Assembly: GCA_041499545.1 (NCBI GenBank)
Contig: JBGQKK010000001.1
Coordinates: forward strand, 1 to 39,457
Reading direction: 5' to 3'
Length of the DNA: 39,457 nucleotides
Source of the DNA: Gammaproteobacteria bacterium
GTDB taxonomy: Bacteria > Pseudomonadota > Gammaproteobacteria > Burkholderiales > SG8-39
How positions within the stretch are numbered: position 1 is the first letter of the stretch; each line of letters starts with the position of its first letter. The translations under genes were made by a program, and so were the position numbers. The notes beneath the pieces are model-generated. The model saw nothing but the letters and a program-made list of their open reading frames with translations, did not search any database and had not been told where the DNA came from. This document shows, piece after piece, positions 1-39,457 of the stretch.

Positions 1-101
1 GCCAGCGCGAAGAGGCTGCCGAAGTCCTGGAGCGCCTGGAGAAACTCGATGCCGCACTCGGCCGTGAGCTCAGGAAGCAGCTGGAAAGCAAAAGCAGGTA
101 G
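1..101 (+). CDS. 3' end of an unidentified CDS entering from upstream (partial)
   Basis: Frame 3 reads ...QREEAAEVLERLEKLDAALGRELRKQLESKSR with TAG at 99-101. It is a charged helical tail, convergent with the next gene. Too short to assign a family. Confidence 0.3.
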   Translation, partial: QREEAAEVLERLEKLDAALGRELRKQLESKSR

Positions 102-149
102 GGCTGGGCTTCCCTCAGGTGGTTTGTTGCATATGTGTATTATGTCAAA

Positions 150-935
150 TTACGACCGTACCCGGAACAGCCTGAAGAAGTTCGCTGTAGTCGCAGCCGC
201 CAGCGTCTCTAGGGGCACTCCCCGCAAGCGGGCCACTTCCTCCGCGACGTGGCGAACCAGACCGGGGCGGTTCGTCTTGCCCCGGTGCGGCACCGGGGCA
301 AGATAGGGCGAGTCGGTTTCCACCAGCAGCCGATCCAGGGGTACGGTACGCGCGAGCTCTTTGAGCCTCGCCGCGTTCTTGAACGTGACGATTCCGGAAA
401 AGGAGATGTGAAACCCCAGCGACAGGGCCGCCTCCGCCACCTCCTGAGTCTCGGTGAAGCAGTGCATGACCCCCCCTACTTCGGCCGCTTGCTCCTCGCG
501 CATGATCTTGAGCGTGTCCTCGGCGGCGTCGCGCGTATGAATCACCAAGGGCTTGCCGCATTCGCGCGCCGCCCGGATGTGGGCGCGAAAGCGCTCGCGC
601 TGCCATTCCAGGTCGCCCGATAAGCGGTGATAGTCCAACCCGGTCTCACCGACGGCCACCACGCGCGGATGTCGCGCCAGCTCGACCAGGCGCCCGGGAT
701 CCACCGACTCGGCCTCGTGGTCCGGATGGACGCCGACGCTCGCGAAGAAGTTGTCGTGGGCTTCCGCCAAGCCGAGAACCTTGTGGAACGCGCCGAGTTC
801 GACGCTGATGCACAGGGCATGCGTCACCCCGTTCACCCGCATCTCCTCGCGCACCTCCTCGAGCTTTCCCTCGAATTCCGGGAAATCCAGGTGGCAATGA
901 GAGTCGACCAGACCCGGGAAAGAGGCGGGAATCAC
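150..935 (-). CDS. TatD-family metal-dependent hydrolase (YcfH-like)
   Basis: 261 aa. N-terminal LVDSHCHLDFPEF metal-binding motif, then SVGVHP and ETDSPYLAP motifs. It lies directly downstream of holB with a 4-nt overlap, like E. coli holB-ycfH. Confidence 0.9.
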   Translation of the reverse strand: MIPASFPGLVDSHCHLDFPEFEGKLEEVREEMRVNGVTHALCISVELGAFHKVLGLAEAHDNFFASVGVHPDHEAESVDPGRLVELARHPRVVAVGETGLDYHRLSGDLEWQRERFRAHIRAARECGKPLVIHTRDAAEDTLKIMREEQAAEVGGVMHCFTETQEVAEAALSLGFHISFSGIVTFKNAARLKELARTVPLDRLLVETDSPYLAPVPHRGKTNRPGLVRHVAEEVARLRGVPLETLAAATTANFFRLFRVRS

Positions 936-1921
936 GGCCGCCGCAGCAACTGCTGATACTGGAGCAGGAGGTCTTCGACGAAAAGCCTCGGATTAAGGGG
1001 GTGCCGAGCGAGAGAGCGAGCCTTTGCCAGCTGCCGAAGGTAGCCTGCGATGCTTGCAGCCTCGCAGCCGAGCGCGATCTCCCCGAGCGCTTTCTCCTCC
1101 CCGACGTGGTACCTGACCTGGCCCGTCGCGCGCGCCAACAACAGGTCGAAGCTCCAGCGCTGTAACCAGCCGACCAGATCCCAGAGGGGGACGCGCTGGA
1201 CCGTTTCGGCGAGCGCGATCGGGTCGAAGCCGGGCCGGCGGATTCCATCGAGGAAAGCGAGCCGATCGGCTTCGCTTTCCGCGCCTTTCAGTGCGGCAAG
1301 GGGCGCCCCGCCTACGGCGGCCAAGGCCGCTTCCGCGTGCTCGACGCCCCGCTCCTTCAGCCAGCGCAGGACTGCCTCGGGGTCCGGAGGCGCCAACGCG
1401 AACTTGAGGCAGCGGCTGCGCACGGTGGGGAGCAAGCGATCGGCTTGCGTGGCGACGAGCAGAAATACCGTCGCCGGCGGCGGTTCCTCCAGGCTCTTGA
1501 GCAGGGCATTCTGCGTGTTCGCATTCATCGCCTCGGCGGGATAGACGAGGATCACGCGAAGGCCGGCCCGATGGGTACCCACCGCGAGGAAATCGCCCAG
1601 CTCGCGAACCTGCTCGATGCGGATCTGGTCGCTGCGCTTCTTCCCCGGCTCGGCGCCCTCCCCCGATGATTCCGGAGCCAAGCTTTCCGGCACGATCAAC
1701 CGGAAATCAGGATGGTTGCCCAGCGCGAACCAGGTGCAGGCCGGGCAGGACCCGCATGCCCGCGTGTCCGCCTGGGGCTTTTCGCAGAGCAGCGACTGGG
1801 CCACAGCCTGCGCAAATTCGAACTCACCCCAGCCCTCCGCGCTTTGCATCAGGATGGCGTGGGAAGGTCGCGCCCGCATCGGGAGCCAGGCTTTCCAGGC
1901 CGGTTCTTGCCATGTGAACAT
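932..1921 (-). CDS. holB: DNA polymerase III subunit delta'
   Basis: 329 aa. Clamp-loader AAA+-like N-terminus with the zinc module CGSCPACTWFALGNHPDF and an SRC motif (TVRSRC). Sits in the tmk-holB-tatD order. Confidence 0.9.
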   Translation of the reverse strand: MFTWQEPAWKAWLPMRARPSHAILMQSAEGWGEFEFAQAVAQSLLCEKPQADTRACGSCPACTWFALGNHPDFRLIVPESLAPESSGEGAEPGKKRSDQIRIEQVRELGDFLAVGTHRAGLRVILVYPAEAMNANTQNALLKSLEEPPPATVFLLVATQADRLLPTVRSRCLKFALAPPDPEAVLRWLKERGVEHAEAALAAVGGAPLAALKGAESEADRLAFLDGIRRPGFDPIALAETVQRVPLWDLVGWLQRWSFDLLLARATGQVRYHVGEEKALGEIALGCEAASIAGYLRQLAKARSLARHPLNPRLFVEDLLLQYQQLLRRP

Positions 1922-1927
1922 GAAGCT

Positions 1928-3546
<1,619 letters not shown>

Positions 3547-3580
3547 CGAAGGGGTTTGGGGTCTCGCTTGACTACGCTCG

Positions 3581-3586
3581 TATAAT
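3581..3586 (+). promoter_or_regulatory. consensus -10 box (TATAAT) 8 nt upstream of the ygfZ ATG; candidate leaderless promoter
   Basis: Perfect TATAAT in a GC-rich 48-bp divergent intergenic region. The spacer aaacgcta has no Shine-Dalgarno. A possible weak -35 (ttgggg) lies about 19 bp upstream. Confidence 0.4.
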
Positions 3587-3594
3587 AAACGCTA

Positions 3595-4557
3595 ATGAGC
3601 TCGCTTCAGCAAGCAGACCATCAAGTGACGCCGGACGCCGCGGCTCGCGCGGCGAGCCCGGAGGATTTCGTCGCAGTGCTGGATCACCTCGGGGTACTGC
3701 GTTTCATCGGAGAAGACGCCGGACGCTTCCTGCAAGGGCAACTGAGCTGCGACGTCGAGAGCGTGAGCGGGCACTCGAGCAGCTACGGAGCCTATTGCAG
3801 TCCCAAAGGCCGGATGCTCGCCAATTTCCTGCTGTGGCGCGAGGAAGCGGATTTCCTGATGGCCTTGTCGCGCGAGCTCGTCTCCACCGTGCAGCGCCAG
3901 ATCTCGAAGTACGTGTTGCGCTCCAAGGTGAAGATAGCCGATGCGTCGGGATCGATCGTGCTGGCGGGCGCGGCCGGCGCCCGCGCCGGCCGCACCCTTG
4001 CAGCGATGTTCGGCGAGCTGCCGACGAAGCCCCACGAAGTGCGCACCGTCGCCGCTGTCGGCACCGCCGTGAAGCTGAGCGACGGCCGGCTCTTTCTCGC
4101 GTTGACGACTCCGCTCGAAGGTCGTACCGAACTCGCGGATGCGCGCATTTGGCGCTGGCTGGAAATTCGCGCGGGCCTGCCGCTCGTCACCGCCGCCACC
4201 CAGGACCAGTTCGTTCCCCAGATGGCGAACCTCGAGCTGATCGGCGGAGTGAGCTTCGAGAAGGGCTGCTACACCGGGCAGGAGGTCGTGGCCCGCGCTC
4301 AGCACCTCGGCAAGGTGAAACGCCGGATGTTCCTCGCGAACGTCACAGCTCCCGCGCAGCCCGGAGACGCGCTCTACAGCGACGATCTCGGCGATCAGGC
4401 GAGCGGTATGGTGGTCAACGCCGAAGCTTCGCCCGACGGCGGGCACGACCTCCTCGCCGTGGTCCAGGCCGCGAGCCGGGAGCGCTCGACGGTGCATCTC
4501 AAGGGACTGGATGGGCCGGCCCTGCGCTTTCTCGCCCTGCCCTACGCGGTGGCGTGA
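3595..4557 (+). CDS. ygfZ: folate-binding tRNA-modification / Fe-S repair protein YgfZ (CAF17 family)
   Basis: 320 aa. GcvT-like fold with the diagnostic KGCYTGQEVVAR motif. Confidence 0.88.
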   Translation: MSSLQQADHQVTPDAAARAASPEDFVAVLDHLGVLRFIGEDAGRFLQGQLSCDVESVSGHSSSYGAYCSPKGRMLANFLLWREEADFLMALSRELVSTVQRQISKYVLRSKVKIADASGSIVLAGAAGARAGRTLAAMFGELPTKPHEVRTVAAVGTAVKLSDGRLFLALTTPLEGRTELADARIWRWLEIRAGLPLVTAATQDQFVPQMANLELIGGVSFEKGCYTGQEVVARAQHLGKVKRRMFLANVTAPAQPGDALYSDDLGDQASGMVVNAEASPDGGHDLLAVVQAASRERSTVHLKGLDGPALRFLALPYAVA

Positions 4558-4838
4558 GTTCGAGCTACTACATCTACTACCGCGTGCCTCGGGGCAACGC
4601 ACAGCAGGCCCGGGCGGCGGTCGAGGCGCTGCAGCGCGAGCTCTCCGAAGCGACCGGTATCGGTGGTCGGCTTCTGCGGCGCAGCGACGACGAGACCACG
4701 TGGATGGAGATCTACGAGAGCGTGCCCGACCGCGCCGCCTTCGAGGTGAAGCTCGCCGAGCTGGTGGAACGGCACGGCGTCTTGGCATGGCTCGCCCCCG
4801 GCTCGTCGCGCAAGCAAGAAGTCTTCGGCAGCTTCTGA
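4554..4838 (+). CDS. DUF4936-family small protein
   Basis: The GTG at 4554 overlaps the ygfZ TGA (GTGA). Product is MSSSYYIYYRVPRGNAQQARAAVEALQREL...TTWMEIYESV (94 aa). The listed ORF 3405..4838 is an out-of-frame upstream extension over ygfZ. Confidence 0.7.
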   Translation: MSSSYYIYYRVPRGNAQQARAAVEALQRELSEATGIGGRLLRRSDDETTWMEIYESVPDRAAFEVKLAELVERHGVLAWLAPGSSRKQEVFGSF

Positions 4839-4842
4839 CGCC

Positions 4843-5676
4843 ATGTGCCTGATCGCGCTTGCCTGGCGAACGCACCCGGCGTATCGGCTGATCGTCGCCG
4901 CCAATCGCGACGAATACTTCGGGCGGGCCTCCGCGCCCGCCGGCTTCTGGGACGACCACCGGGGCGTCCTGGCCGGGCGGGATCTCGAGGCCGGCGGAAC
5001 CTGGCTCGGCATCACCCTCGAGCGGCGGTTCGCCGCCCTGACCAACTATCGCAATCCGGCGGACAGGAAAGCGGGCGTGCCCTCCCGCGGCGCCCTGGTA
5101 TCGGATTTCCTCACTGGCAAGTCGTCGCCCTCCGAATATGTGAAGACGGTCGGGCGGCAGGCGATGAGTTACAACGGCTTCAGCCTGCTCGTGGGCGACG
5201 CCGACTCGCTGTGGTTCGTCTCCAATCGCGGCGATGGGCCGCTGCGCGTCGAGCCGGGCGTTCACGGCCTGTCGAACCATCTTCTGGACACGCCCTGGCC
5301 CAAGGTCGAAAAGGCCAAGGCGCGGCTCGCACAGCAGCTGGACAAGCCCTTCGACGCCAGCGCGGCGTTCGAGCTGCTGAGCGACACCGGGCACGCGCCA
5401 AGCGCCGAGCTCCCCAGCACCGGGGTGAGCCTCGAGCTGGAGGAAAGATTGTCGGCGATCCGCATTCTCGCCTCCGGCGGATACGGGACCCGTTGTTCCA
5501 CCGTGCTGTGCTTCGCGAGCGACGGCCGCGTCGAGTTCCACGAGCGGCGCTATCGCGAAGACGGCGGGACCGACGGAACGGTCAGCTATCGCTTGGCGCT
5601 TTTCCGGGGCGCAGCTCGAGCGTCATCTCGACGTGCGGAATCCCCGCCTCGAGGAACGCCCCTCCCCGCTCGTTGA
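4843..5676 (+). CDS. NRDE-family protein (TANGO2/DUF833-like)
   Basis: 277 aa. N-terminal MCLIALAW...IVAANRDE signature (Ntn-type Cys2 and the NRDE motif). Starts 4 nt after the DUF4936 stop. Confidence 0.85.
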   Translation: MCLIALAWRTHPAYRLIVAANRDEYFGRASAPAGFWDDHRGVLAGRDLEAGGTWLGITLERRFAALTNYRNPADRKAGVPSRGALVSDFLTGKSSPSEYVKTVGRQAMSYNGFSLLVGDADSLWFVSNRGDGPLRVEPGVHGLSNHLLDTPWPKVEKAKARLAQQLDKPFDASAAFELLSDTGHAPSAELPSTGVSLELEERLSAIRILASGGYGTRCSTVLCFASDGRVEFHERRYREDGGTDGTVSYRLALFRGAARASSRRAESPPRGTPLPAR

Positions 5677-6037
5677 AACCGAAACGGCGGTAGAAGCCCG
5701 CAGCCTGAATCTGGGCGTGGAGCATCGCGCGAGCCATTGAACGGGTGCGCGCACGGTCCAGCATTGCGCCGAGCAAGGCCGTCCCCACTCCCTGCCGTCG
5801 CCAGTCCTTGAGCACCGCCATGCGCCCGATGCGTCCGTCGGGCAGGAGGCGCGCGGTCCCGATCGGATCGCCCTTAGCGTCGAACGCCACCGCGTGGTCG
5901 CTCGGCTCGTCCCATTCGTCCCATTCCAGATCCTTCGGCACGCTCTGCTCTTCGACGAACACTCGCTCGCGCACCGGGCGCGCGAGCGGCAGCGCCTCGC
6001 GCCAAGACATGATCCGGATGGTGAACGGCACAGACAT
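5582..6037 (-). CDS. GNAT-family N-acetyltransferase
   Basis: 151 aa. Acetyl-CoA binding motif RRQGVGTALL and a C-terminal FYRRFGF motif. An alternative start is the Met at 6010. Confidence 0.85.
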   Translation of the reverse strand: MSVPFTIRIMSWREALPLARPVRERVFVEEQSVPKDLEWDEWDEPSDHAVAFDAKGDPIGTARLLPDGRIGRMAVLKDWRRQGVGTALLGAMLDRARTRSMARAMLHAQIQAAGFYRRFGFNERGGAFLEAGIPHVEMTLELRPGKAPSDS

Positions 6038-6045
6038 GAGCGCTT

Positions 6046-6051
6046 TATAAT
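6046..6051 (+). promoter_or_regulatory. consensus -10 box (TATAAT) 7 nt upstream of the aldolase-SDR ATG; candidate leaderless promoter
   Basis: Perfect TATAAT in the 21-bp gap between the divergent GNAT and aldolase-SDR genes. The spacer cctaccg has no Shine-Dalgarno. Confidence 0.4.
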
Positions 6052-6058
6052 CCTACCG

Positions 6059-8029
6059 ATGCAAAGCGCTTGGAAGGACGAGGAGGCGACGCAGTTTCAG
6101 GGGGACCTGGGCCTGCGCGTCTACACCTCGCGGCTGCTCGGCCGCGACAAGTCCCTGGTGCTGCACGGCGGCGGCAACACCTCGGTCAAGATCCGCGAAA
6201 AGAACCTCTTCGGCGAGGAGGAGACGGTCCTCTACGTCAAGGGCAGCGGCTGGGACCTGGAGACGATCGAGCCGCAGGGCTTCTCGCCGGTGCGGCTCGC
6301 GCACGTGCTGCGGCTGGCCGAGCTGCCTTCGCTCTCCGACCCCGAGATGGTCAACCAGCTCGTCACGCACATGCTGAAGGCGTCGGCCCCCGCGCCCTCG
6401 ATCGAAACGATCCTTCACGGTCTGATGCCTCAAAAGTTCGTGGACCACACGCACGCCGACGCGGTCCTGTCAGTGACCAACACGAAGGACGGAGAAAAGC
6501 GCATTCGCGAGATATACGGCAGGCGCTGTGTGGTGATTCCCTATCTCATCCCGGGATTCGATCTCGCTCAGTTCTGCGCGAAGGCATTCCGCGCGCAGGG
6601 GACGCCCGACACGGTGGGCATGGTGCTTCTGAATCACGGCATCTTTTCCTTCGGCGAGACCGCGCGCGAGTCCTACGAGCGCATGATCGAGCTCGTGACC
6701 CTCGCCGAGAAGTACCTCGAGTCGAGGGGTGCATGGTCGGTGAAACTGAAGCCGCCTGCACCTGGAACCGTGGATGTGGCGTCCCAAGCTCGCCTCAGGC
6801 GAGCACTCTCGGACACGGCCGGTACTCCGCTCATCCTCCGGACGACGATGAATGAACGCATGCTGGGCTTCGCCCGGCACCCCGACGTCGGCCGCATTTC
6901 GCAGCAGGGCCCCGCGACTCCCGATCACGTCATCCGCACCAAGCGCATACCTATGATCGGGACCGACCTCGCGCGCTACGTCGACGAATACAAGGCGTAC
7001 TTCGGCAAGCACGCCGCAGAGGCGAAGGAGCCCAAGACCATGCTCGACCCGGCCCCGCGGGTCGTGCTCGATCCCGGCTTCGGCCTCGCCGCCGCCGGCC
7101 GTACCGCGAAGGATGCGGCCATCGTGGACGAGATCTACGACCACACCATCGATGTGATCCTGCGCGCCGAGGCGCTCGGCGGATTCCAAGCCCTGCGGTC
7201 GAAGGACATTTTCGATGTCGAATACTGGGACCTGGAACAGGCGAAGCTCAAGAAAGGCGGCAAGCCCGCGGCCTTCGCCGGCGAAGTCGTAGTCGTTACC
7301 GGCGCCGCGTCCGGTATCGGCAAGGCGGCGGTAAGCGCCTTTCTTTCCCGCGGAGCCGCGGTAGTTGGGCTCGACCTCGACGCGAAGATCGAACCGCTGT
7401 ACGCGCGACCGGATTTCCTGGGTCTGCGCTGCGACGTCACCGACGAGGCGCAGATCAAAGTCGCCGTCGCCCGTGCGGTCGCCGCTTTCGGCGGAATCGA
7501 TATGCTGATTCTGAACGCCGGAATGTTCCCTGCGACGCGCAGAATCGCCGATCTGCCCACCGAGGAGTGGCGCAAATCGATGAGCGTGAATCTCGATGCG
7601 AACCTGCTGCTGATGCGTACCTGCCACCCTATCCTCAAGCTCGCGCCGCGCGGCGGCCGCGTGGTGGTCATCGGCTCGAAGAACGTGCCGGCGCCCGGGC
7701 CGGGCGCGTCGGCCTACTCGGCCTCGAAAGCGGGACTCAACCAGCTCGCGCGCATCGCCGCGCTCGAATGGGGCGCCGACGGCATTCGCATCAACACGCT
7801 GCATCCCAACGCGGTGTTCGACACCGGCCTGTGGACCGAAGAGGTGCTCGCGCAGCGGGCGAGGCAATACGGCATGACGGTCGAGGCCTACAAGACCAAC
7901 AACGTGCTGCGTACCGAGGTCACGAGCCGCGACGTCGCCGAGCTGGCGGCCGAGATGTGCGGACCGCTATTCGCCAAGACCACCGGCGCCCAAGTGCCCG
8001 TGGACGGCGGCAATGAACGCGTCATCTGA
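6059..8029 (+). CDS. bifunctional class II aldolase/adducin-domain protein fused to a short-chain dehydrogenase/reductase
   Basis: Start taken at ATG 6059 (MQSAWKDEEATQF...); the listed ORF 5894.. extends over the GNAT gene. The N-terminal part carries LHGGGNTSVK and VDHTHADAV (class II aldolase metal His). The C-terminal part carries VVVTGAASGIGKA (Rossmann fold), NAG and YSASKAG (SDR YxxxK). Confidence 0.85.
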   Translation: MQSAWKDEEATQFQGDLGLRVYTSRLLGRDKSLVLHGGGNTSVKIREKNLFGEEETVLYVKGSGWDLETIEPQGFSPVRLAHVLRLAELPSLSDPEMVNQLVTHMLKASAPAPSIETILHGLMPQKFVDHTHADAVLSVTNTKDGEKRIREIYGRRCVVIPYLIPGFDLAQFCAKAFRAQGTPDTVGMVLLNHGIFSFGETARESYERMIELVTLAEKYLESRGAWSVKLKPPAPGTVDVASQARLRRALSDTAGTPLILRTTMNERMLGFARHPDVGRISQQGPATPDHVIRTKRIPMIGTDLARYVDEYKAYFGKHAAEAKEPKTMLDPAPRVVLDPGFGLAAAGRTAKDAAIVDEIYDHTIDVILRAEALGGFQALRSKDIFDVEYWDLEQAKLKKGGKPAAFAGEVVVVTGAASGIGKAAVSAFLSRGAAVVGLDLDAKIEPLYARPDFLGLRCDVTDEAQIKVAVARAVAAFGGIDMLILNAGMFPATRRIADLPTEEWRKSMSVNLDANLLLMRTCHPILKLAPRGGRVVVIGSKNVPAPGPGASAYSASKAGLNQLARIAALEWGADGIRINTLHPNAVFDTGLWTEEVLAQRARQYGMTVEAYKTNNVLRTEVTSRDVAELAAEMCGPLFAKTTGAQVPVDGGNERVI

Positions 8030-9071
8030 GGCAAAGTCGGTCGAAACGCTGCGCTGGCGGGACGGCCGCCTCGAGCTGATCGACCAGCGCTTGCTGCCCG
8101 AGCGCTTCGAATACCTGAGCTGCACGAGCGCCGCCGAAGTCGCCGCGGCCATCCGCGTTATGGCGGTGCGCGGCGCTCCCGCGATCGGCTGCGCGGCGGC
8201 GTTCGGCATCGCGCTCGAAGCGCAGCGGCAAAGGCACCGCGCTCCGGCGCAATTCTCCGAGGCCATGGAAGCCGCGTTCGGAACTCTCGCCGGGAGCCGG
8301 CCCACCGCGGTCAACCTGTTCTGGGCGCTCGCTCGCATGCGCGAAGTGCTCGCGGCGCATCGAAACCAACCCGAAACCGCGGCTTCGGAGCTCGCGGCGG
8401 CCGCGCTCGCGCTGTTTCGCGCCGATCTCGAGACCAACCGCGCCATCGGGAAGGCCGGCGCGGCGCTCGTCCCCGACGGCGCGCGCGTCCTCACCCATTG
8501 CAACACCGGCGCCCTCGCGACCGCGGGACACGGAACGGCGCTCGGCGTGGTGCGCTCGGCGCGCGACGCGGGCAAGCGCATTTCGGTGATCGCCGGCGAA
8601 ACGCGCCCGTATCTGCAGGGTGCGCGCCTCACCGCCTGGGAGCTGATGCAGGAGGGGATTCCGGTCACGCTCGTCACCGACAGCACCGTGGGTCATCTCA
8701 TGAGCCGCGGCAAGGTGGACCTGGTGATCGTGGGAGCGGACCGCATCGCGGCGAACGGCGACGTCGCGAACAAGATCGGCACCTACACCGTCGCCGTGCT
8801 CGCGGAACGGCATCGCATCCCCTTCTATGTCGCAGCGCCCCTTTCCACCATCGACATCGAAGTCGCCGACGGCGCCTCGATCCCCATCGAGGAGCGCGGC
8901 GCGGCGGAAGTCACCGGCTACGGCGGGATGCGCTGGGCGCCCGAAGGAGTGGCAGTCGCCAACCCCGCCTTCGACATTACTCCGGCAGCGCTGGTAAGCG
9001 CGCTCTTTACCGAAAAGGGAGTCCTGGCACGGCCGAACGCGGAAAAGATCCGCGGGCTCTTCGCAGCATGA
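8013..9071 (+). CDS. mtnA: S-methyl-5-thioribose-1-phosphate isomerase (MtnA / 5-deoxyribose-1-P isomerase family)
   Basis: 352 aa. Motifs VRGAPAIG, HCNTGALATAGHGTALGV, ETRPYLQGARLTAWEL and GADRIAANGDVANKIGTY. Overlaps the upstream gene by 17 nt. Confidence 0.9.
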   Translation: MNASSEAKSVETLRWRDGRLELIDQRLLPERFEYLSCTSAAEVAAAIRVMAVRGAPAIGCAAAFGIALEAQRQRHRAPAQFSEAMEAAFGTLAGSRPTAVNLFWALARMREVLAAHRNQPETAASELAAAALALFRADLETNRAIGKAGAALVPDGARVLTHCNTGALATAGHGTALGVVRSARDAGKRISVIAGETRPYLQGARLTAWELMQEGIPVTLVTDSTVGHLMSRGKVDLVIVGADRIAANGDVANKIGTYTVAVLAERHRIPFYVAAPLSTIDIEVADGASIPIEERGAAEVTGYGGMRWAPEGVAVANPAFDITPAALVSALFTEKGVLARPNAEKIRGLFAA

Positions 9072-10537
9072 AGGCGGATACGGTGACCGCTCGAGTCCTC
9101 GGCGCCGCGTTCCTGCTGCTCCTCTCCGGGTGCGCGAGCCAGTACTTTCGCGACGCCGGGGCGCCTCCTTCGCCGCCGCCCCATTCGCTCGCGCAGCTTC
9201 GCCAGCCGGAGTATTGGACCGGAATCGTCTTCAACGGCGCGAAAATCGGCTTTTCGCATACGCGCGTCAGCCCCGCTTCGGGCGGGTTGTACGAGCTGCA
9301 GGGGGAAGCGGTTCTCCGCTTCCGGTTTCTCGGTTTCGAGAAGCGCGTGCAGGTGCGCTCGCTCGACACGGTCGACGAGAACGCGAAGCTGGTCCGTTTT
9401 GCGTATCACTATCTGCTCGACGAAACCGAGCAGGACCTGAGCGGCGAGGTGCGCGACGGCAGGCTGCGCTACCGGATATCGACGGCAAAGAGGCCTCCGG
9501 AGGAGAAGGAGGAAGCGCTGGCCGAGAGCCTCTATCCTTCCGGGGCGCTCGCTCTGCTCCCGGTGCTGGCTGGGCTGCGCGTCGGGAGCAAGTTCCAGTG
9601 GCTGGTATTCAACGGCGAGACCCAGGGCGTCGATCGGGCCGAGCAACGCGTCCTGGCTTACGAAAAGAGCGACCTATTCGAAGGCAGCGCCTTCAAGGTT
9701 CAGACCGACATGCTCGGCTTGCACACCACCACCTGGATTGACGAGCGAGGCCTGCCGGTCTTCGAGCTGGGATTGAACGGCGTCATCATCTCCGCGCTCG
9801 AGGAGGAGCGCGTCGCGAAGGGCTACCTTACGAGCGCGGCGCTCAACAAGGACGACGTGATCGTGAGCTGGAGCCTGATCCAGGCGCCTTTTCCGCTCGC
9901 CGACCCGCGCGAGGCCCGCTTCCTGCGTTTTGCCTTGCTCGATCCGGGGCAGCGGGCGCCCCTGTCCGATTCGCGCCAGAGCTGCGCGAGCTCCGCCCGC
10001 GATCTGGTGTGCGAAATCGATGCGACACGGCTGGCCGCGGGCGACGGGACCGGCGCGGCGGCGCTCCTGCCGTCTAACACGGTGCAAAGCCGCGATCCGA
10101 TGATTCGCAAGCTCGCGCAAGAGATCGCCGGGCTGCGGTCCTCGCCGGCCGACAAGATCGACGCGGTCCTGGCCTGGCTCGATCGGAACATCGGCAAGGA
10201 AGCGGTCGATACCTTCTCGGCGCTAGACGTGCTGGACGCGAGGCGTGCCGAGTGCCAGGGCCACGCCTATCTCTACGCGGCGCTGATGCGTGCGCTCGGC
10301 GTGCCGACTCGCGTGGTCAACGGGCTGGTGTATTCACCGGAACACAAGGGGTTTCTCTACCACACCTGGGCCGAGAGCCTGGTCGAAGGCGGTTGGCGGG
10401 CGGTCGACCCGACTTTCAACCAAGCCCAGGCCGACGCGACCCACATCGCGCTGGTGCGAGGCGAGAGCCTGGCCGACCTCACTCCGCTGGTCGAGTGGGT
10501 CGGCAGCACGCAGATCAAGGTGCTCGAGGCGCGCTAG
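9068..10537 (+). CDS. transglutaminase-like cysteine peptidase lipoprotein
   Basis: The ATG at 9068 overlaps the mtnA TGA (ATGA). Signal peptide with lipobox LLLSGC (Cys22). The C-terminal transglutaminase core has a Cys-His-Asp set (AECQGHAYLY ... LYHTWAE ... AVDPT). The listed ORF 8498.. is an upstream extension. Confidence 0.8.
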   Translation: MKADTVTARVLGAAFLLLLSGCASQYFRDAGAPPSPPPHSLAQLRQPEYWTGIVFNGAKIGFSHTRVSPASGGLYELQGEAVLRFRFLGFEKRVQVRSLDTVDENAKLVRFAYHYLLDETEQDLSGEVRDGRLRYRISTAKRPPEEKEEALAESLYPSGALALLPVLAGLRVGSKFQWLVFNGETQGVDRAEQRVLAYEKSDLFEGSAFKVQTDMLGLHTTTWIDERGLPVFELGLNGVIISALEEERVAKGYLTSAALNKDDVIVSWSLIQAPFPLADPREARFLRFALLDPGQRAPLSDSRQSCASSARDLVCEIDATRLAAGDGTGAAALLPSNTVQSRDPMIRKLAQEIAGLRSSPADKIDAVLAWLDRNIGKEAVDTFSALDVLDARRAECQGHAYLYAALMRALGVPTRVVNGLVYSPEHKGFLYHTWAESLVEGGWRAVDPTFNQAQADATHIALVRGESLADLTPLVEWVGSTQIKVLEAR

Positions 10538-10551
10538 CGCCCCGAGCTTGC

Positions 10552-12744
10552 TTACACCAGCTTGACGTTCTTCAGCGGCAGGCTGCGCACCGGCTTCCCG
10601 GTCGCGGCAAAGATCGCGTTCATCACCGAAGGCGCCACCACGCAGATGGTCGGCTCGCCCACCCCGCCCCAGAAGTCGTAGGTCGGCACGAGCACCGTCT
10701 CGATCTTCGGCATCTCGGCCAGGCGCAGGATCGGGTAGGTGTCGAAATTGAGCTCTACCATGCGACCCTTCTCGACCGTCATCTCGCCGTAGAAGGTCGC
10801 GCTAAGGCCGTAGGCCACCGAGCCCTCCACCTGCGCTGCGACCTGGTCCGGGTTGACGACGTGCCCGCAGTTGATCCCGAGCACCATGCGGTGCACCTTG
10901 ACCTTGCCCTCCTTGCTCACCGAGACCTCGGCGACCGCGGCCGAGTAGCTGCCGTAGCCCATGAATTGCGCGATGCCGCGGTGCACGCCTGCGGGCAGCG
11001 GCTTGCCCCAGCCCGCTTTTTCCGCCACCGCGTTCAGCACGCCAAGGTGCTTGGGATGGTTCTGCATCAGCGCACGGCGAAACTCGAGCGAGTCGGCGCC
11101 TGCCGCGCGCGCCACTTCCTCCATGAAGCACTCCAGGTACACGCCGTTCTGGTTCGTGTTGACGCCGCGCCACGGGCCGACCCGCATGTGCGTATTGCGC
11201 ATCGCATATTCGATCGCGAGGTTCGGCACCGTGTAGCCGAACTGCGCGTCTCCGGGCGCCTGCCACAGTCCCTGGAGCTGCCGGGTGTCCTTGCCTTCCT
11301 TGATCGCTCCCGGGTTCAGGTGCGCGTTGATCGACTGGCCGGAGACACGGATGTGCATGCCGACGAGCTTGCCGCTCGAATCGAGGCCGGCTGTGAGCTT
11401 GGACTGCGAAATCGGACGGTAGAAATCGTGCGCCTGGTCTTCCTCGCGGCTCCAGATCAGCTTGACCGGCGTACCCGGAAACTGCTTGGCGATGGCGACG
11501 GCCTGCCGGGTGTAGTCCTGCGTGCCCCCGCGCCGGCCGAATCCGCCGCCCAGGTCGAGCTTGTGGACCTCGCCGTTCGCGAGCGGCACGCCGGCCTCTT
11601 CGCAGGCGGCCGCGAGCGAACCCTCGGCGCTCTGGGTTGCGGTCCACACCTCGACCTTGTCCCCTTTCACCTGGGCCGTGCAGTTCATCGGCTCCATGGT
11701 CGCGTGGGACAGGAAGGGCGTGCTGTACACGGCCTCGACCTTCTTTGCGGCGCCAGCGATCGCCTTCTGCGCGTCGCCGATGTTAGTGTCGGCGAAGGCG
11801 TCGTTCGCCGTCAGGCCTTCCTTCAGGCGCTCGGCGATGGCGGCGCTCGATTGCGATCCGCCCGCGCCCTCGTTCCAGACGACGGGCAGCGTGTCGAGCG
11901 CGGTCTTCGCCCGCCACCAGGTATCGGCGACCACGGCGACCGCGTCGTCGTGCACCCTGACCACGCGCTTCACTCCGGGCAGGTTCGCAAGCTTCGCCTC
12001 GTCGTAGCTCGCGAGCTTGCCGCCGTGCACCGGGCACCTCTTGACGGCGGCGAGGAGCATGCCGGGCAGCTTGACGTCGATCGCGTAGACCTTGCTGCCG
12101 TTCAGCTTGTCGGCGGTGTCCAGGCGCTTCATCGGCTTGCCGGCGACCTTCCAGTTCTTCGGATCCTTCAGCTTGATGCTCGTCGGGTCGGGCGGGGTCA
12201 GCTTGGCCGCGGCGGCGGCGACTTTGCCATAACTGGTCTTGCGGCCCGAAGCTGCGTGGGTGATGACGCCGTCGGATACCGTCAGCTCGCCGACCGGAAC
12301 CTTCCATTCGTCGGCCGCCGCCTGCAGGAGCATGATGCGCGCCGCTGCGCCGCCGCGGCGCACGTAATCCTGTGACGTGCGGATGCCGCGGCTGCCGCCC
12401 GTGGCCATTTCGCCCCAGGCTCGCTTGCGGGCGAGATTCTGTCCGGGGAAGACGTGCTCGGTCGTGACTTTCTTCCAGTCGCACTCGAGCTCTTCGGCGA
12501 CCAGTTGGGCGAGGCCCGTGAGGGTGCCCTGCCCCATCTCGGAGCGCGCGATGCGGACGACGCAGACGTCGTCGGGCCGGACGACGACCCAGGTATTGAT
12601 CTCGGTTCCGGAGGCGCCTTGCGCCGCCGCTTCGCCGATGGCGAAGGGAAACGGGATTCCGAGGGCCAGGCCGCCGCCAGCGGCGGCGGAGCCGACGATG
12701 AACTTGCGGCGGGAAAGATTCGTGGATTGCGTATTCGTTTTCAT
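10552..12744 (-). CDS. molybdopterin-dependent oxidoreductase large subunit (IorB / aldehyde oxidase-xanthine dehydrogenase family), Tat-exported
   Basis: 730 aa. Twin-arginine signal NLSRRKFIVGSAAAGGGLALG...AAAQG. Aldehyde-oxidase/xanthine-dehydrogenase a/b hammerhead and MoCo-binding-like regions (GGGFGRRG). Confidence 0.85.
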   Translation of the reverse strand: MKTNTQSTNLSRRKFIVGSAAAGGGLALGIPFPFAIGEAAAQGASGTEINTWVVVRPDDVCVVRIARSEMGQGTLTGLAQLVAEELECDWKKVTTEHVFPGQNLARKRAWGEMATGGSRGIRTSQDYVRRGGAAARIMLLQAAADEWKVPVGELTVSDGVITHAASGRKTSYGKVAAAAAKLTPPDPTSIKLKDPKNWKVAGKPMKRLDTADKLNGSKVYAIDVKLPGMLLAAVKRCPVHGGKLASYDEAKLANLPGVKRVVRVHDDAVAVVADTWWRAKTALDTLPVVWNEGAGGSQSSAAIAERLKEGLTANDAFADTNIGDAQKAIAGAAKKVEAVYSTPFLSHATMEPMNCTAQVKGDKVEVWTATQSAEGSLAAACEEAGVPLANGEVHKLDLGGGFGRRGGTQDYTRQAVAIAKQFPGTPVKLIWSREEDQAHDFYRPISQSKLTAGLDSSGKLVGMHIRVSGQSINAHLNPGAIKEGKDTRQLQGLWQAPGDAQFGYTVPNLAIEYAMRNTHMRVGPWRGVNTNQNGVYLECFMEEVARAAGADSLEFRRALMQNHPKHLGVLNAVAEKAGWGKPLPAGVHRGIAQFMGYGSYSAAVAEVSVSKEGKVKVHRMVLGINCGHVVNPDQVAAQVEGSVAYGLSATFYGEMTVEKGRMVELNFDTYPILRLAEMPKIETVLVPTYDFWGGVGEPTICVVAPSVMNAIFAATGKPVRSLPLKNVKLV

Positions 12745-12757
12745 GGTCGCCTCCGCC

Positions 12758-13219
12758 TCAGGCTTTCTTGTTCATGTCGGCGGCTATGTGCACCGCCGCC
12801 CGGATGCGTTGATACGTGCCGCAGCGGCAGATGTTGGTCATGGCCGCGTCGATGTCGCCGTCGGTCGGTTGCGGCTTCTTCGCGAGGAGCGCCGCCGCCG
12901 CCATGATCTGCCCGGACTGGCAATAGCCGCACTGCGGCACGTCGATCGCCGCCCACGCCTTCTGCACGGGATGTGAGCTGTCGCGCGACAGGCCTTCGAT
13001 GGTGACGATCGTGTCCGTCGGCTTGATGGAGCCGACCGAGATGGAGCAGGAGCGCACGACCTCGCCGTTCAAGTGCACCGAGCAGGCGCCGCACTGCGCG
13101 ACGCCGCATCCGTATTTCGTTCCGGTGAGTCCCACCTGCTCGCGGATGACCCACAGGAGAGGCGTGTCGGTCTCCACCTGTACGTCGCGCGTGCTGCCGT
13201 TGATATTGAGTTTCGCCAC
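12758..13219 (-). CDS. (2Fe-2S)-binding small subunit of the molybdenum hydroxylase (IorA-like)
   Basis: 153 aa. Two cluster motifs: [16 protein letters not shown]...C and [11 protein letters not shown]...NICRCGTY. A strong SD (AGGAGGAG) precedes the ATG. Confidence 0.9.
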
Positions 13220-13300
13220 GTTGTTCTCCTCCTATTGTCACCGAGCGAGTGATTCTATACGCCAAGCCCGCAGCGCGTTTGCCCTCCTTCGGCGCGGCGC

Positions 13301-14575
13301 TCACTTCGAGACCGCGTTGGTTCCAGCTTCGCCCACCGCCAGATACAAGGCCGGCGCGGAGACGACGTTCGCCAGGTTGGCGGATCCCGCCGAGGCCGCG
13401 GTCCAGTTCACGCCGTCGTCGCTGAAGACCACGGCTCCGCCCTGCCCCACTGCCAGGAAGCGCGAGCCGCTCGCCCCCCCCGTGGTGACGCTTCGCAGAT
13501 ATTGGCCGCCCGGCAGCGTCATCGCGGTCCAGTTGACAGCGTCGGGGCTGGTGGCGATGACTCCCGCATCACCGACCGCGACATAGTGAATAAGGGCAGG
13601 GACGGGGCTGAAGGTAACGCCGCGGAGCGTGCTCGCGGTACCCGAGTCCCGGAGAGTCCAGGTGAGGCCGTCCGCGCTGCTAAGCAGCGTGCCGCCCGTT
13701 CCGGTCGCGAAAAAGGTGCCGTTGACAAGGCTCACGCCGTTGAGGTCGTTCGTCGTCAGGGCCGACACATCGCGCGCAGTCCAGTTCGCGAGATCTGCGC
13801 TGGTGAAGATCTTGCCGCCGTTGCCGACGGCAACGTAAGTAAGGGTGACCCCGAAAACGAACCCGAAGGCGATACCATTCATGGGTACGCCCGCCGGAAC
13901 CGGGCTGTTGGAAACCCACGTCAGCCCGTCGGCGCTCGATACGACGGATCCGTCCGTGCCCAGGGCGACAAACTGTCCGTTGAAGAGAACCGAAGCCAAG
14001 TTCGCCGCAGGCCCCGTTGGAACCGAGGTGGGCGGTACCCATGCGGTCACGCCTGGCGGATTGGGGTCTGCGCTGGTGTAGTTGTAATCTCCCGCGAAAA
14101 TCGTCGGTGCGCCCGCCGCCGCATCGCCGACCACCACGAAGCGGCTGCCGCTGAATGCGATCGAGTTCAAGTTCTGCGGCGGGGCACCTAACGCGGTGCC
14201 CGACACCCAAGTGTTGCTGTCGCCGGCGAGCCTGGGGGCGGCGAGGATGACCGGCGAGCTGGGCCCCGCCGCGCTGTCGTCGTGGGTCGCGTTCATGACG
14301 AACGCGTATTGAGCTCCGTTCAGCAGATTGCCGACTGCGCGAGGCGATACCACGTTGCGGATCGCGATCGCCCCCGGCGCCGCGGCGGTGACGTCGCTGC
14401 CGGGCTGGAAGAAGATCCAATAGGTCAGGTCGGGCAGCGTATCCCACTTGAGAAGAACCAGGCCGTCGCCCGGCTCCGCCGTCACATTGCTTGGAGCCTC
14501 GCCCGGTGGGTCGGTCTTGAGGTGGCAGCCCGAAAGGGCAAGCAGGGACGCAATGGTGAGAAACAGGAAACGCAA
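13301..14575 (-). CDS. lipoprotein with an N-terminal FN3-like domain and a 7-repeat beta-propeller (BNR/Ycf48-like)
   Basis: 424 aa. Lipobox LALSGC (Cys17). Residues ~25-115 look like an Ig/FN3 sandwich (VTAEPGDGLVLLKWD...YAFVMNA). About seven repeats of the pattern L-x-[SG]-[IV]-x(3-8)-[FY]-V-A-V-G-x-x-G-x-[IV]-x-[ST]-S-x-D-G-x-x-W-T follow. Confidence 0.7.
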   Translation of the reverse strand: MRFLFLTIASLLALSGCHLKTDPPGEAPSNVTAEPGDGLVLLKWDTLPDLTYWIFFQPGSDVTAAAPGAIAIRNVVSPRAVGNLLNGAQYAFVMNATHDDSAAGPSSPVILAAPRLAGDSNTWVSGTALGAPPQNLNSIAFSGSRFVVVGDAAAGAPTIFAGDYNYTSADPNPPGVTAWVPPTSVPTGPAANLASVLFNGQFVALGTDGSVVSSADGLTWVSNSPVPAGVPMNGIAFGFVFGVTLTYVAVGNGGKIFTSADLANWTARDVSALTTNDLNGVSLVNGTFFATGTGGTLLSSADGLTWTLRDSGTASTLRGVTFSPVPALIHYVAVGDAGVIATSPDAVNWTAMTLPGGQYLRSVTTGGASGSRFLAVGQGGAVVFSDDGVNWTAASAGSANLANVVSAPALYLAVGEAGTNAVSK

Positions 14576-14681
14576 TCGGAAAATACCCAGGTTCGAGGCG
14601 ATGCGCGGAACTATAGTGGAAGCGTGCTGCGCGAAGTGTAACAGAGGGTAAAGGCTGCCGCCGGCGTTCGGTCCGCGTGGC

Positions 14682-17183
<2,502 letters not shown>

Positions 17184-17188
17184 TCGCC

Positions 17189-18675
<1,487 letters not shown>

Positions 18676-18725
18676 CGCGGGCCGCAACTCCCGGTAAATC
18701 CTGCACTTTTCGGTCCAACGTCGGA

Positions 18726-18754
18726 TTGACGGAGGCGTTGAAACTGGTTATGGT
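18726..18754 (+). promoter_or_regulatory. candidate sigma70 promoter for the DUF4124 gene
   Basis: TTGACG (18726-18731), 17-bp spacer, TATGGT (18749-18754). SD GAGGGA sits 6 nt before the GTG at 18782. Confidence 0.35.
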
Positions 18755-18781
18755 GCGCCTCAGTATTCGAGGGAATTTCCG

Positions 18782-19285
18782 GTGATTCGCATCGCGCTTT
18801 TTGCCGTCTCGATCCTGGGTGCAGCAGCGGCGCAGGCCCAGGTCTACAAATGCCTGGATTCGAACGGCAGGACGGTCTATTTGCAGAATCGCTGTCCTCC
18901 CAGCATGAAGCCGGAAGCGATGTCGCGGGGCGGCATCCCGCCGGCTTCGGCGGTCGCTCCTGCCGCGTCCCCCACCGACGCCGGCAAAGCGTCGAAGAGC
19001 GACGCGACCCAGGGCGGACCCAAGACGGCGGCGGAGCAGGAGCAGGCCTACCGCAAGCGCCTGCAGGATCAGGCGAAGGCCGCGAAAACCGATGAGCAAA
19101 AGACCGCCGAAGCCCAGGCCAAGGAAGCGAACTGTCGCAACGCCCGGCAGCGCCTGACGCAGTATGAGATCGGCGGGCGCATTTCGCAGATCAACGACAA
19201 GGGCGAGCGCTACTACATGGAAGACGCCCAGATCGAGACGGCCAAGGCGCAGGCGCGCGCGGACGTCACGCAGTACTGCAACTGA
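18782..19285 (+). CDS. DUF4124-domain secreted protein
   Basis: 167 aa. Signal peptide MIRIALFAVSILGAAAAQA, then the VYKCLDSNGRTVYLQNRCPP motif and a low-complexity A/K/Q/E-rich helical tail. Confidence 0.7.
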   Translation: MIRIALFAVSILGAAAAQAQVYKCLDSNGRTVYLQNRCPPSMKPEAMSRGGIPPASAVAPAASPTDAGKASKSDATQGGPKTAAEQEQAYRKRLQDQAKAAKTDEQKTAEAQAKEANCRNARQRLTQYEIGGRISQINDKGERYYMEDAQIETAKAQARADVTQYCN

Positions 19286-19288
19286 GCT

Positions 19289-19579
19289 TCAGGCCTTGGC
19301 GCCTTTTTTCGCCGCCCGCGCCCGCCTGAGGTCCTTGGGATCGGCCCGCAGCGACCGGTAGATCTCCACCCGGTCGCCGTCGCGCAGCACCGTCCCGGTG
19401 GCAACCGCCTGCCCGTAGATTCCGACGCGCCCGGATTCCGGCTTCCGGAATTCCGCGGGCAGATCGCTCGCGGCGAGAGCGTCCCCCACCGTGCTTCCTG
19501 CCGGCAGCAGCAGCCGCTGCACCGTTTGTCGTTCGGGCCGGGCCAGCACGACTTCGACCGTGACTCTCGCGGGCTTCAT
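19289..19579 (-). CDS. rnfH: RnfH-family ubiquitin-like protein (UPF0125)
   Basis: 96 aa. ...VGIYGQAV...LRDGDRVEIYRSLRADPK motif. 4-nt overlap with ratA upstream. Matches the conserved smpB/ratA/rnfH neighbourhood. Confidence 0.85.
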   Translation of the reverse strand: MKPARVTVEVVLARPERQTVQRLLLPAGSTVGDALAASDLPAEFRKPESGRVGIYGQAVATGTVLRDGDRVEIYRSLRADPKDLRRARAAKKGAKA

Positions 19580-20013
19580 GCGCCGCCGAACTGCTGGTCG
19601 GCGCGTCGCGCGAAAGCCTCGACCAGGCTGTTTGCGATCTCGTCGAAAACGGCCCCGACGAGCTTGCCGAGGAGCGCGCTCGCGAACTCGTAGCGCAAAT
19701 TCAACTCGACTTTGCAGGCCTTTTCCGAGAGCGCGGTAAACCGCCAGCTTCCCTCCAGGCTGCGGAAAGGGCCGGAAACGAGCTTCATGTCGATGCGCTC
19801 ATTCGGCAGATCGCGGTTTTCGGTGGTGAACTCCTGCTTGAGGCCGCGAAAGTTGATGCGCAGCGTCGCCACCACACGCCCGGGACTGCGCTCCGACACA
19901 TGGGCCCTGTCGCACCAGGGCAGGAAGCCGGGGTAGGACTCCACCTCCGACACCAGCGAAAACATCTGCTGCGCGCTGTGGCTCACCAGGGCCGAGCGGG
20001 AGACGCTGCTCAT
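19576..20013 (-). CDS. ratA: SRPBCC-fold RatA/PasT (Coq10-like) protein
   Basis: 145 aa. ...SAQQMFSLVSEVESYPGFLPWC... Divergent from smpB as in many proteobacteria. Confidence 0.85.
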   Translation of the reverse strand: MSSVSRSALVSHSAQQMFSLVSEVESYPGFLPWCDRAHVSERSPGRVVATLRINFRGLKQEFTTENRDLPNERIDMKLVSGPFRSLEGSWRFTALSEKACKVELNLRYEFASALLGKLVGAVFDEIANSLVEAFARRADQQFGGA

Positions 20014-20018
20014 CGTTG

Positions 20019-20035
20019 TAGAATCGAAAATTCTA
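20019..20035. promoter_or_regulatory. perfect inverted repeat TAGAAT-cgaaa-ATTCTA giving a -10-like hexamer on each strand between ratA and smpB
   Basis: Read directly from the sequence. TAGAAT is at 20019-20024 on (+). Its reverse complement at 20030-20035 reads TAGAAT on (-). It lies in the 38-bp divergent gap. Confidence 0.35.
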
Positions 20036-20051
20036 TCGGAAGCGGGTCACC

Positions 20052-20495
20052 GTGACGATCGTCGAAAATCGCAAAGCGCAGCACGACTACTTCATCGAGG
20101 AGCGCTACGAGGCCGGGCTCGAGCTGCAGGGATGGGAGGTCAAGGCGATCCGCGCGGGTCGCGCCCAGCTCAAGGAGGCCTATGTGATGGTACGGAACGA
20201 GGAGATCTTCCTGATCGGCGCACACATCAGTCCCCTCGCCGCGGCCTCCACCCACGTCCAGGCCGATCCGGTGCGCACGCGAAAGCTCCTCCTCCACGCC
20301 GAGGAAATCAGCCGCCTCATCGGCAAGGTCGATCGAGCCGGATACACTCTGGTGCCGCTCGACCTGCATTACGTGCGCGGGCGCGTCAAGATCAACATCG
20401 GCCTCGCGAAGGGCAAGAAGCAGCACGACAAGCGCGCCGCCGAAAAAGAGAAGGAGTGGAAGCGCGAGCAGCAGCGGTTGCTGCGCGCGCGGTAA
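20052..20495 (+). CDS. smpB: SsrA-binding protein
   Basis: 147 aa, GTG start. ...[29 protein letters not shown]... with a basic C-terminal tail. Confidence 0.95.
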
Positions 20496-20521
20496 GCGCC
20501 GCGTCGAGCACAGTACGCTTT

Positions 20522-22942
20522 CTAACCCGCTATAACCTTCGCCTTGGCCGGGGTGCCCGTCTCCCGCGCGAGCTGCAGCCAGGTGTCCACCACGGTATCG
20601 GGGTTGAGCGACAGGCTCTCGATCCCCTCCTGCACCAGCCACTTGGCGAAGTCGAGGTGGTCCGAGGGGCCCTGCCCGCAGATGCCGACGTACTTTCCCG
20701 CCTTGCGGCACGCCTGAATGGCCTGCCGCAGCAGCGCCTTGACGGCGGGATCGCGCTCGTCGAAAGCATCGGCCACCAGTCCTGAGTCGCGATCGAGGCC
20801 GAGCGTGAGCTGGGTGAGGTCGTTCGAGCCGATCGAGAAGCCGTCGAAATATTCGAGAAACTGCTCGGCGAGCACGGCGTTGGACGGCACCTCGCACATC
20901 ATGATGAGCCGCAGGCCGTTCTCCGCGCGCTTCAGCCCGTTCGCCGCGAGCAGCTCGATCACCTCGCGGCACTCCTTCAACGTGCGCACGAAGGGGACCA
21001 TGATCTCGACGTTCGTCAGGCCGATCTCGTTCCTCACCTTGCACATGGCCTCGCATTCCATCTCGAAGCACTCGCGGAACGACTGGGCGACGTAGCGCGA
21101 AGCGCCGCGGAAGCCGAGCATCGGGTTCTCTTCGTCGGGCTCGTACCGGGCGCCGCCGATCAGCTTCTTGTACTCGTTCGACTTGAAGTCGGACAGGCGC
21201 ACGATCACGGGCTTGGGCCAGAAGGCGGCGGCGATGGTCGCGATGCCTTCGGTGAGCTTTTCCACGAAGAACGCGCGTGGGTTGGCGTAGCCCCTCGCCG
21301 CCCGCTCGACCTCGCCCTTCAGCTCGGTCGGCAGGTTCGGATAGTCGATGACCGCCTTGGGATGCACGCCGATCATGTTGTTGATGACGAACTCGAGGCG
21401 CGCTAGACCGACCCCCGCGTTCGGCAGCCCCTGGAAGTCGAAGGCGAGGTGCGGGTTGCCGATGTTCATGGTGATCTTCACCGGGCACTCGGGCATCTCG
21501 CCGTAGTCGCGCGAGGTCACCTCGAAGTCGAGCTTGCCGCGGTAGATATGCCCGGTGTCGCCCTCCGCGCAGGACACGGTGCACGCCTCGCCGTCCTTGA
21601 GTTTGGCGGTGGCGTCGCCGCAGCCAACGACGGCGGGAATGCCGAGCTCGCGCGCGATGATCGCCGCGTGGCAGGTCCGCCCTCCCCGGTTGGTGACGAT
21701 GGCCGCGGCGCGCTTCATCACCGGCTCCCAGTTGGGGTCGGTCATGTCGGTGACGATGACGTCGCCCGCCTTGATGCGCGCCATCTCGGAGGCGTCCTTG
21801 ACCACGCGCGCGACGCCGGCGCCGATCTTGTGTCCGATGGCGCGGCCCGTAGCCAGCACCTCGGATTTCTGCCGGAGGAGAAAGCGCTCCTGACCCTCCG
21901 CGGACTTGCGGGACTTCACCGTCTCGGGCCGTGCCTGGAGGACGTAGAGCTTTGCGTCCGCGCCGTCCTTGGCCCATTCGATGTCCATCGGCCGTCCATA
22001 ATGCTCCTCGATCTTCACGGCGGAGCGCGCCAGCTCGATCACGTCCTCGTCGCTCAGGCAGAAGCGGTGGCGGTCGGCCTCAGCGACGTCCACCGTCTTG
22101 ACCGAGAGCCCGGCCGAGGCTTGATCTGTGAAGATCATCTTCTGCAATTTCGATCCGAGCCCGCGCCGGACCACCGGAAACTTGCCGGCGCGAAGCATGG
22201 GCTTGTGGACGTAGAACTCGTCCGGGTTGACCGCGCCCTGCACCACCATCTCCCCGAGGCCCCACGAGGCGGTGATGAAGACGACGTCGCGGAAGCCCGA
22301 TTCGGTGTCCATGGTGAACATCACGCCGCTTGCGCCCAGGTCGCTGCGCACCATGCGCTGCACGCCCGCGGAGAGCGCCACCGCCTCGTGCGCGTATCCC
22401 CGGTGGCGACGGTAGGAAATCGCGCGATCGTTGTACAGCGACGCGAACACCCGCTTTAGCGCGACCATCACGTTGGGCAGCCCGCGGATGTTGAGGAAGG
22501 TCTCCTGCTGGCCGGCAAAGGAGGCGTCGGGCAGGTCCTCGGCGGTCGCGCTGGAACGCACGGCGACCGATGCGTTCTCGTCGCTGCCGGTCAGCTCCCG
22601 GTACGCCTCTCCGATCGCCGATTCGAGCTGCTTCGGGAATTCGGCGGCCTCGATCCAGCCGCGAATCTCCTTTCCGCAGCGCGCGAGCGCGTCCACGTCA
22701 TCGGGATCGAGCCCCTTCAGGCGCGCCTCGATGCGTCCGGCGAGCCCGCCTTGACCGAGAAACTCGCGGAAGGCGTCGGCGGTGGTGGCGAAGCCTCCCG
22801 GGACCCGGATCCCCGCCTGGGAAAGCCGGGAAATCATCTCGCCGAGCGACGCGTTCTTGCCTCCCACCTGCTCGACTTCGGCCATCCCGAGCCGATCGAA
22901 ATTCACCACGTATTTGAGCTTAGCCATGCCCTCGTTTCTCAT
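20522..22942 (-). CDS. ppsA: phosphoenolpyruvate synthase (pyruvate, water dikinase)
   Basis: 806 aa. N-terminal [11 protein letters not shown], phospho-His swivel motif [21 protein letters not shown], and a C-terminal PEP-utilising TIM barrel ([12 protein letters not shown]). An alternative start is the ATG at 22927. Confidence 0.96.
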
Positions 22943-23042
22943 CGGAACTGAGGCCGAAGTTGAAGGATCTTGTTGAAACGGCTATTTTACAGACAGCGTC
23001 ATTTCGGCGCAGCCGCCTTAGCGCGTCTCAATAACCCTCTTC

Positions 23043-23870
23043 ATGCCCGATCGCCGCCGTACCGTGTTCTTCGTCTCGGACGGCACCGGCATCACGGTCG
23101 AGATGCTCGGGCACAGCCTGCTCACGCAGTTCGACGGCGTCGAGTCCAACCACGAGACCATCCCCTTCGTCGACTCGGTCGCCAAGGCCGAGGCCTGCGT
23201 GACCCGGATCAACGGCACCCCGCGGCCGGCGAGCTTCCGCCCCGTCGTTTTCACCACGCTCGTGAATCCCGAGATACGAGAGACCGTGCGCAAGGCGGAC
23301 GCATTCGTGCTGGATTTCTTCGAGATCTTCCTCGACCCGCTGGAAGCGGAGTTCGGCTCGAAATCGACCCACACCGTCGGGCGCTCCCACAGCGCGCGCG
23401 ACGCGAAGGGCTATACGCACCGCATCGACGCCATCAATTTCGCCCTCGCCCACGACGACGGGGCGTCCTCCCGGGACCTCGACAAGGCGGACGTGATCCT
23501 GATCGGGGTGTCGCGCAGCGGCAAGACACCGACCAGCCTGTACCTCTCCCTGCAGTTCGGCATCCGTGCGGCCAACTGCCCGCTGATCCCGGAAGATTTC
23601 GACCGCATGAGCCTGCCCAAGGCGCTGGAGGGTTACCGTCACAAGCTCTTCGGCCTGTCGATCGCGCCCGAGCGCCTTCGCGAGATCCGCAACGAGCGCC
23701 GGCCCAACAGCAAGTACGCCGAGCTGGAGAACTGCCGCTACGAGGTGCAGCAGGCCGAGAAGCTCATGCAGCGCGAGGGTGTCCGCTGGGCCAACTCCAC
23801 GACCAAGTCGATCGAGGAGATCGCCACGACCATCATGCAGGAATTCAAGTTGGAGCGACGCGTGTACTGA
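23043..23870 (+). CDS. ppsR: PEP synthase regulatory protein (bifunctional kinase/pyrophosphorylase, DUF299)
   Basis: 275 aa. [14 protein letters not shown]-terminus and P-loop [11 protein letters not shown]. Divergent from ppsA. Confidence 0.93.
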
Positions 23871-24645
23871 CGCCCCGCTGCCGGATCTGCTCGAAGAGAC
23901 ATATGGCAGCCGCGGCGGCCACATTGAGCGACTCCGCCGAACCCGGCATCGGAATCCGCACCTGCGTCGTCGCCGCGGCTCTCGCCGCCGAGGACAATCC
24001 CGCCCCTTCGTTCCCGAACAGCCACGCCACCTCCCCCTTAAGATCGAGATCGTAAAGGGAAGTCTGCGCGCGCGGCGCGGTGGCGATGATCCGGCCGCCG
24101 AACGAACGCGAGACTTCCTCCAGATCGACGTCTTCGAAGATCGACAGGAAGAAGTGCGCTCCCATGCCGGCGCGCACGACCTTGGGGGCCCAGGCGAAGA
24201 CCGATCCGCTGGAGAGAAACACCTGGCGCGTCCCGGCCGCGACGGCGGTGCGCAGTATCGACCCCAGATTCCCGGGGTCCTGGATGTTCTCCAGCAGCAG
24301 GCAGCCCGATGCGAGCTTCGGCAAGGGGCCGGCCTCGGGGGTGCGGATGACGGCCGCCACGCGGGCTGCGCTCGCGAGCTGGGAGACCTTGGCGAGGACG
24401 TCGTCGGCGAGCACCAGGCGCGAGCGCGCCCGGAAACTCTCGAGCAGAACCTGAATCCCGGGGTCGGCGAAGGCGCTCTCGCTCGCGAGTATCGTCTCAG
24501 CCGTGCCGCCGCTCTCCCCGTACGCCCGCACCAGACGCTCGCCTTCGAGCAGCGTTGTGCCGGTCTTGCGGCGCTCCCGCGACGAGCCCGCGAGCTTGAC
24601 CAGGGCCTTGACCGCGGGGTTGCTTCTCGAGCGGATCGCTTTCAC
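23845..24645 (-). CDS. TrmH/SpoU-family RNA 2'-O-methyltransferase
   Basis: 266 aa, GTG start overlapping the upstream stop (GTGA). SPOUT motifs [24 protein letters not shown] and [17 protein letters not shown]. Confidence 0.85.
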
Positions 24646-25943
24646 GGCGTGGCGCAGGTGCGAAAACCCGCGAAGATGTCGCCCCGCTCGGGCGTATAAA
24701 AATTTCTCCAGCTGGTTGCGATGAGTCGCGCGGGCGTCGCGAAGCTGCCCCCGCGCAGCACTTTGTGAGTTCCGAACCAGGGCTCGGAGTACTCGCGATA
24801 AGGATCACACACGAACCCCGGATAAGGCGCGAAGGTGCTGGAGGTCCATTCCCAGACGTTGCCGATCATCTGGCGACACCCGCCGAAGCTGTCGCCCGAG
24901 GGAAACCGGTCCACGGGCACTCGGCCGCTGCTGCCCAGGTTGGCGCGGCCGCCTTCGCTCGAATCTCCCCAAGGGTAGCGGCGCCGGCGGTTCTCTCCGG
25001 CGAGAGAGGCGGCGACCTCCCATTCGGCTTCGCTGGGCAGGCGCCGGCCGGCGTAGCGGCAGTACGCGCTGGCCTCGTGCCAATCGACATGCATGACCGG
25101 AAGATCGGGCAGGAGAGGGATCCACTCGGAAAAACGGCGCTCGAGCCACTGCTTGTCCCGCTGGGCCCAGTAGCGCGGCGCGCTCGCCTCGCCCTTGCAT
25201 TCCCACCCTTGCGGTGACCACCACTCGCGGCTCCGGTACCCGCCTTCGCGGACGAACGCCAGGAACTCCTCGTTCGTGACCGGCGACCGCGCGATCCGGA
25301 AAGGTGCGAGCTCCACCGGGTGCGCCCATTTCTCGTTGTCGAAGTGAAAACCGGAGTTGCGCGACGCGCCGATCATATAGGTCCCGCCGGGCAGCTCCGC
25401 GTCGCCCCGTGCCTCCTCGCCCTTCCCTGCGGCGGGCGAGGCTTCACGCCCGAACGGATCGGTGTACGCGAGCGTCTGGCGGGTGTAATGAAACGCCTCG
25501 GCGTGCATATCTTCGTGGAAGATCGCCAACTGCACGAAATAGGCGAGCCACGGGTCCTCCGGCTCCCGGTCGAGCCGCGCCAGCACGCCTTCGAGCACCC
25601 GCTCCTGGAAATCGAGGGTACGGGACAGCTCGGGCAGCGGCAGGTCCCAGCGCTCGTCGTGGGCGACCTTCGCCGAGTCGTAGAGGGCATCGGACCCTTC
25701 GAGCAGGCTGGCCGACAGCGATTCGTCGGGGCGCAGCCTCAGGCACCAGCGCTCCTGGAACCAGGCGACGTGCCCCAGCTCCCACAACACGGGATTGACG
25801 ATCGTGCACCTGGGGCCGAACAATTGCTGGCCCTGGAGGTCGCCCGTGAGCGCCCGGGTGCGCCGCCTCGCGTCCCGCAACTGGTCCGAGAGCGTTCGAG
25901 AATTTTCGTGAAAGGACGCCATGGGCTGGAAAGAATCGAACAT
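24642..25943 (-). CDS. EgtB-family DinB + FGE-sulfatase-domain synthase; candidate selenoneine synthase (SenA-like)
   Basis: Start taken at ATG 25943 (alternative 25922), 433 aa. The DinB-like N-domain has the 3-His iron pattern (WELGHVAWFQE; FHEDMHAEAFHY). The C-terminal FGE-sulfatase-like domain has GNVWEWT and RGGSFAT. The listed ORF 24642..26120 extends over the divergent gene. Confidence 0.7.
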   Translation of the reverse strand: MFDSFQPMASFHENSRTLSDQLRDARRRTRALTGDLQGQQLFGPRCTIVNPVLWELGHVAWFQERWCLRLRPDESLSASLLEGSDALYDSAKVAHDERWDLPLPELSRTLDFQERVLEGVLARLDREPEDPWLAYFVQLAIFHEDMHAEAFHYTRQTLAYTDPFGREASPAAGKGEEARGDAELPGGTYMIGASRNSGFHFDNEKWAHPVELAPFRIARSPVTNEEFLAFVREGGYRSREWWSPQGWECKGEASAPRYWAQRDKQWLERRFSEWIPLLPDLPVMHVDWHEASAYCRYAGRRLPSEAEWEVAASLAGENRRRRYPWGDSSEGGRANLGSSGRVPVDRFPSGDSFGGCRQMIGNVWEWTSSTFAPYPGFVCDPYREYSEPWFGTHKVLRGGSFATPARLIATSWRNFYTPERGDIFAGFRTCATP

Positions 25944-25946
25944 TAC

Positions 25947-26945
25947 ATGAAAATTGCGCTCATCACGCCGGCGGGACGGCGCTCGCGAAGCGGCAACCGG
26001 CACACCGCGATTCGCTGGGCCGAGATGCTGCGCTCCCTTGGACATACGGTCCGGGTCTCGCGCGTCTGGGACGGCTGGGCTGCCGATGCCATGATCGCGC
26101 TGCACGCGCGGCGCAGCCATGCCTCCATCGCCGGATTCAGGGAACGCCGTCCCGGCGCGCCGCTGGTCGTCGTCCTCACCGGCACCGACTTGTACCGTGA
26201 TATCCGCTCGGACAGGGACGCGCAGGCTTCGCTCGACCTCGCCGACCGCCTGGTCGTCCTGCAGGACATGGGCAAGCTCGAGCTCGCGCCGCGGCTACGG
26301 ACCAAGACGCGGGTGATCTACCAATCGGCCGAGAGCCACGCGAGCTCCTACCGTCGGTCGCGGGGCTTTCGCATCGCGGTGCTCGGCCACCTGCGCGAAG
26401 AGAAAGACCCCTTCCGTGCGGCGCTCGCGCTGGCACGTCTGGCCGACCGGCCCGATCTCGAAATCGTGCATTTGGGCGAGGCCCTTTCGCCCGCCATGGC
26501 TCGCGAGGCGCAGCGCCTGATGCGGATCGATGCCCGCTACCGGTGGCTGGGAAACGTGGCCCATGGCACTGCGCTCGAGTGGCTCGCCGGGAGCCGCCTC
26601 CTCGTCCTCAGCTCGCGCATGGAGGGCGGCGCCAACGTGGTCTGCGAAGCCGCCGCCGCCGGTGTTCCCGTGATCGCGTCCCGGGTTTCGGGCAACGTCG
26701 GCATGCTGGGCCGAGCTTATCCCGGCTACTACCGGCTCGGTGACGAGCGCGCGCTCGCACGCCAAATTCGCCGCGCCGCCCTCGATCCGGCGTATTACGC
26801 GCGCTTGAAGGCCTTCACCGTCGCGCGCCGCCCGCTGTTTCGTCCCGCAGCGGAACGCCGGGGACTGCGCATGCTCCTGGCCGAGCTCACGCGCCCTCAG
26901 CCGCGCTCGAGCAGCTCCCGGACCGGGGCGAAGCTGCGGCGATAG
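25947..26945 (+). CDS. GT-B glycosyltransferase; candidate selenosugar synthase (SenB-like)
   Basis: Start at ATG 25947 ([24 protein letters not shown]...), 332 aa. GT4-like C-terminal motif [24 protein letters not shown]. The listed ORF 25320.. is an antisense extension over the EgtB-like gene. Confidence 0.6.
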
Positions 26946-27478
26946 GCCTCGCAGACGCCGTACCGGCGCAAAGCTTTGAGATGCCGCGGGGTCGGGTATC
27001 CCTTGTGCTCGTCGAAGCCGTACTGGGGAAAGCGCTCGTGGAGGCGGCGCATTTCCGCGTCTCGCGCGGTTTTCGCCAGGATGGAAGCGGCGGAAATCAC
27101 CTTAACCGTCGCATCCCCGTCGATCACCGCCCGGGCGGGAATCGCGAGCGCGGGACAATGCGCTCCGTCGAGCAGAACTTCATCGGGTGCGAGGCTCAGC
27201 GACTCCACGGCACGCCGCATGGCGAGCAGGCTCGCCTGAAGGATATTCAAGCTGTCGATCTCCTCGACGCTCGCCCATGCCACCGCCCAGGCGAGCGCCC
27301 TCTCCTTGATGACCCCGGCGAGCCGCTCGCGACGCCGGGCGCTGAGAAGCTTCGAATCGGCGATGCCGTTCGGCGCGCGCCGCCCGGGAAAAAATACGAC
27401 GGCCGCCGCGAAGACCGGGCCGGCGAGCGGTCCCCGGCCGGCTTCGTCGACGCCGCAGATCAAGCGGGTCGCAACCAC
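26897..27478 (-). CDS. rnhB: ribonuclease HII
   Basis: GTG start at 27478 ([22 protein letters not shown]...), 193 aa. DEAGRG and DSK motifs. The listed ORF 26897..28459 is an extension into lpxB. Confidence 0.92.
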
Positions 27479-28614
27479 GGGAGAAGCGCCTCGCTCGCTC
27501 GCGCCGCGGTGTCTTTGCGCAGGAGAAGGCGTATCCGGTCGAGTCGCTCGGGAAGCTTGCGGTTGACGACCGGGTCGTTGAGCGAGTTCAGCACCGCCTG
27601 CGCCAGGTTGTCCGGCGTCGCGTCGCCCTGCAAGATCTCGGGCACGATGAATTCGCCGGCGATGATGTTCGGCAAGCCGGCGTAGGGCACGGTGGCCATT
27701 TTCGTCATGAGTCGGGCGGTGAGCTTGGCCATCTTGTATGTGATGACCATGGGCTTGCGGGCGAGCGCCGCTTCTAGCGTTGCCGTTCCGCTTGCCACCA
27801 GCGCAACGTCGCACGCGGCAAGCGCCTCGCGCGCGTGCCCGAACAGGACGGTGACCGGCAAGTCCGACGCGCCCGCGTCGTAGATCACCTCTTCGAAGAT
27901 GGCTCGCGTCTCGCGGCTGATGAGCGGAACCAGAAAGTGCACGGCCGGCTGGCGCGCTGCGATGAGCTTGGCGGTCCGCACGAAGCAAGGCGCCATGTAC
28001 CTGAGCTCCGATTGCCGGCTGCCCGGGAGCAGCGCGATGATCTTGCGGGTCGCGGGGAGCTTCAGCTGCTCGCGCGCGGCCGCGGTACCGTTGTCCTCGG
28101 AGGTCAAATCGGCGAGCGGGTGACCGACGTAGGCGACCGGAATCCCGGCGTCGCGGTAGAGCGGTTCCTCGAAGGGAAACAACACCAGCATCTTGTCGAC
28201 CGAGGCGGCGATCGACGACATGCGCCCGCCGCGCCATCCCCACAGCGAAGGACTCACATAGTGCACCGTGGGAATGCCCGAGCGCTTCAACGTGCGCTCG
28301 AGCGACAGGTTGAAATCCGGCGCATCGACGCCGATGAAGAGCCTGGGCCTGATCTCGAGCAGCCGCCGCTGGAGTTTGCGGCGGATCGCGAGGATCTCGA
28401 GGAAGTGCCGGAGAACCTCGACGTAGCCCCGAACCGCGAGCTTCTCCATGGGAAACCACGATTCGAAGCCTTGCGCTTCCATCTTCGGCCCGCCGATGCC
28501 CACGAAGCGCAGGCCGGGAACACGCTCACGCAGCGCCGCGACGAGGTGAGCGCCGAGGAAATCCCCCGACGCCTCACCCGCCACCATGCCTACGAGAATG
28601 GGATCGCCTTCCAC
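27460..28614 (-). CDS. lpxB: lipid-A-disaccharide synthase
   Basis: N-terminal ...[15 protein letters not shown]... motif. GTG at 28614 lies 4 nt after the lpxA stop (alternative ATG 28587). lpxA-lpxB-rnhB order. Confidence 0.9.
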
Positions 28615-28618
28615 GCGC

Positions 28619-29389
28619 TCAGCGCACAATGCCCCGCCGCGAACGCTCGAGGAAATCGGCGAGGATCCGCAGCTCCGGCGCCTTTTCCGCCTGCTCGGCA
28701 ATTTCAACCCTCGCCTCCTCGAGTCCGAGCCCGGACCGATAGAGAGTCTTGTAAGCGCGCTTGATTTCGGCGATTTGTTCCTCACTGAAGCCGCGCCGCT
28801 TCAAGCCTTCCGCGTTGATCCCGAAGGGCTTCGCGCTGTTGCCCGCCGCCATGACGTAAGGAGGCAGATCCTGCAAGAGAAGCGTGGCGCCCGCGGTCAT
28901 GGAATGCGCGCCGATCATGACGAACTGGTGAACGCCCGTCAGCCCGCCCAGGATGGCATAGTCGCCGACATGCACATGACCGGCGATCGAGGCGCCGTTG
29001 GCGAAGATCGTGTGGCTTCCCACCTGGCAGTCGTGCGCGACATGGACATAGGCCATCATCCAGTTGTCGTTGCCGATGCGCGTCACGCCCGCATCCTGCG
29101 CGGTTCCGCAGTTGAAGGTGCAAAATTCCCGGATGGTATTGCCGTCCCCGATCTCGAGGACAGTCGGCTCGCCCGCGTATTTCTTGTCCTGGGGTTCGCC
29201 ACCGAGCGCACTGAACGCAAAGATGCGGTTTCGCGCCCCGATGCGCGTCCTTCCTTCGATCACGACGTGCGCCCCGACGGTAGTCCCTTCGCCGATCTCG
29301 ACGTGCTCGCTGATGACGGAATAGGGGCCGACCGATACACCGGCGGCGAGCTTCGCCGCGGGATGAACGATCGCGCTCGGGTGGATCAT
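28619..29389 (-). CDS. lpxA: acyl-ACP--UDP-N-acetylglucosamine O-acyltransferase
   Basis: ATG at 29389 overlaps the fabZ stop (ATGA). [26 protein letters not shown]... hexapeptide repeats, 256 aa. Confidence 0.94.
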
Positions 29390-29826
29390 GCCGGCCGCAG
29401 CGTGCACAGCAGCGTCGCCTCGGCGGCGAGCGCGTCTGCGACGCGCGCTTCGGCAGAAAATTTCATCAGCTCCCGGCCGATGCGATCGGCGGTCACTTCG
29501 AGCCGGAGCTGATCGCCGGGGACCACGGGACGCTTGAATCGCGCGCCGTCGATCCCGACGAGATAGTAGATCGACTTGTCGTCCGACTTCTTCTCGGCGG
29601 TGCGAAATGCAAGAATCGCGGCGGCCTGCGCAAGCGCCTCGACGACGAGGACCCCCGGCATCACGGGAAGGCGTGGAAAATGCCCCGTGAAAAAAGGCTC
29701 GTTGATCGTGACGTTCTTGATCGCGAGGATGCGCTTTCCCGGCTCGCATTCGATGATCCGGTCCACCAGAAGCATGGGATAGCGGTGCGGCAAGGTTTCC
29801 AGGATCGCGCGGATGTCCATCGTCAT
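29386..29826 (-). CDS. fabZ: 3-hydroxyacyl-ACP dehydratase
   Basis: 146 aa. [12 protein letters not shown] and [16 protein letters not shown] hot-dog motifs. Confidence 0.96.
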
Positions 29827-29830
29827 CGTT

Positions 29831-30886
29831 CTACCTCTTTCTCTTTCTTGTTTGCGGCTTTGAACGTCCTTCCAGCTCGCGTACCCGCTTCGAGAGCCGG
29901 TCGAGGCTCCGCAGGTGCGCGATCGTCTTGGCCCATTCCCGGCCGGGCTCGGCCGGCAGCACGGCAGTATACGTGCCCGCGCTCCTGATCGATTTCGTCA
30001 CGAAGGTCGTCGCGGTAATCGACACATGGTCGGCGATGTCGATGTGGCCCATGATGCGCGCCGCCCCGCCGATGGCGCAGTGCTTGCCGATACGGGTGCT
30101 GCCCGCCACGCCTACGCAGGCGGCCATGACGGTGTGCGCACCGACGCGAACGTTGTGGCCGATCTGGATTTGGTTGTCGAGCTTGACGCCGTCTTCGATC
30201 ACGGTGTCGTCCAGCGCGCCTCGGTCGATCGTGGTGTTCGCCCCGATCTCCACGTCGTCGCCGATGACGACGCGGCCGGTCTGGGGAATCTTGATCCACT
30301 TTCCGGCCTCGGGCGCGATGCCGAAGCCGTCGGCGCCGATCACAGCCCCCGCGTGGATCAGCACGCGCCTGCCGATGACACTGCGCGGATAGATCGTGAC
30401 CGAAGGGCCCAGGCGTCCATCCTCTCCGATCTGGGCGTCTTCCCCGATCGTACAGCCCGGACCGAGCACGACGCGCTCCCCGAGGCGGGCGCCGCGGCCG
30501 ACATGGCAGAAAGGTCCCACCGTGGCCGATGCCGCGATCTCCGCCCCCGCTTCGACCGCCGCCTGCGGATGAATGCCCGGAGCGGGTCGCCCTTCCGGGT
30601 TCAGCAGCTGCGCCGCCCGCGCGTAGTAGAGGTAGGGGTCGTCGCACAGTATCCTCGGCAGATTCGTGGCTCCCCGCTGCCCTCTCGCGAGAATCACCGC
30701 CGCAGCGCGCGTGTCGCGCAGTTGATGAAGGTACTTCGCATTCGAGACGAAGGACAAGTCCCCCGGCCCGGCGCTTTCGAGGGTTGCAATGCGGCGAATT
30801 TGCGCGTTGGGATCGCCTATCAGCTCCCCGCCCAGCTGCGACACGATTTCGCCGAGCCGGTGGATGCGTGAGGTGGATTGCGTCAC
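29831..30886 (-). CDS. lpxD: UDP-3-O-acylglucosamine N-acyltransferase
   Basis: 351 aa, GTG start. Left-handed beta-helix hexapeptide repeats throughout. skp-lpxD-fabZ order. Confidence 0.94.
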
Positions 30887-30930
30887 GAGTGATCTGAATC
30901 CCTATCGCAGTCGGGCCGCCGCCCGCGGAC

Positions 30931-31461
30931 TTACTTGTCGCCCGGGCGTGGTTCGCTCAACGCCTTGATGACCTTGTCGGTGATGTCGATGCGATTGCTC
31001 GCCCAGACGACCTGGTCGTTCTGAAGCACCAAGTCGAGCTTCTCGGCCTCGGCGACCAGTTTCACGGCGCGGTTGGCGCGCTCGATGACGTTCTCGAACG
31101 CCTTCTTGCGCTCCTGGGCCAGTTCTTCGTTGAAATCCCTCTGCTTTCTCTGAAACTCCCGGTTGGCGTCGCCGAACTCGCGCTCTCGCTTCAGGCGGTC
31201 GGATTCCGGCATGGTGACGGCGTTCCTCTCGAGATTTTCCTGCATCTTCTTCAACTGCTCGGCCTGCTTGGACAGATCCTGGGCGCGCGGGGAGAATTCC
31301 TGCTCCAGCTTCGTCTGCGCGAGCCGGGCGGCAGGTGCTTCGCGCAGGATCCGCTCCAGGCTGACGAAGCCGATGCTCGTCTGCGCGAGCGCCGACGGGG
31401 CCGCCGCCAGGAGCGCTAAGAAAGTCCAGCCGGCCAGCGAGCGCGGCGCAATATGTGCCAT
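30931..31461 (-). CDS. skp: OmpH/Skp periplasmic chaperone
   Basis: Start at ATG 31461 (MAHIAPRSLAGWTFLALLAAAPSALAQ signal peptide; alternative 31473). Coiled-coil K/E/Q-rich body. Immediately downstream of bamA. Confidence 0.85.
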   Translation of the reverse strand: MAHIAPRSLAGWTFLALLAAAPSALAQTSIGFVSLERILREAPAARLAQTKLEQEFSPRAQDLSKQAEQLKKMQENLERNAVTMPESDRLKREREFGDANREFQRKQRDFNEELAQERKKAFENVIERANRAVKLVAEAEKLDLVLQNDQVVWASNRIDITDKVIKALSEPRPGDK

Positions 31462-31496
31462 CGACCCTGTCATAAAATGGGGATTATACCGGGCCG

Positions 31497-33773
31497 TCAG
31501 AAGACGGTACCAAGCGTAAACTGGAAAACCTGCAGCGAGTCTCCATCTCTCTCGTTGAACGGCCTCGCGATGCTCAACTTCAGCGGCCCGATGGGCGAAT
31601 TCCACGCAAAGCTCATCCCCCACGCAGCGCGCATTTCCGACAGAGCCACCTTCTGGTTCGCGGCGTACACCTGGCCTGCATCGACGAAGACGCCGAGCCG
31701 CATCGAGCGGTCGTTGGTGTTCCCCGGCACCGGAAACAGCAGCTCGGTGGTCGCGTTGACCTTCCGGGTGCCCCCGAGGAAAGTGCCGTCGATGTCGCGC
31801 GGCCCCAGGGACGCGGTCCGGAATCCGCGCACGCTGCCGATCCCCCCCGAGTAATAGTTCTTGAAAAAGGGCAAGGGTTTTGAGCCGAAGCCGTCGGCCG
31901 CGTCCAACTCCCCGGTCATCACCAGGGTGAGATTGCGCGACGCGGGGTAGAAGTATTGATGGGTGTAGGTTGCCTTCCAGTACTCGAGGTCCGCGGGCGG
32001 CAGCCCCAGCTCGAGGTTCGCGCGCTGGAGGTGGCCTCGGGTCGGCCAGATCACGCTGTCCCGCGTATCGCGGACCCAGCCCGAGGTGTCGATCAGCGTC
32101 GTGTACCGGCTGCCGAACTGGTTTTCAAAGGCGAGATAACGCTGCGGGCTATTGTCGTCGAGAGTCAGCTTGACGTACTCGACTCCGAGACCGAAGAACA
32201 GGGTGTCGTATTCCGTGAACGGCACCCCGAAGCGCACCGCCGTTCCGAGCGTGCTGGTTCTGTAGTTTCCGACCCCCAGCGAGGCGGAATTCACGTCGCG
32301 CCGATACACGTCGAAGCCACGGCTGACGCCGTCGACCGTGTAATAGGGATCGGTGAAGGAAAACGAGGCGACCTTGTTGACCGTTCCCGCGGCAATCTGG
32401 AAGCCCACGGTGTTGCCGGTGCCGAAGAAGTTGGCCTGCTGCACCGAGGCCTGGAGAATCAGCCGGTCCACGCTGGAGAACCCCACACCCAGCAGGATCG
32501 CGCCGGTCGGCTTCTCCTTCACGCGAACGGTGACGTCCACCTGATCGGTCGTGCCCGGAACGGCCGGCGTCTCGACTTCGACTTCGGAGAAGTAGCCCGT
32601 CTTGTCGATCCGCTGCTTGGAGAGCTGCAGCTTCTGGCTGTCGAAGAAGCTCCCCTCGAGCTGCCGCATCTCGCGGCGCACGACCTCGTCGCGCGTGCGC
32701 GAATTGCCGACCACATTGATGCGACGGACGTATACGCGCCTCCCGGGATCGACCAGGAAAGTGAACCTGACGGTGCGCTTTTCCTTGTCGATGTCGGGAT
32801 TCGCATTGACGTTGGCGAAAGCGTAGCCTTCCCTGCCCAGCCTGTCGCTGATCGCCTTGGTCGAATCGGTGAGCTTTTCCCTCGAGAAGATCTCTCCGGG
32901 TTTGACCGCCACCAGAGGAAGCAGCTCGGACTCGGGAACGATCAGATCCCCCCCGAACTTCACGTCCGTCACCTGGTATCGCTCGCCTTCGGTGACGTTG
33001 ACCGTGATATAGATTTCGCGGCGATCGGGCGTGATGGAAACCTGGGTCGAATCGATGCTGAACTCGATGTAGCCGTTGTTCAGGTAGTACGAGCGCATCG
33101 ATTCGAGGTCGCCCTGCAATTTCTGCCGGGAGTACTGATCGCTCTTCGAGAAAAACGAGAATGGGCCCGGCGTGCGCAGCTGCATCACTCCGAGCAGCTC
33201 GTCCTCCGGAAACGCCTTGTTGCCCACGATGTTGATTCTCTTGATCTTCGCCGTTTCGCCTTCGATGATGTTGAAGTTGATAGCGACGCGGTTGCGCTCG
33301 AGCGGCGTCACGGTTGTCGTGATCTCCACGCCGTATAAGGCCCGGGTCAGATACTGGCGCTTCAGCTCCTGTTCCGCCTGATCGAGAAGCGCGCGATCGA
33401 AGATGCGCCCTTCCTGGAACCCGACATCGCGCAATCCCTGCTTGACCTTGTCCTTTTCGAACTCCTTCATGCCGGCGAAATCGATCGACGCGATCGCGGG
33501 CCGCTCCTGGAGGCTCACGATCAGCACGTTTCCCTGCACTTCCAAGCGGACGTCCCGGAAGAACCCGGTCGCGAACAGCGCACGAATCGCCGCCGAGCCT
33601 TTTTCGTCGGTCATCCTGTCCCCGACCTTGATCGGCAGGTAGTTGAATACCGTGCCGGCCTCGATCCGCTGTATGCCTTCGACCCGGATATCCTTCACCA
33701 CGAAGGGTTCGAACGCCCACGCCGACTCGGCGAGCGCAAGCAAGAGAATCGCCGCCCGCAACGCGTTTTCCAC
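31497..33773 (-). CDS. bamA: outer membrane protein assembly factor BamA
   Basis: 758 aa, GTG start, signal peptide ...LALAESAWA. POTRA repeats, then a C-terminal beta-barrel ending ...FQFTLGTVF. Confidence 0.96.
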   Translation of the reverse strand: MENALRAAILLLALAESAWAFEPFVVKDIRVEGIQRIEAGTVFNYLPIKVGDRMTDEKGSAAIRALFATGFFRDVRLEVQGNVLIVSLQERPAIASIDFAGMKEFEKDKVKQGLRDVGFQEGRIFDRALLDQAEQELKRQYLTRALYGVEITTTVTPLERNRVAINFNIIEGETAKIKRINIVGNKAFPEDELLGVMQLRTPGPFSFFSKSDQYSRQKLQGDLESMRSYYLNNGYIEFSIDSTQVSITPDRREIYITVNVTEGERYQVTDVKFGGDLIVPESELLPLVAVKPGEIFSREKLTDSTKAISDRLGREGYAFANVNANPDIDKEKRTVRFTFLVDPGRRVYVRRINVVGNSRTRDEVVRREMRQLEGSFFDSQKLQLSKQRIDKTGYFSEVEVETPAVPGTTDQVDVTVRVKEKPTGAILLGVGFSSVDRLILQASVQQANFFGTGNTVGFQIAAGTVNKVASFSFTDPYYTVDGVSRGFDVYRRDVNSASLGVGNYRTSTLGTAVRFGVPFTEYDTLFFGLGVEYVKLTLDDNSPQRYLAFENQFGSRYTTLIDTSGWVRDTRDSVIWPTRGHLQRANLELGLPPADLEYWKATYTHQYFYPASRNLTLVMTGELDAADGFGSKPLPFFKNYYSGGIGSVRGFRTASLGPRDIDGTFLGGTRKVNATTELLFPVPGNTNDRSMRLGVFVDAGQVYAANQKVALSEMRAAWGMSFAWNSPIGPLKLSIARPFNERDGDSLQVFQFTLGTVF

Positions 33774-33783
33774 TTAGGGAGGA

Positions 33784-35148
33784 TTACCCCGTCAACAGAC
33801 GGTTGAAGTCGTTGTAGATAGCGAACGCCATCAGGAACAGAAGCAAGGTCAGACCCAGCCGCTGGCCCAGCTCCATCGCTCGCTCGGAAACCGGGCTACC
33901 CTTGAAAATCTCGACGACATAATACAGTAAGTGTCCGCCGTCCAATAACGGAATCGGAAGCAGATTCAACACGCCGAGGCTGATACTGATGAGCGCGAGA
34001 AAAGCCACGTACGCGCCGATGCCGAGCTGCGCGGACTGGCCGGCGTAGTCGGCGATCGTCACCGGGCCGCTCAGGTTCTTCCACGAGACCTGGCCGATCA
34101 CCATCTTGCCCAGCATCTTCAGGCTGAATGCCGACGTTTCCCAGGTCCGCTCGATCGCGAGGCCGAATGCTTCGACCGGAGCGTATCGAACGAGCGTCAC
34201 CAGGTTCTTCATCGCCTCCGGGTCGAGCCGCGGAGCGGCGCCGATCCGGCCGATGCGCTCTCCGTTCTGCTGTATCGCTTCCGGTCTGAGTCCGATCTCG
34301 ATCGCGTCCCCGCCGCGCCGGATGCCGAACCGCATCGTCTCGCCGGGCCGACGCCTCACGGCCCTCACGACATCCTCCCAGACCTCGACTGCGCCGCCGT
34401 CGATCGAGACGATCCGGTCGCCGGATCGCAGCCCGCCCCGCTCGGCGACTCCTCCGGCCACCAGCTGGCCGACGACCGGCGCGACATCGGGCCGATCGAG
34501 CCTCAGTCCCAGACGCGCGAGCGGATCGCCATCGAAGCCCTCGAGGTCGAAGCGGGTGAGGTCCAGCGCGCGCCAGGTGAGCCGCTGCTTCGCGTCGATC
34601 ACCTCGAGCCGCGCAGGTTGCTTCTCGACGGCAAGCTGCAGCAGCCGCCAGCGGACCTGCTGCCAGCTCGCCATCGGCTCATCGTTTATCTTCAGTATCG
34701 TCTCGCCCCGCACCAGTCCGGCCGCCTCGGCGACGGATCCGCGCTCCGGCGTGCCGACGATGGGTTTCGCCTCCTGTACGCCGGCGACGAAAAGCATCCA
34801 GTAGAAGGCGATCGCGAGCAGGAAATTCGCCGCCGGCCCGGCGGCGACGATCGCGATTCGCCGCCACACGCTCTGGCGGTTGAAAGCCCGGTGAGCTTCT
34901 TCGGGGGCGACCGGACCCTCACGCTCGTCGAGCATCTTCACGTAGCCGCCGAGCGGCAATACCGCGACCACCCATTCGGTTCGATCGCGGCCGCGGTGGA
35001 CCCGCCACAAGGCCTTCCCGAAACCGATCGAGAAGCGCAGCACCTTGACACCGAATAGGCGCGCGACAAAGTAGTGGCCGAGCTCATGGAACACGATGAG
35101 CACGCCCAGCGCGACGACGAAAGCGACGATGGTGAAGACGATATTCAC
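33784..35148 (-). CDS. rseP: RIP zinc metalloprotease RseP
   Basis: GTG at 35148 overlaps the dxr stop (GTGA). [10 protein letters not shown] zinc motif, PDZ region, and a C-terminal [12 protein letters not shown] motif. 454 aa. The listed ORF 33784..36201 is an extension into dxr. Confidence 0.93.
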
Positions 35149-36344
35149 GCGGCGTTGGAATTGAATCGGGCGACGATCTGGCCCGCGCGCATGCGCGCCC
35201 TCGCGTCGGCTGCAAGGACCTCCTCGAGCGTGTGGAGCGAGCCCGAGGCCATTGCGTTCAGGGTTTCCTCGATCACCGCGGTGATTTGCAGGAAAGGCAG
35301 TCTCCCCTCGAGGAACGCCGCGACCGCGACTTCGTTGGCTGCGTTGAGCGTCGCCGGCGCGGCACCGCCGCTCTCCAGCGCCGAATAGGCCAGACCCAGC
35401 GCCGGAAACCGGTCGAAATCGGGCTGCTCGAAACCGAGCGAGCCGATGCGGGCGAGGTCGAGCGGAGGGACGCCGGCGTCGATGCGTTCGGGATAGGCGA
35501 GCGCCTGGGCGATCGGCGTTCGCATGTCCGGATGCCCCAGCTGCGCGATCACCGACCCGTCGGCGTATTCCACCATCGAGTGCACCACGCTCTGCGGATG
35601 GACGACGACCTGGATCTGCTCGGGTCTGGCGCCGAACAGCCAGTGGGCTTCGATGATCTCCAAACCCTTGTTCATCATCGTGGCCGAGTCGACGGAGATC
35701 TTGCGTCCCATCACCCAATTCGGATGCGCGCAGGCCTCGTCGGGCGTCACGCGATGAAGCTCGTTGCGCGCGCGCCCCCGGAACGGTCCGCCCGAGCCGG
35801 TCAGCAGAATCCTGCGGATGCCCTTCCCGGCGAGCTCGCCGGCCGCGAACGGCGGCAGGCACTGGAAGATCGCATTGTGCTCGCTGTCGATCGGCAGCAG
35901 CATCGCATGGTTCGAGCGCACGACGTCCATGAACACCGGACCCGCCACGACGAGCGCCTCCTTGTTCGCAAGCAACAGCTTCTTGCCCGCCTTGGCCGCC
36001 GCGAGGGTGGCGCGCAGCCCGGCCGCTCCCACGATCGCCGCCATGACGCAGTCCACTTCGGGCAGGGAGGCGACCTCGACCAGGCCTTCCTCGCCGGTGA
36101 GAATCCTGCAATTTGCTCCGACGGCGGCGAGCCGCTCGCGCAGACGCGGCGTTCGGGCGCCGTCCGCCACGCAGACATAGTCGGGACGGTGGCGCCGGCA
36201 CAGATCGGCAAGCTCGTCGACCTTGCGGTTCGCGGTCAATGCGGTGACGCGAAAGCGATCCGGGTGCCGGGCGATCACATCCAGCGTGCTCGCCCCGATC
36301 GACCCGGTCGCGCCGAGTATTGCGATGTTCTGAAGCGTGCTCAT
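35145..36344 (-). CDS. dxr: 1-deoxy-D-xylulose-5-phosphate reductoisomerase
   Basis: ATG at 36344 overlaps the cdsA stop (ATGA). [17 protein letters not shown] motif, then LANKEALV and [12 protein letters not shown]. 399 aa. Confidence 0.95.
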
Positions 36345-37153
36345 CTCATGAACGCAAGCACCGCGAGCGGCAGCATGGCCACGGGCGCGTCGATGCGGTC
36401 GAGCACTCCGCCGTGCCCCGGGAGCAGCGTGCCGCTGTCTTTCACTCCCGCCTGGCGTTTTATCAGAGATTCGAACAGATCGCCAATGATTCCCACGACC
36501 GCCAGGCCCACCACGACCGGGAGGAACCATGCCGATGCCGCGAGGGCGCCGCCGACCTGCGGATTCCCTGGCGCGACCGCGCCCGCCCACACGAGCGCGT
36601 AGAGCGCGACCGCGACGAGGGCTCCGGCGACCCCTTCCCAGGTCTTCCCCGGGCTGATCGAGGGAGCGAGTTTGCGCTTCCCGAATCGCCGGCCGACGAA
36701 ATACGCGGCCGAGTCCGAAATCCAGACCGTGCCCATGACCGCGAGCAGCAGGGCCGGGGCCCCGCTTCGAAGATCCACAAGCGCCGCGCCAGCGGGTACC
36801 AGAATAAGAACGCCGACCACGAGCAGCACGGCTTGGTTGTCGAGGCGTTGCCCACGCAGGATCCAGAGCGGTGCTACCAGGATCCAGAACACGCCGGACG
36901 CCCAATAGACCCAGGCCGGCGCGTTCGCTTCCCAACCGTAGACGTAGCGCGGCGACACGAACAACAGGACCAGAAACGCCGTGTAGAAGAAACAGCCGGC
37001 CGACGCGAGCCTCGCCAATGCGGCCCATTCCCAGACGGCGATCCCGAGCAAGACGGCGCAAAAGATGACCCACCCCGGCTGCGGAAGAAAAAAAAGCGCA
37101 GAGCCAAACACCGCGAGCATGGCCGCGGCGGTCAGCGCGCGCGTCTTGAGCAT
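36341..37153 (-). CDS. cdsA: phosphatidate cytidylyltransferase
   Basis: Start at ATG 37153 ([16 protein letters not shown]...), polytopic membrane protein. C-terminal signature [28 protein letters not shown]. Confidence 0.92.
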
Positions 37154-37190
37154 GGAAGCGCGCGCGCCCCTGCCCGTGCGGCGGGGAACG

Positions 37191-37970
37191 CTACGCGATC
37201 CTCCGGCGGTGCTCACGCCTGGCCTTGTCGAGCTGCTCGCTAGTGCGTCCGAAGCGCCGCTCGCGCTGCTGATACCAGGTGATGGCCGCATCGAGCTGCT
37301 CGGCGTCGAAATCCGGCCACAGCGTCGGCGTAAAGTAGAGCTCGGTGTACGCGAGCTGCCACAGCAGGAAATTGCTGATGCGCTGCTCGCCGCCCGTGCG
37401 GATGAACAAGTCGGGCTCGGGGGCGTAGTTGAGCGCGAGATGCGGCGCGAGCTGCTCCTCGGTATAGCCCTCGGCGGGAAGCGGCACGCTCCTCACCAGC
37501 TTGCCCAGCGCCTGCATCAGGTCCCAGCGCCCGCCGTAGTTGGCGGCGATGGTCAGCGTGAGACCGTCGTTCTGCGCCGTCAGATCTTCGGCGCGGTGCG
37601 CGAGCTCGGCCACTCGGGCGCCGAACGGAGCGATGTCGCCGATGACCTTGAGCCGCACCCGGTTGCGGTGCAGGCGCTCGGCTTCCTGTTCGAGCGCCAC
37701 CACGAACAGTTGCCGCAGCGTCGAAACCTCCTCCGCGGGGCGGCGCCAGTTCTCGGAGCTGAAGGCGAACAAGGTCAGGTATTCGATGCCGCGTTCGGCG
37801 CAGGACTGGACGATCCGGCGCACGGCCTCGACGCCCTGCTTGTGACCCGCGACGCGGGGCAGGTATCGCTTCTTGGCCCAGCGACCGTTACCGTCCAGGA
37901 TGACGGCGATGTGCCTGGGCAAGCCCTTGGGCGACGGGATCTCGCGGGTCGAGCTGCTGAAGGAATTCAT
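37191..37970 (-). CDS. uppS: isoprenyl transferase (undecaprenyl-diphosphate synthase)
   Basis: ATG at 37970 (the listed start 37991 is a TTG). [16 protein letters not shown] and [23 protein letters not shown] motifs. Confidence 0.93.
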
Positions 37971-37987
37971 GTCTACGCTTCCTTGGG

Positions 37988-38551
37988 TCAAACGGCGATC
38001 AGCTCGGCCTCTTTCGCCGCGATCATCTTGTCGATGTCGGCGATATTTCTGTCGGTGAGCTTCTGGATATCGTCCTGGGCGCGCCGTTCCTGATCTTCCG
38101 ACGCCGCCTTGCTCTTCAGCAGTTCCTTGAGCGCGTGGTTGGCGTCGCGGCGAAGGTTGCGCACCGCGACCTTGGCATTCTCGCCCTCGTGCTTGATCAC
38201 CTTGACGAGGTCGCGCCGGCGTTCTTCGGTGAGCACCGGCATGGGTACCCGGACCATGTCCCCGTGAGAAGCGGGATTCAGGCCGAGATCGGAGTCGCGG
38301 ATGGCTTTCTCGATGGCGGCGAGCATCTTCTTCTCCCAGGGAGATACTCCCAGGGTGCGGGCGTCGAGCAGGCTCACGTTGGCCACCTTCGAGATCGGCG
38401 TCTGGGTGCCGTAGTAGTCCACGGAAACATGGTCGAGCAGGCCCGTGTGCGCACGCCCGGTGCGGACTTTCCCGAGATCGGTTTTCAGTGCCTCGAGCGA
38501 CTTGTGCATTCTCTGCTCGGCGTTCTTCTTGACCTCTGCCAGCTTATCCAT
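37988..38551 (-). CDS. frr: ribosome recycling factor
   Basis: 187 aa. ...[21 protein letters not shown]... and the C-terminal helical bundle. Confidence 0.96.
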
Positions 38552-38573
38552 GGCTTTTCCTGTCCTCGCGGAT

Positions 38574-39299
38574 TCAGGCGTTCACGTATACCAGCGTGCC
38601 TTCATTCTCGCCGGTGACGACGCGCTTCATCGCGCCCGCCTTGAGAATGCTGAAAACCGTGATCGGGAGCTTCTGGTCGCGGCACAAGGCGAACGCCGTC
38701 GCGTCCATCACCTTGAGATTCTTGCCTATGGCCTCGTCGAAGCTCAGCTTGTCGTAGCGTTTCGCGTCCGGATTCAGCTTGGGATCCGCGGTGTACACGC
38801 CGTCGACCTTGGTCGCCTTCAAGACCATCTCCGCCCCGATCTCCGTTCCGCGCAGCGCTGCCGCCGTGTCCGTCGTGAAGAACGGATTGCCCGTCCCGGC
38901 CGCGAAGATGACTATCTTTCCTTCTTCGAGGTAGCGGATCGCCTTGTTGCGGATGTAGGGCTCTACGACCTGCTCGATATTGAGCGCCGACTGCACGCGT
39001 GCGTTCAGGCCCGCCTGCTTCATCGCATCCTGCAGCGCGAGGGCGTTCATGATGGTCGCGAGCATGCCGATATAGTCCGCCGTCGCTCGGTCCATTCCCG
39101 CTGCGCCCGGCGCCACACCGCGGAAAATGTTGCCGCCGCCGATCACCACCGCGATCTCCAGGCCGAGCGCCGCGACCTGCGCGATCTCGCCGACGATGCG
39201 CGAGAGGGTCTCGCGGTTGATCCCATAGGAGTCCTCCCCCATCAGGGCTTCGCCGCTCAGCTTGAGCAATACCCGCTTGTATCGCGCGGCCGCGGCCAT
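38574..39299 (-). CDS. pyrH: UMP kinase
   Basis: [15 protein letters not shown] and IGGGNIFRG motifs. ATG at 39299 lies 2 nt after the tsf stop. The listed start 39329 would overlap tsf. Confidence 0.94.
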
Positions 39300-39300
39300 C

Positions 39301-39457
39301 TCAGGCTGCTTCTTCGGATTCGTCTTCATCCTTCTTGGCCTTGCTCACCTGCGCCATTACCTCGGCGGCAAAATCGCCCGACTTCTTCTCGATGCCTTCG
39401 CCCACCACGTAGAGCACGAAGCGCGAAACGGACGCCCTGTTTGCCTTCAAAAGGGCC
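39301..39457 (-). CDS. tsf: elongation factor Ts, 3' end (partial, continues beyond the window)
   Basis: The reverse-strand frame reads ...[40 protein letters not shown] with TGA at 39301-39303. This matches the conserved EF-Ts C-terminus (FxVGEGIEK...DFAAEV) and the tsf-pyrH-frr order. Confidence 0.85.

Follow-up and report, generated by a model that had tools for sequence, protein, structure and literature searches.

A RhaEW-like aldolase/dehydrogenase fusion overlapping mtnA as a candidate for the aldolase step of the DHAP shunt

We report a gene for a 656-aa protein in which a class II aldolase is joined to a short-chain dehydrogenase (SDR), and which is translationally coupled to mtnA. 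The window, i.e. the whole stretch of 39,457 nucleotides, stems from a gammaproteobacterial genome of the order Burkholderiales. As the fusion gene is coupled to mtnA and no other known enzyme for the MtnA product is found in this bacterium, the protein most likely splits sugar-phosphate waste derived from SAM and disposes of the resulting aldehyde. With a probability of about 0.6 we propose that 5-methylthio- and 5-deoxy-ribulose-1-phosphate are cleaved to DHAP and an aldehyde, which the SDR domain would then oxidize with NAD+ or, less likely, reduce. We infer the substrate and, from gene context and phyletic pattern, the aldol cleavage; the same holds for the direction of the redox reaction and for any channelling from one domain to the other.

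Fusion gene, protein family and domains

The fusion gene reads from the ATG at position 6059 to the stop codon at 8027-8029. A longer frame starting with the GTG at 5894 overlaps the divergent GNAT gene and was rejected as the gene. The features of this region are:

5582..6037, minus strand: GNAT acetyltransferase gene, divergent, 21 bp from the fusion start (Pfam Acetyltransf_10/1)
6046..6051, plus strand: TATAAT hexamer, 7 nt upstream of the fusion ATG (sequence)
6059..8029, plus strand: fusion gene, 656-aa bifunctional class II aldolase / short-chain dehydrogenase, NF006196 family, RhaEW-like (open reading frame and translation, Pfam, NF006196)
6119..6715, plus strand: class II (metal-dependent) aldolase domain, residues 21-219 (Pfam Aldolase_II, E 6e-23)
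6716..7285, plus strand: connecting domain, ~190 aa, residues 220-409 (invariant motifs; fused PRK08324 families)
7286..8026, plus strand: classical SDR domain, residues 410-656 (Pfam adh_short / adh_short_C2, motifs, fold)
8013..9071, plus strand: mtnA, S-methyl-5-thioribose-1-phosphate isomerase, 352 aa (TIGR00512, NF004326)
9068..10537, plus strand: 489-aa lipoprotein with transglutaminase-like core, third co-oriented gene (lipobox LLSGC; Transglut_core)

According to Pfam and NCBIfam the protein consists of a class II aldolase, a linker and an NAD-type SDR. The NF006196 equivalog model matches it with 1075.1 bits (cut-off 831; residues 1-656, 657 model positions), and membership in this PRK08324-type family is seen in the family score as well as in the aldolase and the SDR domain. 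The TIGR02632 model (RhaD_aldol-ADH) is also aligned over the full length, with 444.7 bits and below its cut-off of 567.75. Judged by its sequence, the protein is a paralogue of the characterized RhaEW/YuxG rhamnulose-1-phosphate aldolase/lactaldehyde dehydrogenase, and not a new fusion of Ald2 and a dehydrogenase. An earlier note on this DNA had described the 656-aa aldolase-SDR fusion together with its motifs; all of them are present, and the two-domain fusion is real, but it belongs to an established RhaEW-like family instead of being a fresh Ald2-SDR fusion. The AlphaFold model of the protein has a pLDDT of 82 and a pTM of 0.82. Close homologues are labelled by JGI [quoted passage not shown].

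The aldolase domain contains HGGGNTSVK at residues 36-44 (nt 6164-6190), with HGGGNTS (36-42) as phosphate loop, and VDHTHADAV at residues 128-136 (nt 6440-6466). The catalytic Glu116 in a PSxE motif and the metal-binding residues His130 and His132 (VDHTHAD) and His193 (NHG) are predicted from sequence; the GGGNTS loop, Glu116 and the three histidines are invariant in an alignment of 34 homologues with 61-88% identity. The only close solved structure is PDB 3m4r from Thermoplasma acidophilum (TMt 0.94, 43% identity), a structural genomics entry of the N-terminal aldolase domain alone with the same HxH...H and PSxE motifs, which is silent on the substrate as the protein is uncharacterized. Other class II aldolases reach a TMt of just 0.5-0.7, and the structures of FucA, RhaD, MtnB-like proteins and AraD are about equally far from the N-domain. 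When the N-domain alone was compared with NCBIfam, the best match outside the fusion families was MtnB with 18.5 bits (cut-off 137), and RhaD reached 14.2 bits; the FucA-type models gave no match in the profile search, and the domain does not qualify as a FucA-like aldolase of the Ald2/DrdA clade. The N-terminal part of TIGR02632 scores 174 bits on it, against 18 bits on MtnB. Given the equal distance to the four structures and the low scores for MtnB and RhaD, structure and sequence do not indicate the substrate.

The connecting domain matches fused PRK08324 families only, and no Pfam family was found for it. It possesses two invariant motifs, QGPxTPDHxxRTK (283-295) and DIFDVEYWDLEQAKL (383-397), and is folded in the predicted model, with helices and strands over residues 240-373 and low confidence at 285-294 and 385-400. 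The SDR domain is covered by adh_short / adh_short_C2 at residues 410-651 (E about 1e-41 to 1e-44; adh_short 410-594) and contains TGAASGIG (414-421; nt 7298-7321), LNAG (485-488), Ser540 and YSASK (553-557; nt 7715-7729) with the Tyr553-x3-Lys557 pair. Asp439 at the end of β-2 predicts the NAD rather than the NADP type, and D439, S540, Y553 and K557 are invariant in the 34 homologues. The fold compares to NAD-dependent SDRs with a TMt of about 0.8.

Coupling to mtnA and gene order in related loci

The mtnA frame runs from the ATG at 8013 to the stop at 9071 and is matched by TIGR00512 with 447 bits (cut-off 279) and by NF004326 with 469 bits. The first nucleotides of mtnA coincide with the final 17 nt of the fusion gene, and this overlap (8013-8029), described earlier, was read again from the sequence. 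Within the annotated positions 150-12744 of the window no mtnB/C/D, mtnK/mtnP or rhamnose genes adjoin the pair; the statement of the earlier note that they are missing holds for this neighborhood, but mtnP is located on another contig of the genome.

To describe the gene order, related loci with enough flank were regarded. In 58 out of 69, mtnA and/or mtnP occur within 3.5 kb of the fusion, in two architectures: fusion-mtnA, and fusion-mtnP-apt-(mtnA). In most related loci mtnA follows the fusion directly, either overlapping it as here or after a gap, at a distance of -13 to +180 nt; the order with mtnP and apt is found in Gallionellaceae, Sideroxydans, Nitrosomonadaceae and one MAG labelled as Zetaproteobacteria. 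The mtnA linkage is spread over at least nine well-supported parts of the fusion family tree. One must keep in mind that adjacency counts are not independent, given the phylogenetic relatedness of the 80 closest loci, and that 11 out of these 80 have no informative neighbor.

The pairing with mtnA is conserved in related loci and extends to mtnP and apt, but it is not maintained as adjacency outside Burkholderiales: in all 34 class-level carriers, mtnA is found on another contig than the fusion or at a distance of more than 0.5 Mb from it, and in a range of 6 kb around the fusion none of 20 class-level loci contains mtnA, mtnP or apt. In 6 of these 20 the fusion is the last gene behind GlpK-like kinase, GDPD-like and GlpD-like genes, and the other 14 have no informative neighbor. 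In the family tree, sequences from the glp context are intermingled with those from mtnA-linked loci.

Phyletic pattern and pathway genes

The class-level sample comprises 251 good genomes, 35 of them with the fusion. MtnA is present in all 35 carriers, compared to 107 out of the 216 genomes that lack the fusion (Fisher p = 2.7e-10). A bona fide MtnB occurs in 17 of the 35 carriers, and the fusion can therefore not be regarded as a mere substitute for canonical salvage. It is common for MtnA to lack a known partner, as 78 out of 142 MtnA genomes contain neither MtnB nor the fusion.

A second set consists of 41 relatives, 25 of them from the source genus. The genome of the window is just 64% complete; several of the 25 are 93-98% complete. 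Within the genus we counted MtnP in 24, MtnA in 23 and the fusion in 22 out of 25 genomes, and a RuBisCO/RLP homologue in one. The source genome itself encodes MtnP on another contig (G000:C40:6280-7008; TIGR01694 278.3 bits, cut-off 274.85; PNP_UDP_1 domain), which answers the call for a genome check of this gene. Among the 41 relatives, none has MtnB above the TIGR03328 cut-off, MtnD/ARD (PF03079) at E <= 1e-5, or a rhamnulokinase above the TIGR02627 cut-off, and in the genus no rhamnulokinase was detected even at E <= 1e-10. As the genus is without MtnB, MtnD/ARD and rhamnulokinase, the complete MtnB-C-D pathway with rhamnose genes that would have spoken against the proposal is not found there. 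All in-silico checks suggested in the earlier note spoke for its interpretation. A strong FucA-like Ald2 was found in none of the 25 genus genomes, the best match having at most 75 bits.

A further hint arises from six MtnA-bearing genomes of other families of the same order. Three carry the fusion beside mtnA (G030, G037, G040). In the other three (G026, G027, G034) mtnA is followed by a FucA-like aldolase, with no fusion there (NF005984 193-267 bits; 244 bits to E. coli FucA; 170 bits to DrdA 6btd). In sister families that lack the fusion, it is a FucA-like Ald2 that holds the place next to mtnA.

Proposed pathway

The DHAP shunt proceeds by MtnP or MtnN plus MtnK, MtnA/DrdI and Ald2/DrdA (E.C. 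4.1.2.62), and together with 5-deoxyribose salvage was reportedly described by North et al. in 2017 and 2020. We suggest that a RhaEW-type bifunctional enzyme of 656 aa took over its aldolase step in this lineage. MtnP, encoded on the other contig, would phosphorolyse 5'-methylthioadenosine and 5'-deoxyadenosine, and MtnA would isomerize the ribose-1-phosphates to 5-methylthio-D-ribulose-1-phosphate and 5-deoxy-D-ribulose-1-phosphate. The N-terminal aldolase domain could then release DHAP and 2-(methylthio)acetaldehyde or acetaldehyde, and the C-terminal NAD-type SDR might convert this reactive aldehyde at once. As MtnP is needed and encoded elsewhere, the two-gene route of the earlier note is not complete by itself. 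That note had left oxidation and reduction side by side. By analogy to RhaEW, whose characterized member oxidizes its aldehyde with NAD+ (PMC3870299), the likelier direction is an oxidation with NAD+ that gives (methylthio)acetate or acetate, and reduction to the alcohol is the less likely alternative.

The fusion resembles this shunt in that MtnP and MtnA are present, the aldolase gene shares an operon with mtnA, identical products are expected, and a classical mtnA-ald2 pair occupies the equivalent place in genomes of the same order. It differs in the aldolase, which is FucA-like (Ald2/DrdA) there and here a distant, non-orthologous RhaE-type domain fused to a dehydrogenase. For the described shunt the aldehyde-handling enzyme is still stated as unknown; the fused SDR would supply this step, which is a separate enzyme there (PMC13474568).

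The closest characterized system is RhaEW, represented by B. subtilis YuxG and Chloroflexus aurantiacus Caur_2283 (Rodionova et al. 2013, PMC3870299). These enzymes form DHAP and lactate with NAD+, are inactive with NADH, and release no DHAP unless NAD+ is present (PMC3870299). The fusion shares with them the order of class II aldolase, connecting domain and classical SDR, the metal site and the catalytic residues of the SDR, as well as the expected logic: a deoxy-ketose-1-phosphate is cleaved to DHAP and a small aldehyde, and the latter is immediately taken on by the second domain. Besides the different equivalog, with a score below the TIGR02632 cut-off, the fusion is distinguished by its context: none of the loci compared places it among rha genes, and it is linked instead to mtnA, mtnP and apt, its neighbors in the window being the GNAT gene, mtnA and the lipoprotein gene. 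RhaEW acts on an L-threo 6-deoxyhexulose-1-phosphate, whereas the substrates proposed here are D-erythro 5-deoxy- and 5-methylthio-pentulose-1-phosphates. The MtnA products are of the D-erythro (3R,4R), FucA/Ald2 type, and L-rhamnulose-1-phosphate is (3R,4S). As the only characterized relatives cleave the latter, a change of C4 stereospecificity must be assumed.

We tentatively extend the proposal to the whole NF006196 family, with more doubt than for the single enzyme: it could be a widespread form of the DHAP shunt, in which a RhaEW-derived enzyme replaces Ald2 plus the aldehyde-processing enzyme, possibly with obligatory coupling as in RhaEW, and yields DHAP and acetate or (methylthio)acetate. 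If this is true, such a role would account for the presence of the fusion in about 14% of sampled gammaproteobacterial species, many of which also keep MtnB. It would also provide the “unidentified aldolase” predicted to work with the methionine-salvage isomerase in 5-deoxyribose disposal (Beaudoin et al. 2018, PMC6079011), letting the phosphorylase and the isomerase of methionine salvage also dispose of 5'-deoxyadenosine. We found no description of an mtnA-linked salvage role for the fusion in the searchable literature.

Alternative readings

It is unlikely, though to be taken seriously, that the enzyme acts on a different ketose-1-phosphate, e.g. one formed by the neighboring FGGY kinase in some Gammaproteobacteria, a deoxy-sugar or a glycerol-related compound, with the adjacency to mtnA reflecting shared regulation or the common DHAP. 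The glp-like clusters that end with the fusion in 6/20 class-level loci fit such a role, as do the 14/20 class-level and 11/80 closest loci without informative neighbor, the interleaving of all contexts in one sequence family, the 17/35 carriers that keep MtnB, and a RhaE-type domain with the wrong stereochemistry for D-erythro substrates. It would leave unexplained the two independent operon architectures with mtnA, mtnP and apt, one with overlapping frames, the 35/35 co-occurrence with MtnA and the alternation with Ald2 beside mtnA; the genus, which has no FGGY rhamnulokinase-type gene at E <= 1e-10, would possess MtnP and MtnA without an enzyme that takes up their product. An ordinary RhaEW for rhamnose catabolism, i.e. 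an L-rhamnulose-1-phosphate aldolase / L-lactaldehyde dehydrogenase, is scarcely credible. The JGI product name RhaD and the full-length homology to TIGR02632 point that way, but the score of 444.7 is below the cut-off of 567.75 and that of a different equivalog is exceeded, rhamnulokinase occurs in 0/41 relatives including the 25 of the genus, and in the neighbor clustering of related loci no rhamnose genes were seen beside the fusion.

We regard it as very improbable that the N-domain is an MtnB-like dehydratase whose 2,3-diketo product is reduced by the SDR in a non-canonical branch of methionine salvage. MtnB has the same class II aldolase fold, metal site and catalytic Glu, it is the best non-fusion match, if with just 18.5 bits, and the genus lacks it. 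MtnB acts on the MtnA product, as is proposed for the fusion, and fusions of consecutive salvage steps have precedent in Tetrahymena MtnBD and Arabidopsis DEP1, which join MtnB to a dioxygenase or phosphatase; here the partner is an SDR, and the downstream MtnD is absent. To our knowledge, no pathway uses a reduced diketone. Canonical salvage by MtnA-MtnB-MtnC-MtnD is not seen in the genus, which has neither MtnB nor MtnD, and MtnD/ARD, required after the dehydratase, is absent in 41/41 relatives; half of the carriers already own a true MtnB, and a score of 18.5 bits, with the cut-off at 137, does not amount to a meaningful match in sequence. The N-domain groups instead with the RhaE domain of proven aldolases (174 vs 18 bits; PMC3870299), and for DEP1 itself aldolase activity on 5-deoxyribulose-1-phosphate was reported (PMC6079011).

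Promoter region and neighboring genes

The TATAAT hexamer at 6046..6051 could serve as the -10 element for a transcript that is leaderless or nearly so; it is just a lead, as a two-hexamer scan of positions 5400-10800 gave no full sigma-70 site. Pieces of the genes are expressed in metatranscriptome contigs, none of which (0) runs across a gene junction. The product of the divergent GNAT gene matched no specific NCBIfam family in the profile search; the gene is a conserved syntenic neighbor, as most of the nearest related loci have a GNAT homologue immediately 5' of the fusion. The ATG of the lipoprotein gene overlaps the mtnA stop (ATGA), and the transglutaminase-like core covers residues 347-448 (E 8e-18). 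This gene may be outside the pathway; a homologue is found 3' of mtnA in 16 related loci.

Organization of the locus

The window, with a G+C content of about 65-68%, belongs to a metagenome-assembled genome (MAG) of 2.93 Mb in 357 contigs that is 64% complete, and the nearest related loci elsewhere stem from MAGs labelled Burkholderiales, Betaproteobacteria or Gammaproteobacteria. The genes around the aldolase-dehydrogenase fusion are as follows.

Genes around the fusion gene in the window
Upstream of the fusion by 21 bp, minus strand, divergent: GNAT acetyltransferase gene (domain annotation)
6059-8029, plus strand: fusion gene, ATG start, 656 aa, Pfam Aldolase_II at residues 21-219, adh_short / adh_short_C2 at residues 410-651
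8013-9071, plus strand: mtnA, starting with ATG 8013, TIGR00512 447 bits (cut-off 279)
9068-10537, plus strand: transglutaminase-like lipoprotein gene, 489 aa, lipobox LLSGC, transglutaminase-like core
10552-12744, minus strand: MoCoBD_1/2 molybdopterin-binding subunit of a xanthine-dehydrogenase-family hydroxylase, 730 aa

The earlier note had described a 656-aa fusion of an aldolase and a short-chain dehydrogenase (SDR) that overlaps mtnA by 17 nt, and the reading frame, the Pfam and TIGR00512 matches and the sequence itself bear this out. The first 17 nt of mtnA lie inside the fusion gene (8013-8029), and the four motifs quoted for the protein (HGGGNTSVK, VDHTHADAV, TGAASGIG, YSASK) are all found at the places claimed for them. 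The ATG of the lipoprotein gene overlaps the mtnA stop as ATGA, and co-translation of this gene with the salvage genes is probable. In 16 related loci a homologue of it follows mtnA; a link to salvage chemistry is not evident.

The convergent MoCoBD_1/2 gene ends 15 nt past the lipoprotein gene and is unrelated to the fusion-mtnA finding; beyond the GNAT gene, further upstream, lie TANGO2-like, YgfZ, YceG, Tmk, HolB and TatD genes. A perfect TATAAT stands at 6046-6051, 7 nt before the fusion ATG and inside the 21-bp gap to the GNAT gene, and no obvious Shine-Dalgarno sequence precedes this ATG. Judged from these signals the fusion mRNA may be leaderless. Scans of 5400-10800 revealed neither a full sigma-70 promoter (two-hexamer scan) nor terminators above chance. 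A longer reading frame from GTG 5894 (711 aa) was rejected because the GNAT gene on the opposite strand would be crossed by it and because the methionine of MQSxW is the start in all homologues.

Family assignment and predicted structure

The fusion protein matches the NCBIfam equivalog NF006196, “bifunctional aldolase/short-chain dehydrogenase”, with 1075 bits (cut-off 831). Over its whole length it can also be aligned with TIGR02632 (RhaD_aldol-ADH), the model of the bifunctional rhamnulose-1-P aldolase / lactaldehyde dehydrogenase RhaEW, with 444.7 bits, below the cut-off of 567.75. If the first 234 residues were scanned alone they matched fused families, the best standalone aldolase models scoring next to nothing (MtnB 18.5 bits, RhaD 14.2 bits), and the FucA model gave no match to them in the NCBIfam scan. 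Residues 235-400 match fused families only and no Pfam family. By the fused-family matches and the near-nil standalone scores the protein is not a recent joining of an Ald2-type aldolase to a dehydrogenase; it is a paralogue of RhaEW and derived from that family. Close homologues are labelled [quoted passage not shown] by JGI and carry the generic family name at NCBI. Members of NF006196 are widespread, and their annotation is probably wrong.

Across 34 aligned homologues (about 61-88% identity) H130, H132 and H193, which bind the metal, are invariant, as are E116 (the glutamate of PSxE), the GGGNTS loop and the SDR residues S540, Y553, K557 and Asp439. An Asp at the end of strand beta-2 marks NAD-preferring classical SDRs, and Asp439 sits at this position.

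AlphaFold models reached a pLDDT of 82 for the full length and 85 for the N-terminal 400 aa. The sole close structure found by Foldseek in the PDB is 3m4r (TMt 0.94), the N-domain of an uncharacterized Thermoplasma homologue, which is also the only match in a sequence search of the PDB with the N-domain. Characterized class II aldolases all lie at TMt 0.5-0.7, in no order that would favor one substrate: the folds of FucA, RhaD, an Aquifex FucA/MtnB-like protein, AraD, YgbL and pyruvic oxime dioxygenase are equally distant. The connecting domain had no PDB match among the top 50 Foldseek matches. The predicted structure thus does not discriminate between candidate substrates.

Enzyme inventory of the genus and order

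The inventory covered 41 relatives; 25 of them belong to the genus of the window genome, and several of these are 93-98% complete.

Enzymes found in the 41 relatives
Fusion (NF006196): 22/25 genus genomes, some as fragments
MtnP: 24/25 genus genomes; in the window genome on contig C40
MtnA: 23/25 genus genomes
MtnB: 0/41 over cut-off
Acireductone dioxygenase (MtnD/ARD): 0/41
RuBisCO-family protein (possible RLP): a single genus genome, scoring as true RuBisCO usually does
FucA-like aldolase: no genus match exceeds 75 bits
Rhamnulokinase: 0/41

These counts answer the genome check for mtnP, mtnB and mtnD proposed in the earlier note. With MtnP and MtnA present and MtnB, MtnD and Ald2 absent, the MtnA product has no known consumer in the genus except the fusion. 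The compact two-gene route suggested earlier does not hold, as MtnP is encoded elsewhere in the window genome (G000:C40:6280-7008, minus strand, corresponding to 3281-4009 of the fetched locus L097; 278 bits). In several more complete genus genomes mtnP lies about 36-38 kb from fusion-mtnA on the same contig and is therefore syntenic with the pair, yet not clustered with it.

Apart from the fusion, the class II aldolase/adducin family is represented in the genus only by two tandem overlapping paralogues (L096 3235-3984 and 3948-4715, from G022:C45), which adjoin a hydantoinase/allantoinase-like amidohydrolase gene and whose best matches are weak and of decarboxylase or epimerase type. Such paralogues occur in many genus genomes and were not detected in the incomplete window genome. 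They are unlikely Ald2 equivalents, being neither FucA-like nor near salvage genes.

In other families of the same order MtnA was found in 6 out of 16 genomes. The fusion adjoins mtnA in three of these six (G030, G037, G040), and in the other three (G026, G027, G034) mtnA is followed by a standalone FucA-like aldolase in an overlapping or near-overlapping frame. The pair of mtnA and ald2 is the classical arrangement of the DHAP shunt. Against NF005984 the aldolases of the latter three genomes score 193-267 bits; the values against E. coli FucA and DrdA 6btd are 244 and 170 bits.

Gene neighborhood and distribution of the fusion

At least 587 relatives came up in a scan limited to a single genome for each species. 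The best 80 loci were retrieved; 10 had too little flank and one was left out, so that 69 were judged. In 58 out of these 69 (best 80 of at least 587) mtnA and/or mtnP lies within 3.5 kb of the fusion.

Arrangements among the 80 fetched loci
Fusion-mtnA, overlapping or at most 180 nt apart, as a rule with the divergent GNAT gene before: Burkholderiales MAGs, 44/80
Fusion-mtnP-apt-mtnA: Gallionellaceae, Sideroxydans, a Zetaproteobacteria-labelled MAG and others, 5/80
Fusion-mtnP(-apt) without mtnA within reach: Gallionellaceae, Nitrosomonadaceae and relatives, 9/80
No salvage neighbor: various, 11/80

MtnP, Apt and MtnA together convert 5'-methylthioadenosine to AMP (through adenine) and 5-methylthioribulose-1-phosphate. 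A third, rarer pair arrangement occurs in Rhodocyclaceae/Rhodocyclales MAGs (L063 7499-8497 and L078 3110-3688, both minus strand), where an MtnA-like gene with about 47% identity to the window MtnA is convergent to the fusion and not downstream of it.

Among 251 gammaproteobacterial genomes of at least 90% completeness the fusion occurs in 35, from 33 genera, and MtnA in 142. All 35 fusion genomes possess MtnA, compared to 107 out of the 216 that lack the fusion (Fisher p = 2.7e-10). The fusion is near mtnA in none of the 34 class-level carriers other than the window genome, and in none of 20 class-level loci examined was mtnA, mtnP or apt found within 6 kb of it. The claimed pairing is thus kept in Burkholderiales but is lineage-specific. 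A class-level comparison also looked for the alternation of Ald2 and fusion next to mtnA: around mtnA itself (8-9 kb) no partner gene was seen in 40 genomes, 20 of them fusion-positive and 20 negative for both fusion and MtnB.

In 6 out of the 20 loci the fusion is the last gene of a cluster with a GlpK-like FGGY kinase, a GDPD-like gene and a shortened GlpD-like gene, which points to a second functional association of the NF006196 family. The cluster (L102, L106, L108, L110, L111 and L116, from G188, G137, G101, G261, G182 and G085) lies about 4 kb upstream of the fusion. Its kinase, phosphodiesterase and FAD oxidoreductase are all below the family cut-offs, and 5 of the 6 genomes encode MtnB. 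A maximum-likelihood tree of 100 members interleaves all contexts, which therefore look like one orthologous group.

True MtnB was found in 17 out of the 35 fusion carriers, more than expected (odds ratio 6). That about half of the carriers encode MtnB in addition to the fusion is in keeping with a role in 5'-deoxyadenosine disposal. To our knowledge the canonical pathway cannot convert 5'-deoxyadenosine to methionine.

Potential function

Cells that use SAM in polyamine, quorum-signal or radical-SAM chemistry must dispose of 5'-methylthioadenosine and 5'-deoxyadenosine. The DHAP shunt and 5-deoxyribose salvage have been described with a separate FucA-like aldolase (Ald2/DrdA). Many bacteria have no recognizable 5-deoxyribose disposal cluster, so other strategies must exist, and Beaudoin et al. 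2018 proposed an unidentified aldolase paired with a salvage isomerase (PMC6079011). The enzyme reducing methylthioacetaldehyde in the DHAP shunt is still called unknown in a 2026 review (PMC13474568). In the literature searched, no paper linked a fused aldolase/SDR to mtnA or MTA salvage; an earlier mention is possible.

We propose, with a probability of roughly 0.6, that the fusion is a DHAP-shunt-type aldolase-dehydrogenase for the products of MtnA. MtnA-type isomerases have two known products, 5-methylthio-D-ribulose-1-P and 5-deoxy-D-ribulose-1-P (PMC10986504, PMC6079011). RhaEW of Chloroflexus aurantiacus and Bacillus subtilis converts L-rhamnulose-1-P and NAD+ to DHAP and L-lactate, is inactive with NADH and forms no DHAP without NAD+ (PMC3870299). 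If this logic is transferred, we infer that the aldolase domain would cleave both MtnA products to DHAP and 2-(methylthio)acetaldehyde or acetaldehyde, and that the NAD-type SDR domain, by whatever coupling of the two domains, would oxidize the aldehyde to the acid. The alternative direction would be a reduction yielding the alcohol, as described for the shunt; the earlier note had left both open, and by analogy to the NAD+ dependence of RhaEW oxidation is more likely. In the genus, which lacks MtnB and MtnD, the fusion would handle both by-products.

Stereochemistry is the main objection on chemical grounds. The configuration of rhamnulose-1-P is 3R,4S and that of the MtnA products is 3R,4R, which FucA-type enzymes handle, and neither sequence nor fold shows a switch at C4. 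The strongest rival explanation, which we consider improbable though worth weighing, has a different ketose-1-phosphate as the substrate of the family, with no more than co-regulation tying it to mtnA in Burkholderiales; the distant class-level contexts and the GlpK-like cluster would suit this rival. The linkage, the inventories and the co-occurrence with MtnA support the DHAP-shunt-type role as the earlier note had read it, with the four corrections of origin, route, redox direction and spread.

On the sequence evidence the fusion would take over the aldolase step of a known pathway, and probably its aldehyde step too, as a fused, non-orthologous enzyme. The proposed role remains a variation on established chemistry. 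If true, it would fill both gaps, the unidentified aldolase and the aldehyde-handling enzyme, for a large set of soil and freshwater Burkholderiales, iron oxidizers and other Gammaproteobacteria (35/251 sampled species). It would also correct the common RhaD annotation, and provide a clean case of the RhaEW scaffold being re-tuned to another deoxy-sugar phosphate of opposite C4 configuration.

Expression in soil

In soil metatranscriptome assemblies of 2017 and 2024, contigs of 150-360 nt, mostly with 92-99% identity, cover parts of the fusion, mtnA and lipoprotein genes (window 6700-10550). Contigs with 97-99% identity occur for each of the three genes; none of the matches to them spans a gene junction. 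These contigs suggest, as weak evidence, that close relatives express the three genes in soil. The depth rises to a strong peak at 8632-8805, which corresponds to a conserved mtnA segment common to other organisms.

Follow-up and report, generated by a model that had tools for sequence, protein, structure and literature searches.

The window examined here, a stretch of 39,457 nt, contains an EgtB-like synthase gene and a glycosyltransferase gene pointing away from each other, and raises the question of whether these two genes alone can represent a selenoneine pathway. In Variovorax paradoxus, the sen cluster encodes SenA (selenoneine synthase), SenB (selenosugar synthase), and SenC (selenophosphate synthetase) (Kayrouz et al. 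2022). A sequence-only reading of the window had proposed a pair of the senA/senB type, with no senC or egtD nearby, and had left two options: selenophosphate and hercynine are supplied from elsewhere, or the pair uses a different donor or acceptor. The existence of such a pair is borne out by curated HMM cut-offs, diagnostic residues, a tree, and gene adjacency. Judged by their sequences, the two proteins are clearly members of the known SenA/SenB families, which are associated with the selenium antioxidant selenoneine. The features of the locus are given in Table 1.

Table 1. Features of the senA/senB locus, in window positions.
Feature	Position	Strand	Description
SpoU/TrmH-family RNA methyltransferase gene	23845..24645	-	directly downstream of senA; Pfam SpoU_methylase and MRM3-like_sub_bind
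senA, predicted selenoneine synthase	24642..25943	-	longest ORF 433 aa; predicted non-haem-iron selenoxide synthase, DinB_2 and FGE-sulfatase
Sigma-70-like consensus match	25795..25824	+	TTGACG-18-AACAAT; inside senA coding sequence, ~120 nt upstream of senB ATG
Spacer between divergent start codons	25923..25946		24 nt (or 3 nt when counted from the first senA ATG)
senB, predicted selenosugar synthase	25947..26945	+	332 aa from ATG at 25947; GT-B/GT4 Se-glycosyltransferase, TIGR04348 family
rnhB (RNase HII)	26897..27478	-	public gene call, Pfam RNase_HII; convergent with senB

The longest senA ORF, taken from the minus-strand ORF list, has a translation that begins with MFDSFQPM and contains all the motifs quoted in the sequence-only reading, namely WELGHVAWFQE, FHEDMHAEAFHY, GNVWEWT, and RGGSFAT. 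Pfam identified a DinB_2 domain (residues 21–148) and an FGE-sulfatase domain (residues 183–429) and nothing else in this protein; the C-terminal methyltransferase domain that the same reading had reported missing is indeed absent. The protein scored 504.6 bits against NCBIfam NF041186 (equivalog cut-off 420), in comparison to 330 bits against the EgtB model TIGR03440 (cut-off 360) and 140 bits against the OvoA N-terminal model (cut-off 400). The published composite active-site motif of SenA, xNEH--HRHxHYYN(F/Y)(F/Y)R (PMC11030361), is matched in its entirety in a residue alignment, by N49, E55, H58, H95, R98, H143, M146, H147, Y382, Y385, N414, F415, Y416, and R420. The iron triad H58/H143/H147 and the catalytic Y382 align with H51/H134/H138/Y377 of the EgtB of M. 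thermoresistibile (MthEgtB), and Y382 also aligns with Y398 of OvsA.

The shared two-domain architecture and ~38% sequence identity to MthEgtB could also be those of an ordinary sulfur-specific EgtB for ergothioneine, with the adjacent glycosyltransferase being unrelated. This is very improbable, given the score below the EgtB cut-off and the composition of the substrate site. In a residue-by-residue alignment with MthEgtB (PDB 4x8b), the positions of Arg87 and Asp416 are taken by H95 and Y416, and NFY is found in place of the NWD motif. The thiol-binding pair Arg87/Asp416 of EgtB is replaced in all SenA proteins, where His at the first position and Phe or Tyr at the second mark the selenosugar side rather than the thiol side (bioRxiv 2022.04.13.486033). 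As far as sequence tells, a type I EgtB identity was rejected on the HMM cut-off, the Arg87/Arg90/Asp416 γ-Glu-Cys site, and the N-W-D motif. A neighbor-joining tree (100 bootstraps) agrees with this: EgtB-I is split from SenA/OvsA at 100% bootstrap, with the window protein on the SenA/OvsA side and thus not nested in a sulfur-specific EgtB clade. Furthermore, the neighboring glycosyltransferase belongs to the SenB family TIGR04348, members of which are encoded beside the synthase in most SenA-motif loci.

Among solved structures, the highest sequence scores were obtained for OvsA-YNF (312 bits), V. paradoxus SenA (268 bits), and MthEgtB (250 bits). The top match raised the possibility of an ovoselenol-pathway enzyme of the OvsA type, acting on free histidine by selenylation at C5, which would explain the missing egtD. 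In addition, a 48-residue segment (residues 313–360) is kept in the window SenA as in OvsA and EgtB, unlike in V. paradoxus SenA. However, the top match is a triple mutant that behaves as SenA, since YNF installed in OvsA confers SenA activity, and it outscored wild-type OvsA (302 bits). The hercynine motif YNF, formed by Y366/N395/F396 in V. paradoxus SenA, reads Y385/N414/F415 in the window protein, where OvsA has M401/Q430/A431. The window protein lies outside the OvsA clade (100% bootstrap) and nests within the SenA radiation, and Pfam scans of the ORFs revealed no OvsM-type N-π-methyltransferase in the window. An OvsA identity was rejected on the mutant nature of the match and on this motif, and is hardly credible.

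The 332-aa glycosyltransferase, with the motifs quoted for it beforehand, was recovered on translation and contains the Pfam domain Glycos_transf_1. It scored 408.8 bits against TIGR04348 (equivalog cut-off 300), whereas the next-best family reached 101.7 bits against a cut-off of 400, and other GT4 models were also below their cut-offs. Hence, SenA and SenB both exceed the cut-offs of their families, and both are already nameable by NCBI curated models; their family membership is a direct observation. The PDB matches of SenB are RsSenB (8k5u, 225 bits) and V. paradoxus SenB (8jjq/8fbx, 212 bits). In SenB, the selenophosphate pocket is formed by N20, H58, R61, T83, T85, and R155, in addition to the catalytic K158 and E231 (PMC10891094). 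All of these residues, as well as T23, are kept in the window SenB (V. paradoxus numbering), and conservation of the substrate-determining residues is thus observed directly in both enzymes; the sugar-donor residues used to assign membership were N20, T23, and E231, the last within the EGGAxV motif. Two substitutions are present: Glu replaces V157, which contacts the acetyl group of UDP-GlcNAc, and Asn replaces H235, so that EGGAHV reads EGGANV. Given these two changes, the sugar-donor preference may differ from that of V. paradoxus SenB. Glu157 and EGGANV are found in most SenB homologues and are also the commonest states among those linked to selD, and the 15-residue pattern, NTHRTTREKEGGANV, ranks first in frequency both among selD-adjacent loci (13) and among loci without adjacent selD (11).

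By longest ORFs, senA starts at 25943 and senB at 25947. The divergent arrangement described in the sequence-only reading was retained, but the senA start was shifted to Met8, giving a start-codon gap of 24 nt rather than 3 nt. In an alignment with the two closest relatives, only this second ATG (position 25922) is conserved and in frame, so SenA probably comprises 426 residues. The block GCGCAATTTTCATGT(A/T)ATGTT is conserved in the alignment across the window and the loci L002 and L003. The spacer is too short to hold a promoter region, so the promoters of both genes must be located within the opposing coding sequences. A sigma-70-like scan yielded 1 site, a weak consensus match and the sole one in the region, versus 0.2 expected from shuffles; it might tentatively be regarded as the senB promoter. 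No terminator was found in the promoter/terminator scan of the region, and no Rfam or tRNA match was obtained anywhere in the window.

On the senA side, the GTG start of the spoU-type gene overlaps the senA stop codon by 4 nt, and the two genes are probably co-transcribed. This neighbor is kept in 8/8 related betaproteobacterial loci and is a conserved flank of the pair, not a pathway enzyme. On the senB side, where public gene calls cover the right-hand part of the window, the 3′ ends of rnhB and senB overlap by 49 nt; rnhB, whose position is conserved among related loci, delimits the two-gene module on this side. The order rnhB / senB <> senA-spoU / ppsR-ppsA is shared by nine betaproteobacterial assemblies, which form a clade with 96% bootstrap support. 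The dN/dS values of senA and senB are 0.16–0.20, the same as that of the flanking spoU gene. Like the gene arrangement, purifying selection on the pair is therefore directly observed.

The sequence-only reading was also correct in that no selD/senC or egtD is present anywhere in the 39 kb. Pfam scans detected no AIRS or Methyltransf_33 domains in the remaining ORFs of the window, and tblastn searches of the window with SelD and EgtD seeds gave no match better than E = 0.02. The SelD seeds were confirmed as TIGR00476; the EgtD probe was approximate and was used solely to locate candidates, and matches were then confirmed as TIGR03438 EgtD above the cut-off. Nor was a selenium transporter found anywhere in the 39 kb. 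Exact-protein look-ups led to two further records of this population (99.7–99.9% nucleotide identity), one a JGI contig and the other an NCBI MAG, which extend the region by housekeeping genes only; on the JGI contig, the ~7 kb beyond the right end of the window contains no selD, egtD, or selenium transporter. In terms of the three-gene sen cluster, senA and senB are adjacent, but selD (senC) is not co-localized within about 5 kb.

To place this absence in context, 81 loci from the species-representative genomes closest to the source were surveyed, with neighbors assigned by seed-based BLAST. Clustering all ORFs of these loci by single linkage had lumped senA and senB together with antisense ORFs; it gave way to seed-based BLAST and a stricter clustering of a subset. 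Flanks of at least 5 kb on each side were available for 31 SenA-motif loci; in 14 of these only senB was adjacent, and in 8 selD was present within 10 kb. The senA/senB-only arrangement is the commonest among the relatives, and a missing local selD is normal. Published data agree with this: among 2,353 TIGR04348 genes, only 827 had egtB and selD within 5 kb. With the stricter clustering, no third gene was conserved across 23 selD-less loci from other phyla; likewise, no alternative selenium-activation gene was found to be conserved beside the selD-less senA/senB pairs.

A lineage devoid of any selD might rely on another chalcogen donor, for example thiophosphate, which would yield a thiosugar and subsequently a sulfur or other non-selenium imidazole product. 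Consistent with this, selD is missing from the 13–24 kb that the window provides on either side of the pair, and also from the available flanks (about 1 to 10 kb) of the eight relatives in which the pair occupies this site; moreover, V. paradoxus SenA does turn over thioglucose. Yet, thioglucose is reportedly a very poor SenA substrate, and elimination of the sulfoxide is much slower than that of the selenoxide (bioRxiv 2022.04.13.486033). The acceptor pocket of the window SenB is also identical, at the residues compared, to those of selD-adjacent homologues, SenA carries the selenosugar-type His95 and Tyr416, and unlinked selD is the commonest situation across phyla. This explanation is therefore quite improbable. 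We consider it just as doubtful that the uncultured clade at the rnhB/spoU site lacks selD and runs the pair on a different activated chalcogen donor or another selenophosphate source; if true, this would be a SelD-independent two-gene route to a (seleno/thio)imidazole.

Similarly, the selenosugar could be coupled to an acceptor other than endogenous hercynine, such as imported hercynine or another histidine betaine, in a genome without egtD. In neither the window nor any of the eight syntenic relatives was egtD detected; in a subset of sen loci elsewhere it adjoins senA, suggesting that the supply can become limiting. However, classical sen clusters are also without egtD, and their hercynine is expected from a separate egt cluster (bioRxiv 2022.04.13.486033). 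Together with the intact Y385 and the trimethylammonium-binding residues N414/F415, this makes a different acceptor unlikely.

Of the two options left by the sequence-only reading, supply from elsewhere is thus favored, because the selenophosphate pocket of SenB and the hercynine- and selenosugar-side residues of SenA match those of selD- and egtD-linked homologues, and because senA/senB-only loci are the commonest among relatives. The other option, a different donor or acceptor, gained no positive support. Production of selenoneine is the most probable role of the pair, with selenophosphate and hercynine both provided by other parts of the genome. Reasoning from the V. paradoxus homologues, SenB would convert selenophosphate and a UDP-sugar, most likely UDP-GlcNAc, to a 1-seleno-sugar. 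SenA, as a predicted Fe(II)/O2-dependent selenoxide synthase, would then join the selenosugar to C2 of hercynine, and the resulting selenoxide would eliminate the sugar to give selenoneine. Selenophosphate would be provided by SelD and hercynine by EgtD, and we infer that both genes are located elsewhere in the chromosome of the source organism.

These observations add an uncultured betaproteobacterial lineage to the predicted selenoneine makers and indicate that senA and senB constitute the minimal conserved unit of the pathway. Since linked selD occurs in only 8 of the 31 well-flanked loci, mining for the three-gene cassette undercounts selenoneine producers. Beyond these two aspects, the locus is ordinary.

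Among the known systems, type I EgtB of M. thermoresistibile (egtABCDE) shares with the window protein the DinB and FGE folds, the three-His iron site, the catalytic Tyr, and hercynine as the predicted acceptor. The window protein differs in lacking the thiol-binding Arg87/Asp416 and NWD and in falling below the EgtB HMM cut-off, and its partner is a glycosyltransferase instead of egtA/C/D/E.

OvsA of the ovs cluster (ovoselenol; Halomonas utahensis, Marinobacter; PDB 8u41, 8u42, and 8ux5), the closest solved structure by sequence score, shares with it His at EgtB-Arg87, Tyr at EgtB-Asp416, and the segment 313–360. Like SenA, OvsA requires a selenosugar of the SenB type, and ovs genes can lie apart from each other on the chromosome. 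Yet, OvsA, with M401/Q430/A431, accepts histidine at C5, whereas Y/N/F in the window protein predicts hercynine at C2; moreover, the window has no OvsM methyltransferase, and its protein is outside the OvsA clade.

The sen system of V. paradoxus (PDB 8k5i/8ryz and 8jjq/8fbx) differs in several respects. The window pair has no linked senC/selD, is located between the housekeeping genes rnhB and spoU-type methyltransferase with start codons 24 nt apart, and shares only ~41% sequence identity for both SenA and SenB. Segment 313–360 is deleted in V. paradoxus SenA, and in the window SenB, V157 and EGGAHV are replaced by Glu and EGGANV. Nevertheless, both enzyme families, the domain architectures, the diagnostic residues, and the adjacency of senA and senB are common to the two systems, and sen clusters likewise usually do not include egtD. 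In the related Comamonadaceae loci L054, L057, and L073, senB is also divergent from senA.

The synthase gene, senA, and the glycosyltransferase gene, senB, are divergently arranged, and every motif that the sequence-only reading had quoted from the two proteins was found in the ORF translations. The synthase contains a DinB_2 domain (residues 21–148) and an FGE-sulfatase domain (residues 183–429), and the glycosyltransferase carries the Pfam domains Glycos_transf_1/Glyco_trans_1_4. In an alignment with the two nearest relatives, the second ATG of senA (Met8) is the sole conserved in-frame start; thus, SenA is probably 426 residues long, with 24 nt between the two start codons. At this spacing, the promoters of senA and senB would have to lie within each other's opposing coding sequences. 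A promoter scan gave one weak sigma-70-like match within senA, ~120 nt upstream of senB. At the outer edges of the pair, the senA stop and the spoU start share 4 nt, and the 3′ ends of senB and rnhB overlap by 49 nt.

Coordinates of the features discussed, in the window unless a locus is named
Feature	Position	Strand	Basis
senA (synthase)	24642 (stop end) to 25943 (first ATG)	-	ORF listing, start-codon mapping
senA second ATG (Met8)	25922	-	alignment
SenA residues 313–360	24867–25007	-	
senB (glycosyltransferase)	25947 (ATG) to 26945	+	ORF listing, start-codon mapping
Aldolase–dehydrogenase fusion and MtnA-type isomerase genes	5894–9071		
Mo-hydroxylase subunit genes	10552–13219		
Thr-Tyr-Tyr synthase gene	L021:9926–11338		
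SelD fusion gene	L021:12424–14691		
MddA gene	L050:7112–7804		

The synthase scored 504.6 bits against the NCBIfam SenA equivalog model (cut-off 420) and 330 bits against the EgtB model, below the cut-off of 360. The glycosyltransferase scored 408.8 bits against TIGR04348, "selenoneine biosynthesis selenosugar synthase SenB" (cut-off 300), and its second-best NCBIfam family lay far under its own cut-off. Among solved structures, the glycosyltransferase matched three SenB proteins at 209–225 bits, and the synthase matched OvsA best (YNF mutant, 312 bits; wild type, 302 bits), followed by V. paradoxus SenA (268 bits) and M. thermoresistibile EgtB (MthEgtB, 250 bits). OvsA, which acts on C5 of histidine, has M401/Q430/A431 where SenA, which acts on C2 of hercynine, has Y366/N395/F396, and the triple mutant OvsA-YNF acts as SenA (Kayrouz et al. 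2024, PMC11030361). That this mutant rather than the wild type gave the top match is consistent with the SenA reading.

The active-site residues point the same way. In all SenA proteins, the thiol-binding Arg87 and Asp416 of MthEgtB are replaced by His and Phe/Tyr (Kayrouz et al. 2022, bioRxiv 2022.04.13.486033), and the SenA composite motif, xNEH--HRHxHYYN(F/Y)(F/Y)R (Kayrouz et al. 2024, PMC11030361), underlies a classification of 1,514 sequences as SenA (PMC11030361). HMMER alignments and an 84-sequence MAFFT alignment gave N49, E55, H58, H95, R98, H143, M146, and H147 in the N-terminal part of the window synthase and Y382, Y385, N414, F415, Y416, and R420 in the C-terminal part, which fits SenA at every motif position. 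A neighbor-joining tree of 80 sequences, with MthEgtB as the root, separated the EgtB-I sequences, which carry the motif NWD, from all others in 100 of 100 bootstraps and gave the OvsA clade (MQA) 100% support. The phylogenetic placement called for by the sequence-only reading thus puts the window synthase within the SenA radiation, outside both EgtB-I and OvsA. Together with the NCBIfam cut-offs and active-site residues, it upholds that reading's main interpretation, a senA/senB-type pair.

SenA-like proteins vary in two further features. A stretch of 48 residues within the FGE domain (residues 313–360) is present in the window, its relatives L002 and L003, OvsA, and EgtB, and is deleted to 3–10 residues in five members of the window's betaproteobacterial clade and in the Comamonadaceae/V. 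paradoxus clade (L034, L042, L045, L046, L050, L054, and others). This stretch appears to be dispensable, and more than one loss may have occurred. Separately, Thr-Tyr-Tyr replaces Asn-Phe/Tyr-Phe/Tyr at the hercynine-binding positions in one clade of SenA-like synthases (L005, L021, L025, L026, L029, L030, and L056), whose members come from Amphritea, a Methylomirabilales MAG, and gammaproteobacterial MAGs. The clade therefore falls outside the published composite motif, although the L021 protein still scores 498 bits with the SenA HMM. In most of these loci, egtD, senB, and a selD fusion adjoin the synthase gene; the substrate-binding mode of this clade may differ from that of SenA.

In V. 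paradoxus SenB, the selenophosphate pocket is formed by N20, H58, R61, T83, T85, and R155 (PMC10891094), K158 is catalytic, and N20, T23, and E231, the last in the EGGAHV motif, determine the sugar donor (PMC10891094). Window SenB keeps all of these residues, its sole differences being Glu at V157 and Asn replacing His in EGGAHV. Its 15-residue pattern, NTHRTTREKEGGANV, is the commonest among 57 SenB homologues from related loci and ranks first both in selD-adjacent loci (13) and in selD-less loci (11). Nothing in this predicted active site suggests another acceptor.

As the sequence-only reading had stated, neither selD nor egtD was detected in the 39-kb window: tblastn with SelD and EgtD sequences verified above their NCBIfam cut-offs gave no match better than E = 0.02, in agreement with the gene content. 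Outside the pair, the window holds housekeeping genes: tatD, holB, tmk, mltG, guaA, guaB, smpB, ppsA, ppsR, rnhB, lpxB, lpxA, fabZ, lpxD, ompH, bamA, rseP, dxr, cdsA, uppS, frr, pyrH, a spoU-type methylase gene, and YgfZ-like, TANGO2-family, transglutaminase-like, and YkuD-family genes. It also encodes a class II aldolase–short-chain dehydrogenase fusion (711-aa ORF), and an IF-2B/MtnA-type isomerase gene overlaps this ORF at its start. We take the layout of these two genes to resemble the isomerase-plus-aldolase "DHAP shunt", which salvages methylthioadenosine and 5′-deoxyadenosine, with an extra reductase domain. Two Mo-hydroxylase subunits of the xanthine dehydrogenase/aldehyde oxidase family are present, a molybdopterin-binding subunit (730 aa) and a [2Fe-2S] subunit (153 aa). 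The window derives from a metagenomic population. JGI contig Ga0534153_0001217 (sample 3300052990; 99.9% nucleotide identity) and JBGPCY010000003.1 and JBGPCY010000011.1 of NCBI MAG GCA_041482055.1 (99.7–99.9%) lengthen the region by further housekeeping genes only. In a comparison of these contigs (L082, L083, and L084), the window bridges the two from the MAG; no identical public contig was found.

The missing linkage is not unusual. The best 80 relatives from species-representative genomes were scored for senB, selD, and egtD; 31 of the loci with the SenA motif have 5 kb or more of sequence on each side, and of these, 14 have an adjacent senB without selD or egtD, 8 have selD within 10 kb, and 7 lack all three genes. 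Where senA and senB are neighbors, they are divergent in 28 of 44 cases. When the neighborhoods of 23 pairs without selD, all from other phyla, were clustered, no third conserved gene emerged. By a published count, 827 of 2,353 TIGR04348 genes lie within 5 kb of both egtB and selD; ovs genes are likewise published as co-occurring but chromosomally separated in some strains, and hercynine is expected from a separate egt pathway (Kayrouz et al. 2022, bioRxiv 2022.04.13.486033). Moreover, SenA-motif genes of the short V. paradoxus type in Hylemonella, Rhodoferax, and Curvibacter MAGs (L060, L064, L065, and L067–L072) have no senB or selD in the flanking sequence covered (up to 10 kb, contig permitting); senA and senB themselves, therefore, need not be linked.

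In nine assemblies (the window, L002, L003, L008, L034, L042, L045, L046, and L050), the pair lies between rnhB and the spoU-type methyltransferase gene, followed by ppsR and ppsA; the eight relatives carry annotations as MAGs of Beta- or Gammaproteobacteria or of Burkholderiales. Their SenA sequences (81% identical to the window in L002, 71% in L003) form one clade with 96% bootstrap support. Nei–Gojobori dN/dS values for the window versus L002 and L003 are 0.16 and 0.19 for senA and 0.18 and 0.20 for senB, matching spoU (0.18 and 0.19) and inside the range seen for lpx and fab genes. The common site, the clade, and these ratios indicate that the pair is an old, vertically inherited, selected chromosomal part of the lineage rather than the decaying remains of a three-gene cluster. 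In L050, alone among the syntenic loci, a methanethiol S-methyltransferase gene (MddA, 303.6 bits, cut-off 270) lies between rnhB and senB; its product could conceivably methylate thiols or selenols.

The best-supported route for the pair has three steps, with chemistry assigned by analogy to the V. paradoxus enzymes. SelD encoded elsewhere would make selenophosphate; SenB would move a sugar from a UDP-sugar onto it, releasing a 1-selenosugar; and SenA, with Fe(II) and O2, would join the selenosugar to C2 of hercynine from an unlinked EgtD, the selenoxide then eliminating to selenoneine. Because the residues are conserved, unlinked arrangements are frequent, and the genes are under selection, we infer that both selenophosphate and hercynine are supplied in trans. 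The different donor or acceptor, and hence new chemistry, also raised by the sequence-only reading found no positive evidence.

Collectively, senA/senB without linked selD is the common arrangement among these relatives. Where SelD is linked, it is a ~760-aa fusion of a pyridine-nucleotide-disulfide oxidoreductase domain (TIGR03169, "Nterm_to_SelD") with SelD in sen loci of gamma- and alphaproteobacteria, about 14 in all (L021, L025, L026, L030, L033, L035, L036, L038, L039, L040, L047, L052, L056, and L061), whereas the Comamonadaceae-type SenC is unfused. Both window proteins, ~41% identical to V. paradoxus SenA and SenB, respectively, would already be nameable by NCBI's curated models, and the locus would add to the known SenA and SenB families.
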